From NCBI GenBank assembly GCA_042408215.1, contig JAYFMW010000012.1, positions 28,248 through 92,247 on the forward strand: a stretch of 64,000 nucleotides of DNA, given 5' to 3'. Origin of the DNA: Microcoleus sp. GTDB taxonomy: Bacteria > Cyanobacteriota > Cyanobacteriia > Cyanobacteriales > Microcoleaceae. Shown here piece by piece: positions 1 to 64,000 of this stretch (its first letter is position 1; each line of letters opens with the position of its first letter). A program made the translations under genes and the position numbers. The notes below the pieces were generated by a model. It was not told the origin of the DNA and made no database searches. It saw only the letters and a program-made list of their open reading frames with translations.

Positions 1-9
1 GCTTCCCAC

Positions 10-1179
10 TTGATCAATTTCTCCACAGATCGATCGATCGCAGCACTGATCCGAGCAGTACAACAAACTGATCCGGTGCTGGAAAACCGGATTGTGCGCC
101 GCAAGTCAGTGGAAACCTTGGGAAGACTGCAAGCTGTGCTAGCATTGCCGGTGATTCGCACCTGTCTGGCCGATGATGACTGTTACACTGTGGAAAATGC
201 GGTTTGGGCGATCGGCGAAATTGGCACTCAAGATGCCGAAATTTTAGCAGAAGTTGCTCAATTGCTGGATAAACCAGCACAAACTTACCGGGTAATTATC
301 CACACCCTGACTAAATTAGATTATCAGCCAGCCGTAGCCAGAATTCGCAGATTTGTCGATGATCTTGACCCGCCGACTGCTAGTGCTGCGATCGCCGCAA
401 TTTGTCGCTTAACCAGAGACTTTTCTCAAATGGGCAAAGTAGTCGCCATGTTGCAACACAAAAATGTCCTAGGGCGCAGATTATCCATCCAAGATTTGAT
501 AGATGCGCGTTACTACGATGCCATTCCCAATATTGCCAGATGTCCCGTATCTTTAGTCTTTCGGCTGAGAGGAATTAGGATGCTAGCATCAGCAGGAATT
601 GCCGAGAAATCCGTGACCTTTGCCACCATTCAACCCCATTTGGAACAAACCTTAAGAGACTATCCAGCAGATTTAGATTTAGTACATAGTTATGAAAAAT
701 TACCCGACTTACCGTTTTTGATTCGCCAATTATACGAAACAGATTTTGGACGTTGCTATTTAGCAGCTAAAACAATTCTCGAACATTACTCAGACGATGC
801 ACCAGCCGCCCTGTTTGCCACCTTTGCAGAAGAAGCAAATAATGACTATGGAGCGCATTTTCATGTGGTAAAATTGTTTGGTTGGTTAAAACATGATCCA
901 GCCTACGATTTGTTATTGGAAGCTTTGCATCACTCCCAACCCCAGTTTCAGAAATCCCGTGCGGCGGCGGCGATCGCCCTGGGGGAACTCGGAGAACAAC
1001 GTGCCATTCCAGCATTGAAAGCTTGTCTGGAAACGAAAATCTGGGATTTGAAGTATGCTGCATTAATGGCCCTGGAAAAACTTGGTGATGTCAGCGGTTA
1101 TGAAACCGCTGCGGCTGACCAAGATTGGTTGGTTCAAGCTAAAATAGATGCTCATACTTCTGTAACATCCCAACTATAG
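10..1179 (+). CDS. cpeY: Phycoerythrobilin lyase subunit, HEAT-repeat CpeY-like (5' end probably upstream of window)
   Basis: Multiple PBS-lyase HEAT motifs (RRKSVETLG, ENAVWAIG, RAAAAIALG, YAALMALE); directly upstream of a CpeZ-like gene. Confidence 0.75.
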   Translation: MINFSTDRSIAALIRAVQQTDPVLENRIVRRKSVETLGRLQAVLALPVIRTCLADDDCYTVENAVWAIGEIGTQDAEILAEVAQLLDKPAQTYRVIIHTLTKLDYQPAVARIRRFVDDLDPPTASAAIAAICRLTRDFSQMGKVVAMLQHKNVLGRRLSIQDLIDARYYDAIPNIARCPVSLVFRLRGIRMLASAGIAEKSVTFATIQPHLEQTLRDYPADLDLVHSYEKLPDLPFLIRQLYETDFGRCYLAAKTILEHYSDDAPAALFATFAEEANNDYGAHFHVVKLFGWLKHDPAYDLLLEALHHSQPQFQKSRAAAAIALGELGEQRAIPALKACLETKIWDLKYAALMALEKLGDVSGYETAAADQDWLVQAKIDAHTSVTSQL

Positions 1180-1346
1180 TAGGGACACGGCACTGCCGTG
1201 TCCCTACCTGAGAATTATAGCTGTAGGGACACGGCAGTTCCGTGTCCCTACAGCTCAGAAACCGGGTTTTTTTAGATAAATACTGCATCCCAGCCTTTAA
1301 CTAGGAGTGAAAAACCCGGTTTCTTTGGTATTTTGCGTAAGTCCTG
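1179..1346. repeat. REP-like palindromes GTAGGGACACGGCA-TGCCGTGTCCCTAC (x2) plus AGAAACCGGG...CCCGGTTTCT inverted repeat
   Basis: Palindromes read directly; related motifs recur at about 13692, 47318 and 59213-60925. Confidence 0.8.
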
Positions 1347-1386
1347 TTAATTCAGCTTAATTAACATATCTAAAACCACAAAAACC

Positions 1387-2001
1387 ATGACAACAGATGC
1401 TTTGTTTGAACAACTAAAACACCCGAATCCTCATCTGCGCGATCGGGCGATGTTTGAAATTGCTGATTCCCGCGATGAAAATACAATTTCTCGACTGGTG
1501 GAAATTTTAGATGATCGAGATGTCACCTATCGTCGGGCGGCGGTGAAAGCCTTGGGTGCGATCGGTGAGGATGCGGTATCACCGGTGGTGGACGCATTGT
1601 TAAACAGTGAAAATGTGACTGTGCGAGGGAGTGCGGCGAAGGTATTGGCACAAATTGCGATTAATTATCCAGATTTGCCTTTCCCAGAAGTGGGTTTGCA
1701 AGGATTAAAAAAGGCGATCGATGATGCTAATCCTGTGGTGCATATTGCAGCCGTGATGGCCTTGGGACAGATGGGTTCGTCTGCCTTTGAGATTTTGGTG
1801 GAGTCGCTGAATACAACGGATAATGTGGCGGTACAGGTGGCGATCGTGAGTGCTCTTGCTTCTGTGGGCGATCGACGTTGTGTAGAAGTTCTCACCACAT
1901 TTGCCAACGATCAATCGGTGGATTCCTATGTGCGGGAATCAGCCACAAGTTCTTTATCACGGTTGGATTTGGTGATGAATTATAAGCGTGCAGATAGTTA
2001 G
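1387..2001 (+). CDS. cpeZ: Phycoerythrin lyase chaperone CpeZ (HEAT repeat)
   Basis: N-terminus LFEQLKHPNPHLR, HEAT repeats, 204 aa, follows cpeY. Confidence 0.8.
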   Translation: MTTDALFEQLKHPNPHLRDRAMFEIADSRDENTISRLVEILDDRDVTYRRAAVKALGAIGEDAVSPVVDALLNSENVTVRGSAAKVLAQIAINYPDLPFPEVGLQGLKKAIDDANPVVHIAAVMALGQMGSSAFEILVESLNTTDNVAVQVAIVSALASVGDRRCVEVLTTFANDQSVDSYVRESATSSLSRLDLVMNYKRADS

Positions 2002-2064
2002 GTTTAGTGACATTTTTAGCACCCCTCTTGAGCCCACACAGCACTTGCAGCCGACTAAGCGCGG

Positions 2065-2409
2065 TTAGATTTGACGCAATCTGTCGAGCTTTTTTAACTG
2101 TTGTGACTGTTCTTGCAATCGAGTTTCGAGACTCTCGCACACAAGTTCGCATAAATCAAAAATCATCGGGTCAGTGATTTGATAGTAAACACTGACTCCC
2201 TGCGGCTGCCGTTGAACGATGCCAGCCTGGGTCAAAATCTTGAGGTGCTTGGAAACATTGGCTTGCCCCAGCCCTGTTTCTTCAATGATTTCAGTGACAT
2301 TTTTAGCACCACTCTTGAGCGCACACAGCACTTGCAGCCGACTAAGCTCCGATAAAACCTTGAAGTAGTCAGCAACCTGAGCGAGAGCCGAAATCGGGAT
2401 CTGAGACAT
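2065..2409 (-). CDS. ArsR/SmtB family transcriptional regulator
   Basis: FKVLSELSRLQVL...GQANVSKHLKIL...GIV winged-HTH signature. Confidence 0.9.
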   Translation of the reverse strand: MSQIPISALAQVADYFKVLSELSRLQVLCALKSGAKNVTEIIEETGLGQANVSKHLKILTQAGIVQRQPQGVSVYYQITDPMIFDLCELVCESLETRLQEQSQQLKKLDRLRQI

Positions 2410-2599
2410 AAGCAGGAGTGAATTGATTTTAATCTAGACTTCTTTGATAAATGATATCATTATATAGTAATATCTTGAATGATACCGCAACACTCACACT
2501 CGTCCCCAGGGAGGGTGACGAGTATTGTAAAACTTCATTGACTTTATAGCCATTAATAGCCATGTATAGTATAGTATAGTAAAAAATGACGGCAAAACA

Positions 2600-3847
2600 A
2601 TGCAGCTAGTTGAAAAGCACATTATCGATCGAAACCACTGGCTATACAAGCAGCTAGATAATTTGTGCTTTCTTTCTAAGAATCTTTTCAACTACGCTAA
2701 CTACCTGATTCGACAAAAATTTATCAGCTCAGGAGAATACCTCGACTATTACAAAATACAGAAACTATGTCAGGGAACGACTGACTATCTAGGATTACCA
2801 GCCAAAGTATCTCAGCAAGTATTATTGAGATTATATGAAAGCTGGAAATCATTTTTTGCAGCTACCAAGGAATATAACCTCCATCCAGATAAATTCAAAG
2901 CCAGACCCAAAATACCCAGATACAAACACAAAACATTAGGCAGAAATGTCCTGACTTACACCGCTCAAGCCATCAGTAAAGAATGGCTCAAGAAAGGAAT
3001 CATCAATCTCTCTTTGACCGACATATTTCTGACTACTAAAGTTAGCGAATTAAATCAAGTCAGAATCGTTCCAAAAACTTACCATTACTCGATGGAGGTA
3101 GTTTATGAACCCAAGGATGTAACTCAATCATTATCAGGTGTTGAAGGGATAGCGGGGATTGATATTGGCCTAAATAACTTAGCGACAATTACATCCAATC
3201 AAAAAGGGTTTGTCCCGCTGATAATAAATGGCAAACCGCTCAAATCAATCAATGCCTACTCTCACAAAAAGAAAGCAGACGTGCAGTCCTACTTGAAGGG
3301 GGAGAAAAAGACATCAATCAAAATTGAACAATTAACTCACAAGCGTAATGTAAAAGTAGATAATTACCTGCATAATGCAAGTCGATTCATCATCAATCAT
3401 CTGGCAGCTAACCGAATCGGGACACTGGTGATTGGTAAAAACGATAACTGGAAACAGGGAATAAATCTCGGCAAGCGGAATAATCAGAACTTCGTAGCAA
3501 TACCTCATGCAAGGTTTATTGAAATGCTAACTTATAAAGCGCAATTAGCAGGAATAGTTGTGAAGGTTATTGAAGAAAGTTACACTTCAAAGTGTTCTTT
3601 TTTAGATAATGAACCTTGTGTCAAGCATTCAGAGTACAAAGGTAAACGAATTAAGCGAGGTTTGTTTCGTGCTGGTGATGGCAGACCGATCAATGCGGAT
3701 GTGAATGGCAGTGCTAACATTGTCAAAAAAGCATTTCCCAACGATGAAGCTGAGGGAATACAGGGCGTATTAGTACCTCCGGTAAGGGTCACACCTTACA
3801 AAATGGTTGCCCGAGGCAAGTGTAATATTTGCCTAGAAAACCTGTAA
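2600..3847 (+). mobile_element. tnpB: IS200/IS605-family TnpB (RNA-guided endonuclease), no TnpA nearby
   Basis: RuvC-I GIDIGLNN, EESYTSK, RuvC-III NADVNGSANI; upstream hairpin ACTCGTCCCC-GGGTGACGAGT at about 2498-2523. Confidence 0.9.
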
Positions 3848-4079
3848 CTATGAGCGCTCCATTAGAGTCAACAAACAGGTCATATCAAATCCGCGCTTCA
3901 TCGTCCTGGTCAAGTCGAGTCAAGTGGCCACCATATAGCGGTTGAAAACCCCATGAGGTACAAGCCGATCGATACCCGATGCCCTATGCCCTATGCCCTA
4001 TGCCCAAGCGTACCTCATCGAACAGAGAAGGGCTATATGTATCTTCGATATATCAGCGCAATTTTCAGTTGTTCCACTC

Positions 4080-4175
4080 ACTGTCAACTGTCAACTGTCA
4101 ACTGTCAACAGTCAACTGTCAACAGTCAACTGTCAACAGTCAACAGTCAACAGTCAACTGTCAACTGTCAACTGT
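4080..4175. repeat. STRR heptamer tract (CTGTCAA/CAGTCAA)n; TGCCCTA tract at about 3980-4005
   Basis: Visible 7-bp tandem repeats. Confidence 0.95.
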
Positions 4176-4182
4176 GATTGCC

Positions 4183-5946
4183 TCAACCAGCTTTCTTTTG
4201 AGGAGCCAGTATCCGTTCCACACTCATAGCAGCAACGCTCAATGTCACCACAGCCATGCCGACAATTGCCAAAGGCTGCAACTTCTCATTAATAATTACA
4301 AACCCAAAAAGTCCCGTCATCGCCGGCCCCAAAGTGCCAATTACTGACGCTAACGCCGCCCCGGCAAACCGGATCGCAAAATTATTCAACAGATAGCTAA
4401 ACAGCGTCAGTACCCCTAAAATTACCCCCCCAACAATCAAACCAGGCCAAACATTTTGGTCGATATTAGGAGCAAAATTTTCCGAGAGTGGCACCCACAA
4501 ACTCAGGGCAGAAAACACAAAAATCGCGGCGAAATTGACTAAACTAAAAGGAATCGGGTGCAGCTTACCAGCGGCCATTTGCGTCAGCAATACATAACCT
4601 GCAAAAGTAATCCCAGAACCAAGTGCCGCCGTCACTCCCACTCCCACATTCCCGCCACCAGTCGCGGGAGCTGCAAAACTGGGCCAGCCAGCCAAAATTA
4701 GCCCTGCGGTAATGCCACAAATCGCGAATATGCCGACTGTGCTGGGGCGAGCACCAAACAAAATCCAAGAACCGAGTACAGTGACGATCGGATAAATAAA
4801 GAAAATGGTAATCGCAATCCCCGCTGGAATATTGCCGATCGCCAAATAGATCAAAACCTGAGACAAAAACAGAAAAAACGCGCTTCCTAAAACCTTACTC
4901 CACAAAGCTCGATCGCGCGACTGAAACAATCGCCTGATATCTTTCCAAACAGAAGGATACAGAAAAGTCGCCAATATTGGCATCAAAGCCATCACCACGA
5001 TCAGCCGCATCAACAAAATCAACAAAGAATTGCCAAACCCCGGAGTCACCACCCCCGGAATTTCAAACAAGCCAAAAACCATCCGAGGATTTCTGCTTTT
5101 AATCAGAATTCTCAAACAAACATTAAACAGCGACAATACCACCGCCGAAGACAAAGCCAGCACCAAACCTGTCTTTACGTGAGAAGATGCTTTAACCGTT
5201 GCAGCAGGCGCTGAATAAGGCTGTGGCACAGCTTCCCGTGGCGCATCTACAGGTGTTGGTGGCAGAATTTGTGGACGTACAGAATTAGTGATTGGCTCTG
5301 GATAGGAATCCTCTACATCAAAAGGATTGTCTAGATATTCTTCTTCTTCGAGTTCTTCCCTGATGCGGTTTACCAGACTCTGTAACAGCTCTTCCCCTTG
5401 TCGCTCAAGGGTTTGCATATTATTGAGCCGCACGGAAAGCTCGCTTTCATAGCTGCTCAAATCTTGTTCCAGCATCTGAAAACTGCGATCGAGCCTCTGA
5501 TCCAGCGCCGCCAGCAACTCAGAAGCCCGTTCATCGTAGTTGCTCGGCGGCATCGGGATCGGGAATTCGCCACTGGGAATAGGGCTGCTGAGAGAATGTC
5601 CCGAATTAGCGCTAAGTTCGTTGAACCGCTGCACCAACAAATCTTGCAAATTGTGAGCCAAAACTTGGGCCAACTGTTTCAGCCACAATTGCTGCTGCTG
5701 AATGTATCGCCCAGAAAGAGATTCTGCTTGCTGAGACTGTAATTGGCGATATTGTTCTCTGAGGCCTTCAATATCTTCAATCAGGTGATTTTTTTCACTT
5801 TGCAGCCGTGTAATGTCCTGATTTAACTGGCCTTTGACATTTTGATGCAAAGCGTCCAATTCCTGAATCACCGCGTGGAGGACTTCTTCTGCTGATTGTG
5901 CATCCTCTGGCTCGTCTTTTGACGAGTATACGTTCCGTTGCGCCAT
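4183..5946 (-). CDS. sepJ: Septal junction protein SepJ (coiled coil + Pro-rich linker + EamA/DMT permease)
   Basis: N-terminal coiled coil, Pro/Ser linker and about 10 TM DMT domain match the SepJ/FraG architecture. Confidence 0.8.
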   Translation of the reverse strand: MAQRNVYSSKDEPEDAQSAEEVLHAVIQELDALHQNVKGQLNQDITRLQSEKNHLIEDIEGLREQYRQLQSQQAESLSGRYIQQQQLWLKQLAQVLAHNLQDLLVQRFNELSANSGHSLSSPIPSGEFPIPMPPSNYDERASELLAALDQRLDRSFQMLEQDLSSYESELSVRLNNMQTLERQGEELLQSLVNRIREELEEEEYLDNPFDVEDSYPEPITNSVRPQILPPTPVDAPREAVPQPYSAPAATVKASSHVKTGLVLALSSAVVLSLFNVCLRILIKSRNPRMVFGLFEIPGVVTPGFGNSLLILLMRLIVVMALMPILATFLYPSVWKDIRRLFQSRDRALWSKVLGSAFFLFLSQVLIYLAIGNIPAGIAITIFFIYPIVTVLGSWILFGARPSTVGIFAICGITAGLILAGWPSFAAPATGGGNVGVGVTAALGSGITFAGYVLLTQMAAGKLHPIPFSLVNFAAIFVFSALSLWVPLSENFAPNIDQNVWPGLIVGGVILGVLTLFSYLLNNFAIRFAGAALASVIGTLGPAMTGLFGFVIINEKLQPLAIVGMAVVTLSVAAMSVERILAPQKKAG

Positions 5947-6161
5947 TAGCCTATAACCTCTAATTTAAACTGCACGTTCAGTGTTCTTAAGTATTGTGGC
6001 AAATTCGCTCCCAAGTTCCAGTGATTTTATCTAAAAGATGGCTGGCACTGTTTCATCAATAGTAGTCGCGATAGTTCGAGATGTGAAAAAATTGCGATCG
6101 CCCCAAGAACACTTTGTGCAACTAGAAATCATACTAAAGCGTCACGTCGCACCACTCGAAG

Positions 6162-6237
6162 CTGTTGACTGTTGACTGTTAACTGTTGACTGTTAACTGT
6201 TAACTGTTAACTGTTAACTGTTAACTGTTGACTGTTG
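6162..6237. repeat. STRR heptamer tract (CTGTTGA/CTGTTAA)n
   Basis: Visible 7-bp repeats. Confidence 0.95.
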
Positions 6238-6337
6238 AGCGTTTAAGCCCTATGCTCAGCGCAAGTAGCGCGCCCTCGAACTTTACAAAATTAAATAATC
6301 CGGGGTGAGTTCGGAGCGACGGCAAGCGGAGTCAGTC

Positions 6338-7852
6338 CTATAAAATCGATCGGGCGATGCTGAAGATGGTAGCAGCCAAACCTGCGGCGATCGGAATTGT
6401 CACTAGCCAAGCCGAACCAATGGAGAGCAAAGTTTGAAAACCTACAGATTTCCAACCTTTGACAATTCCGACTCCGACAACTGCACCGACTAAAGCGTGG
6501 GATGTCGAAACTGGCAAACCCAAGCGGGATGCTAGCAAGACAGTAGCAGCGGTGGCTAATTCAGCGCAAAATCCGCCACTGGGTTGCAGTTCAATTATGC
6601 CTTCGCCGACTGTAGCAATTACATTTTTGCCCCAGATGGACAAACCGACGACAATTCCCACACCTCCGAGCACTAAAATCCACAGGGGAACGCTGAAATC
6701 TGATTGGGGAAAGGAACCTGTGCGGCGGATATAGGCGATCGCAGCGAGGGGAGCAACGGCATTACCGACGTCGTTGGAACCGTGGGCAAATGCCACAAAA
6801 CAGGCACTTATGACTTGAAATCGCGCCATTTGTTGCTCGATGAGAGAGTGGGGGAGTGGGAGAGTGGGAGAGTGGGAGAGGGGGGGAGTGGGAGAGAGTG
6901 GGAGAGTGGGAGAGTGGGAGAGGGGGGGAGTGGGAGAGAGTGGGAGAGTGGGAGAGTGGGAGAGGGGGGGAGTGGGAGAGTTTGTACCTATTCCTTCTTC
7001 CTTGTTTGTACCCTGAGCGAAGTCGAAGGGCTTTCTTCCTTCTTCCTTCTTCCCTCTTCCTTCTTCCTTCTCCCCTGCTGAACTTTGTGAAGCATCTGCT
7101 AATTTTTTCCAGCTAATTTGGGTAAGGACGATCGCCCCAATACCCCCAATGCCAATCACAATATCGTGAACCGGAATATTCCACCCTAATCTATCCTGTA
7201 CAAGGGCGATCGCTCCTGTCTGCACGAAGGCGACATCAACAACAGAGGGCAGTACAATGATCCCAAATATGCTCAGCACTGCTGCACTCAGCCAAGGTAT
7301 CCACTCGCGCATTTGATCTAAAGGATCAGGTCGATCGAGAATCGAATACTTTACTAAACTGTAAAATAGGGAGGCCACAGCACCACTCGCTACCGGTGTC
7401 GCCAGCCAAGTTAGGGAAATAGTGCCGATAGTTGGCCAGTCAACAGCACCAATTCCGGCGGCCACCCAGCTAAAACCCGCGATCGCGCCTACAACCGCAT
7501 GGGACGAAGAAACCGGCAAACCCCGACGAGTAGCGATTTGCAGCCACAAGCCGCAAGCTATCAGCACTGACACCATCCCAATTAAAAATACTTGTGGCTG
7601 GGCTGCGAAGGCTTCTGCATTCACCACTCCTGTTGCCAGAGTTTCGGAAACTCCTTTGCCAAACAGCACCGCACCCGCAAACTCCAGTATGCCTGCAACA
7701 ATTATTGCCTGCCGCAGCGTTAGCGCTTTTGAGCCTACGGATGTTCCCATCGAGTTAGCGACATCGTTAGCCCCCAAATTGGCAGCGACGTACAAGGCAA
7801 GTGCAGCAATCGCCGCCAGTTGCAGAAATTCGCCCCCAGAGGTATTTAACAT
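6338..7852 (-). CDS. Inorganic phosphate transporter, PiT family, with in-frame repeat insertion
   Basis: GANDVANSMGTSVGS and HGSNDVGNA PiT signatures; likely start MLNTSGG at 7852 rather than 7999. Confidence 0.9.
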   Translation of the reverse strand: MLNTSGGEFLQLAAIAALALYVAANLGANDVANSMGTSVGSKALTLRQAIIVAGILEFAGAVLFGKGVSETLATGVVNAEAFAAQPQVFLIGMVSVLIACGLWLQIATRRGLPVSSSHAVVGAIAGFSWVAAGIGAVDWPTIGTISLTWLATPVASGAVASLFYSLVKYSILDRPDPLDQMREWIPWLSAAVLSIFGIIVLPSVVDVAFVQTGAIALVQDRLGWNIPVHDIVIGIGGIGAIVLTQISWKKLADASQSSAGEKEEGRGKKEEGRKPFDFAQGTNKEEGIGTNSPTPPLSHSPTLPLSPTPPLSHSPTLPLSPTPPLSHSPTLPLPHSLIEQQMARFQVISACFVAFAHGSNDVGNAVAPLAAIAYIRRTGSFPQSDFSVPLWILVLGGVGIVVGLSIWGKNVIATVGEGIIELQPSGGFCAELATAATVLLASRLGLPVSTSHALVGAVVGVGIVKGWKSVGFQTLLSIGSAWLVTIPIAAGLAATIFSIARSIL

Positions 7853-7981
7853 AAATTTTTTTTGACATAAAACGGGCAGTTCGATATATGATAAGAGATT
7901 GTGAGTTTTAGTAAATCCCGTCAGTAACCCAGCCCTCTCATAGACTGGGCTTGTAAGATTAATCAAGCAAGCCATACTGAC

Positions 7982-8161
7982 CAAGAAACAGGGATACAAG
8001 CCCCGTCCTTCTAGGACGACTTTAAGCTAAAATTGAGAAAAGTCGGGATGGGGAATCGCCACGACTCTAAACGGGCGCAGAGACAGAGTAAGACTACTCC
8101 GGTAGCATCAGTCGGTGAAGCGTCAAGAATCACCGCACCGACCGGGCGGTGAGTATTTCAA
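7982..8161 (+). mobile_element. Non-autonomous IS200/IS605 MITE (left-end hairpin + omega-RNA-like right end)
   Basis: CAAGAAACAGGGATACAAGCCCCGTCCTTCTAGGACG left end; ends GAAGCGTCAAGAATC...TCAA; homologous to 47108-47291 and 55467-55649. Confidence 0.75.
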
Positions 8162-8394
8162 CAGACAACCTAGTAATAGGTAGTCGTCCCAAGGGTTGAT
8201 TAACAGTAAGACTTTTTCTGACATTTGCTAACAATCACTTACATTTGCCCGAGGTCTTTATGGCACTGTAGAATGAATTTAGCCACTCGGATTTAGGTGA
8301 AAAACCTTGGTAGTAAGCAACCTCTATCTAAATAAGTTGCCTCTACAGTATCAAAGCAAATAAAATCAAGATTGGCTAAATGCGGTCACGGGAA

Positions 8395-8908
8395 AACCAA
8401 GCTGAACGCTCATAGTACAAGTGCTTGTAGAGATTTCTACGGGCATTGGTTGATACGCCTTAGTTGAGAACTGAGCTCAACTTATGTATTTGTTAGCAAA
8501 CGTTAGCAAAAAAGGATCGGTCACGACACCTCGGAATGCGACGCTAGTTCCCCGTTCTGTCGCTTGTGATTAAACAGTTTTAAGGTCACTGAAACAGTTT
8601 TGCAAGCCGGCGCAAGCCCAGATAACCAGGTCGAAGCGAACATTACCCCTCTGAGGGAGGCTCAATTGAGCAAACCGTTATGCGTACAGGATTGTGAGAT
8701 TTGAAGTGAGAATTGCGATGCACCCTCGCGTAGCCGAGTCCCACTTTCATTGCATTACACTCATCACACCGAATCCAGCAATCCTCGTGTAATGGAGAAA
8801 ACATTCAAGGCGGTTAAAACCGCACGTGCGATGCCCTTCCTCGTAGTCGAAGGGTCGTTTCCCTCTCAGGTCTAAAGACTCTGAGTTTCCCACTTACCGA
8901 GTTTAGTT
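8395..8908 (+). ncRNA. ORF-less HEARO/IscB omega-RNA-like element with IS200/605-type 3' end; 5' boundary uncertain
   Basis: HEARO-like motifs GACACC..GGAATGC..CTAGTTCCC..CTGTCG..TTAAACAG..AACAGT..CAAGCC..ATAAC..CGAAG..AACATTACC; terminal hairpin CTCAGGTCTAAAGACTCTGAG followed by ATGA. Confidence 0.7.
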
Positions 8909-9292
8909 ATGAAAGGCGCAGAAATAATCCGCTCTCTTGAGACGGAAGAAATAGAGAGAGTCAAGGTAGAACTCAGCAAAGTGCTCCCCGAAATTTACGT
9001 CGGCGACACTGTGCGAGTCGGTGTGAAAATTAAAGAGGGCAACAAAGAACGGGTTCAGCCCTACGAAGGCACTGTGATTGCCATGCGTAACGGCGGAATT
9101 AATGAAACTATCACTGTTCGCCGTGTGTTTCAGGGCGTCGGTGTGGAACGGGTGTTTTTGATTCACTCGCCCCGCATTGCCACTATCCAAGTGATGCGAC
9201 GCGGGAAAGTCCGCAGAGCAAAACTGTACTACCTGCGCGATCGGATTGGCAAAGCCACCCGCGTCAAACAGCGGTTCGATCGAGCTCTGTAG
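8909..9292 (+). CDS. rplS: 50S ribosomal protein L19
   Basis: [34 protein letters not shown]. Confidence 0.98.
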
Positions 9293-9423
9293 GAATGCAC
9301 CCAGGCTATGCCTCATGGGGAAATTGGAAATTGAGAAATTTCCCAAAAAAATTTCCTATTTACGAGCGCACTGTGTTAGAATAGAAATCTAGAGGTTAAG
9401 CAACTCTTTGCAACCTCACCTGT

Positions 9424-9496
9424 GCGCTCTTAGTTCAGTTGGTAGAACGCAGGTCTCCAAAACCTGATGTCGGGGGTTCAAGTCCTCCAGGGCGCG
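9424..9496 (+). tRNA. trnW: tRNA-Trp (CCA)
   Basis: GCGCTCT/AGGGCGC acceptor stem, anticodon loop CTCCAAA, GGTTCAAGTCC T-arm; canonical position before secE. Confidence 0.97.
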
Positions 9497-9848
9497 CTGA
9501 ATCACCAAAACTTAAATTCTGCCCGAAAGCGCCCGGATTATTGGCCCACAGCAGCCAAAACCGCAAGCTTTCGGGTATAATTAGTTTTTGGGGATGGTTC
9601 AATTTTTTGTCAAAGAGAAGCCACCAACAAATTCTCGATGTGGCATCTCGATTCTCGGTATCTTGATGATCAGTACCGTCGATCGCTTGTTGACACTCGG
9701 ATGGGTTGGGCTTGTAAAGTGGTTGCTTTGGATTTAAGATTTAGAATTGCGCCGGAGTGGTTAGTGTCAAAAAATCTGAGCCCCGCTCGCCACTCACACA
9801 ATCTCAAATCTCAAATCTCAAATCTTAAATCGCAAGGGGGATTCAATT

Positions 9849-10082
9849 GTGGCGAAAAAAGACGAAGCTCAACAAACTCAAGAAATAGCCGAGCCTGGGT
9901 TTGACCCGGCGGGTTTTTTGAAGGAAACGAGGGAAGAACTGGATAAGGTGGTTTGGCCAAGTCGTCAGCAGCTAATCAGCGAGTCTTTGGCCGTGCTTTT
10001 GATGGTAATCCTCTCAGCAAGCCTAATCTACTTGGTGGATAACTTCTTTAACTGGGGCGCGGCCAAGGTGTTTGGGTCATGA
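9849..10082 (+). CDS. secE: Preprotein translocase subunit SecE
   Basis: FLKETREELDKVVWPSR plus one TM helix. Confidence 0.97.
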   Translation: MAKKDEAQQTQEIAEPGFDPAGFLKETREELDKVVWPSRQQLISESLAVLLMVILSASLIYLVDNFFNWGAAKVFGS

Positions 10083-10717
10083 CTTTTGGATCAGAAGAAT
10101 CCGAGTATTCCACAGAACCTACCGCAGGGAAAGGCTCGCCAGAAGTACCGGAGATCAATGCTCGCTGGTACGCTGTTCAGGTAGCTTCCGGCTGCGAGAA
10201 GCGGGTGAAGGCAAATTTGCAACAGCGGATTCAAACTTTGGATGTTGCCGATCGCATCGTGCAAGTGGAAATTCCACAAACTCCGGGGCTCAAAGTCGGT
10301 AAAGACGGTTCTAGGCGTCAATCAGACGAAAAAATATTTCCTGGCTACGTACTGATCCGAATGTTCATGGATGAGGATACGTGGCAGGTGATCAAAAATA
10401 CCCCGAATGTAATTAATTTTGTCGGGGCAGAGCAGAAACGCCGCTACGGGCGCGGGCGAGGTCACGTCAAACCGCTACCGCTGAGTCACTCAGAAGTAGA
10501 ACGGATCTTCAGAAACGCTCAGGAATCAGAACCGATTGTCAAAGTATCGATGGCAGTAGGAGACCACATTGTGGTACTTTCCGGGCCGTTTAAGGATTTT
10601 GAAGGTGATGTGATTGAAGTTAGCCCGGAACGGAACAAGCTCAAAGTTTTACTCTCGATTTTTGGGCGCGATACGCCTGTAGAATTGGAGTTCAATCAGG
10701 TTCAGAAACAGAACTAA
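10079..10717 (+). CDS. nusG: Transcription termination/antitermination factor NusG
   Basis: WYAVQVASGCEKRVK, FPGYVL, KOW motif SGPFKDFEG, IFGRDTPVEL. Confidence 0.98.
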   Translation: MTFGSEESEYSTEPTAGKGSPEVPEINARWYAVQVASGCEKRVKANLQQRIQTLDVADRIVQVEIPQTPGLKVGKDGSRRQSDEKIFPGYVLIRMFMDEDTWQVIKNTPNVINFVGAEQKRRYGRGRGHVKPLPLSHSEVERIFRNAQESEPIVKVSMAVGDHIVVLSGPFKDFEGDVIEVSPERNKLKVLLSIFGRDTPVELEFNQVQKQN

Positions 10718-10720
10718 CTA

Positions 10721-11146
10721 ATGGCAAAGAAAGTTGTTGCAGTAATTAAGTTGGCGATTACGGCGGGAAAAGCCAACCCAGCTCCTCCGATCGGCCCGGC
10801 CTTGGGTCAGCACGGCGTCAATATTATGATGTTTTGCAAGGAGTACAATGCTAGAACCGCAGACCAAGCGGGTCTGGTGGTTCCGGTAGAAATTTCGGTT
10901 TTTGAAGACCGGAGTTTTACGTTTATTCTCAAAACCCCGCCGGCGTCGGTGTTGATTCAAAAAGCGGCTGGCATTGCTAAAGGTTCCGGGGAACCGAACC
11001 GTAAGCAAGCAGGGTCGATTACCCAGGCTCAGTTGCGAGAAATTGCGGAAACGAAAATGCCTGACCTCAATGCTAATGATGTTGAGGCTGCCATGAGAAT
11101 TGTGGCAGGAACGGCTAAAAATATGGGCGTGGCGATCGCGGATTGA
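10721..11146 (+). CDS. rplK: 50S ribosomal protein L11
   Basis: [22 protein letters not shown]. Confidence 0.99.
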
Positions 11147-11504
11147 GGAAGAAGGAAGTTCGGCAACGGATTCGCTCCACGGATTTAACGGATGGATGGC
11201 CCTTCGGCTCCCTTCGGCTCCGCCCAGGGTAAAAAGAAGGAAGAGGGAAGAGGGAAGAGGGAAAAGGGAAAAGTTTTTTCTGATTCACAATTCTTAATTT
11301 CTAGTCCAAGTTCCAAATAGCTAATCCAAAATTGCTGATTTTCAATCCAAAATCCAAAATCCAAAATCGATCGATTCAGGGGGAGAAGCAAAGCTTCGCT
11401 AGGAATCGCAAGTATTTTAGATGGGAAACAACCGACTAGGTTCAATTCTTCAATCTAAAATCCAAAATCTCAAATCGAAAATCGACAGACCCCAAAAGAT
11501 CAAA

Positions 11505-12218
11505 ATGGCAAAGAAAATATCGCGCAGACTGCAAGAACTTCAAAAGAAGGTTGAAGATAGAGCTTATCTACCTTTGGAAGCTCTGCAACTTTTGAAAGAA
11601 ACAGCTACAGCTAAGTTTGCTGAGTCGGCTGAAGCTCACATCCGTTTGGGAATTGACCCAAAATATACTGACCAGCAGTTGCGGACAACTGTGTCGTTAC
11701 CAAAAGGAACTGGTCAAGTAGTCAGAATTGCGGTGATTGCTAAGGGCGAAAAAGTTAAAGAAGCCTTGAATGCTGGCGCTGATCTTGCTGGTTCTGAAGA
11801 GTTAATCGAGCAAATTCAGAAGGGCATGATGGACTTTGATTGCCTGATTGCTACCCCAGATGTGATGCCGTTGGTGGCAAAATTGGGTCGGTTGCTGGGA
11901 CCTCGCGGTTTGATGCCTTCTCCGAAAGGTGGCACGGTGACGGCTGATGTTGCTCAGGCGATCGGTGAGTTTAAAGGTGGTAAGATGGAATTCCGTGCCG
12001 ACAAAACTGGCATCGTTCATGTTATGTTTGGCAAGGCAGCTTTCTCAGCGGAAGATTTGCTGGTCAACCTTCATGCTTTGCAAGAAACTGTCGATCGCAA
12101 CCGTCCTTCTGGTGCTAAAGGTCGCTACTGGCGCAGTTTGTATGTATCCGCAACAATGGGCCCGTCGATCGAAGTCGATGTCAGCGTCCTGCGTGATACC
12201 AAACTTGATGCTGGCTAG
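11505..12218 (+). CDS. rplA: 50S ribosomal protein L1
   Basis: [22 protein letters not shown]; true start MAKKISRR at 11505. Confidence 0.98.
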
Positions 12219-12264
12219 AAAGAATACTAATTTCTGTCTGCTCGTCATAGCCTAATTCAAAATC

Positions 12265-12415
12265 AATAAGCTGAAGACCGCAGGTGCCGATCGCGCTTAA
12301 TTTCCTGCCGAGGCTGAAGAACTAAAAACTCAAGACTAAAGATTAAAAATTTTCGATTTTTAATTCTGAATTCTTAACTTTTAATTCTCTGCCCCGGCTC
12401 GAAGGTCGGGGTTTT
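12265..12415 (+). promoter_or_regulatory. Ribosomal protein L10 leader (rplJL autoregulatory RNA)
   Basis: GAAGACCGCAGG...TTAATTTCCTGCCGAGG motif and hairpin CCCCGGCTCGAAGGTCGGGG-TTTTT upstream of rplJ. Confidence 0.75.
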
Positions 12416-12458
12416 TGATGGTCAGTTTTCGATCATCCTTAAAGGAGGTGAAATAAGT

Positions 12459-13049
12459 ATGGGCAAAAGTTTAGCAGTAAAAAATGAGATTATTGCAGAT
12501 CTCAAGCAAACCTTGAGCGAATCTCAATTGGTAATCGCGATCGACTACAAAGGTTTAACTGTTGCTGAAATCACAGATTTGCGCCGGCGTTTGCGCCCGA
12601 AAGGCAGCAGTTGCCAAGTGGCAAAAAACACGCTGATGCGAATTGCTGTTGAAGGTAACGAAACCTGGCAGCCGATGCAGGAATTACTGACTGGTACGTC
12701 GGCGTTTCTGTTCGTGCAAGAAGATATCGGCGGCGCGATTAAAGCTTACCAAGAATTCCAAAAAGTCTCTAAAAAGACTGAACTTCGCGGCGGCGTGATG
12801 GAAGGACGGGTGCTGAAAGAAGCTGATGTTAAGGCCTTAGCGGATCTGCCGTCGAAAGAACAACTCATGGCTCAAATTGCTGGTGCTATCAACGGTGTGG
12901 CTACCAAGCTGGCTGTGGGTATCAGTCAAGTTCCTACTTCGATCGCTCGTGGTCTCAAAGCTTATGCTGAAAAAGACCAAAACGGCGATTCAGTAGAAGC
13001 AGAAGTAGAAGCAGAAGCAGAAGCAGAAGCAGAAAGCGTATCTGCTTAG
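12459..13049 (+). CDS. rplJ: 50S ribosomal protein L10
   Basis: DYKGLTVAEITDLRR..VAKNTL..LPSKEQL; AGGAGG RBS. Confidence 0.98.
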   Translation: MGKSLAVKNEIIADLKQTLSESQLVIAIDYKGLTVAEITDLRRRLRPKGSSCQVAKNTLMRIAVEGNETWQPMQELLTGTSAFLFVQEDIGGAIKAYQEFQKVSKKTELRGGVMEGRVLKEADVKALADLPSKEQLMAQIAGAINGVATKLAVGISQVPTSIARGLKAYAEKDQNGDSVEAEVEAEAEAEAESVSA

Positions 13050-13112
13050 TCATCAGTCATTAGTCATTAGTCATCAGTCATTAGTCATCAGTCATTAGTC
13101 ATCAGTCATTAG
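13049..13112. repeat. STRR heptamer tract (AGTCATC/AGTCATT)n
   Basis: Visible 7-bp repeats between rplJ and rplL. Confidence 0.9.
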
Positions 13113-13213
13113 TGCTGAGCAACAGACTGAAGACGGGAGACGAGAAACTAATGATGAATGAGCGATCGCAAATTCAAAATCCACAATCTAAAATCGAATT
13201 AGGAGTTCAACAA

Positions 13214-13600
13214 ATGTCTACTGCAACTGATGAAATCTTGGAAAAACTTAAGTCTTTGACTTTGCTCGAAGCATCTGAATTGGTGAAGCAAATCGAAGAA
13301 GCTTTCGGTGTCAGCGCTGCGGCTCCTGTGGGTGGCATGATGATGATGGCTGGTGCTGCTGCCGCTGTTGAAGAAGTAGAAGTGCAAACCGAGTTTACTG
13401 TCATGTTGGAAGAAGTTCCTGCTGACAAGAAAATCGCAATTCTGAAGGAAGTCCGGGCGATTACCGGTTTGGGCTTGAAGGAAGCAAAAGATTTGGTAGA
13501 AGCCGCACCGAAAGCAGTGAAGGAAGCTCTTGCTAAGGAAGCTGCTGAAGAATTGAAGAAACAGCTTGAAGCTGTGGGCGCAAAGGTATCTGTTAAGTAG
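13214..13600 (+). CDS. rplL: 50S ribosomal protein L7/L12
   Basis: [43 protein letters not shown] before ATG at 13214. Confidence 0.98.
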
Positions 13601-13641
13601 TAACAGAGTATAGTTGACAGGTTAAAACCTGTCGCTATCAG

Positions 13642-13676
13642 ACCTCAGTCTTCACGTAAAGACTGAGGTTTTTTTC
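13642..13676 (+). terminator. Rho-independent terminator after rplL
   Basis: ACCTCAGTCTT-cacgta-AAGACTGAGGT stem followed by a T run. Confidence 0.85.
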
Positions 13677-13763
13677 TTAATTCATACCATCAGGACACGG
13701 CAGTGCCGTTTCCCTACTCATGATTATTTTACGGTAGGGAAACCGCTCCGTGCCCTCCAGGAG

Positions 13764-14996
13764 CTAAGTCTTAATAAGATCAGCTAGATCAGGAGAAAGT
13801 AACAGGTTCGGAAATAGTAAAGTTTCCAAGTAATGAAACTTTATTCCGTAAAGACTCTTGATTTCTTTAATTTGTGCAAGAATCTGAGTTTTATCTATAT
13901 TCCGATTAGTTTTAATTCCTACAATCATGATATTTTTACTTGTATGCTCAGAAGATATAAACTCAAAAACCTTAGCCTCGTAGCCAGATAATTCAAGTAG
14001 GAGCGCTCTTAATCCATCAGTCACTATTTCTGATTGTCTCTCTAGCAAAATTCCAAACTTCAGGATATCCTTCAAACTCGTAGTGGGAGCCATTTCTTTC
14101 CTAACTTGCTTGTGGCAGCATGGCGCTAGGATAATTAAAGAAGAATGAGACTTTATTCCTTGATAAATTGCATCATCTGTTGCAGTATCGCACGCATGGA
14201 GCGCTATGGTCACATCTGTTTTTTCGGCGCTGTAACTCTTGATATTTCCCGGCTCGAAATGTAAATTTTCAAAATTCACCGATTCGGCAACAGAATTACA
14301 AAATGCTACTAAATTTGTTCTGCTTTCTATCCCAATAACTGATGCTTGCTTATTCAGAATATTGTTCAAAAAATCATACATTGCAAAGGTCAAGTATCCC
14401 TTACCTGAACCCATATCAACGACAGATAACTGATTTATTGCTGCCAATCCTGATGATTCAAGTAAGCCATCCACAATTTCAACAAACTTATCGATCTGCC
14501 TGAACTTATCTTCCATCGTTTTCACGACGTTACCCTGCTTATTTGTAATGCCTAATGCTGTAAGATAGGCATTATTTTCAGATGCAATCCATCGTTGCTT
14601 TTTGCGATCGTGTTCCTGCGGAATTGTGCTAGCATAGTCAGGAAAAGTGGGCTTAATAAAAGAGAGTCTTAGTTTCTGATTATTGCCATATTCAAGTTGA
14701 ATATCTTGTTTTATGGTGAATAATCTGCTACTCATAAAATCGTTGCCAATCAAGGTATTGACTAGATTAATGCCATCCGGTATAGAGTGATTAGTTGCGA
14801 TTTCTTTGGTTTTATAGCAGTAGGTCAAAGATAATTTGATGCCAGATTTTATTTTGATAATTCTAGCAACAAGTTTATTTAAAAAATCTTCTTTGCCTCG
14901 ATACTTTCCCAAAGTCAATCTAACAAACTCTTGGCTCTCAATACTAGCGGTTAGAATGGAGATGAACTGTTCTTGTGTGTTGGTATTGGTAGTCAT
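13764..14996 (-). CDS. SAM-dependent methyltransferase (Methyltransf_32-like)
   Basis: VVDMGSGKGYLTF motif I; ALHACDTATD..APCCH signature. Confidence 0.85.
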   Translation of the reverse strand: MTTNTNTQEQFISILTASIESQEFVRLTLGKYRGKEDFLNKLVARIIKIKSGIKLSLTYCYKTKEIATNHSIPDGINLVNTLIGNDFMSSRLFTIKQDIQLEYGNNQKLRLSFIKPTFPDYASTIPQEHDRKKQRWIASENNAYLTALGITNKQGNVVKTMEDKFRQIDKFVEIVDGLLESSGLAAINQLSVVDMGSGKGYLTFAMYDFLNNILNKQASVIGIESRTNLVAFCNSVAESVNFENLHFEPGNIKSYSAEKTDVTIALHACDTATDDAIYQGIKSHSSLIILAPCCHKQVRKEMAPTTSLKDILKFGILLERQSEIVTDGLRALLLELSGYEAKVFEFISSEHTSKNIMIVGIKTNRNIDKTQILAQIKEIKSLYGIKFHYLETLLFPNLLLSPDLADLIKT

Positions 14997-15069
14997 TATT
15001 TATGATGAATCATGTTTTTACAGCGGTTTGGAACCGCTGTATTGTTTTTTGGGCTTTGAAGTAAGGCTA

Positions 15070-16059
15070 TCAGACTTGAGCAGCTTTGGCTGTCACTGTC
15101 TCTGTTAATTGTCGCGACGAATTAGTCCGTACAGCGCGGAACATCCCGAACCGGCAAAGACCGGCACCGAATGCTAATCGCATCAGTAAAAGAGTTGGTA
15201 CTTCTCGCAAAGATTTAATGAAACCTGATAAACCAAAACGCACTAATCCTGCTGGTCTAGCGACTCCTTGCCAGATAGAATCTAACCAAGAAGGAATTGT
15301 TTGTTCCGTCCAATCTGCTGTGACTACTTTTCCCTCGACGAATTCGGTTGCTTCCAAAAGTTCGGAAAAGCCCTCGATGCTTGAAAACGCGGGATGTGAC
15401 CATTGATCCAGCAATTGCTGCATGACTGGTTTCTCCCAAAAATTGAGCGGTTTTTGCCGATCGTCCCTTTGATTCCAGTCAGCTAAAACCAGGACTCCAC
15501 CGGGCTTGAGCACTCTCATCAACTCACGGGCAAAAATGGCTTTGTCCGGCATATGGGGGCCAGCTTCGATCGACCAAACTACATCAAAACTACCATCAGG
15601 AAAAGAAAGCGCCATAGCATCATCCACCAGAAACTGCAAATCAAGTTCCTGAGAAGTTAACTGCTGGGCGCGTTGGACTTGTTGGGGACTAATAGTAATA
15701 GCTGTGACTGCAAAGCCGTAATCCCGTGCCAAAATGCGGCTGCTACCGCCAATTCCACACCCAACATCTAAGACGGTAGTACCAGGGGGCAATTTATCTA
15801 AACCACCCCAACTGACCATTTCATGTACGAAGTCAGATTTAGCAACGAGAAAATCTTTCCGTTGGGGTGGGGAACCATAATGACCTAAGTGGATATGTTC
15901 GCCCCAGTAAAATTCCAAAATACCGTCTTCTGTCCATTCGTCGTAGGAGTTGGCTACGGAGTTAGATGATTGATAACTGCGAGGTGTAATGAGGTATAAG
16001 GCGATGCCTACTGTCGTTAGTGCGAGGAGAATTCCTAGGGCCCAAACAAATAAATTCAT
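15070..16059 (-). CDS. MPBQ/MSBQ (tocopherol/plastoquinone pathway) methyltransferase
   Basis: YWGEHIHLGHY, LDVGCGIGGSSR, WSIEAGPHMPDK; N-terminal TM helix; start probably MNLFV. Confidence 0.85.
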   Translation of the reverse strand: MNLFVWALGILLALTTVGIALYLITPRSYQSSNSVANSYDEWTEDGILEFYWGEHIHLGHYGSPPQRKDFLVAKSDFVHEMVSWGGLDKLPPGTTVLDVGCGIGGSSRILARDYGFAVTAITISPQQVQRAQQLTSQELDLQFLVDDAMALSFPDGSFDVVWSIEAGPHMPDKAIFARELMRVLKPGGVLVLADWNQRDDRQKPLNFWEKPVMQQLLDQWSHPAFSSIEGFSELLEATEFVEGKVVTADWTEQTIPSWLDSIWQGVARPAGLVRFGLSGFIKSLREVPTLLLMRLAFGAGLCRFGMFRAVRTNSSRQLTETVTAKAAQV

Positions 16060-16125
16060 TGAGAGTAAGTGTGAATATCTTTCCATAATTTTAGCTGATT
16101 TATATTAGTAACGAGAGATCTTTTA

Positions 16126-16425
16126 GGGTGCGTCGCTATCAGATTTTTCAGGTTTCCCAGTAGATGACTGATGGCGACGCACCCTACGATATTTACTACG
16201 ATAGGTGCGTCGCTATCAGATTTTTCAGGTTTCCCAGTAGATGACTGATGGCGACGCACCCTAGGATATTTACTTGTAGGGTGCGTCGCTATCAGATTTT
16301 TTAGGTTTCCCAGTAGATGACTGATGGCGACGCACCCTAGGATATTTACTTGTAGGGTGCGTCGCTATCAGATTTTTTAGGTTTCCCAGTAGATGACTGA
16401 TGGCGACGCACCCTAGGATATTTAC
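16126..16425. repeat. Four tandem ~76-bp REP-like hairpin units
   Basis: AGGGTGCGTCGCTATCAG...CTGATGGCGACGCACCCT repeated four times. Confidence 0.95.
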
Positions 16426-18021
16426 TTAGATTTTAGAGGCTGCTTCCATTTGGCGCACGACTGTTAAAGCAGAATAGGAAACGCCGGCGGTTCCTTCTCC
16501 GGGATGGGTGGAGTCGCCCACCAACCAGAGGTTTTGAATGGGTGTGCGATTAGCAAAGCCGAAGGGCCCGAAGGTTGGTACTCGCTGGCCGATGCCGCCC
16601 ACAACGCCTCTATCTCTCGCTGTATAACGCGCAAAGGTGCGGGGTGTAGCTGATTCTTGATGGACGATCGCCCCTGGTGTTAAATCGAAATATTCGCTCA
16701 AACGGGCGATCGCCCCTGCGGTATATTGTTGCTTCAACCCTTCATAATCCGTACAATTCCACCACATTCGAGTATCAGTAAAGGAAGAAGCAATGACAGT
16801 CGCCATTCCCGCTGGTGCTCTACCATCTCCCGGATGACTGACAGAAACAAACAATGAATTATTCTCGCCTATCTCGCCGTCGTAGTCATAGAGAAACTGA
16901 AGATGAGGCGGACAATTTGCCGGAATTGCGCTTTCTTTCACTCCTAAATATATCACAAAAGCGCCGGATGCAGGCGGCAATTTATCGACTCGATATTTGT
17001 AGCCATTCATTTGATAGGGCAATTTAGCATCCGGTGATTTTGTAACGGATTTGTCCGATAAATCTGCGGATTCTTGTGATGTTATTGAATCAGTTTCTAA
17101 CAATTTAACTAGATTTTGTGCGGTGACGTTGGCGACAATATCATCGGCGGTTTCTGTCCAAACTTCGCCGGTTTTTTGATTGCGAATCACTGTACCGATC
17201 GCTTTACCGTTGGCTGTGACAATGCTTTCAACGGTGTGACGGAGTAAAAGTTTGCCGCCATCTCGTTCGATCGCATCTACGAGTCGATCGCTCAATACCT
17301 GCATACTCCCTTGCAGATGATACAATCCTTGTGGCTCTTGGGAAACCCCCAAAGCCGTCGCCGCGTAAAGTAGCGCTGTTTCTTCGGTGTCTACTTGAGA
17401 ATACAATTTTAACTGCAAATCCAGAAAAGTTCTCAAGCGCAAATTATCGCCCAATCCACAAAGCCGCAAAGCATCTCCCACTGTCATAAAAGTGAAAGGT
17501 AAAGTAATCAGAGTATCGGGGCGAACAGCTTTAATTAATTGCCAGAAATCCCAGAAGTTTCTGGGCGGTAAAACTGGATCGCGCCCTTGAAATTTCCAGC
17601 TAGCTTGGAATAATGTAGATAATAATTGCCAAAAAGGTTCGCTTCCGGGAAACTGTTTTTGTCTTTCTTGTTGCCACTTTTGGGGATTTCGCCAGACGCT
17701 AATGGGTGCGGTTTCTCCTGGCAAAAATACTGCACAGGCCCGATCGCAGGGTGTGGCTGCAGGAAGCTCTATATCTAATTCTGAGAAGATGCGGTGGTGA
17801 ATGCCTCCGGGCTCCAATCCTGCTACTTGGGTGGCACCGACATCGAAGGTAAAGCCTTTGCGCTTGAAGGTGGAAGCGCAGCCGCCGGGGACGATCGCCT
17901 GATCTAAGACTAGCACCTGGTATCCTCTGCGAGCTAGCAAGGCGGCTGCTGTCAAACCGCCGATTCCGGCTCCGATGACGGTGACGCGGGATTTGCTCTG
18001 AGGTGTGCGATCGCTTGCCAT
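16426..18021 (-). CDS. crtD: Carotenoid C-3',4' desaturase (myxoxanthophyll pathway)
   Basis: FAD motif VIGAGIGGL, FDVGATQVAGLEPGGIH, GDSTHPGEGTAGVS. Confidence 0.85.
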   Translation of the reverse strand: MASDRTPQSKSRVTVIGAGIGGLTAAALLARRGYQVLVLDQAIVPGGCASTFKRKGFTFDVGATQVAGLEPGGIHHRIFSELDIELPAATPCDRACAVFLPGETAPISVWRNPQKWQQERQKQFPGSEPFWQLLSTLFQASWKFQGRDPVLPPRNFWDFWQLIKAVRPDTLITLPFTFMTVGDALRLCGLGDNLRLRTFLDLQLKLYSQVDTEETALLYAATALGVSQEPQGLYHLQGSMQVLSDRLVDAIERDGGKLLLRHTVESIVTANGKAIGTVIRNQKTGEVWTETADDIVANVTAQNLVKLLETDSITSQESADLSDKSVTKSPDAKLPYQMNGYKYRVDKLPPASGAFVIYLGVKESAIPANCPPHLQFLYDYDGEIGENNSLFVSVSHPGDGRAPAGMATVIASSFTDTRMWWNCTDYEGLKQQYTAGAIARLSEYFDLTPGAIVHQESATPRTFARYTARDRGVVGGIGQRVPTFGPFGFANRTPIQNLWLVGDSTHPGEGTAGVSYSALTVVRQMEAASKI

Positions 18022-18091
18022 AATTGATTTATTGTAATATTTCTTAATATTATGCTCAGATTTCGCAACAAAACGTAAAACGCGATCGGTG

Positions 18092-18127
18092 TTAGATCCC
18101 CGACTTCTTTAAGAAGTCGGGGATCTG
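18092..18127. repeat. Palindromic element AGATCCCCGACTTCTTTAAGAAGTCGGGGATCT
   Basis: Near-perfect inverted repeat. Confidence 0.85.
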
Positions 18128-18166
18128 AATAGCGATCGCGCGATCGCTCCTGCTGCTGATTTAGAA

Positions 18167-20056
18167 TCAGTGACGGCGCCACTTGTTGAGATAAGCTTCT
18201 CCAATCCCAGCAACTGCTTGCTGTTGAGCTAGCTTGTCTTGTAAAGCTTTGATGGTTCTTAGCTGTTCTTGAGACTGTTGCTGCAAAGCGTCATAATTTC
18301 GCTGTTTGGCTGCACTCTGGCTCAATTGATGCTCTATATCTTGCAACTTGGTTAGTTGAACTTGGAAATGGTCGATCGCACTTTCCCGTTCTGTCAACTG
18401 TTGCTGTAAAGTTTCGTAACTTGACTTACTTACACTTTCGTGCAATTGCTGTTCCAGATTTTGCTTTTCTTGGGCTGATTGAGCCAGCAAAGAATTGAGC
18501 GCACTTTCCCGTTCCGACAACTGTTGCTGTAAAGTTTCGTAACTTGACTTACTTACACTTTCGTGCAATTGCTGTTCCAGAGTTTGCTTTTCTTGGGCTG
18601 ATTGAGCCAGCAAAGAATTGAGCGCACTTTCCCGTTCCGACAACTGTTGCTGTAATTGCTGTTCGAGATTTTGCTTTTCAGCTAATTGAGAATGCAATTG
18701 GGCGATCGCACTTTCCCGTTCCGTCAACTGTTGCTGTAAAGTTTCGTAACTTCTTACACTTTCGTGCAATTGGTGTTCGAGATTTTGTTTTTCTTGAGCC
18801 AATTGAGAATGCAATTGGTCGATCGCACTTTCCCGTTCCGACAACTGTTGCTGTAAACTTTCGTAACTTCTTACACTTTCGTGCAATTGGCTTTCCAGAT
18901 TTTGCTTTTCTTGGGCTGATTGAGCCAGCAAAGAATTGAGGGAATTTTCCCGTTCCGACAACTGTTGATGCAATTGCTGTTCGAGATTTTGCTTTTCGGC
19001 CAATTGAGAATGCAATTGGGCGATCGCACTTTCCCGTTCCGACAACTGTTGCTGTAAAGTTTCGTAACTTGACTTACTTACACTTTCGTGCAATTGCTGT
19101 TCCAGATTTTGCTTTTCTTGGGCTGATTGAGCCAGCCAAGAATTGAGGGAATTTTCCCGTTCCGACAACTGTTGCTGTAATTGCTGTTCGAGATTTTGTT
19201 TTTCGGCTAATTGAGAATGCAATTGGTCGATCGCACTTTCCCGTTCCGACAACTGTTGCTGTAAAGTTTCGTAACTTGACTTACTTACACTTTCGTGCAA
19301 TTGCTGTTCCAGATTTTGCTTTTCTTGGGCTGATTGAGCCAGCCAAGAATTGAGGGAATTTTCCCGTTCCGACAACTGTTGCTGTAATTGCTGTTCCAGA
19401 TTTTGTTTTTCGGCTAATTGAGAATGCAATTGGGCGATCGCACTTTCCCGTTCCGACAACTGTTGCTGTAAAGTTTCGTAACTTGACTTACTTACACTTT
19501 CGTGCAATTGCTGTTCCAGATTTTGCTTTTCTTGGGCTGATTGAGCCAGCCAAGAATTGAGGGAATTTTCCCGTTCTGTCAACTGTTGCTGTAAAGTTTC
19601 GTAACTTGACTTACTTACACTTTCGTGCAATTGGCTTTCCAGAGTTTGCTTGTCGGCCAATTGAGCATTCAATTGGGCGATCGCACTTTCCCGTTCCGTC
19701 AACAGTTGCTGTAAAGATTCGTAACTTGCTTGCAGCGGATTTGGCTGTTCCAATTGAGTTTCGGCCGTTTCAGCGCCATTAACTGCGCTTTCGGAGGCTG
19801 TTTCTTCTGGAACCTCGGCGACCTCGACTGCACTCCCTTGACTTTTTTTCCAAGTGACAGTAACTTCCGTCTTGTCCCTAGAAATATCCAGAGCGCCTTT
19901 TGCTAAGCGTTCTAGGAGTTCCGACCTGGATATGTCGAGCTTTCGAGCGATCGCATTCAATCGATCGGCACTATAGGGTGTCAGCGAAAGTCCGACTTTG
20001 ACCTTGCTTACTGAATCTGAACTAACTGGACTGCGATTTTTTTTTACCATTGGCAT
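18167..20056 (-). CDS. Ribbon-helix-helix (CopG-like) N-domain fused to long tandem coiled-coil repeats
   Basis: KVGLSLTP..DRLNAIARKLDISRSELLERLA RHH pattern; ~69-aa Q/E/L/S-rich repeats near-identical at DNA level. Confidence 0.75.
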   Translation of the reverse strand: MPMVKKNRSPVSSDSVSKVKVGLSLTPYSADRLNAIARKLDISRSELLERLAKGALDISRDKTEVTVTWKKSQGSAVEVAEVPEETASESAVNGAETAETQLEQPNPLQASYESLQQLLTERESAIAQLNAQLADKQTLESQLHESVSKSSYETLQQQLTERENSLNSWLAQSAQEKQNLEQQLHESVSKSSYETLQQQLSERESAIAQLHSQLAEKQNLEQQLQQQLSERENSLNSWLAQSAQEKQNLEQQLHESVSKSSYETLQQQLSERESAIDQLHSQLAEKQNLEQQLQQQLSERENSLNSWLAQSAQEKQNLEQQLHESVSKSSYETLQQQLSERESAIAQLHSQLAEKQNLEQQLHQQLSERENSLNSLLAQSAQEKQNLESQLHESVRSYESLQQQLSERESAIDQLHSQLAQEKQNLEHQLHESVRSYETLQQQLTERESAIAQLHSQLAEKQNLEQQLQQQLSERESALNSLLAQSAQEKQTLEQQLHESVSKSSYETLQQQLSERESALNSLLAQSAQEKQNLEQQLHESVSKSSYETLQQQLTERESAIDHFQVQLTKLQDIEHQLSQSAAKQRNYDALQQQSQEQLRTIKALQDKLAQQQAVAGIGEAYLNKWRRH

Positions 20057-20152
20057 TTTCCTGACGCCAATCTACACTTATTAGTATAGTGGCTGAAACT
20101 TCTGTTAAAATGAATTCTTGTTACTTACCAATTGTGGCAGATTTCGTTCCAA

Positions 20153-21700
20153 TTGACACTCCCCGGTCTAAAGACACGGGGATTCTTAAGGACAAACTTT
20201 GGGGGATGAATCCGCCCAAAGCTTAATTCTCAAAGGGTTAGTCAGAAACCCCCTACCCACTCGCTCAAGAATTGAGTCTATGGCTACTTTTGACTTTCTA
20301 ATGATATTAGCAGCACCGTTAACATCTGCATTGATTAACAACCCAGCGCTAGAACAGTACAATCCTCTTTTGATTCTTTTACCCGATGGTTGCCAATTGT
20401 CAGGTTTTTCACCGACTTTTACTGGCAAAATATCTCGGTCTAAAAAACTTGCTTTTGATGTGTAAGATTCATCTTGTTCGACAAATCGCCACCCCTTTAA
20501 GTCGCATTCTTGTTGGAGCCTTTCTTTGACTTTAGCAGTGGGTATTTGGACAAAGTTCTGATTAGTCACGACCCCCATATTAACATCTTGTTTCTGTCCC
20601 TTGTTCCAGCCAAAGACTAAGACATTGATTTGGCGATCTTCGCAATAATCTACGATGGTTCTCACTGCTTTGTTGACAGCATCTCTCATCCTTCTAGTGC
20701 GAGTTTCCGACAACTGTTGTAATCTTTTTGACGAGAAACCTTTGGGTAATTTATGTATTGCGTGTTCTGATTGAACTCTCGCTTTTTCTTTGTTAAACCA
20801 TTGGTTCCAAGACTTGAGTCTATGTCCATCAATAATGAAAGGTTTACCATTGCTAGAGACACAAGTTAACCAGTTATTGATGCCGTGATCTATTCCCAAA
20901 ACCCCTGTTACTTCCAGGCTACAACTAGGAGCTTGTTCAGTCAGAGATTCGTAGACGTATTCGACCCATACCGCACCATTTCTAGGGATTAACCTGAGTT
21001 CTTCGATCTGGCAATTCTTGATCCGTTCAGGTAGCGGAACCCAAAGCGCATCTTTCCCAAAGTATTCTTTTCCTTTTTTCCCCAGGGGTAATCTGACTTT
21101 ATTTCCAATTACCTTTAATGCTTGACCGGGATATGAAACAGGGTACATTCCTCCTTTAGTTCTATACTTTGGTAGTCTCGGTTTTTGATGGATTTCTCCT
21201 TGATTTGCCAACTTCTCTAAGGCTCGGAAAGAAGTAAAAGATTCTGCGACAGATTTAAGAGATTGTTGGGCAACTTGAGAGTATAGCAACCCGTAATTTT
21301 CGTTGGTTTTGGCTATTTTATACAAATCTGGATATTTAACTACGCTTGGGTTCTTAAAGTATCGTTGCCGACTTTCGTAAGTTCCGACATTAAACAGATT
21401 ATTTGACCATCTCAAGAGTTGTTCGACAATGGTTTTGTCGAGTCCTTTTAAATGCCAAACATCTTTTTGTACTGCGTACATTTAACTTACTGGCTATTGT
21501 GACACCAGGTTTAGTATAGATCGTGAATTAACAAGTTAATTAATCCTAAACAAATCTTTACCTTGGTCTCAATTGCTAGAAGGATTTGTCCGGGGACGGT
21601 TAAACATTATGTTATATTGAAACTTACGAACAGGCAGGATAAATCCTGCCACGCCCTTTCATCCCTGGACTAAAGTCACAGGGTTTTCAGGGTATTTCTT
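20153..21700 (-). mobile_element. tnpB: IS200/IS605 (IS1341-type) element carrying tnpB (CDS 20186..21481)
   Basis: GIDHGINN, DESYTSK, NADVNGAANI; right end ...GGGGAGTGTCAA, left-end hairpin, TTTAT target flank at 21701-21705. Confidence 0.9.
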
Positions 21701-21829
21701 ATAAATCGCACAACATTTCGACAGAGCGCCTCCTAGCTGGATCGGGAGCTAGATAGCTCATCCTTGACTTTCTGGTAAAATGTTGCAAGATAGAGGCAAG
21801 CGCCACGTAGGTGTCTGCAAGAAAAAAAC

Positions 21830-24800
21830 ATGAATCCTCAAAAGTCTTCCCAGAAATCCCAACCCAAAGCCGCTCTGGAAGCCGAGGGAAAGCTACAAAA
21901 CGATCGAGACGAATTATTTCCCGTCGTCGGGATTGGAGCCTCTGCGGGAGGATTGGAAGCCTTTACCCAATTACTGAGCCATTTGCCGATCGATACAGGC
22001 ATGGCGTTTGCGATAATTCAGCATATGTCGCCAGATCAGGAAAGTATGTTGAGTGTGATTCTGGCTCGATCGACCCAGATGGCTGTGCATGAGGTGGCAG
22101 ATGGGATGGCTGTAGCACCGAATCAAGTATACGTCATCCCCCCGAATGTCGGCATGACTATCGATCGAGGGGTGCTGAAGCTAACGCCTCGCAGCAGAGG
22201 AAGCGGGATATTTATGTCCGTCGATACTTTTCTGGTTTCCCTCGCCACAGAACGGGGGAACAAAGCCATCGGCGTCGTTCTGTCCGGGGCCGACGGCGAT
22301 GGTTCCCGAGGATTAGCAGCGATTAAGGCCGCAGGCGGTATTACTTTTGCCCAATCTGAAGCATCGGCACAAGTCAGCAATATGCCGAATACTGCGGTGG
22401 CTACTGGTCAGGTAGACTTCATCTTGACCCCGCAAAAAATTGCCCAGAAGATCGCCGAAATCAGCCGTCATCCCTACATTGTCGATCGGCCCAACGACTC
22501 CGCTCAGGGGCCTGGAAGTGGAAGGGCTCAGGGGCCTGGAAGTGGAAGGGATCGGGAACCGCCTGGGAAAAAATCGATCGCCTCCTCGCTGGCGATCGAA
22601 AATAAAGAGGCGATCGCCACGATCTACAGTTTGCTGCGCGTGGCTACAGGAGTTGACTTTACCCACTACAAGCAAACCACCTTGAAGCGACGGATACAGC
22701 GACGGATGTTGCTGTATAAGCTGGAACGGATCGAAGAATATGCCCAATATCTCCAAAACAATCCGACAGAAGTAACGGCGTTGTATCACGATGTCTTAAT
22801 TCATGTCACCAGCTTTTTCCGTGACTCCGAAAGCTTTGAAGCATTAAGCAGCAAGGTTTTTCCCGAAATCGTCAAAGATAAATTGTCGCAAACACCGATC
22901 CGAATTTGGATTGCTGGCTGTTCCACGGGCGAAGAAGCTTACTCGATCGCCATCTGCTTGCTAGAGTTTTTAGCAGAACGAGCTACTCATCTGCCAATTC
23001 AGATTTATGCGACAGACATCTGTGAGACTGCGATCGCCAAGGCCCGCACCGGATTTTATACAGCTAGCCAAGTCGCGGATGTTTCACCCGAACGTCTGCA
23101 TCGGTTCTTTGTTCAAGTCGAGGGCGGATACCAAATCGGTAAGCAGGTGCGCGAACTCTGTGTCTTTGCTAGACAAAACCTGATTAGCGATCCGCCGTTT
23201 TCCCGGATGGATTTGATTAGCTGTCGGAATGTGCTGATCTATCTGGGAACCCAGTTGCAGAAAAAGCTGCTCCCAATATTCCACTATGGGCTTGTGTCCG
23301 GGGGCTTTTTGCTGTTAGGTTCTTCGGAAACGATCGGTGATTGTTCAGAATTGTTTACGCTCTTCGACAAAAAGCACAAACTTTATACCAAAAAAGAGCT
23401 ATCCCATCGGCTCAGGATTGATTTAACGGCCAGCAACTATCCTCTGACAGTCATCAACTCTGCACCAATGGTGACCGAAACCTTGAACGACATCGAAATG
23501 GAGAAAGAGGCCGATCGAATCGTTTTAAATCAATACGCCCCAGTCGGTGTCGTGATTAACAGCGTCAGCGAGATTCTGCAATTTCGAGGACAGACGAGCG
23601 CCTACCTAGAACCGGCTCCCGGTAAGGCGAGCTTTAACCTGCTGAAAATGGCAAAAGAAGGATTGCGCCTCGCACTACGCACTGCAATTCAACAAGCAAA
23701 ACAGCAGCATTTGGCTGTTGAACGTACTGGCTTGCAAATTACAGAAGGCGAAAGCATTCGGCTCGTCAGAATCAATGTGATTCCATTCCAAGCAGGCGCT
23801 GTGTCAAAAGACCATTTTTTAGTTTTGTTTCAAGACGAACCGCCACGACCTGCTTCTTTGGAGGCTGCGGACGATGGTAGTGTCAACTCCGAGTCGCAAA
23901 CGGGTCAAAGTCAGGAGATGGCGAGGCTCCAACAGGAACTGAAAACGACAAAAGAGCACCTGGAATCGATCGTCCAGGAGCATCAAGCCGCTAACCAAGA
24001 TTTGAGAGCAGCCAACGAGGAGATTTTGTCGAGCAACGAAGAGTTGCAAAGCATGAATGAGGAATTGGAAACTGCTCAAGAAGAGATTCAAGCAACCAAT
24101 GAAGAACTGAACACGATTAATGAGGAACTGCAACGGCGCAATGTTGAATCAACTAATGTCAGTAACGATTTACAGAATCTGCTCAGCAGCATCAATATTC
24201 CCATCCTGATGGTGTCCAGCGACCTGCGTATCCGCCGGTTTACTCCCGCAGTCGAAGGCATCTTCAACTTGATTTATACCGATGTCGGGCGCTCTTTGAG
24301 TGACATCACCCACAAGTTGAATTTGCCGGACTTAGAGCAACAGATTTTAGAGGTGATTCGCACGCTCCATTGGAAAGTTCAGGAGGTTCAAGATCGAGAC
24401 GGTCATTGGTATGATTTGCGGATTCGACCCTATCGGACGATCGACAACAAGATTGACGGGGCTGTGGTGTTGTTGGTGGATATCGACCAACTCAAACAGA
24501 GCACCCAGCAGTTGATGGAAGCCAAAATTTACGCCGAAACCATCGTGGAAACCGTGCGGGAACCATTGCTAGTGCTAGATCTAAACCTGCGGGCGATCGG
24601 CGCCAATCATGCTTTCTACCAAAAGTTTCAGGTTCAGCCCATCCAAACAGAGCACCGCTCGATCTTCGAACTGGGTAATGGACAGTGGAATATTCAGTCC
24701 TTGCGATCGCTCCTAGAAGCAATTCTGGCAGGCCGGGGGGAGTTTCAAGATTTTGAGGTCGAGCATGACTTTGAGCAGATTGGGCATAAAATAATGGTGC

Positions 24801-26098
24801 TCAATGCCCGCAAAATGCCTCCGATCGGCGAGACTCAGATGATTCTGTTGGCGATCGAGGATATCACCGAGCAAAAACGGTTGGAGACAGAGCGCTGCTT
24901 CCTGATCCAAGAACAATCGGCTCGTGTGGCGGCAGAGGCCGCCAACCGCGCCAAAGATGAGTTTTTGTCCATCCTCTCTCACGAACTGCGGACGCCGCTC
25001 AATGCGATGATTGGCTGGGCACAGTTGCTGCGGATGCAAAAATTTGACGCGGCTCAAACCGATCACGCGCTAAAAACGATCGAGCGCAGCGCCAAAGCAC
25101 AAAACCAGCTCATCGAAGACATCTTAGACATTTCGCGGATTACCACAGGCCAGTTTCAGCTCAACCCTTCTGAAATTGAGCTGAATCCTCTGATGGAAAA
25201 TGCGATCGGGGTGGTTCGTTTGGCAGCATCAGCCAAAAATCTTCAAATTGAATCCAGGCTAAGTCCTTTAAAACAAACCCTGTTGGGCGATCCAAACCGC
25301 TTACAACAGGTGCTGTGGAATTTACTTTCAAACGCGATTAAATTCACCCCAGCCGGAGGAAGAATTGACATCACATTAGACTACATTGATGGCATGGCTC
25401 AAATCCAAATTAGCGATACTGGTAAGGGCATTGGCGCTGATTTTCTCCCCTATGTGTTCGATCGCTTCCGTCAGGCGGATAGTAGCTACTCTCGCAGAGA
25501 CTCTGGATTAGGGCTAGGACTCTCCATAGTCCGTCATTTAGTAGAGCTGCACGGCGGTACTGTGGAGGCATCAAGTTCTGGTGAAGGACAAGGATCAACG
25601 TTTACCGTCAGGTTGCCGCTACCAAAAGACATAGAAGAAAGTTCGACCCAGAGACTTTTAGAAGCAGTAGATTCCCCAAAAGAACCCCCTGAGCCGGTTG
25701 ACATTCCATCCTTGGCTGGTATAAAAGTTCTGGTTGTGGATGACGAATTAGATATGCGTCTGTTATTCACAACAATGCTGGAGCAGTATGGAGTTGAAGC
25801 TCACGCAGTTGCATCCACAACTGAGGCCCTCGACCTGTTGAGGGCAAATCCTGAGCAATATGATGTGCTGTTGTCTGATATCGGAATGCCGGAGCAAGAC
25901 GGTTATTCGCTAATTCGTCAGATTCGGGCACTGGGTGCCGAGGCTGGGGGACAAATTCCTGCCGCCGCCCTCACCGCCTATGCTAGAGATGACGATCTGC
26001 GAAGGGCGATCGTCGCGGGTTTTCAGATGCATGTCGCTAAACCGGTTCTGTCAGCTCAATTGGCACGGATCGTGGCTTCTTTGGCTGGGCGAATTTAA
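21830..26098 (+). CDS. CheB-CheR-PAS hybrid histidine kinase with receiver domain
   Basis: GIGASAGGLEA (CheB), AGCSTGEEAYS/CRNVLIY (CheR), coiled coil, PAS, SHELRTPL H-box, GLGLGL G2, C-terminal receiver. Confidence 0.95.
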   Translation: MNPQKSSQKSQPKAALEAEGKLQNDRDELFPVVGIGASAGGLEAFTQLLSHLPIDTGMAFAIIQHMSPDQESMLSVILARSTQMAVHEVADGMAVAPNQVYVIPPNVGMTIDRGVLKLTPRSRGSGIFMSVDTFLVSLATERGNKAIGVVLSGADGDGSRGLAAIKAAGGITFAQSEASAQVSNMPNTAVATGQVDFILTPQKIAQKIAEISRHPYIVDRPNDSAQGPGSGRAQGPGSGRDREPPGKKSIASSLAIENKEAIATIYSLLRVATGVDFTHYKQTTLKRRIQRRMLLYKLERIEEYAQYLQNNPTEVTALYHDVLIHVTSFFRDSESFEALSSKVFPEIVKDKLSQTPIRIWIAGCSTGEEAYSIAICLLEFLAERATHLPIQIYATDICETAIAKARTGFYTASQVADVSPERLHRFFVQVEGGYQIGKQVRELCVFARQNLISDPPFSRMDLISCRNVLIYLGTQLQKKLLPIFHYGLVSGGFLLLGSSETIGDCSELFTLFDKKHKLYTKKELSHRLRIDLTASNYPLTVINSAPMVTETLNDIEMEKEADRIVLNQYAPVGVVINSVSEILQFRGQTSAYLEPAPGKASFNLLKMAKEGLRLALRTAIQQAKQQHLAVERTGLQITEGESIRLVRINVIPFQAGAVSKDHFLVLFQDEPPRPASLEAADDGSVNSESQTGQSQEMARLQQELKTTKEHLESIVQEHQAANQDLRAANEEILSSNEELQSMNEELETAQEEIQATNEELNTINEELQRRNVESTNVSNDLQNLLSSINIPILMVSSDLRIRRFTPAVEGIFNLIYTDVGRSLSDITHKLNLPDLEQQILEVIRTLHWKVQEVQDRDGHWYDLRIRPYRTIDNKIDGAVVLLVDIDQLKQSTQQLMEAKIYAETIVETVREPLLVLDLNLRAIGANHAFYQKFQVQPIQTEHRSIFELGNGQWNIQSLRSLLEAILAGRGEFQDFEVEHDFEQIGHKIMVLNARKMPPIGETQMILLAIEDITEQKRLETERCFLIQEQSARVAAEAANRAKDEFLSILSHELRTPLNAMIGWAQLLRMQKFDAAQTDHALKTIERSAKAQNQLIEDILDISRITTGQFQLNPSEIELNPLMENAIGVVRLAASAKNLQIESRLSPLKQTLLGDPNRLQQVLWNLLSNAIKFTPAGGRIDITLDYIDGMAQIQISDTGKGIGADFLPYVFDRFRQADSSYSRRDSGLGLGLSIVRHLVELHGGTVEASSSGEGQGSTFTVRLPLPKDIEESSTQRLLEAVDSPKEPPEPVDIPSLAGIKVLVVDDELDMRLLFTTMLEQYGVEAHAVASTTEALDLLRANPEQYDVLLSDIGMPEQDGYSLIRQIRALGAEAGGQIPAAALTAYARDDDLRRAIVAGFQMHVAKPVLSAQLARIVASLAGRI

Positions 26099-26119
26099 AC
26101 TTAAAAAACCGGAAATCAG

Positions 26120-27656
26120 ATCGGGGCACGGCGCCCTGTCCATTGGTGTCAACTTAACATCAAACCCAGTTAGAGACTACTGTTTGACTATTAAATCTAG
26201 ATCCCCCCGCATTCTTGCCCCCTACTCCCCCTTAAGAAGGGGGGGACAAGATTCTTCTCTTTCGTCCCCCCTACTCAACCCCTACTCCCCTTAAGAAGGG
26301 GGGGACAAGATTCTTCTCTTTCGTCCCCCCTACTCAACCCCTACTCAACCCCTACTCCCCTTAAGAAGGGGGGGACAGGAGTCCGATCTTTCGTCACCCC
26401 CTACTCACCCCCTACTCCCCAACAACCAGGGGGGGACAAGAGTCTTCTCTTTCGTCCCCCCTACTCAACCCCTACTCCCTTCTTAAGGGGGGGGACAGGA
26501 GTCTTCTCAAAGTCCCCCTTCTTAAGGGGGATTTAGGGGGATCTAGACTATGCTACAAGCGAGATTTCTCAAAGGTTTTAGGCGATTGTTGACAGGAAGA
26601 AGGGCACGGTGCCGTATCCAGAGTTGCCGGCGAGTCAGATGGATTATTTTAGGGTAGGGAAAGGGCTTTGCCCATTGGTGTCAACTTAAGCTCAAACCCT
26701 GTCAGAGACTGCTGTTTGACTATTAAATCTAGATCCCCCCTAGCCCCCCTTAAGAAGGGGGGGACAGGAGTCTTCTCAAAGTCACCCCCTACTCACACCC
26801 TACTCCCTTCTTAAGGGGGGGGACAGGAGTCTTCTCAAAGTCACCCCCTACTCACACCCTACTCCCTTCTTAAGGGGGATGCGAGGGGGATCTAGACTAT
26901 GCTACACGCGAGATTTCTCAAAGGTTTTAGGCGATTGTTGACAGGAAGAAGGGCACGGTGCCGTATCCAGAGTTGCCGGCGAGTCAGATGGATTATTTTA
27001 GGGTAGGGAAAGGGCTTTGCCCATTGGTGTCAGCTTAACGTCAAACCCAGTCAGAGACTGCTGTTTGATTATTAAGGCCAGATCCCCCCTAGCCCCCCTT
27101 AAGAAGGGGGGGACAAGAGTCCGATCAAAGTCCCCCTTCTTAAGGGGGGGGACAGGAGTCTTCTCAAAGTCCCCCTTCTTAAGGGGGATTTAGGGGGATC
27201 TAGACTATGCTACAACCGAGATTTCTCAAAGGTTTTAGGCGATTGTTGACAGGAAGAAGGGCACGGTGCCGTATCCAGAGTTGCCGGCGAGTCAGATGGA
27301 TTATTTTGGGGTAGGGAAAGGGCTTTGCCCATTGGTGTCAGCTTAACGTCAAACCCAGTCAGAGACTGCTGTTTGACTATTAAGGCCAGATCCCCCCTAG
27401 CCCCCCTTAAGAAGGGGGGGACAAGATTCCGATCAAAGTCCCCCTTCTTAAGGGGGGGGACAGGAGTCTTCTCAAAGTCACCCCCTACTCCCCTTCTTAA
27501 GGGGGATTTAGGGGGATCTAGACTATGCTACACGCGAGATTTCTCAAAGGTTTTAGGCGATTGTTGACAGGAAGAAGGGCACGGTGCCGTATCCAGAGTT
27601 GCCGGCGAGTCAGATGGATTATTTTGGGGTAGGGAAACGGCTTTGCCGTATCCTAA
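26120..27656. repeat. Four tandem composite MITE units (about 310-530 bp) rich in CCCCCTTAAGAAGGGGG palindromes
   Basis: CCATTGGTGTCA unit starts at about 26140, 26672, 27021 and 27329; shared tail TTGTTGACAGGAAGAAGGGCACGG... Confidence 0.9.
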
Positions 27657-27657
27657 C

Positions 27658-30600
27658 TTACTCGATCGGAAGGGCGATCGTAAATTCCGTCCCTTCTCCT
27701 AATACCGAATCACAAATCAATGTTCCGCCGTGGGTTTCTCCCACAATTTGTCGGCTAATCGACAATCCTAACCCCGTACCTTTCCCGACTCCTTTAGTCG
27801 TAAATAAGTCGTCAAAAACTCGCGCTTTCACTACTTCTGGTATTCCTTGCCCATTGTCTTTAATTTTAATTACGATACTTTGACAATCATCACTAATTTC
27901 AGTCCCGACAGTAATCGTATTAGGCTTGGCTTTCAGTTCCGCAAAACTCAGTCCTTGATTTGATTCTTCTAGGGCATCGATCGCATTGGCCACCAGATTC
28001 ATAAATACCTGATTAAGTTGTCCGGGGAAACATTGTATTAGCGGCAAGTCGCCGTATTTTTTGATGATTTTAATTTCCGGGCGCTGTTCATTTGCTTTGA
28101 GGCGATATTTCAAAATTAGCAACGTGCTGTCTATGCCTTCATGGATGTTGCAGGCCACTTTGCGATCGTAATCAGCCCTTGAGAAAGTACGCAGGCTAGT
28201 GCTGATATTGCGAATGCGATCGATCGCCACTTTCATCGAGCTAAATATCTTCGGCAAATCTTCGGTTAAAAACTCCAACTCAATATTTTCTGCACTCTCC
28301 TCTATGGCTGGTAACGGTTCGGGATAGCAGCGCTGATAGCATTCCAAATGTTTGAAAATGTATTCTATGTATTCTTCTATATTGGTGATACTACCATTGA
28401 GAAAGCCGATCGGATTGTTAATTTCGTGGGCAACTCCGGCAACTAAATTCCCCAGGGCAGACATTTTTTCACTTTGGATTAATTGAGTTTGAGCTTTTCG
28501 CAGGTCTTGCAAAGCATTTTCTAAATGTTCGTTCTGTGCTTGCGCCATTACTTTTGCCAGCGTCCGTTCCGTAGCATCAACGCCTAAACCAATAATCCCG
28601 ATCGCGTTGCCTTGCGGATCTTTAATTTTGGTTTTTGTCACTTCCACATTGTGAATTTTTCCGTCCACAAATGGCAGCAATTCTACAGAAAAATGCGGCG
28701 TTTCTTGAGCTAGGCAGGCACTGTCTGAAGCTTGGCAGTTGGCTGCTATTTCGTCGCCTAAAAAGTCTCGGTAATGTTCTGATTCGATAAAACGAATTGC
28801 CGGAATTCCCACATTTTCGCAGAAGGTTTTGTTCACGAACTGAATCTGATTTTTGAGATTGCTCATCCAAATCCAAATCGGAGCAGCATTGAGAATTGCT
28901 TTCAGGGTTTCTTGTTGCTCTGCAAGTTGGGTTTCCGACTTCCGCAAGGCATTTTCAACTTGTTTGCGATCGCTGATATCTCGCACAATGGACAATGCGT
29001 GGGGTTTGCCATTGTAGATGTATGGAGTTGCTTTTACCTCAACGTCAAGCAGAGTCCCGTCTTTGCGGATGATAACTGCTTCGCAACAGAAATCCTCACC
29101 CGCTTGAATAACTTCGATGAATTCGCCAAATAAATGTAGCGAGTCTGGATGTATGTAATCTGTCGGTTCCAGATTTAACCATTCCTGGGCTTGGTAGCCG
29201 TACATCCGGCTATTCGCTGAATTCGTGTCGATAAATTTGTTGGTTTCCAAGTCGCAGATTGTTAGCCCGTCATTGGCTGCTTCAAAAACGCTGCGGTACT
29301 GCGATTCTTGTTGCCGCAAGGCTGACTCGGCTTGTTTGCGATCGCTAATATCCCGCAAAATTGCCAATCCGTGACGCCGGCCATTGTAAGTACAAGTCGT
29401 TGCGAAAATTTCCAAATCGAAAATGGTACCATCTTTGCGTATATTGATAACTTGACATTGGAAAGGTTTGTTCGTCCGCAGAGTTTCGAGAGAGGATGCG
29501 AACAGGGACAAACTGTCAGGATGAACGTAATCGGTAGGGGCTAAGCGGACAAATTCGTCATAGGAATAGCCGTAGATGCGAAGCACTGCTGGATTGACTT
29601 CAACGATTTCTCCCGTATCCAAATCGTTGATATAAAGGCCATCGGTGACGGATTCAAAAATGCTGCGATATTGTTCTTTTTGGTGTGCCAGTTGAACTTG
29701 AGTTTGTTGCAGTTCAAGTAAAGATTGCTGCAACTGCTTGGAGTTTTGTTGTTCGCGAGCATAAAGACGGGCATTCTTGATGGCGATGGCCGCCTGGGAT
29801 GTGAGGAGTTGCAGCAATTCCAAGCGGGCGATCGTGAAAGCACCTATTGTTAGATTGTTTTCGAGATAAAAGATGCCGATTAACTTACCTTGATAAAAAA
29901 TTGGAGCGCACACCGCCGACTTGGGTTGCTGGCGTTGGATGTAAGGATCGGTTTGGTAATTTTCTTCAGCAGCGAGATTGTTGACAACTACAGGCTTTTG
30001 AGTTATGGCGACGTCATTTATTAGCGAAATTGGCACGTCTTCGCTGGTTTCAACGGGTGTAGATTCCAGGACAATCTCACCAAAATCTTGACCGCAATCA
30101 ATGGCTTCAATAAATAGGCGATCGGACTTTTTCAAAATCAGACAGCCCTTTTCAGCGCCTGCACTTTCTAGAAGGATGTGCAGAAGAGTGCGGGGTAAAT
30201 TATCTGAAGTAATTTCGCTCTGGATGGCGACTGACGCTTTCACGATCGCGACTAAATCTAGAATCCTGCTGCTGGTTGTTGTGCAGCTTGTTACCTGTGC
30301 GATGCTACTTGCAGCCGCTTGTTCGGAATAATCTGCTTTATTTTGGGTGGCGAATATCAGCTCAGGATATTGTTGTTTCAAATGTTTTGCTTTGGCAGTA
30401 TCGACGGAGCGAGCGTAACTGAAATAAGCATCAGTCATGTACGCTTTGGCAATCTTTTTCTTGCCGATTTCTAGATAGAATTTAGCAGCGATTTCATTGA
30501 CTAATGCTTCTGCTTCGATGCAACCGTTTTCGACGGCTCCTTGAATTGCCCGATCGTACAATTCCATCGCTTCATAAGTTTGTCCCAACATCCGACAGCG

Positions 30601-31230
30601 TTCGGCTGCTGCCAAATCGTCCTTGTACTGAAAATTTACCGGGGTATTCTCGGCCCAATAATTCATGTTTTCTAGATCGGCGACCATCTTACCTGTAGTT
30701 AGAAATTTGTCAAAACATTGCTGCAAATCTGCCAACAGTCCCTGGACACTATGATAACGGTATTCGGGATTTTTTGCCATCATTTTCGCGACAAGTTTTG
30801 CGATCGCGTCCGGTATTTCAGGATTGAATTGCTGCACGGATACAGGTTGCTTAGCCAGATCACCGTAAACGAACTCAAGAGGGTAATTGCTTTGAAAAGG
30901 CAACTGTCCCGCCAGCATTTCATAAAAAGTAACGCCGAGAGCATAGAAGTCGCTCAGGTAGTGGAGGGTGCGGTTCATTCTCCCTGTTTGTTCCGGCGAC
31001 ATATAAGCCTGGGTTCCTTGGCTTTGGTCGGGATTCAGCGGTGCCCCAGTTTCTTGACTGACGCGGGAAGCAATGGTATAATCAGTCAGTTTAACAATTC
31101 CGCTAATCGGGTTAATAATAATATTGGCTGGTTTAATATCTTTATGAATAAGGTCGTGTTTGTGTACATATATCAAAGCTTGTCCTAGTTGCACCGCAAT
31201 CTTCAAAAAAAGCGACAGTTTTTGAGTCAT
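27658..31230 (-). CDS. Truncated Ser/Thr kinase C-lobe-GAF-3xPAS histidine kinase (HstK-type, AAA region absent)
   Basis: HKDIKPANI, YMSPEQTGRMNR, GAF, three PAS-like blocks, AHEINNP H-box, GTGLGL. Confidence 0.85.
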   Translation of the reverse strand: MTQKLSLFLKIAVQLGQALIYVHKHDLIHKDIKPANIIINPISGIVKLTDYTIASRVSQETGAPLNPDQSQGTQAYMSPEQTGRMNRTLHYLSDFYALGVTFYEMLAGQLPFQSNYPLEFVYGDLAKQPVSVQQFNPEIPDAIAKLVAKMMAKNPEYRYHSVQGLLADLQQCFDKFLTTGKMVADLENMNYWAENTPVNFQYKDDLAAAERCRMLGQTYEAMELYDRAIQGAVENGCIEAEALVNEIAAKFYLEIGKKKIAKAYMTDAYFSYARSVDTAKAKHLKQQYPELIFATQNKADYSEQAAASSIAQVTSCTTTSSRILDLVAIVKASVAIQSEITSDNLPRTLLHILLESAGAEKGCLILKKSDRLFIEAIDCGQDFGEIVLESTPVETSEDVPISLINDVAITQKPVVVNNLAAEENYQTDPYIQRQQPKSAVCAPIFYQGKLIGIFYLENNLTIGAFTIARLELLQLLTSQAAIAIKNARLYAREQQNSKQLQQSLLELQQTQVQLAHQKEQYRSIFESVTDGLYINDLDTGEIVEVNPAVLRIYGYSYDEFVRLAPTDYVHPDSLSLFASSLETLRTNKPFQCQVINIRKDGTIFDLEIFATTCTYNGRRHGLAILRDISDRKQAESALRQQESQYRSVFEAANDGLTICDLETNKFIDTNSANSRMYGYQAQEWLNLEPTDYIHPDSLHLFGEFIEVIQAGEDFCCEAVIIRKDGTLLDVEVKATPYIYNGKPHALSIVRDISDRKQVENALRKSETQLAEQQETLKAILNAAPIWIWMSNLKNQIQFVNKTFCENVGIPAIRFIESEHYRDFLGDEIAANCQASDSACLAQETPHFSVELLPFVDGKIHNVEVTKTKIKDPQGNAIGIIGLGVDATERTLAKVMAQAQNEHLENALQDLRKAQTQLIQSEKMSALGNLVAGVAHEINNPIGFLNGSITNIEEYIEYIFKHLECYQRCYPEPLPAIEESAENIELEFLTEDLPKIFSSMKVAIDRIRNISTSLRTFSRADYDRKVACNIHEGIDSTLLILKYRLKANEQRPEIKIIKKYGDLPLIQCFPGQLNQVFMNLVANAIDALEESNQGLSFAELKAKPNTITVGTEISDDCQSIVIKIKDNGQGIPEVVKARVFDDLFTTKGVGKGTGLGLSISRQIVGETHGGTLICDSVLGEGTEFTIALPIE

Positions 31231-31454
31231 CGTTCCTGACTCGCCTCTGTTACTGTCATTCTCGGATTACTTGATTCGGTTCATGTTGTCAATAATACTC
31301 CCCCGGAGCGATCGCCCGCCGTCTCCGACGGCTGAAGCAGTCTCGCCTTTGTTCAGAAAGATGTCAGTAAGCCATAGCTGAATCAGGGGGGTTAGGGCGA
31401 TCGAAACTTGGCTGTAAACGAGATTTATATCAATTCCGGTTGCACCGTCAGGTG

Positions 31455-31555
31455 ATTGTTGACGGTTGACGGTTGACGGTTGACGGTTGACGGTTGACAG
31501 TTAACAGTTAACAGTTAACAGTTAACAGTTAACAGTTAACAGTTAACAGTTAACT
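31455..31555. repeat. STRR tract (GTTGACG)n/(GTTAACA)n
   Basis: Visible 7-bp repeats. Confidence 0.95.
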
Positions 31556-31590
31556 CAAATTTACTATTCCGATGAAGAGAGGATTTGATA

Positions 31591-31833
31591 TTACTTGTTT
31601 TGCTGAGAGTCTAAAATTCCGCTAGACAGCATCAATCTCGGCCAAACCAACAAGAAAAAACCCATCCAAGCCAATAACGGTATCGCCACTAAAACAGTAA
31701 TCCAAACAGTTTTCAAGAAAAACCAACTCCCGCAAATCAGGCTAATTCCTGTTAAAAGGATCGACCAAGGCTGACACCACCAAGGTTTATAATTCCAAGG
31801 ACTAACAGGTTTTTCTTCAGAAATAGATTTCAT
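31591..31833 (-). CDS. Small conserved cyanobacterial membrane protein (DUF6737-like)
   Basis: WNYKPWWCQPWSILLTG motif plus two TM segments. Confidence 0.75.
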   Translation of the reverse strand: MKSISEEKPVSPWNYKPWWCQPWSILLTGISLICGSWFFLKTVWITVLVAIPLLAWMGFFLLVWPRLMLSSGILDSQQNK

Positions 31834-31885
31834 AATTTCAGTGAGTTTTTATAGATCATATCAGAGTTAGCTCAATTAACCTAAT

Positions 31886-32488
31886 TTAAACATTCATCAC
31901 CTGTTCTGCTGTCAGCATTAATTCTGGAAAAGTCCGCGACACAATTCGTTCACTGCCTTTAAAGGCAGTTTTTTGATAATTGCCGTCTGCATCCAAAAGG
32001 TAAACAAATACAGTCGGAACTTTCGGATTTCCCAGGAAATCTCTGCTGCCAATTGCTAAATAATCGACAATCCAATACTCGGGAATTCCGAGGCGCTGAT
32101 ACTCGTCCAATTTGTCAATATAATCGTCATCCCAATTTGTTGATGTTACTTCCACTGCCAATTGAATTGGTTCCCGCAAAGCAGCATAAGCAGAACGGTT
32201 CGAGCGCCACAAATCGCGATCGATTACGCTGACATCCGGTCTCCGCCCTTGTTCGATTCCGGCTTTAGTTACAGTTCTGATAGCTGTAGTGAGCCTGACG
32301 ACATAATTTAAGTTTAGCCGTTTAATTTCATCCTTAAATGAGTCAGACGTAAAATCAGCAACATCATCATGATTTCTTGTGGCATTCATCTCGACAATCT
32401 CTCCGTCTACCAGTTCATAGAGTCCATCTTCTGGACATTCTACAAGGAATTGGTCAAAGGTCAATTTTTTGGTGACTGTTGCAATCAT
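31886..32488 (-). CDS. Uma2 family endonuclease (DUF820)
   Basis: YELVDGEIVEM, RRPDV, AVEVTS, KLDEYQRLGIPEYWIVD. Confidence 0.92.
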   Translation of the reverse strand: MIATVTKKLTFDQFLVECPEDGLYELVDGEIVEMNATRNHDDVADFTSDSFKDEIKRLNLNYVVRLTTAIRTVTKAGIEQGRRPDVSVIDRDLWRSNRSAYAALREPIQLAVEVTSTNWDDDYIDKLDEYQRLGIPEYWIVDYLAIGSRDFLGNPKVPTVFVYLLDADGNYQKTAFKGSERIVSRTFPELMLTAEQVMNV

Positions 32489-32772
32489 AAGATTTCCCAT
32501 TATTTGGCAGGAATACTATTAGTCTATATTAGCACAGCCCGTAGTGAATTGCTTTTTTTGACCGCAGATGAACACAGATGAGTGCGGATGAGTGCGGCTC
32601 AGGAAAAGCTCGATCGCCCTTCTGATATTTGACACTCATATTTGACACTCATATTTTACACTTATGGTAGAATGCGATCGCCATAGCAATTGCAGTTCCA
32701 TAGGTGGCTAACTTGCTAGGCTAGAAAGTAGCAAACCTAAAAATCAAGCCACTCCCAGGTCAATCGCGAACC

Positions 32773-33435
32773 ATGAGACTAGACGAAGCCGTAGAATTTG
32801 CCGAAAACCCAGAGCCGCGTTGTCCCTGCGTCCTTTTGTTGGACACCTCCGGCTCGATGCAAGGTGCCCCCATTGATGCCTTGAATCAGGGGCTGCAAAC
32901 TTTTAGAGATGATCTGATTAGAGACGAACTGGCAAAAAAGCGAGTCGAAGTCGCGATTATTTCCTTTGACAACCAGATCAAAGTCGTGCAAGATTTTGTA
33001 ACGGCCGATCAATTCGAGACGCCGCTGCTGATAGCACAAGGACAAACTCATATGGGTGGAGGTATTCAGCAAGCACTAGATCTCATCGCCGCCCGCAAAT
33101 CAGAATATCGCAATAATGGTATTACTTATTATCGGCCGTGGGTATTTATGATTACTGACGGCGAACCTCAAGGCGAATCAGACGATGTTGTAGAAATAGC
33201 ATCACAGCGGATTAAAGAGGAAGAAACTAACAAGCGCGTCGCTTTTTTTGCGGTGGGAGTCGAAGGTGCTAATATCGCCCGTCTCTCGCAAATTGTTGAG
33301 CGCACGCCTGTAAAATTGAGAGGATTAGACTTTAGGGAGATGTTTATTTGGCTGTCAGCTAGTATGCAGCGAGTTTCTCACTCGAAAATTGACGAACAAG
33401 TGGCTTTACCACCTCCGGGATGGGGAACAGTTTAG
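32773..33435 (+). CDS. TerY/YegL-like von Willebrand factor A domain protein
   Basis: MIDAS LLLDTSGSM, YYRPWVFMITDGEP, FIWLSASM. Confidence 0.92.
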   Translation: MRLDEAVEFAENPEPRCPCVLLLDTSGSMQGAPIDALNQGLQTFRDDLIRDELAKKRVEVAIISFDNQIKVVQDFVTADQFETPLLIAQGQTHMGGGIQQALDLIAARKSEYRNNGITYYRPWVFMITDGEPQGESDDVVEIASQRIKEEETNKRVAFFAVGVEGANIARLSQIVERTPVKLRGLDFREMFIWLSASMQRVSHSKIDEQVALPPPGWGTV

Positions 33436-33783
33436 TTATCAGTTATTAGTCATTAGTCATTAGTCATTAGTCATGAGTCATTAGTCATTAGTCATTAGTC
33501 ATTAGTCATTAGTCATGAGTCATTAGTCATTAGTCATTAGTCATTAGTCATTAGCAATAAACTTTGATCGAGTGACTTTAAATCCATGAATGCAGACGAA
33601 TGACTAACTAATGACCAATAACTAATAACTAATAACCAAGAACCAATAACTAATAACTAATAACTAATGACCAATAACCAATGACCAATAACCAATAACC
33701 AATAACCAATAACCAATAACCAATAACCAATAACCAATAACCAATAACCAATAACCAATAACTAATAACTAATGACTAATGAC
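33436..33783. repeat. Two STRR tracts in opposite orientation: (TCATTAG)n and (ATAACCA/ATAACTA/ATGACTA)n
   Basis: Visible heptamer arrays at 33436-33555 and 33600-33783. Confidence 0.95.
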
Positions 33784-34548
33784 TCTGGACTATTGACTAA
33801 TTGGCAAGTTATAGCGGCATCAGTGATGGGTACGAGTCACGAAAAGCGCTCGCAACCTTGTCAAGATGCCCATCAATGGCGGCTGTTGCCGAATGGTGTT
33901 TTGGCCGCAGCAGTTGCCGATGGTGCGGGTTCTGCAACCCTCGCAGAAGTAGGCGCTAAAATTGCTGTAGAAGCCGCTGTAGAAACGATTTGTCAGCAAC
34001 AAAAAATGCTGCCTCAAACTGACGATGAATGGTACGTATTCCTGACAGCAACACTGCAAGTCGCGCGGGCGGCTGTGGAAGCAGAAGCAGCCGTGCGGGA
34101 AGTAGCCAGTAGAGATTTAGCCTGCACTTTGATTGCGGTTGTGGCTACACCAGAATTAATCGCAGTTGCTCAAATTGGTGATGGTGCAGCGGTAGCAGGT
34201 GATAGTGCAGGAAATGCGATCGCCCTGACTATACCTCCCTGCGGCGAATACATCAATGAAACTATTTTTTTGATTTCGCCGAATGCCGTGGAAACAGCCC
34301 AATTTCAGGTACACCGGGAAAAAATGGCGCACTTGGCTGTGTTTTCCGACGGGCTGCAAATGCTAGCTCTCAAAATCCCCGAAGGAACACCCCACGGCCC
34401 ATTTTTTGCGCCTTTGTTTCGATTTTCTCGCGATTTTCAAGACGAAGTGGAAGCGAAACAACAGTTAGAATCATTTTTGCGATCGCCCCGGGTTTCCGAA
34501 CGCACCGATGATGACTTAACATTATTGTTGGCAAGTTTTTCTAGTTAG
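33772..34548 (+). CDS. PP2C-family phosphatase (YegK/PphC-like)
   Basis: SVMGTSH..CQDA, AVADGAGSA, QIGDG, SDGL, TDDDLTL. Confidence 0.92.
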   Translation: MTNDSGLLTNWQVIAASVMGTSHEKRSQPCQDAHQWRLLPNGVLAAAVADGAGSATLAEVGAKIAVEAAVETICQQQKMLPQTDDEWYVFLTATLQVARAAVEAEAAVREVASRDLACTLIAVVATPELIAVAQIGDGAAVAGDSAGNAIALTIPPCGEYINETIFLISPNAVETAQFQVHREKMAHLAVFSDGLQMLALKIPEGTPHGPFFAPLFRFSRDFQDEVEAKQQLESFLRSPRVSERTDDDLTLLLASFSS

Positions 34549-34705
34549 GAAGTACACCAAAATTGAGAAGAGACATCTTGCAAAACTGAAGCTCCATCTG
34601 CGTCTATCTGCATTGATATGCGGTGAAAAATTCCACATTCTGATTTTTGTTAAAGTCTAATATCTTGTTCAAATCAGCCTTGAAAAATCTCGGAGTACCA
34701 AAACG

Positions 34706-35380
34706 ATGATCGCAACTCAACGGATTAGTGCGAGAAATTTATTGCGGGAAACCTTTGCTGCTATTGGTTCTGTATACATACCGCTTTTGATGATAGCAAG
34801 TCCGAGTTTGATCCTAGGCTTGCTGAACATTTTTGCCAAGCTAGGTTCGGCTGGTATTGCCTTGAATATTATCTACTGTTTCTTGGTAGTGCCTCTCTGT
34901 TCTGGAGCCGGAATTTTATACAATTATCGCAGCTTAACAGGAAATAAAGTAACTGTTGGAACAGCTTTTAAACAAGCAAACAAAAATTTATTTAATCTCA
35001 TTTTGAGCTACATTATGTATGCATTGCTGGTGATGGCTGGCCTCATTGTACTAATCATTCCAGGGTATTATGTAATGTTTCGCTTAACCTTCTCATGGTA
35101 TGGAACCGCCATTGATAACAGTTCGGCGCTAGACAGTGTTAGCAGCAGTTGGGAATTAACTAAAGGACGCTGGTGGTTAGTATTTCGATCGGGTTTGCTG
35201 AATTTTATCGTTTTTTTGTTGCCAGTAACATTGGTTGTCTTATTAATCGATCCGACAGCGAAATCATTAGCAGCTCATGTTGCGAGTACGGTGCTGGGAT
35301 TTTTGGTCGGGCCATTGATGAGTGTTTACTTTGTTCTCCTGTACCTGCGTTTGCGGGAAACGGCAGCAACTATTAAATAA
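34706..35380 (+). CDS. Integral membrane protein (YciC/GDPD-membrane-domain-like)
   Basis: About 5-6 hydrophobic segments; LIIPG..SWELTKGRWW..YLRL pattern. Confidence 0.7.
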   Translation: MIATQRISARNLLRETFAAIGSVYIPLLMIASPSLILGLLNIFAKLGSAGIALNIIYCFLVVPLCSGAGILYNYRSLTGNKVTVGTAFKQANKNLFNLILSYIMYALLVMAGLIVLIIPGYYVMFRLTFSWYGTAIDNSSALDSVSSSWELTKGRWWLVFRSGLLNFIVFLLPVTLVVLLIDPTAKSLAAHVASTVLGFLVGPLMSVYFVLLYLRLRETAATIK

Positions 35381-35460
35381 GTAGTGAAAATTTCGCGCGG
35401 TTCTATAATAAAATCGAGGTGTAAACAGTTTCGCGTCGCTTTGTATCAGTAGGTCGTCAT

Positions 35461-36156
35461 TTGCAAGCACAAGAGATTAAGGATCAGCTCAACTCCCTAA
35501 TTAGCGAAGCATATCCAGTAGATCCCAGTTTGGCGATCAGATTGGATGAAATCTATCGCTGGGTAAAAGATGTTAAACCTGGTGCGCTAACTAATAAGAA
35601 ATTTGTGATGGCTTTTCTACTACAGCTTGTCAGTGATTCTGAAGTTTGGTTGGCTGTCAAATCTCTACCTTCCGATGCAGCACAACAAGCTGCGTTTGAG
35701 TTAATGACTCCTGCGGAAAGATACTGGTATAGCTATCTATTTCCTAAATGGCTGAGCGAAACCGATCGCAAATTTCATATTTGGAAAAAAAAACTGATGG
35801 CAGGAGATTTTTATCCTGCTGACGATCGCCTTCTGCGATCGCTCGCGACTCACATTCAGCAGCGTGAAGATACTTCTTTTATACAGCGCTATATTGCCGA
35901 TCTTTCTATGGCAACTGACTCCATCGTTAGTCACCGTCAACAGCAGCCGCTCTGCATTCAAGTCACTACTCTTTCGGATAAGTTTTCTGTTGAAAAATAT
36001 CATAAGTGGCAACAGAGTTTGCAAGCTTGGGGGATTGACAGAGGATTATTTTTAAGTTACGATGGAAGTGATGCAAATTTCCTGAATCAATTAGTTAACA
36101 TTGCATTATATAATAGCGATAATTTGCCAGCAGGTCGTTACCTAAAGTTCCCGTAA
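35461..36156 (+). CDS. Hypothetical protein, possible PD-(D/E)XK-like fold in the C-terminal half
   Basis: 231-aa open frame (TTG start); ADLSMATD...LCIQVT spacing resembles D..(E/Q)x(K/T) nuclease motifs. Confidence 0.65.
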   Translation: MQAQEIKDQLNSLISEAYPVDPSLAIRLDEIYRWVKDVKPGALTNKKFVMAFLLQLVSDSEVWLAVKSLPSDAAQQAAFELMTPAERYWYSYLFPKWLSETDRKFHIWKKKLMAGDFYPADDRLLRSLATHIQQREDTSFIQRYIADLSMATDSIVSHRQQQPLCIQVTTLSDKFSVEKYHKWQQSLQAWGIDRGLFLSYDGSDANFLNQLVNIALYNSDNLPAGRYLKFP

Positions 36157-36439
36157 ATTCACCAGATCTGCTACTGATAACAGTTCAACTCTCCAAAGCA
36201 GTGTGTCTAGAAAGTTTTAACTAATAGGACGAAAGCCAAGTGTCACAGTTAAATCAACCTGTAGGATGCTCTACTACATTGATTATTTCGACTTCAACAG
36301 GTTTTTCGGTTCCTGGGTACCCTAGGCATCTAAAAGCTGTGTGTCTAGAAAATTTGAACAAAGCAACGGGAAGATTTGCCACAGAAATCGGTTTTGTGAA
36401 ATCACGAGCTAATTGGGAATGAAGTAAATAGAGATTGGA

Positions 36440-37510
36440 TTGAATTTTTGTGAATTTGTTGAGATAAAATCAAATTACATCAAAATGAATACTATGACAG
36501 CCAAAGGTACCAGCGCCGTTCAAGAGAATTTAGTAAAAGTATTTGAAAAACTGGCAGCAGCCAGAAAAATGCAGGATGGCTGGATGAATCACGGGCTAGA
36601 TTTTGTCGATTTGTATGTGGAGGATGTGGGTGGAGATTGGTTGGAAAAATGGGGTAAACAAGCCAACTTAGAGTTTGACACAATTAGAAGTGTAGACGTT
36701 GAAGCCGTCAAAGTAGCGATCGGCTTTCCTGACTTCCAGAAAACAAAATTGCTGGAAATAGCCTTGACTCACCGTTGCGATACCAACGATTGTCGCGGAG
36801 CCTCTTTCGACTCGTCAGTTGGGCAAGATGTCAAGTACAAAAGGCTTGCTCTCTTGGGTAGCGCGATTTTTGGTGCGGTTGTTACCGATTACCTGTACCG
36901 CAAATATCCTCGGCTCGAACGAGATTGTATCTCTACCTTAAAATCTCGGTTAGTAGACAAGAAAAAACTCTCTGAATTTGCAATCAGCTTGAACTTCAAG
37001 CAACTCAGCTTGCACGGTACTAGTGCGAAAGAAACAGATAAAAGCGAGTACAAGAGATTTATGGGCGAGACTTTTGAGGCGGTGTTTGGGGCGATTTACT
37101 TAGAGTGCGATCGCGATTTTGTTCCTGCGGGCGAATGGCTGATTCAGCGTTTTATAGAAAAAGCCGTTAGTCAGAATATTAGTCAGAAGAGTTATCTAAT
37201 CGAGTCCCCACAAATCTCGCCGGAAAGTGCTGTTAAACGGCGGGGAAGCCTCGGTGCAGACATTCTCGATGCGATCGCGATCGACTATCTGTACCACCGC
37301 TTTCCCTCACACAACGCCAGCCAGCTAACAGATTGGAAAAATATCTTAGTGAGCCAAGATATTTTCCCCAAAGACTTTCAGGCAAAATTAGGCAGTCAGT
37401 ACCTAGAATTGGGAAGCAATTTCTCGCGCACCCGGGACTGGCTAGTGGATAATTTCATCAAAACCACAGTTGAAGAACTGGTAGAGGAAACAGGAAATCA
37501 ACTAAAATAA
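36440..37510 (+). CDS. Ribonuclease III domain protein with degenerate active site and a second partial RNase III repeat
   Basis: ALTHR, KRLALLGSAIFGAVVTDYLY, ETFEAVFGAIYL; second copy SLGADILDAIAIDYLYHRFP; start may be 36485 or 36494. Confidence 0.8.
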   Translation: MNFCEFVEIKSNYIKMNTMTAKGTSAVQENLVKVFEKLAAARKMQDGWMNHGLDFVDLYVEDVGGDWLEKWGKQANLEFDTIRSVDVEAVKVAIGFPDFQKTKLLEIALTHRCDTNDCRGASFDSSVGQDVKYKRLALLGSAIFGAVVTDYLYRKYPRLERDCISTLKSRLVDKKKLSEFAISLNFKQLSLHGTSAKETDKSEYKRFMGETFEAVFGAIYLECDRDFVPAGEWLIQRFIEKAVSQNISQKSYLIESPQISPESAVKRRGSLGADILDAIAIDYLYHRFPSHNASQLTDWKNILVSQDIFPKDFQAKLGSQYLELGSNFSRTRDWLVDNFIKTTVEELVEETGNQLK

Positions 37511-37543
37511 AATCAATTCCTCAAAAAATGTGGGAAAAAAGCA

Positions 37544-38236
37544 ATGGTGACACAACTGCAATCTCCCGACAAATCAAAGCTCGTCTACCCCGATCGCAAC
37601 GGCGCACCGATGTCAGACAATACAGAGCAGTTTCGATTAATCGTTTGGATTAAAGAAAACTTAGAATTGCTGTTTGCAGATGACCCGAATGTTTGCGTAT
37701 CCTGCGACTTGCTATGGTATCCAGTTGCAGGAAATAACAAACTTTCTCAAGCACCAGATGTGATGGTAGTTTTTGGTAGACCAAAAGCATATCGAGGTTC
37801 CTACCAACAGTGGAATGAAGATGATATTCCGCCGCAAGTTGTGTTGGAAATTGGGGATGGAAATCGGGTCGGCTGGATGATTCAAAAATTCACATTTTAC
37901 GAACGCTACGGTGTGGAAGAATACTATTTGTACGATCCGCAAACATTAGAACTGACAGGATGGCTGCGGGTTGAGGAACAATTAGAAGCTTTAGAACAAA
38001 TAGACGGTTGGGTAAGTCCGAGACTGGGAGTGCGGTTTCAATTATCAGAAACAGAGCTCCAAATGTTCGGGCCTAACCAAGAACCGTTTATGAGTTTTGT
38101 GGAACTCGATCGACTGCGGCGGCAAGCTGAGGCGCGGGCTGAACAGGCAGAAACGCTGCTGGAACAAGAACGATCGCGATCGCAAGCTTGAGAATCAAGA
38201 CTCCGAGAAATGGGCATCGATCCCAATCAATTGTGA
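37544..38236 (+). pseudogene. Uma2 family endonuclease with premature TGA at 38189-38191
   Basis: APDVMVVFGRPK, YGVEEYYLYDP; reading through the TGA restores the typical ESRLREMGIDPNQL tail. Confidence 0.75.
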
Positions 38237-38464
38237 GCGCAACTGCAAAATTCTCTTTGACAAAAAACATTGTGGAACAGGCCTATTGCTTGTTAAGTCT
38301 TTTGAAGGGCGGGCTGGATGCTCACCCCACATTAAAATTGAATTATTATGGAACAGGCCAGAAAGCCTTTTCTTCACAATGGTGCGGAGCGAGTAAATCT
38401 AAAATCTAACATCTAACATCTAAAATCGATTGAATCTCAATCCCCCATACCCTAACCGAATTCT

Positions 38465-40579
38465 ATGCAGTTGCAGCGCCAATTTAGCGGACAACTGATC
38501 GCGATCGACACTAACACCGCGATCGCCAGTGGGGGTGAAGGTCGCATCTACCCGATCGCCCAAGACCCGTCCCTAGTAGCAAAAATTTACCACAGACCGA
38601 CAGACGAAGACGGCGACAAACTCACAGTCATGTTCAGTATGCCACCGGATGCGCCGATCGCCGAACCCGGACACGCCTCCATTGCTTGGCCTCTCGATTT
38701 GCTGCATACCATCGGCGGGCGAGAAAAAATCGTCGGCTTTGTGATGCCGCGCGTCACCAAAGTTTTGCCGATTCACACTTTCTACACCCCGAAAACCCGC
38801 CGCGAACAAAAACCCCTATTTAACTATCTTTACCTGCACCGCACCGCCCGAAATCTCGCAGCCGCCGTCAACGCCCTGCATGGGCGGGGTTACGTCATTG
38901 GGGACGTGAATGAGTCAAATATCCTCGTCACCGACACAGCTTTAATCACGCTAGTAGATACAGATTCCTTTCAAGTACGCGATCCCTATACAGGTTACGT
39001 TTATCGGTGTCCCGTGGGGAAGCCGGAGTTTACGCCGCCGGAATTGCAGGGACTAACTTTTCGGGATCTCGACAGAGCCCCGGAACATGATTTGTTCGGT
39101 TTAGCGGTACTAATTTTTCAATTGCTGATGGAAGGTACGCACCCTTTTTCGGGAGTTTATCTCGGTAGCGATGAACCGCCGCCCTTAGAAGCGAGAATTC
39201 GATCGGGCCATTTCCCCTCTGGCACCAAACCGATTCCCTATCGCCCCATGCCCGCGGCGCCACCTTTGGAAATGCTGCATCCCCGACTGCGACAGATGTT
39301 TCTCCGCTGTTTTGAGGATGGGCACGGCAATCCGGCGGCGCGCCCGGATGCCAAAACCTGGGTGAATGCGATTCGGGAAGCCGAAGATGCTTTGATTACT
39401 TGCAGCAAAAATAGTCAGCATAAATACGGTAATCATCTCAGTCGTTGTCCCTGGTGCGATCGAGCCAAACTCCTGAAAGGGCGCGATCCTTTCCCGTCGC
39501 GGGAAGCAGTGCGCGGTGGATTGCACTTGCAGCCCATGAAAAAGCAGCGTAAAAAGCCACAACCACAACCCCCTGTACGGGAGCCCGTGGCGCGGAGGCA
39601 GCAGCCGGCAACGGGGCTACCGCGCCAGCTAGGGCAGTATCAGCCGCCGCTACTACCTCTGCCGATGTCTTCTCGGACTCGGGTGGCCCCTGCGATACCG
39701 TTGACTAAGGTTGAGCGGATAGTTCAGGATACTGCTTGGGGTAGTGTTTGGGGCGGTTTGTGTTTGGCTGCGGTGGCGGGGGTGTTTTGGGCTTTGACTG
39801 AGGGCGGTGGGGCGATTTTGGGGGCGATTTTTGTGGGTTCGATTTGGGGGAGTTTTTTTGGGATGATCTGGGGCATTTTTACTTTGTCGCCCAATCAGGT
39901 TTGGCGGAAGTGGGGGGGAGTTTTGGTGGGGGCTGTTTGGGGGGCTTTCTTTTTGGCGGCGCTGGGCGGTGGGGTGTTTGGGGCGATTAATCACAATTTG
40001 GCGATCGGACAAGCAATTTTGTCTGGCGTGGGGGTGGGTACGGTTTGGGGCCTGGTTTGGGCGGTTTTTCAGCCTCCTCTGGCGCTGCCGTTTGGGAGGG
40101 TTTGGGGCCGTCGGGGAGCGTTTTTGGGGGCTGTCTGGGGGGCGTTTTTGGGGACTTTGGCGGGGGTTTGTTTGGGGGCTGGGTTGGTGTTGTGGCAACA
40201 ATATAGTGGGGTGGCGCGATCGGCCGATCAGTTGGCGGGTTTGTTGCTGGGAGTGGCGATCGTGGCGGCGGGGGTGGGTTCTCTGGGTGGTATGGTTTCT
40301 GGGGCTTTCTTGGGTTTTTGCGGGTTTGCGCCGAAGTTGCCGATTTCGTTTCAGCCGTCGGGTGTGAGGGGTGGGGCTTTGGGGGCGATTTGGGGAAGTT
40401 TCTTGGGGGCGATCGCGGGTGCTATTTTGGGTGCGGGCTTGTCGGCGATTGTTCCGGCTGTTGGGGTTGGGTTGCCGGTGGAGTTGGCGTCTGTGGCTGG
40501 TGCGATCGTGGGTTCGGGTTTGGGGGCGATTTGGGGAGTGGTTTCGGGTACTGTTTGGGGGGCTTTGGGGAAGTGGTGA
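38465..40579 (+). CDS. YegI-like Ser/Thr kinase with Cys/His motif, Pro-rich linker and C-terminal Gly-zipper multi-TM domain
   Basis: SGGEGRIY, AKIYH, IGDVNESN, VDTDSFQ, GKPEFTPPE; C..N..H..CPWC; repeated GAxWGxFxG helices. Confidence 0.9.
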   Translation: MQLQRQFSGQLIAIDTNTAIASGGEGRIYPIAQDPSLVAKIYHRPTDEDGDKLTVMFSMPPDAPIAEPGHASIAWPLDLLHTIGGREKIVGFVMPRVTKVLPIHTFYTPKTRREQKPLFNYLYLHRTARNLAAAVNALHGRGYVIGDVNESNILVTDTALITLVDTDSFQVRDPYTGYVYRCPVGKPEFTPPELQGLTFRDLDRAPEHDLFGLAVLIFQLLMEGTHPFSGVYLGSDEPPPLEARIRSGHFPSGTKPIPYRPMPAAPPLEMLHPRLRQMFLRCFEDGHGNPAARPDAKTWVNAIREAEDALITCSKNSQHKYGNHLSRCPWCDRAKLLKGRDPFPSREAVRGGLHLQPMKKQRKKPQPQPPVREPVARRQQPATGLPRQLGQYQPPLLPLPMSSRTRVAPAIPLTKVERIVQDTAWGSVWGGLCLAAVAGVFWALTEGGGAILGAIFVGSIWGSFFGMIWGIFTLSPNQVWRKWGGVLVGAVWGAFFLAALGGGVFGAINHNLAIGQAILSGVGVGTVWGLVWAVFQPPLALPFGRVWGRRGAFLGAVWGAFLGTLAGVCLGAGLVLWQQYSGVARSADQLAGLLLGVAIVAAGVGSLGGMVSGAFLGFCGFAPKLPISFQPSGVRGGALGAIWGSFLGAIAGAILGAGLSAIVPAVGVGLPVELASVAGAIVGSGLGAIWGVVSGTVWGALGKW

Positions 40580-40599
40580 TCGGTTGGGGTTTGTTTTTG

Positions 40600-40857
40600 G
40601 GTTGAAAATCCGTGAATGGGTAGGTGTAAAAATCGAGGTGTTAAATTTTTTGGCTATAATGTATGTGCTACAAGGGTTTGAGGCACTTAAACCCAAAAAA
40701 CGATTCACGGAATCGCTGAAATGTATGTGTGATAAGGGTTTGAGGGCAGTATGAAAAATTGGGTATTGACAAGTCGAAGGCTGAAATGGTACTTTTGTTT
40801 TAGATTCACGGAACTGAACCTTGAAAACCAAATACAGCAAGGCTTCTGGAACGGGCG
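40600..40857 (+). promoter_or_regulatory. CRISPR leader with sigma70-like promoter
   Basis: TTGACA (40766-40771), 18-nt spacer, TG-n-TACTTT (40787-40795); repeated GATTCACGGAA motifs; AT-rich. Confidence 0.7.
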
Positions 40858-43800
40858 GCCGCAATTAACCTAAATCCCTATCAGGGATTGAAACATGGGA
40901 GTTGATACACCGCCCGGATCGGATAAGTTGGGCCGCAATTAACCTAAATCCCTATCAGGGATTGAAACATGGGGCAAACCAGAGAAATCCCTGAACGTTT
41001 GCCCAAGGCCGCAATTAACCTAAATCCCTATCAGGGATTGAAACGATGTACTGGATATACATTAAGCAATTGCTAAAGGCCGCAATTAACCTAAATCCCT
41101 ATCAGGGATTGAAACGATTATTTGCCATCAGTGGCCATCAATAAAATTCAATGCCGCAATTAACCTAAATCCCTATCAGGGATTGAAACCGATGTTGACG
41201 ATCGTATCGCCATCTACCTAGACTCTTTCTGCCGCAATTAACCTAAATCCCTATCAGGGATTGAAACTCCGTCATTACAAAGGAATCATCCTTTGATGAT
41301 TGCCGCAATTAACCTAAATCCCTATCAGGGATTGAAACTAGCTAGTTCGAGCGTGATTCGGTGCCGCAATTAACCTAAATCCCTATCAGGGATTGAAACA
41401 AAGATGAAATTAAGATGCTTGAGTGCATCGCCGCAATTAACCTAAATCCCTATCAGGGATTGAAACTAGCCCGTCAAAAATTCTTGGGAATAGACCTTTC
41501 TCGCGCCGCAATTAACCTAAATCCCTATCAGGGATTGAAACGCGGAACAACTCGGTACAGGGACAAGTGGAAGCCAGATGCCGCAATTAACCTAAATCCC
41601 TATCAGGGATTGAAACTGGCGTAAGAATAATTTTGCAATTAACTTGACCTTTTGCCGCAATTAACCTAAATCCCTATCAGGGATTGAAACTCAAAATACG
41701 GGACAATATCTCAGGCTTTTTGCTCAAGCCGCAATTAACCTAAATCCCTATCAGGGATTGAAACTAAGGTGATACCAAACTCTTCAGCCGTTTCTCGTGC
41801 TGAGCCGCAATTAACCTAAATCCCTATCAGGGATTGAAACGTAGGCATTTATTTAAAGTGTACTTTTTGTTTTTGCCGCAATTAACCTAAATCCCTATCA
41901 GGGATTGAAACTTACCATCTCCGTACTAAGAGCTAGCGCGGTACTTTCGCCGCAATTAACCTAAATCCCTATCAGGGATTGAAACGAGCTTGAGTTGCTT
42001 GAGCCTTGCGATGATAAGAATTTTCGCCGCAATTAACCTAAATCCCTATCAGGGATTGAAACATATACCTCGGATCTGAATTCCCTAATCTGGCAATGCC
42101 GCAATTAACCTAAATCCCTATCAGGGATTGAAACGCTGAAGCCAATGCTACCACTGGCAATGGGATGGGCCGCAATTAACCTAAATCCCTATCAGGGATT
42201 GAAACTTACGGCACCGCCTTGCGTAAATCTTGGTTGGATACTCCCTAGCCGCAATTAACCTAAATCCCTATCAGGGATTGAAACCCTAAAACTGTCGCAG
42301 AGCCCGGAGTATATAAAATGCCGCAATTAACCTAAATCCCTATCAGGGATTGAAACCATCCTCTAATTGCTGATCGCGATCATAGGGCTGGCCGCAATTA
42401 ACCTAAATCCCTATCAGGGATTGAAACGTGGTGAATTGCAAGCGCAGCAATCTATCCCAGGATGCGACTGCCGCAATTAACCTAAATCCCTATCAGGGAT
42501 TGAAACGTTTTTAGCTTCCCAGTGACCTCTCACTACCGCGGCCGCAATTAACCTAAATCCCTATCAGGGATTGAAACACTCAGTACATGGAAAGACGCTT
42601 CTAGCCTGGTTAATGCCGCAATTAACCTAAATCCCTATCAGGGATTGAAACCTATTTGCTTGACTTACCAATTCAGGTGGTAATTGCCGCAATTAACCTA
42701 AATCCCTATCAGGGATTGAAACGTTCAAAGACTTATACCCTGCGGCGACCCCGCCGCCGCAATTAACCTAAATCCCTATCAGGGATTGAAACGGCGACCC
42801 GTGGGATCAAGAGCCACTTCCCGGCGTTCGTGAGCCGCAATTAACCTAAATCCCTATCAGGGATTGAAACTAAACAGCCATCGTGCTCTACTTTCCCCAA
42901 AATGCAAGCCGCAATTAACCTAAATCCCTATCAGGGATTGAAACTGGTTCATTTGATTACTCGTTACGATCGCGGGGTGCCGCAATTAACCTAAATCCCT
43001 ATCAGGGATTGAAACAAAGTTGAAAATGCCAACGACGGCACACTTTCTTTTTGCCGCAATTAACCTAAATCCCTATCAGGGATTGAAACTGGTCGGAGGC
43101 ACCCCAATCGGGTAGGTAATTATTGCCTCGAAGCCGCAATTAACCTAAATCCCTATCAGGGATTGAAACGGATCGATGCCCAAGTTCAGTAAAAAGAATT
43201 TCAAGCGCCGCAATTAACCTAAATCCCTATCAGGGATTGAAACGATTAAATGTACCAATTGGAATAATTGACCTTCGGCCGCAATTAACCTAAATCCCTA
43301 TCAGGGATTGAAACTGTGAATTCCTCAGCCACAATAGTTAGAGGCTCAAATTGCCGCAATTAACCTAAATCCCTATCAGGGATTGAAACTCTCTAAGTTT
43401 GTATCGCCGCTCAATTTCCTTCTCGCCGCAATTAACCTAAATCCCTATCAGGGATTGAAACATAAAGTGGTTGTTGTCGGGACTTTCTGGGGCTGGGCCG
43501 CAATTAACCTAAATCCCTATCAGGGATTGAAACCGGGATTGGACTTAGCTAGGGCTTTTAGCCATTTGCCGCAATTAACCTAAATCCCTATCAGGGATTG
43601 AAACAATTACTCAAGCTCTCTGATCTACAGTCGGATATTTTAGCCGCAATTAACCTAAATCCCTATCAGGGATTGAAACTGGAAGTGATTGCCCATTGCT
43701 CAAACCAACAGCGTGCGCCGCAATTAACCTAAATCCCTATCAGGGATTGAAACGATACAAAATGGGGAGGTAGTAGCCCCGGAATTCCTAGCCGCAATTA

Positions 43801-45284
43801 ACCTAAATCCCTATCAGGGATTGAAACCGCAGAATTGGCCGCTTTAGGCCCTGCACAAGAAGAGCCGCAATTAACCTAAATCCCTATCAGGGATTGAAAC
43901 TGTGAATTCCTCAGCCACAATAGTTAGAGGCTCAAATTGCCGCAATTAACCTAAATCCCTATCAGGGATTGAAACTCTCTAAGTTTGTATCGCCGCTCAA
44001 TTTCCTTCTCGCCGCAATTAACCTAAATCCCTATCAGGGATTGAAACGCGAAAGCAGCCTCACGACAAATGTTTGAGCGATGCCGCAATTAACCTAAATC
44101 CCTATCAGGGATTGAAACAATACAAGTGCTACTGGTACCGCTACGGAAGCTGTGCCGCAATTAACCTAAATCCCTATCAGGGATTGAAACTAGTAGCCTG
44201 CGACGCGACGGGTCTGTACGCCCAGCTGCCGCAATTAACCTAAATCCCTATCAGGGATTGAAACTCTGTGTCACGGGCGATCTCAGCCGGGATATCCGCA
44301 TCGCCGCAATTAACCTAAATCCCTATCAGGGATTGAAACGACGCCCCGTGAAATGAAAGTTATGGAGGTGATTGGCCGCAATTAACCTAAATCCCTATCA
44401 GGGATTGAAACAATTTCCGCTGTAGGGCGACTTGGGCAACTTCGTGCCGCAATTAACCTAAATCCCTATCAGGGATTGAAACCGGTACTTACCTTGTGAA
44501 CCTACCGCAATTATTGCGCCGCAATTAACCTAAATCCCTATCAGGGATTGAAACAGGAGACTTGAACGCCTGGGGAGTGAGTTTAGTGGCCGCAATTAAC
44601 CTAAATCCCTATCAGGGATTGAAACCTAAAATCACATATTAAGAATTTATTGTTAAATTGCCGCAATTAACCTAAATCCCTATCAGGGATTGAAACTAGC
44701 AATGCAGGTAGAGACACCTCAAGGTTTAGCAATGCAGGGCCGCAATTAACCTAAAACCCTATCAGGGATTGAAACTCCCGGCACGACTGAGAACTCATGA
44801 ATTCACAGGGGGCCGCAATTAACCTAAAACCCTATCAGGGATTGAAACTCTTCTGCTTCATTTGGATCAAAGCCATCTCGAAGCCGCAATTAACCTAAAA
44901 CCCTATCAGGGATTGAAACGTAATGGGATACCGATTACATTAAGCAAGTCATTAATCAAGCCGCAATTAACCTAAAACCCTATCAGGGATTGAAACGAAA
45001 TTGCCACTGCTGCCGACCTCCCGACACTCGTGCCGCAATTAACCTAAAACCCTATCAGGGATTGAAACCAAAATGCCTGCAAGTATCCATTACTCGCACC
45101 TACGCCGCAATTAACCTAAATCCCTATCAGGGATTGAAACTAAGAACAGGTGCATCCGTGATTTTTGTAGAATCGCCGCAATTAACCTAAATCCCTATCA
45201 GGGATTGAAACTTCAATTTTCATCGCTACAAACCCGGCGGACTAATTGCCGCAATTAACCTAAATCCCTATCAGGGATTGAAAC
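40858..45284 (+). CRISPR. CRISPR array, 61 repeats of 37 bp GCCGCAATTAACCTAAATCCCTATCAGGGATTGAAAC, 60 spacers (manual count); type I-D-like repeat
   Basis: Repeats read directly; hairpin AATCCCT-ATC-AGGGATT; 3' ATTGAAAC handle; no cas genes in window. Confidence 0.98.
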
Positions 45285-45598
45285 TCGATAATCAGGTTTC
45301 TATCCATCATCTCTGCAAGTTCAAATTGACTGCGATCACCATTAAACACTTCCTCAGCAGCATCTGCGATCGCATCCTCAATCACCTCTTCCTCTATCAA
45401 ACACTCCCATTCATCGGGATTCACATAATAAGACGTTTTATGATCTTTAATATTTACTTTTTTAATTTCTCGGATTGAATTGCGAATCGAACTTGCCCAA
45501 GAACCAGTTAATCGCTGTTCTACTTGGTTCTTAATCAAGTGAATCAGCAAAAACTTTAAAAAAGATTGAATTTGCCACAGAATTGCCTGTTTGCTCAT
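45260..45598 (-). pseudogene. Fragment of a DUF29-like protein, truncated at both ends
   Basis: MSKQAIL..LLIHLIKNQVEQRLT.SW..SIRNS; C-terminus runs into the last CRISPR repeat; IS-type end directly upstream. Confidence 0.65.
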
Positions 45599-45740
45599 AA
45601 ATACCTCGCGGAAGTTTGGAAACCCAGCGGCTTGAGCCTAGGGAGGAAAAGCGACACGGGATGCTTTAGCGTCCCTTGAATATTCTTGAAATCCATCACT
45701 TCGGTTTCGCTCAGTGCATCGCCTTTTAGGACGGCTTTGT
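45599..45740 (-). mobile_element. IS200/IS605 end remnants (IscB-type 3' end abutting ATGA, plus a left-end hairpin fragment)
   Basis: Minus strand GTCGCTTTTCCTCCCTAGGCTCAAGCCGCTGGGTTTCCAAACTTCCGCGAGGTATTT|ATGA resembles 8855-8912; CCTTTTAGGACGGC at 45722. Confidence 0.6.
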
Positions 45741-45748
45741 TTGATTCA

Positions 45749-47093
45749 TTGACACTCCCCAGCCTAAAGGCGTGGGGATTCTTTGTTCATAGAGCCAACT
45801 TGCTCAGACAGGATTTCTCCAACCAGAGTAGAGGTCAATTCTCCCAAAGCGTTGCTTGCATTTAATGCAAGGGTTCCGGTATGCCCTACCGTACCCAATC
45901 CTCGACTCAGGATATTTCTAGCTGCGTTAAAATCTCTATCCATTACACAACCGCACTTACAAACGTGCGTCCTAGTGGATAGCGTTTTCTTCACAATTGC
46001 ACCGCAGCTAGAGCATTCTTGGCTAGTGTATTGCGGATTTACCGCAACCGTAACTCTTTCAAATACTTTGCCAAAGTATTCCAGCCAGATACGGAACTGA
46101 TACCAAGAAGCATCGTTAATAGACTTAGCTAAACAATGATTTTTCACCATATTTTTAATTCTCAAATCTTCGTAAGCTATCAAGTCGTTAGACTGAACTA
46201 CGCACCTTGCAAGTTTCACAGCGTGGTCTTTGCGTTGCCGACTTATTTTGAGATGGCGTTTTCCTAAAATCTGTCTAGCTTTGCCTCTATTTTTTGAACC
46301 TTTTACCTTCCTAGATACCCGACGATGAGAACGTCTGAGAACTTTTTCACCTTTTCGGAGGAATCTCGGATTTTCAACCATCACTCCGTTAGAATCGGTG
46401 TAATATTCTTTCAATCCTACGTCTAATCCGATGGTATTTCCTCTTATGCTCTGTGTTTTCCTTTCGATTGACATCGACACAAAATTGGACATACACGCCG
46501 TCTGCACGTTTTACCAATCTTACCCGTTTGATTTGGGTGATTTGATAGAAATGCAAATCCCGTGTTCCCTTTAATTTGAGTTTACCAATCCCTTTTTTGT
46601 CGGTGAAGTTTATGGTTTTACGATCTTCTGCAAGTTTCCAACCAGTTGATTTATACTCAACTGAGCGACAGTCTTTCTGGAACTGTGGATACCCCTTTTT
46701 ACCTGGAATCCCTTTCTTGCAGTTCTCGTAAAATCGGGAGATAGCAGACCAGGCTCGTTCAGCGCTAGCTTGTCTAGCTTGAGAGTTAAGTTCGTCGGCA
46801 AACGGGAAGTTATGAGCCAATACAGCACAATATTTGTTTAAATCGTACTTATCTATTTTTTTGTTGTCCATCCAATAGCGCAAACAGCTATTGCGGACAA
46901 ATTGTGCTGTACGAATCGCTTCATTTACTGCTGCAATCTGACTGGATTTTCCGTAAGCTTTGAACTCAAAAACTAGCATCGCCTTACCTCCTGCCTTATG
47001 ATATATCTTTCAGCACAAGATTGGCTTTAATCGTCACAAAGGTTTACAATTAAAGCCGTCCTAAAAGGACGGGGTTTTAAACCCAATTTCCTG
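45749..47093 (-). mobile_element. tnpB: IS200/IS605 element with frameshifted tnpB (ORF halves 46389..46979 and 45764..46507)
   Basis: MLVFEFK N-half; GLDVGL, AYEDL, CSSCG..CKCG zinc finger, DRDFNAA C-half; ends TCAA; left-end hairpin; TTTAT flank at 47094-47098. Confidence 0.9.
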
Positions 47094-47107
47094 ATAAATT
47101 AATTGAC

Positions 47108-47291
47108 CAAAAAACTGGGATACAAGCCCCGTCCTTCTAGGACGGCTTTTTGCTAGAATACAGATAGTCGCCGAGCGGGCCTTGGGAGACTCTAAACGGA
47201 CGTGGAGCGACGGTAAGACTACCGCTTGCGGAGCGCGTTGCTATGAAGCGTCAAGGAATCCTCGGACTTGATAGACGGGGAGGTATGTCAA
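47108..47291 (+). mobile_element. Non-autonomous IS200/IS605 MITE (184 bp)
   Basis: TTGAC flank, left-end hairpin GCCCCGTCCTTCTAGGACGGC, ends TATGTCAA; near-identical copy at 55467. Confidence 0.85.
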
Positions 47292-47317
47292 ACTCCCAAA
47301 CTAAATACAGAACCCCC

Positions 47318-47555
47318 TAGGGGACACGGCAATGCCCATTGGTGTCAACTTAAGGCCAAACCCTGTCACAGACTACTGTTTGACGATTAAGGCCAGATCC
47401 CCCCTAACCCCCCTTAAGAAGGGGGGGACAGGAGTCTTCTCAAAGTCCCCCTTCTTAAGGGGGATTTAGGGGGATCTAGACTCAGGTAACAGCGAGATTT
47501 CTCAGGGGTTTCAGGCTGGTTGTTGACACCAATGGGCGAAAGCCTTTGTCCCTAC
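47318..47555. repeat. Nested palindromic MITE
   Basis: REP arms enclose GCCCATTGGTGTCAAC...GTTGACACCAATGGGC, which encloses AGATCCCCC...GGGGGATCT. Confidence 0.85.
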
Positions 47556-47558
47556 TGC

Positions 47559-48731
47559 TTAATATTGAGGTACTGACGGGTCTACTTGTTGACTCCAAGC
47601 AGTAATTCCGCCCTTAACATTAATCCCCTCAATTCCAGCTTCCTTCAAAATGCCCAAAGCCTTCGCCGAACGCCCGCCCATTTTGCAATGTGCAATCAAC
47701 TGGTGACCATTCAACAATTCCTTGACTTTCTCAACACCATTGCCGTTTTCAATATCCGGCAACGGCACCAATACCGATCCAGGAATTTGACCAATTTCAT
47801 ACTCATTGGGATTCCGAACATCTAGCAGTAGAAAATTCTTCGCACCGCTATCGATTAACTCCTTAAGTTCGATCACAGTCATCTCAGCAATTTGCATTTG
47901 CTGATTTGCTTCCTGTGCTTTTGCTTGAGGAATTCCGCAGAATTGTTCGTAATCGATTAACTTTTCAATTACGGGGCGCACTGGATTCGGCCGCAATTTC
48001 AACTGCCGGAACGTCATATCTAAGGCATTATAAAGCAGCAGTCTGCCGCTCAAAGTAGTGCCTTGACCCAAAATAATTTTGATAGCTTCCGTTGCTTGAA
48101 TGCAGCCAATTACTCCAGGTAATACGCCTAAAACGCCGCCTTCTGCACAGGAAGGTACCATACCAGGAGGCGGGGGTTCTGGGTACAAATCGCGGTAATT
48201 CGGGCCGCCTTCGTAGTTAAAAACTGTTGCTTGGCCTTCAAATCGGAAGATAGAACCGTAGACGTTGGGCTTATTTAAAAGCACGCAAACGTCGTTCATC
48301 AAATAGCGAGTCGGGAAGTTGTCGGTACCGTCGATTACGATGTCGTAAGGAGTGGCAATTGCGATCGCATTTTCGGAACTGACACGAGTTTCGTACAAGT
48401 CAACTTGACACAAAGGATTGATTTCTAAAATCCGATTTTTCGCAGATTCAATCTTCGGTTTACCTACCCAAGATGTTCCGTGAATTATCTGCCGCTGCAA
48501 GTTGGAAGTGTCAACAATATCAAAGTCTACAATGCCAATGCGACCAACACCTGCGGCGGCCAAATACAGCAGCAGCGGCGAACCGAGCCCTCCCGTACCG
48601 ATGCAGAGTACGCTGGCAGCTTTCAGCCGCTTCTGGCCGTCCAATCCCACTTCTGGCAGGATGAGGTGGCGAGAGTAGCGTTCGTATTCTTCTTTGTTGA
48701 GCTGGATCTCGTCCAGATTAGGATTTAGCAT
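47559..48731 (-). CDS. moeB: Molybdopterin-synthase adenylyltransferase MoeB/MoeZ (E1 + rhodanese)
   Basis: ERYSRHL, GTGGLG, SNLQRQ, PSCAEGGVLG, rhodanese CKMGGRS. Confidence 0.95.
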   Translation of the reverse strand: MLNPNLDEIQLNKEEYERYSRHLILPEVGLDGQKRLKAASVLCIGTGGLGSPLLLYLAAAGVGRIGIVDFDIVDTSNLQRQIIHGTSWVGKPKIESAKNRILEINPLCQVDLYETRVSSENAIAIATPYDIVIDGTDNFPTRYLMNDVCVLLNKPNVYGSIFRFEGQATVFNYEGGPNYRDLYPEPPPPGMVPSCAEGGVLGVLPGVIGCIQATEAIKIILGQGTTLSGRLLLYNALDMTFRQLKLRPNPVRPVIEKLIDYEQFCGIPQAKAQEANQQMQIAEMTVIELKELIDSGAKNFLLLDVRNPNEYEIGQIPGSVLVPLPDIENGNGVEKVKELLNGHQLIAHCKMGGRSAKALGILKEAGIEGINVKGGITAWSQQVDPSVPQY

Positions 48732-48810
48732 GATATTCTGTATAGTGGCATTTTTGAATTATATCCTATCTGAATCTTTTGCAGTTTTACGTGTTTTTGA
48801 TTTTTACTAA

Positions 48811-49290
48811 TTATTTCTTAATCTGGGTCGGTTCTACTATGAGAATTTCCTCTGCTTGGAAGTTGCTGTCTGAGTCAAGACTCCAACTGCGGAGGTCTTC
48901 TGAACAGCCTTGTCGAACCGAGACAATAATGTAGGAGTATTGCGGCCAGGCTAGGGTTCGATCGCACTCCGAGGGCACCGCAGCAGAGTTTGGGTGAGAA
49001 TGGTAGATGCCGATAATTTCTAAATTGCGATCGCGCCCATCTTTCATTCCCTTGAGCATATCTGCTGGTGATATAGCATATCTACGTTGTTTTGTCAATA
49101 CTTTTTGTTCCGGGCAATGATCTTCAGCTTCCGCACTCCAAGCATTTTTAGTTGGGAAAACTTCTACTAAAGTTTTAACATCGCCTGTAACTTGACCGAG
49201 TAATAAACCGCAGCACTCTTCAGGGTAAGTATTTTCGGCGTGGCTGCGGATGGATAAAAGGTGAGAGTCAGAAAGTGCGATCGATTGCAT
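48811..49290 (-). CDS. JAB/MPN (M67) metallopeptidase
   Basis: YPEECCGLLLG, IYHSHP...PS..D. Confidence 0.93.
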   Translation of the reverse strand: MQSIALSDSHLLSIRSHAENTYPEECCGLLLGQVTGDVKTLVEVFPTKNAWSAEAEDHCPEQKVLTKQRRYAISPADMLKGMKDGRDRNLEIIGIYHSHPNSAAVPSECDRTLAWPQYSYIIVSVRQGCSEDLRSWSLDSDSNFQAEEILIVEPTQIKK

Positions 49291-49349
49291 TGGATTTTAT
49301 TGTAGGTTTTATTGTCAAGTGCGATCGGGATTTTCTATTCTCTAAAAAA

Positions 49350-49740
49350 CAACGAACCGCGAAGACACGAAGGACACAAAGGAAGAGAAGAGAAGAGAAG
49401 AGGAAGAGTTTATAATTAATTACCTGTACAATATCTAAACCTGAGATTTGTTCGATCTTTCTCACCATTCCTCTCTGTGTCCTCTGCGCCCTCTGCGGTT
49501 CAAAAAAAAGTCCCTATATAAATGTAACGAACCGCGAAGACACGAAGGAAAGGAAGGAAAAAAGAGCAGGGAAGAGCCAGAGCTTATAATTAATTACCTG
49601 TACAATATCTAAACCTGAGATTTGTTCGATCTTTCTCACCATTCCTCTCTGTGTCCTCTGCGCCCTCTGCGGTTCAAAAAAAAGTCCCTATATAAATGTA
49701 ACGAACCGCGAAGACGCGCAGGACACAAAGGAAGAAAAGA
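49350..49740. repeat. ~175-bp direct duplication in the intergenic region
   Basis: TTATAATTAATTACCTGTAC...AACGAACCGCGAAGAC present at about 49410 and 49584. Confidence 0.9.
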
Positions 49741-49750
49741 GTCAATTCAA

Positions 49751-49978
49751 TCAAGTGGGAGTTTGCTGTAACTCTGGCCGCTCATCGGCGACGATCGCAC
49801 CTTCGACAGGACACACCTGCAAACAAATCCCACAGTCAATGCAGGTATCAAAATCTATCCAAAACCAATCAGTACCCTTGACATTTTTGCCCTCGCCTGG
49901 GTGAATGCAAGCCACCGGACAAGCGCCGACGCAATCGGCAACGCCTTCACAGGTATTAGTAACAATAGTGTGTGCCAT
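49751..49978 (-). CDS. 4Fe-4S dicluster ferredoxin
   Basis: CEGVADCVGACP and CIDCGICLQVCP. Confidence 0.95.
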   Translation of the reverse strand: MAHTIVTNTCEGVADCVGACPVACIHPGEGKNVKGTDWFWIDFDTCIDCGICLQVCPVEGAIVADERPELQQTPT

Positions 49979-50164
49979 AGTGTTCTCTCAAAAGATTTTA
50001 GATCGGGAATTAGGAATTAGCAATTGGCAACACCTGCTCTCAATCAGCAGGATACATAATATCATAAATTACCAACTACCAATTCCCAATTCCCAATTCC
50101 CAATTCCCAATGCCCTATGCCCTATGCCCTATGCCCTATGCCCAATTCCCAATTCCCAATTCCC

Positions 50165-51400
50165 TTAATTTACTGTTTCAATTGTCGGGAATCCTTCGGC
50201 ATTCACCCAGGCAATTTGAGGAATGCGTCGATCGCGAGCATATTCCCGCGCCTCCTCCAAAGTCTCCCGACTCTCCAAATCTATTTCTACCCGCACTAGA
50301 TCGCCAGACTCTCGGAGTTTTCTCGCGTACACAAAAGCGGCCGCCGCAGCTTCAGGGGTTTGAGGCACAACCAAATAGTCGCTGGCTGGGGTCTCTGAGG
50401 CCATGAGACCCTCGGTTAGCAAAATTTGGTGCAAATCTTCAATATTCAGACAAAATCCGATGCCGGGTGAATTTTGCCCTTTTGGATCGAACAATCCCAA
50501 TAGTCGATCGTACCGTCCCCCTTGTCCTAAAACTCGCTGTCCTGTCTGGGAACTGCTGACAACTTCAAACACAATTCCTGTGTAGTAGTCAAAGGTTTGA
50601 ATCAAACTCAAGTCGAGGTGGATGCGGGATTTCAGATTCGGGATTTTTGATTGACATTGATACAGCAATTCGATCGCCGATTTGAGATTATTTAAGGCTG
50701 CTTGCTGCGACAAATCTAAATCCAGATTAGCCACAATGGGAAACACATCTTCTGGGCGGCCGCGCAAGTCAAATAAAACTAGAGCTCTCGATCGCAATTC
50801 GGCAGACAGCGGTAAATTTTCCAAGCCAACTCGATCGAGATTGGCGATCGCTAAGCGAACTTGGGAGCGCACATTGGGCGGAAACGGTTCCAGCAAAGTT
50901 GCAGTCAAGCCCGCTTCTCCCAGCACCAAGTGCCAGTCATCAATTTCTAAACTCTGCAAGCACTCAGACAGCAGTAGGAGCACTTCCGCATCCGCAACCG
51001 TTCCCCCCACGCCAAGCAACTCTACCCCTGCTTGATAGAACTCCTGTTGCCCGCCTGAGCCGGTATCTGGGCCTTTGCGGAAGACGTTAGCGTTGTAGTA
51101 GAGACGCTGGGGCTGCCAGGGAGTCCCGGCCAGCCGCATCACAGTCGCCCGGGCGATCGAGGCTGTCAATTCTGGGCGCAAGCCCAATTCTCCATCGACT
51201 GCATCTTGCAATTGAATCAAGGTCGATCGGTCGATCGCACCTCCAGCCATCAATGTCTCCAGCCTTTCTAGAGTCGAAGTAATAATCCGGTGATAGCCCC
51301 AGCGGTGAAACACCTGCTGCAAACGGCGTTCGATCGAAATTTTTTGAGCTACGTCAAGGGGCAATAAATCTCTTGCACCCGATGGGGGATGATGAACCAT
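50165..51400 (-). CDS. hisZ: ATP phosphoribosyltransferase regulatory subunit
   Basis: GARDLLP, LRPELTASIAR, EFYQAGVELLG, DYYTGIVF, GGRYD. Confidence 0.93.
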   Translation of the reverse strand: MVHHPPSGARDLLPLDVAQKISIERRLQQVFHRWGYHRIITSTLERLETLMAGGAIDRSTLIQLQDAVDGELGLRPELTASIARATVMRLAGTPWQPQRLYYNANVFRKGPDTGSGGQQEFYQAGVELLGVGGTVADAEVLLLLSECLQSLEIDDWHLVLGEAGLTATLLEPFPPNVRSQVRLAIANLDRVGLENLPLSAELRSRALVLFDLRGRPEDVFPIVANLDLDLSQQAALNNLKSAIELLYQCQSKIPNLKSRIHLDLSLIQTFDYYTGIVFEVVSSSQTGQRVLGQGGRYDRLLGLFDPKGQNSPGIGFCLNIEDLHQILLTEGLMASETPASDYLVVPQTPEAAAAAFVYARKLRESGDLVRVEIDLESRETLEEAREYARDRRIPQIAWVNAEGFPTIETVN

Positions 51401-51407
51401 AAGTTAG

Positions 51408-51512
51408 AAGTCAGTAGTCAGTAGTCAGTAGTCAGTAGTCAGTAGTCAGTAGTCAGTAGTCAGTAATCAGTAGTCAGTAGTCAGTAATCAGTAGTCAGTA
51501 GTCAGTAGTCAG
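51408..51512. repeat. STRR tract (AGTCAGT)n
   Basis: Visible 7-bp repeats. Confidence 0.95.
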
Positions 51513-51602
51513 AAACAAGAAAGCAAGTTTGGAATAGCGAATGATGAGTTATGAAGATTTTTTCCTTCATAACTCAACAGTCAACACTCCTCATTCAACT
51601 CC

Positions 51603-52562
51603 TCATTTCTTCTTACCGCCGCTAAACAAACTTGCAAAAAAGCCACCTGGTTTGTCGTCACCCTTTTTGCCTTTTGCCCCGGAAGCCGGCTGTTCCAGCT
51701 TTTTCTTAACATCCAAAGCCATCGGTTCTTCAGGATTTGATGCCAAAGCTTTTTGCATTTCAAGCTTTGCCATTGTTGCTTTACCTTGTTGAAAATAACA
51801 CATGGCCAACATAGCATGACACTTGCTATTTTTCGGCTCGCGCTTTTGGGCTTCCCTCAACTCTAAAGTTGCTTTGGCATAATTTTTGCTGTCCATGAAT
51901 CCTTGAGCACGGCGGCAAGATTGTTCCACCAGCGAGTCTTGGGATTTGGGTGGCGACGGAGGAGGAGCAGAAGTGGCTGCGGCTGGTTGGGCTGCTGCTG
52001 TTGTCGCTTTTGTGGCTGGGGTTGCGGGTTTTTCCGGCGGCTGGGTTGGCTGCACACCACTGGTCATCCGCTCTTTTCGCAGCAGGTAAATCATGTTAAG
52101 TTCGCTAATTTGATTGATTACGTCTGGGGCTTGGTCAACTGATTCGTACTGCTTGTCGGCGAGTTGGTTAACTGCTGTTTTGTAAGCTTCTTGCAAATCT
52201 TTGGCGCTAGCTAATTGTTTGGCTGCTTCGCTGTCCGGCATTTTCGGCTGTTCTTTAGCGACGCGCTTGCTGATGGCTGCTATTAGCAGGTTATATTCTT
52301 TGCGATCGCTTTCTTTCGAGAATTTGTTGTAGGCTGGATTAACCACTTTCGACAAAAATTGGTTAGCCCACTCTTTATCGGCTGGGTTTTCAAAGGGGCA
52401 AGTATCCGAGTGCAAGCGACGGGCTATTTTCATGTACCGCTTGCGGATGTCGCTAAACTCGGCATCCAAGGGAACCCCCAAAATTGCGTGCTGATCTATA
52501 AAATCAAACTTAAACAGCCCTTTGGTCATTTCAAAAGACATAACATTGACTCTCCCTTGCAT
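51603..52562 (-). CDS. J-domain protein with C-terminal TPR
   Basis: HAILGV..IRKRYMKIARRLHSD (HPD is HSD), NPAY, TPR helices. Confidence 0.85.
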   Translation of the reverse strand: MQGRVNVMSFEMTKGLFKFDFIDQHAILGVPLDAEFSDIRKRYMKIARRLHSDTCPFENPADKEWANQFLSKVVNPAYNKFSKESDRKEYNLLIAAISKRVAKEQPKMPDSEAAKQLASAKDLQEAYKTAVNQLADKQYESVDQAPDVINQISELNMIYLLRKERMTSGVQPTQPPEKPATPATKATTAAAQPAAATSAPPPSPPKSQDSLVEQSCRRAQGFMDSKNYAKATLELREAQKREPKNSKCHAMLAMCYFQQGKATMAKLEMQKALASNPEEPMALDVKKKLEQPASGAKGKKGDDKPGGFFASLFSGGKKK

Positions 52563-52616
52563 GGCATTTCACTATTCATTAATGTAGCGTCCTAAAGCGG
52601 GGTTGCACCCCCCGTA

Positions 52617-53459
52617 CTACCCCCCATCCGACTCGCGGGTGATGCTCCCCCAAGAGGATAAGGGGGGAACATTTAGCAAAGCGTCGCTGAGGGGGGCGTG
52701 AATGCGGCCGTTTGTCGCCAAAACTCGACCGGAGTTAATCTCAAAGGCACTTTTGTCATAAGCTGTCACTTGACCTCCGGCTTCGGAGACGATGAGTACA
52801 CCGGCTGCTACATCCCAAGGGGCGAGTCCCCGTTCCCAGTATCCGTCTACGCGGCCGCAGGCGACCTGTGCGAGGTCGAGGGATGCCGAACCGCTGCGGC
52901 GCACGCCTTGGGTGAGGTGGGTGAGGTGGCAGAATTCCGCATAGTTATTGTCGGTTGTTTCGCGCCGATCGTATGCAAAGCCGGTGACTAACAAGCTTTT
53001 GCTCAATTCTGAGATTTGGGAAACTGCGATCGGCTGTCGGTTGCGAGTAGCCCCCAATCCTTTAGCTGCGCGAAACAATTCGTTATGAAATGGATCGAAA
53101 ATTACGCCAATTTGTGGTATACCTTCGATTAAAAGTCCGATCGACACGGCGGCCCAGGGATATTGATGAGCATAATTGGTGGTGCCATCTAAAGGATCGA
53201 TCGCCCACAGGTATTTGCTGCTGGCATTCCCTAATTTACCAGATTCTTCGGCAAGGATGCCGTGGTCGGGTACATGGCGACCCAGAATTTCTAAAATGAC
53301 GGCTTCTGAGGCTTTGTCGGCTTCTGTAACTAAATCGCCCGATCGGCCTTTTTCTTGAATTTCTTCTAATTTTCCGCAGAAAGATTGCAGGACGGAACCG
53401 GCGGCTAGGGCGGCTTCGGTGGCTATTTCTAAGAAGTTTTGGAGTTGGTTATTGGTCAT
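52617..53459 (-). CDS. Inositol monophosphatase family protein (SuhB-like)
   Basis: LVTEAD, AEES, WAIDPLDGTTNY, PWDVAAG. Confidence 0.93.
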   Translation of the reverse strand: MTNNQLQNFLEIATEAALAAGSVLQSFCGKLEEIQEKGRSGDLVTEADKASEAVILEILGRHVPDHGILAEESGKLGNASSKYLWAIDPLDGTTNYAHQYPWAAVSIGLLIEGIPQIGVIFDPFHNELFRAAKGLGATRNRQPIAVSQISELSKSLLVTGFAYDRRETTDNNYAEFCHLTHLTQGVRRSGSASLDLAQVACGRVDGYWERGLAPWDVAAGVLIVSEAGGQVTAYDKSAFEINSGRVLATNGRIHAPLSDALLNVPPLSSWGSITRESDGG

Positions 53460-53787
53460 TGGTTATTAGTCATTAGTTATTAGTTATTAGTCATTAGTCA
53501 TTAGTTGTTAGTCATTATATCATCTCAGGTGAATTACCATAAGAAAATTGGTTTGTAGTAAGTACAGTGGGAGCTTGTAGCTCGCAATCCGAGCAGCTCG
53601 CCGGTGAATTACCTTAAACAGTTGACAGTTGACAGTTGACCCTTCGACTACGCTCAGGGCAGGCAGTTGACAGATGAAGCGCGAGGTTTTTAGGATGGGG
53701 ATTTATACTCCACCCTAAAAACATTCCGCCTAAAGGCCGGGGTTTTAAACCCCTAAATAACGAATAACCAATAAGGAATGACTCCCG

Positions 53788-54382
53788 CTAATGACTAATG
53801 ACCAATGACTAATGACTAATGACCAATGACTAATGACCAATGACTAATAACTAATGACCAATGACTAATAACTAATGACCAATGACCAATGACTAATAAC
53901 TAATGACCAATGACTAATAACTAATGACCAATGACTAATGACTAATGACTAATGACCAATGACTAATGACTAATGACCAATGACTAATGACTAATGACTA
54001 ATGACTAATGACCAATGACTAATGACCAATGACTAATAACTAATGACCAATGACTAATGACCAATGACTAATGACCAATGACCAATGACCAATGACTAAT
54101 GACCAATGACTAATGACCAATGACCAATGACTAATGACTAATGACTAATGACTAATGACTAATGACTAATGACCAATGACTAATGACTAATGACCAATGA
54201 CTAATGACTAATGACCAATGACTAATGACCAATGACTAATGACCAATGACTAATAACTAATGACCAATGACTAATGACTAATGACCAATGACTAATGACC
54301 AATGACTAATGACTAATGACTAATGACTAATGACTAATGACTAATGACTAATGACCAATGACTAATGACCAATGACTAATAA
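53788..54382. repeat. Very long STRR tract (ATGACTA/ATGACCA)n, about 85 heptamers
   Basis: About 590 bp of 7-bp units; complementary short tract at 53450-53517. Confidence 0.97.
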
Positions 54383-54982
54383 CTATTTCCGATTTTGCTG
54401 GCGAAATTCTGCCGGAGTTTGGCGCAGGGGCTGTTTGGGATTCCAAATGCCTTTACCCATTAGTCTCGCCCATTCTTGAGCATTGACAAGTCGCTGCTGG
54501 TATTTGGTATTGGGCGATCGCACTGCTGCTAAAGCATAACCTTCTTTGACTAGCAGTTCGTTGAGCAGGATGTTATCTTGCCACAAATAAGCTAATTTGC
54601 GATCGAACCTATCTTTCTTTTCAACATCTGATTCTAACAATACCTGTTTCCCCCCAATTAGCTGTTCTAGTTTTTGTTTAGCCAGTTCTCCCCAAGGCTG
54701 CTGTTTTAAATCCGGCACTTCAATCCCAATCAACCTGATTTGTTCTAATAGTGCAATATTGTCGGATATGCTGGTTATTTCGACTGTTTGCCCGCTGACA
54801 GTCCGGCCTACTTTGACGAGAGTGCCTTGGGGAAGTTCGGGTTTTTGGCAGCTAATTAAAAGTAGGGTAAGGGCGATCGCTAATAATCTATAAAGTAACA
54901 TTGGGAATGGGGCACTGGGCATTGGGTATGAAGAATGAAAGTTTTCGATTTTCCATTCTCCCTTGTCGATTTTCCCGATCAA
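54383..54982 (-). CDS. Thermonuclease (SNase-like) lipoprotein
   Basis: IRLIGIEVP, DRFDRKLAYLW, NELLVKEGYA, GKGIW; lipobox LISC; start may be 54901. Confidence 0.88.
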   Translation of the reverse strand: MIGKIDKGEWKIENFHSSYPMPSAPFPMLLYRLLAIALTLLLISCQKPELPQGTLVKVGRTVSGQTVEITSISDNIALLEQIRLIGIEVPDLKQQPWGELAKQKLEQLIGGKQVLLESDVEKKDRFDRKLAYLWQDNILLNELLVKEGYALAAVRSPNTKYQQRLVNAQEWARLMGKGIWNPKQPLRQTPAEFRQQNRK

Positions 54983-55347
54983 TCTTCCTCTATGGGTAAA
55001 CCGGCGCGCACTTTACCTTTGCCGAAGTAGCGGCCAAATTGGAGTTCGTACACTTCGTCTTCGTCTTGCGTCTCTACTTCGACGTTAGAACGGGGGTAAC
55101 TGACACACAGCAACGCATAACCCTGTTTTTGCAGTTCGAGAGAGAGTCCCATTGCTTCTGGTTGGTGCAGTTCGCCTGATATCACGCGCACCGCACAGGC
55201 GGTACAGGCACCGTTGCGACAGGAGAAGGGCAACACTACTCCTTGGTTTTCGGCGTTTTGGAGGATGTAGCGGTTTTCGGGGACTCGCACTGTGTGGCGA
55301 TCGCCCGTTTGTCTGTTGTGAATTGTAATTGTGTAAGAGCGAGTCAT
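54979..55347 (-). CDS. 2Fe-2S ferredoxin with C-terminal extension (Fed2/FdC2-like)
   Basis: SCRNGACTAC...LLCVSYP; DEVYELQFGRYF tail. Confidence 0.92.
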   Translation of the reverse strand: MTRSYTITIHNRQTGDRHTVRVPENRYILQNAENQGVVLPFSCRNGACTACAVRVISGELHQPEAMGLSLELQKQGYALLCVSYPRSNVEVETQDEDEVYELQFGRYFGKGKVRAGLPIEED

Positions 55348-55466
55348 GGGATTTTAGATTTTAGATTTGAGATTTGAGATGAGTTTGGGGGGTGAAATCC
55401 TTGTTGGGAATGGGTTTGAGCCTAGTCTTCGCCCTGCGCTCGCTCGATTTTTCCAGCCCGTTTGAC

Positions 55467-55649
55467 CAAAAAACTGGGATACAAGCCCCGTCCTTCTAGG
55501 ACGGCTTTTTGCTAGAATACAGATAGTCGCCACAGGGCATTGGGAGACTCTAAACGGACGTGGAGCGACGGTAAGACTACCGCTTGCGGAGCGCGTTGCT
55601 ATGAAGCGTCAAGGAATCCTCGGACTTGATAGACGGGGAGGTATGTCAA
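55467..55649 (+). mobile_element. Non-autonomous IS200/IS605 MITE (copy of 47108-47291)
   Basis: Near-identical sequence, same TTGAC flank and TCAA end. Confidence 0.85.
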
Positions 55650-55754
55650 ACCCTACTCATATTAAACAGTAAATTTATGCCGTTAGGCCTTCCCAAATCA
55701 GAATTGTTCTGCTAAGATAGTTGAGATGTGGCTAAAAAGACCAAATTCAAATTT

Positions 55755-55839
55755 GGAGAGGTGGCCGAGCGGTTGAAGGCGCACGCCTGGAAAGTGTGTT
55801 TAGGGCAACTTAACGAGGGTTCGAATCCCTCCCTCTCCG
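55755..55839 (+). tRNA. trnS: tRNA-Ser (GGA)
   Basis: GGAGAGG/CCTCTCC acceptor stem, anticodon loop CTGGAAA, long variable arm, GGTTCGAATCC. Confidence 0.97.
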
Positions 55840-55867
55840 TTGAATCTTGTTCTACAAGCTTTGCTAC

Positions 55868-55908
55868 AAAACGACTTAGTTAAATATTTAACTAAGTCGT
55901 TTGTTTTT
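55868..55908 (+). terminator. Terminator hairpin after trnS
   Basis: AAACGACTTAGTTAAATATTTAACTAAGTCGTTT palindrome followed by GTTTTT. Confidence 0.75.
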
Positions 55909-55923
55909 GGTATAGACGCTGGG

Positions 55924-56221
55924 TTGACACTCCCCGGTCTAAAGACACGGGGATTCTTAAGGACAAACTTTGGGGGATGAATCCACCCAAATCTTGATGC
56001 TTAAAGGGTTTGTCAATAACCCACTACCCACTCGCCCATTGCTGAGTCTATGGCTACTTGTGGTAGGCATTTGCTTCCCAGACCTGCGTCTGTGTATCCA
56101 TCCCACATTTTTCTGGTAACAGAATGTGGTTTGTGTCTTGCATAAAGAGGGCTGGCTGGATAAATCCTGCAACGCCCTTTCATCCCTGGACTAAAGTCAC
56201 AGGGTTTTCAGGGTATTCTTT
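55924..56221 (-). mobile_element. Internally deleted derivative of the 20153-21700 tnpB element
   Basis: Both ends match; retains about 135 nt of tnpB 3' end/omega-RNA; same ATAAATC flank. Confidence 0.9.
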
Positions 56222-56439
56222 ATAAATCCGGGTTTTTCTAGGGGAAGCGCCCCAACTCATTGGTGACAACTTAACGTTAAACCCGCATTCCGGCCGGGGT
56301 TTCAACCCCAGCCTCAAATCTCAAGTCGTCTCAAGACAACTAATACTAAATCTAGCTTAAATACTCCTTTTATCTGTTAGTCTGGCGTTGCGTGGAATAA
56401 AGTTTTTGTAATTGCGGTTTCCACCGCCGAAATTGAGCT

Positions 56440-59178
56440 CTAAAGTTGATTGACTATGAGCATTTTTTCAAATACCGAACCCAAAGCAGCCGAGTAAGCG
56501 CGACTATCCAGAAACCTCGGTTGCTGCTGCATCTTTAGCTCGATTTCATCGCGCTTTTCCTTTCGCAATTCCCCATTAATTCCGAGTGCGACACTCAACT
56601 TAATATAAGACTCTTCGCTGTCAGTAATTAAATCAAACAACTGGATGTCTCTCAGGATTGCAGCCCCTTGTCGGGAACGCAAATTATTGCCCTCCCTCAC
56701 CACAGTCGGTAATCCAACTTCTAACGGATCTACCGTCGAGTTTGCACCGGCGTAGGGATAGGAATCTAGATAGATATCAGCCAGTTGTAACACTGCTTTT
56801 ACATCCTCGCGGTTCGCCAAGGTATTTAATAAAATTAAACGGTTGCGAGCGATACCGTACTTATTAAATATAGCATACATTTTATTGATGAAGGGCTGTT
56901 TGACGTAATCACCAGACCAGGTATTGCCGAAGGGATATAAAACTAGGACGGAATTGGGCACGGCTGCGATAATCTTGGTCCAAGTTTCCCTGAGTTCGGG
57001 AATAATCTTGAATGTATTAGCGCCGGATATAAATACAACTGCTGTTTCGGAAATCCCTAATCTTTTTCGATCAAACTTAATACTTGCTTCTGCTTTTTGG
57101 ATGCTATAATTGAAGCAGAATCCTGTTCCGTCAAGCATGACTAACTGTTCGCGATATTGTGATTGCGCTGCTTGTAAAGGTTCTGTCAAATTGCCGGAAA
57201 TGTAATAATCTATGTTGCGGATGCCTGTAGTTACAGGAGATGCAAAATACGTGGTCTGTAATCGCGCTAGGCGGTGCAAAGCTAGTAAAATGATGTTTTG
57301 AGCGGCATTGGTGACGATCGACCCTACGAACAAAATATCCAGGTCATCGGCGCGAATTGTCTCGACTTGACTGCTAAGTTCCTGTGGCAACTTCACCAGT
57401 TTGTCTGCCCGACTTTGACAGTATACATCCAAAGGGCGATCGCTCGCATTGAGGACATATAAAATAATCTCAAATTTCTCTCTGTCTAAATGCTCAAAAG
57501 CCGGGATAGTCGTAAAAGTTTCTGAAATGGGCGCGAAATTTGATTTGAGAATGCCGAGGCGAATTTTGCCTCTGTTAGCGGGGCGTTTTTCAAAGCTGAA
57601 ATCAATCTGATGTCCCCTGGCTTTTAGGATAAATTCGAGAATATCCGATCGCTTGGTATAGACATCTTTCAAGTTAGTTGTGCTAAAATAGAGAGGGACA
57701 AAGTTAACGGTGTCTGCAAAAATTAGCGCCAGATTTTGCCAAATCTCGGAGTCGGGATTGCTGAAAACCCGACTGTGAACTAAGTCAACTAATTGCTGCA
57801 TATAGCTGCAATAGTTCTCGACTTCTCCAACTTCTTGAAAATAACTGGGGAAGTAGAGCATAAACTCCAGCAAATCATTAAAAAACCACTGGGGAACAGC
57901 AGTTCTACCATACTGCAACGGCAACTGATCTGCCCGCTGATACAGCATCGCTGCTAGCAAATATTGGATAGCTTCTGGGGCTTCAAATCCTTTAGCAATG
58001 TATTGAGATAACTCCTCGACTTCCCGCTGTTCGACATCAGTCATAGGCTCGTCTCTCATGCCGCTTGCTAATAGCATTTTCTGGGCTTTTCCCGCATAGC
58101 CCGAATAGCTACTTTGCAGTTTATCTGGTGGTGCTGACAGCCAAAATGCTGCTATTTTATGGCGGGCTTGACGCAAATCTGTTAAGGCAGATTCATGGGA
58201 TGTGCTATGATATTGATGAATACAACCGGACAGCCAAGTCAGAAATTGAGGTGATTCTAAATTGAGCTGAACTTTGATAGTTTCCTGATGCAGTCGGAGG
58301 GATAAACGCTCTAGGGTTCCGCCATTTCGTGGCAAGGATAAGCTCGACAATGGACTAGGCAAGTCGGCGGCTAAATCTAGCTGATTTAGCATTTCAAAAC
58401 ATCCGCCAGATGTGAGATTGAGCACTTGAATTAGGGGATGGTTGAGGTGCAAGTTGCTCAGCAGTTGAGGGTTGTAAACTGACATCAAAGTGTTTTTGAT
58501 ATCTTGTTCTTCTTTGTCTGAGGATTTCAGAGGGAGATTGAGCTTGGTTTTTAATAATTCTAACACTTTGCCGGGAGATGTTAGCAAAGTATTCAAATTC
58601 ACGAGCAGACATTGATTGTTATGGCTTTTATAAAATTCTAAGATGTGGCGATTATAAAATTTCCATATCTTTAAACAAGATTCTGGATTTTGTGAGAAAA
58701 ATGGGATGTTCAACCGCAGGATTGAATCGGTGACATCCCAAGGATAGCGATAGACAAATAGATAGCAAGCATTGGGGATGATTTCATTCCAGAAATCTAA
58801 CATTAAACTGGTGCGCGGATCTTTCCAACCCCAAAGTTCTGAGTGGTTGGAGCGAGATTTGACTAATTGTTTCCCAGGCTCTTTGTAGTTGTTAAGTTTT
58901 TGCGAGTCTAGCTTTTCGCTTTCTGTCCAACCCCAATCGGGAAAACCTGTTTCGTCTGACTGAGAGCAAGTTTGCAAAACTGTTCGTTGAAATTCTACAA
59001 AATCAATGTCTTCAAAGTAACCTTTGGGATTCCAATAGTTGCCTTTCAGGAGATTGTCTCCTAAGTCAAGACCTATTTTCTGTAGGAAGGCCGCAGTGAG
59101 AGAAGTTCCAGATCTGTGCATTCCAGTAATAATTAGCACGGGAGAATTTGTGCCGCTGTTTAGCATTTGTTGGCTCAT
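56440..59178 (-). CDS. Sulfotransferase fused to GT41 (O-GlcNAc transferase/HMW1C-like) glycosyltransferase
   Basis: ITGMHRSGTS PAPS motif, WGWKDPRT; C-terminal PVTTG..IDYYIS, DIYLDSYPYAGANS..GLP. Confidence 0.85.
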   Translation of the reverse strand: MSQQMLNSGTNSPVLIITGMHRSGTSLTAAFLQKIGLDLGDNLLKGNYWNPKGYFEDIDFVEFQRTVLQTCSQSDETGFPDWGWTESEKLDSQKLNNYKEPGKQLVKSRSNHSELWGWKDPRTSLMLDFWNEIIPNACYLFVYRYPWDVTDSILRLNIPFFSQNPESCLKIWKFYNRHILEFYKSHNNQCLLVNLNTLLTSPGKVLELLKTKLNLPLKSSDKEEQDIKNTLMSVYNPQLLSNLHLNHPLIQVLNLTSGGCFEMLNQLDLAADLPSPLSSLSLPRNGGTLERLSLRLHQETIKVQLNLESPQFLTWLSGCIHQYHSTSHESALTDLRQARHKIAAFWLSAPPDKLQSSYSGYAGKAQKMLLASGMRDEPMTDVEQREVEELSQYIAKGFEAPEAIQYLLAAMLYQRADQLPLQYGRTAVPQWFFNDLLEFMLYFPSYFQEVGEVENYCSYMQQLVDLVHSRVFSNPDSEIWQNLALIFADTVNFVPLYFSTTNLKDVYTKRSDILEFILKARGHQIDFSFEKRPANRGKIRLGILKSNFAPISETFTTIPAFEHLDREKFEIILYVLNASDRPLDVYCQSRADKLVKLPQELSSQVETIRADDLDILFVGSIVTNAAQNIILLALHRLARLQTTYFASPVTTGIRNIDYYISGNLTEPLQAAQSQYREQLVMLDGTGFCFNYSIQKAEASIKFDRKRLGISETAVVFISGANTFKIIPELRETWTKIIAAVPNSVLVLYPFGNTWSGDYVKQPFINKMYAIFNKYGIARNRLILLNTLANREDVKAVLQLADIYLDSYPYAGANSTVDPLEVGLPTVVREGNNLRSRQGAAILRDIQLFDLITDSEESYIKLSVALGINGELRKEKRDEIELKMQQQPRFLDSRAYSAALGSVFEKMLIVNQL

Positions 59179-59191
59179 TATTTAGGATTAA

Positions 59192-60940
59192 ATAGGACTT
59201 ACGCATGGGAACCCAGAAACCGGGTTTTTTGCATCATATAGCAATCCTAAATCATTCAGATAAATTTTTCGGGGTAGTGCCCATAGTGCCCATAGGTGTC
59301 AACTTAAGCCTGGAACCCTTGATAAATATCGTTTTTACCTGAGTCTAGATCCCCCTAAATCCCCCTTAAGAAGGGGGACTTTGATCGGAATCTTGTCCCA
59401 CCCCCTACTCCCCTACTCCCCTTAAGAAGGGGGGACTTTGATCGGAATCTTGTCCCCCCCTTCTTAAGGGGGGCGCCGGGGGGATCTGGGCCTAATCGTC
59501 AAACAACAGTCTCTGTCAGGGTTTGACGTTAGAAGGTTTTGGGTAGTCAGGGTTTCGACTTCGCTCAACCACCGGGGTTTTTTTCGAGATACTTCGCTAC
59601 AGCCCGCAAAAACTGGCAAAAAACCCGGTTTCTTGGGGTTTCGACTTAGCTCAACCACCGGGGGGTTTTTTCGCATCATATAGCAATCCTAAATCATTCA
59701 GATAAATTTGTAGGGGTAGTGCCCATAGTGCCCATAGGTGTCAACTTAAGACTGGAACCCTTGATAAATATCGTTTTTACCTGAGTCTAGATCCCCCTAA
59801 ATCCCCCTTAAGAAGGGGGACTTTGATCGGAATCTTGTCCCACCCCCTACTCCCCTACTCCCCTTAAGAAGGGGGGACTTTGATCGGAATCTTGTCCCCC
59901 CCTTCTTAAGGGGGGCTAGGGGGGATCTGGGCCTAATCGTCAAACAACAGTCTCTGTCAGGGTTTGACGTTAGAAGGTTTCGACTTCGCTCAACCACCGG
60001 GGGTTTTTTTCGAGATACTGCGTTACAGCCCACAGAAACGGGCAAAAAACCCGGTTTCTTGGATTTTGGGTAGTTAGGGTTTCGACTTAGCTCAACCACC
60101 GGGGGGTTTTTTTGCATCATATAGCAATCCTAAATCATTCAGATAAATTTTTCGGGGTAGTGCCCATAGTGCCCATAGGTGTCAACTTAAGCCTGAAAGC
60201 CCTGAGAAATCTGGTTTTTACCCTGAGTCTAGATCCCCCTAAATCCCCCTTAAGAAGGGGGACTTTGAGAAGACTCTTGTCCCACACCCCCTACTCCCCT
60301 ACTCCCCTTAAGAAGGGGGGACTTTGATCGGAATCTTGTCCCCCCCTTCTTAAGGGGGGTTAGGGGGGATCTAGACTGTGAAACCGCGAGATTTGGTGAA
60401 AAACCCGGTTTCTTTGGTCAGTAGGGAAACGGCACAGCCCAAGGAGTGTCAACTTAAGCCTGGAACCCCTGAGAAATATCGTTTTTACCCTGAGTCTAGA
60501 TCCCCCTAAATCCCCCTTAAGAAGGGGGACTTTGAGAAGACTCTTGTCCCACACCCCCTACTCCCCTACTCCCCTTAAGAAGGGTTGACTTTGATCGGAA
60601 TCTTGTCCCCCCCTTCTTAAGGGGGGTTAGGGGGGATCTGGGCCTAATCGTCAAACAACAGTCTCTGTCAGGGTTTGACGTTAGAAGGTTTTGGGTAATC
60701 AGAAACCGGGTTTTTTTCGAGATACTGCGCTACAGCCCACAGAAACTGGCAAAAAACCCGGTTTCTTGGTGGGTAGTTAGAAACCGGGTTTTTTCGAGAT
60801 ACTGCGTTACAGCCCACAGAAACTGGCAAAAAACCCGGTTTCTTGGTGGGTAGTCAGAAACCGGGTTTTTTTCGAGATACTGCGTTACAGCCCACAGAAA
60901 CGGGCAAAAAACCCGGTTTCTTGGATTTTGATGCGTAGTA
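59192..60940. repeat. Composite MITE cluster: three ~441-bp units plus three ~73-bp AGAAACCGGG...CCCGGTTTCT units
   Basis: GCATCATATAGCAATCC at 59231, 59673 and 60114; bounded by AGGACTTACGCA and a degenerate inverse TGCGTAGTAC. Confidence 0.9.
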
Positions 60941-61135
60941 CGATCGGTTTCAAATACGCAATATTTTGAGCTAGTAATTATAGCATCTTTAGTTGAAAAT
61001 AAAAAAAAAGTTTTTTTATAAAAGTTTTTTGGAAAATTTGCATAATTTTTGCGACAAATACCTGAGAGATAAGTAGGGGGGAATCGGCTAAGTAAAATTA
61101 GCCCCCGCCTGTTTACACTCATCAGGAAAAAAACA

Positions 61136-64000
61136 TTGGCAGTATTGACTGGTACATTCACAAACGACAATCTCATCGGCACATCAGTCGATGACAACAT
61201 CGCAGGCTTAGATGGCAATGACACCATCAGTGGCTTAGATGGCAACGACACCTTGCTAGGCGGTGCAGGAAACAACAGCCTCAGTGGGGGTGGGGGTAAT
61301 GACAGCCTCCTTGGCGACAACGGCGATGACACCCTGGATGGAGGTATCGGCAATGACATTCTGAATGGAGGTTTTGGCAATGATAGTCTGGCTGGTGGCG
61401 ATGGAGATGACACGCTCGGTGCCAGTGGCCCCAGTACCTTAGATGGTGGTGCGGGCAATGACAACCTATCGGGTAGCTTCAAGAGCCTCGTCTTAGGAGG
61501 AGATGGCAATGACTATCTCAGTGGTGGTGGTAATAGCACCTTGGAAGGGGGTGCTGGCGATGATACGCTCCAGACTGACTTTGGCGGTGGCAGTGTGCTG
61601 CGAGGCGGTGCAGGTGGCGATCGCTATTTGTTGCGCGATGACCGGCAGAATCCACTGCAAATTCAGGATACAGGTGGGATCGATCGCCTAGACTTCACTG
61701 ATTTTACCGGTATATCAGTACCAGCCCTACGCTGTCGCTGTCGCTGTCATCGGGAACTACAGGCTTGACTCGACAAGGCACGAGTTTACTGATTGACATC
61801 AACAAAGACGGAATTGCACGGGCTACGGATGACATTGTAATTTCCGACTTTTTCGGTGCATCGGCGACTGTCGAAGGTGTTGGCTTTATCGAAACTGTGG
61901 GCAACCTCGCTGGTAGCGCGATTCTGGCTGCTAACCTGACTGAGGCTACGGCTGCACCCGGAAGCAGTGCAACCAGTGGTACACCTGGCAACGATAACCT
62001 CACAGGCACATCAGTCGATGACAACATCGCAGGCTTAGATGGCAATGACACCATCAGTGGCTTAGATGGCAATGACACCTTGCTAGGCGGTGCAGGAAAC
62101 AACAGCCTCAGTGGGGGTGGGGGTAATGACAGCCTCCTTGGCGACAACGGCGATGACACCCTGGATGGAGGTATCGGCAATGACATTCTGAATGGAGGTT
62201 TTGGCAATGATAGTCTGGCTGGTGGCGATGGAGATGACACGCTCGGTGCCAGTGGCCCCAGTACCTTAGATGGTGGTGCGGGCAATGACAACCTATCGGG
62301 TAGCTTCAAGAGCCTCGTCTTAGGAGGAGATGGCAATGACTATCTCAGTGGTGGTGGTAATAGCACCTTGGAAGGGGGTGCTGGCGATGATACGCTCCAG
62401 ACTGACTTTGGCGGTGGCAGTGTGCTGCGAGGCGGTGCAGGTGGCGATCGCTATTTGTTGCGGGATAACCGGCAGAATCAACTGCAAATTCAGGATACAG
62501 GTGGGATCGATCGCCTAGACTTCACTGATTTTACCGGTAATATCAGTACCAGCCCTACGCTGTCGCTGTCGTTGTCATCGGGAAATACAGGCTTGACTCG
62601 ACAAGGCACGAGTTTACTGATTGACATCAACAAAGACGGAATTGCACGGGCTACGGATGACATTGTAATTTCCGACTTCTTCGGTGCATCGGCGACTGTC
62701 GAAGGTGTTGGCTTTATCGAAACTGTGGGCAACCTCGCTGGTAGCGCGATTCTGGCTGCTAATCTGACTGAGGCTACGGCTGCACCCGGAAGCAGTGCAA
62801 CCAGTGGTACACCTGGCAACGATAACCTCACAGGCACATCAGTCGATGACAACATCGCAGGCTTAGATGGCAATGACACCATCAGTGGCTTAGATGGCAA
62901 TGACACCTTGCTAGGCGGTGCAGGAAACAACAGCCTCAGTGGGGGTGGGGGTAATGACAGCCTCCTTGGCGACAACGGCGATGACACCCTGGATGGAGGT
63001 ATCGGCAATGACATTCTGAATGGAGGTTTTGGCAATGATAGTCTGGCTGGTGGCGATGGAGATGACACGCTCGGTGCCAGTGGCCCCAGTACCTTAGATG
63101 GTGGTGCGGGCAATGACAACCTATCGGGTAGCTTCAAGAGCCTCGTCTTAGGAGGAGATGGCAATGACTATCTCAGTGGTGGTGGTAATAGCACCTTGGA
63201 AGGGGGTGCTGGCGATGATACGCTCCAGACTGACTTTGGCGGTGGCAGTGTGCTGCGAGGCGGTGCAGGTGGCGATCGCTATTTGTTGCGGGATAACGGG
63301 CAGAATCAACTGCAAATTCAGGATACAGGTGGGATCGATCGCTTAGACTTCACTGATTTTACCGGTAATATCAGTACCAGCCCTACGCTGTCGCTGTCTT
63401 TGTCATCGGGAAATACAGGCTTGACTCGACAAGGCACGAGTTTACTGATTGACATCAACAAAGACGGAATTGCACGGGCTACGGATGACGTTGTAATTTC
63501 CGACTTCTTCGGTGCATCGGCGACTGTCGAAGGTGTTGGCTTTATCGAAAATGTGGGCAACCTCGCTGGTAACGCGATTCTGGCTGCTAATCTCACTGAG
63601 GCTACGGCTGCACCCACGCCAACACCGGTTACGACTCCCACACCAGTGGTAACAACTCCCACACCAGTGGTAACAACACCCACACCGATCGCAGCCACAC
63701 CGATACCGATACCTCTACCGGTGACAACACCCACACCGGTGACAACACCCACACCTCCGGTGACGACACCCACACCGCCTTTCACTCCCACACCGCCTCA
63801 GACGATCGCACTGCCGATCGCACTCACAGTCACAAACGCACCCGCACCGACAGGCTCAGCATCGGAAACTCTCGGCAGCAGCAGCAATGACGTGATTGTG
63901 GCGATCGACGCCAACAGCCCCGTCTACGGCAACAAAGGCAACGACACCTTAATCGGCAACAGCGACAACAACACCTTCTTCGGAGGAAAAGGTGACGATG
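61136..64000 (+). CDS. RTX/hemolysin-type Ca-binding repeat protein with three 276-aa modules and a Pro/Thr linker; frameshift near 61711; continues past window
   Basis: GGxGxD nonapeptide repeats; unit starts at 61181, 62008 and 62836; first unit lacks one A. Confidence 0.85.

Follow-up and report, generated by a model that had tools for sequence, protein, structure and literature searches.

A protein-less HEARO/IscB element directly before the rplS start codon of a Microcoleus genome, and the start-codon siting of its family

The window, that is, the whole stretch of 64,000 nucleotides of Microcoleus DNA analysed in this study, carries an intact rplS gene (ribosomal protein L19) with a mobile element inserted directly in front of its start codon. 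The flank matches of relatives abut at window positions 7919/8909, which defines an insertion of 989 bp exactly between rplS and its conserved upstream leader. In empty alleles the target reads AAATCCC/ATGA (the slash marks the junction), and no bases are duplicated in the filled one. The specific 4-nt target ATGA, which forms the first bases of rplS and adjoins the last base of the element (8908), is therefore derived from the host and was already present in the empty alleles. The insertion is a protein-less HEARO/IscB element of the IS200/IS605 family, of which 481 nt are its own sequence and 508 nt belong to two nested elements, revealed by BLAST against the window's own genome (G000). An earlier note on this DNA had recognized an ORF-less HEARO/IscB element at the rplS start. 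The type of element, the N/ATGA site, the intact gene, the lack of an IscB ORF after the scaffold and the direct passage from the element into ATGA all agree with our results; the boundaries do not, given that the element starts at 7920 and not at about 8395, and that the inserted leader measures 989 and not about 500 nt. All features are listed in Table 1.

Table 1. Features at the rplS locus (window coordinates).
Feature	Position	Strand	Remarks
Native rplS promoter-like motif, TTGACA-19 nt-TATGAT	7862..7892	+	Predicted
Native rplS 5' leader, separated from the ATG by the insertion	7893..7919	+	Immediately precedes ATGA in empty alleles
Whole insertion, protein-less HEARO/IscB IS200/IS605 element with two nested elements	7920..8908	+	Flanks abut at 7919/8909 in relatives
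HEARO/omega-RNA 5' domain, GTCAGTA...TACTGAC stem and two inner hairpins	7920..7981	+	Fold z -3.0; profile positions 1-63
Insert A, protein-less IS605/TnpB-type mini-element	7982..8161	+	After TGAC, ends TTCAA; closest full copy 97% (contig C6)
Short HEARO segment between the inserts, 3' side diverged	8162..8193	+	Aligns with sibling C17:257533
Insert B, IS607-family mini-element bounded by GG, 328 bp	8194..8521	+	Edge uncertain by about 2 nt
HEARO/omega-RNA 3' core	8522..8646	+	Well-aligned part of the RF02033 match; profile positions to 220
Long imperfect hairpin, at the place of iscB in full elements	8685..8791	+	Fold test; holds a micro-insert of about 23 nt
IS200/IS605-type end	8810..8908	+	Hairpins 8810-8823 and 8865-8885, micro-insert of about 26 nt, T-rich tail
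rplS (L19), intact	8909..9292	+	TIGR01024, 151.8 bits

The omega-RNA scaffold of the rplS copy is split. At the gathering threshold Rfam reported no HEARO in the window; the HEARO model search proposed in the earlier note did return a match to RF02033 at 8459-8646 (E 2.7e-12), whose 63.7 bits stay under the gathering score of 83 and whose alignment is good only from about 8520 onward. True HEARO sequence at the locus is confined to the three segments given in Table 1, the first of which starts with GTCAG and adjoins the core in uninterrupted copies. A profile built from 60 genomic HEARO copies (sequence-only, not a covariance model) matched the DNA as it stands in two pieces of 24.4 and 103.7 bits and, with both inserts skipped, in a single match over positions 1-220 of 133.5 bits. 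Therefore, the low Rfam score is explained by the splitting of the omega-RNA by the two inserts. Of the HEARO motifs previously placed at about 8420-8650, those in 8522-8646 are genuine and the sequence at 8395-8520 lies inside the IS607 mini-element. The GGAGG and the ATGCGT stub behind the scaffold are also present, at 8656-8660 and 8680. We considered the stub as a remnant of iscB and rejected it, as the two motifs are 19 nt apart and this ATG opens only 5 codons, while the sibling IscBs start with MSN 6-7 nt behind GGAGG. A contiguous scaffold with a transcribed 5' guide was not found at the locus, the breaks lying at 7981/7982 and 8193/8194; one insert interrupts the central helix, the 5' strand of which has also diverged. 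In addition, the rplS copy has a long end branch (0.27) in the element tree and carries four secondary insertions. It is probably a dead passenger that is now decaying.

Insert A has 52 genomic matches at E≤1e-5, itself counted. Most copies with its left end sit behind TGAC, and many of its 3' matches lie behind coding ends of frames judged TnpB-like by eye. The TGAC-type 5' target, the TCAA right end and an end common to tnpB elements assign it to the IS605/TnpB mini-elements. Insert B has four other genomic copies with 97.6-98.8% identity and unrelated flanks, and an element that encodes a MerR-HTH/serine resolvase and TnpB has the same right end. The GG ends of insert B, the lack of a duplication and the ends in common with an element carrying a serine-recombinase TnpA place it in the IS607 family, whose members show these traits (PMC13565253, main text); it differs from them in being a 328-bp protein-less derivative nested in an omega-RNA. 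Both inserts are of kinds that excise cleanly, so that the scaffold could be restored. A joint of 8182 to 8519 in the DNA run X2 fits a paralogous copy and not the rplS locus. Two related micro-inserts starting with GCGATGC, absent from siblings, were also observed at about 8714-8737 (about 23 nt) and 8828-8853 (about 26 nt), and we take them to resemble small dispersed repeats of filamentous cyanobacteria.

With respect to the 3' part, the long imperfect hairpin already described by the earlier note was supported by folding (-32 kcal/mol, z -3.1, with 1 of 200 shuffles equally good) and is a feature of the family, since it is also found in sibling copies. The IS200/IS605-type end has its counterpart behind intact iscB genes at C3:408570 and C8:37060. 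The terminal hairpin previously noted is present at 8865-8885, and the RNA folding of the 3' end is weak (z -0.97 and -0.30).

The genome encodes the functions on which such an element would depend. It contains 70 HEARO matches, 64 of them over the cut-off and with sister copies of up to 168 bits, and 20 Y1_Tnp matches, of which 19 exceed the cut-off. The search for an intact iscB with matching ends, suggested by the earlier note, yielded two genes for 423-aa proteins (NF040563, 462 and 468 bits; C3 and C8) that end in the left end of the rplS element, and one of the two belongs to the same 11-member clade of the element tree as the rplS copy. The element thus has the traits of a non-autonomous IS200/IS605 member (ISC/PATE): it is protein-less, has dispersed copies, shares its subterminal hairpins with the protein-coding members of the family and has Y1 transposases elsewhere in the genome. 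The window itself holds a gene for a 415-aa TnpB with OrfB_IS605 and Cas12f1-like TNB domains at 2600-3847, and a long CRISPR array of 56 repeats at 40858-45284 that matches Rfam CRISPR-DR5.

The promoter-like motif upstream of the native leader was not called by a consensus promoter scan (16-18 nt spacing). Its -10 region is conserved in 24 of the 24 relatives shown, and 23 of them have the -35 box either unchanged or with one base altered. With a transcription start near 7899, the native leader would be an omega-RNA guide of about 21 nt. The evidence on expression consists of contigs from three RNA runs and one DNA run, which carry no information on strand, start or level. RNA run X8 gave contigs at 8050-8650, 8623-8886 and 8872-9712 with 4, 0 and 0 differences, the last of which comprises 37 letters inside the element and continues through rplS and trnW; those of RNA run X16 cover 8080-8808, and RNA run X17 derives mainly from another strain. 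Neither X8 nor X16 has locus-specific cover at 7400-7945, although the absence of RNA cover at 7400-8000 is no proof of silence. The DNA run X2 covers 7400-8027 with zero differences. Cover from about 8050 would fit the -10-like TAAAAT of insert A (8028-8033) or a drop in cover over a structured 5' end. The contigs thus give a hint, and only a hint, of read-through from the element into rplS, and to this extent they are in line with the structured rplS leader suggested by the earlier note, whose regulatory role found no support. Two possible benefits of the element for translation were considered and rejected. It does not bring its own Shine-Dalgarno motif, which was found at 4 of 37 filled and 11 of 37 reconstructed empty starts (24% genome-wide), and it does not open up the start region (mean opening cost 8.0 vs 7.2 kcal/mol, p 0.65). 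The phosphate-transporter gene divergent from rplS contains a low-complexity run of PLSHSPTL-type repeats at 6840-6990.

The empty alleles that the earlier note proposed to look for upstream of rplS are the common state of the genus: the junction is empty in 73 of 79 genomes, among them the two closest relatives of G000 (rplS 98.7 and 99.5% identical), and the remaining six, G000 included, are all filled at the same ATG. The five other filled genomes carry an intact HEARO above the cut-off (135-163 bits). Four types of element occur at this site, 67-80% identical between types and 95-99% within the type of G017, G067 and G077. On a host tree of 28 genomes, built from rplS and part of the upstream pit gene, the carriers fall on separate branches and a single clade of carriers was rejected (p-AU 5e-6). 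On the element tree the rejection of a single origin of the G000 and G017 elements was marginal (p-AU 0.046), and we consider them separate because they share 76% identity and the intervening hosts are empty. At least four independent insertions at rplS would be the simplest reading of these sequences. A strict end pattern gave 241 matches in the other 78 genomes, which, spread evenly over about 2400 ATGA starts, predict 0.06 per site, and rplS has three further independent elements (Poisson 3e-5). Different elements in G000 and in a relative also seem to occupy petM, pilT and one more gene, and two other sites common to G000 and a relative look inherited (95%).

The filled alleles differ in their leaders. 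G017 and G067 have lost 19 nt of the native rplS leader, the loss reaching as far as the first base of the element, which consequently forms nearly the whole 5' leader with the guide gone; G077, with the same type of element, keeps its leader intact. The deletion lies between GTGAG and the GTCAG of the element (L001, about 1075-1085, in G017; L045 in G067). In one other genome (G014, L003), whose junction at the ATG is empty, the -35 region of the rplS promoter has given way to about 100 extra bases.

Siting at start codons is general in the family and not unique to rplS, with most members found there. A simple home-made gene caller yielded 5470 genes in G000, and ATGA occurs at 2401 starts, 14107 intergenic sites and 33504 coding sites, so that starts make up 14.5% of the harmless (non-coding) sites. 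In contrast to this share, 29 of the 42 protein-less HEARO elements with a recognised ATGA end lie at called starts, the rplS copy included (p 2e-15); the count becomes 31 with petL and petM, which are too short for the gene caller and were confirmed by profile match. The same applies to 8 of 16 iscB-bearing elements and to 8 of 9 end-only relics. TnpB-type mini-elements with the same end and ATGA target are at starts in only 2 of 10 cases (Fisher p 0.009), although this control is a small set of near-identical and probably young copies, so that age and not guide dependence could explain the contrast. A second-round end profile from 5 seeds drifted to an unrelated TnpB family, the matches of which were filtered out. 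Of the 59 rows of reconstructed empty sites, all except one have the frame closed upstream over a distance of at most 46 codons, and hence the ATGs are not internal methionines. Moreover, 13 of 18 downstream frames picked by eye match NCBIfam models from within the first ten residues, including rpsP, fusA, chlB, hisG, cobH, pntA and pcxA. No extended TAM beyond ATGA was evident.

In the relatives, 100 of the 241 junctions were sampled (the first 111 listed, minus ten at contig edges and the rplS one). Among the 70 with a HEARO, 36 start an orthologue of a G000 gene, 11 precede other long frames and 23 do neither. It must be noted that the excess depends on the background chosen. When this is limited to same-strand ATGA near gene ends and starts, the expected share of starts rises to 32, 45 and 61% at 200, 100 and 50 nt, respectively; at 100 nt the excess has a p of 0.001 in G000 and 0.15 in the relatives, and at 50 nt it is not significant (p 0.20 and 0.97). 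The habit may therefore be no more than a preference for sites that are transcribed and harmless. Several HEARO mini-elements of relatives (L053, L055, L051, L143, L107 and L070) precede genes whose N-termini we take to be like those of rplM, psbD, an allophycocyanin subunit, acpP, tig and argG.

Given the ATGA target, a start codon is a transcribed site at which the gene is spared, and the rplS leader, which would measure about 21 nt with transcription beginning where we assume, is of guide size. On this basis we propose, with a probability of roughly 75%, that the rplS element is a selfish insertion in a transcription-fed, non-disruptive niche, later crippled by two mini-elements and now a passive leader. 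The non-autonomous element would have been moved, likely by a Y1 transposase in trans, and would have landed exactly before the rplS ATGA, a site likely to be favoured in that the gene stays whole and the host promoter would transcribe the guide RNA of the element. The native leader would serve as guide for a freshly inserted element. After excision, IscB acting in trans would cut the resulting empty allele (leader plus ATGA), and the element would be regained by repair templated on a filled copy of the chromosome. Such cutting and repair would account for the accumulation of these elements at start codons and for at least four hits on rplS. In G000 the IS605-type and IS607-type mini-elements later split the scaffold; rplS would probably be made by read-through, from the native promoter or from one inside insert A, with initiation on the T-rich tail of the element in the absence of a Shine-Dalgarno motif. 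A self-protecting guide is plausible for the intact copies in G023, G046 and G077. The scaffold is intact in G017 and G067 even though the would-be guide is deleted, and thus persistence does not require guide-based retention. Overall, recurrence likely reflects a favoured landing site of a parasite rather than a regulator adopted by the host.

In a more general form, which we put forward tentatively, ATGA-targeting IscB elements may be start-codon homing parasites: the TAM would double as initiation codon, a strong promoter and a leader of guide length would supply the guide, and IscB in trans would drive the filled allele at the expense of the empty one. If so, the start codons of genes that are essential and strongly expressed, rplS among them, would be hotspots of repeated colonisation, and where the native leader is lost, as in G017 and G067, the element could become fixed in place as the sole 5' UTR and so take a first step towards domestication. 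The main rival, which partly overlaps with the selfish insertion proposed here, assigns no role in retention to the guide: start codons would be favoured at insertion, where strongly transcribed genes expose single-stranded DNA to TnpA at their 5' ends, and purifying selection would do the rest. The fading of the start excess against a tight sense-proximal background speaks for it, as does the persistence at starts of guide-less copies and end-only relics, and whether IscB elements are "preferentially generated or preferentially retained" at such sites is left open in the preprint of Meers et al. (bioRxiv 10.1101/2023.03.14.532601). We consider it somewhat unlikely, as a pure targeting bias would not predict the scarcity at starts of TnpB-type elements with the same left end and target.

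The earlier note had also suggested a domesticated regulatory RNA for the rplS-trnW-secE-nusG region. The RNA contigs, which cover 8050-8886 and link on into rplS and trnW, are in line with this, as is the reduction of the leader to little more than the element in G017 and G067, and recurrence could reflect positive selection. Nevertheless, a cis-regulatory leader would be conserved at the orthologous site, and here 6 of 79 genomes are occupied, by four unrelated elements, with the closest relatives empty and the rplS copy decaying; furthermore, a terminator scan called none at the 3' end of the element, and the element adds no occlusion of the rplS start (3.6 vs 3.9-5.6 kcal/mol). Domestication of the rplS copy is therefore highly unlikely. 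The self-protecting orphan guide of the same note fares slightly worse: it would need the inserts to loop out or be excised from a copy whose 5' domain and 3' core are still recognisable and which has an intact IscB within its clade, yet 508 nt from two mobile elements interrupt the scaffold at two points, one inside the central helix, and the cover of X8 and X16, weak as this evidence is, would leave out the guide and the 5' domain. An IStron-like loss of the element from the mRNA, through splicing or processing that restores the native leader, would explain tolerance at essential genes and is most improbable, since Rfam gave no match to group I or II intron families and no 7919-to-8909 splice or excision joint appeared in the contigs of the three RNA runs and the DNA run, which by their nature cannot show absence.

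The type of element, its target and its dependence on functions in trans have already been published. ISC transposons with an N/ATGA target, such as ISC1-1_MA of Microcystis aeruginosa, were described by Kapitonov, Makarova and Koonin (2016; PMC4810608), and the rplS element shares with them the 5'-GTCA terminus, the insertion upstream of ATGA without duplication, the subterminal hairpins and the TnpB-type partners with the same end in antisense orientation; it differs in lacking iscB and in its nested inserts. The term "start codon" is absent from the main text of that article. According to the text of the preprint by Meers et al. (bioRxiv 10.1101/2023.03.14.532601), transcription of the guide of an IscB omega-RNA has to come from outside the element, and IscB elements show a bias for transcribed sites that arises either at insertion or through retention. 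The IscB elements and PATEs of Geobacillus stearothermophilus described there resemble the rplS element in being protein-less, in encoding an omega-RNA with a 5'-flank guide, in using the nuclease and TnpA in trans and in the bias towards transcribed sites. As reported there, that bias concerns orientation relative to the upstream gene, and not the occupancy of the start codon of the downstream gene or the repeated targeting of one essential gene. Compared with the HEARO RNA of RF02033, the rplS copy has a similar 3' core and differs in being split and under the gathering score. IStrons and homing group I introns are alike in the selfish occupancy of a conserved site at an essential gene with little apparent cost (PMC13565253, main text), although the rplS element has no ribozyme, showed no splicing and is harmless by landing just outside the reading frame. 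Start-codon occupancy was not found in our literature searches or, by term, in the main texts of PMC4810608, PMC13565253 and PMC9755519, and its novelty is accordingly provisional.

These results indicate that an RNA-guided transposon family, by targeting the start codon, can occupy essential genes with no need of splicing, and that the replacement of housekeeping-gene leaders by mobile RNA is routine in these cyanobacteria. Within one genus, the rplS alleles form a natural series (empty, intact with guide, intact with the guide deleted, and broken by nested inserts), with which it can be tested directly whether IscB elements are preferentially inserted or preferentially retained. Elsewhere in the window, the L10 leader before rplJ (12253-12426) exceeds the Rfam model by an insertion of about 40 nt. 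Finally, an end-only relic before hisG (C6:923549 in G000, equivalent to L036; also L080, L118 and L121) was found in four genomes with 89-96% identity, and it is a better candidate than the rplS copy for a fixed and possibly co-opted leader.
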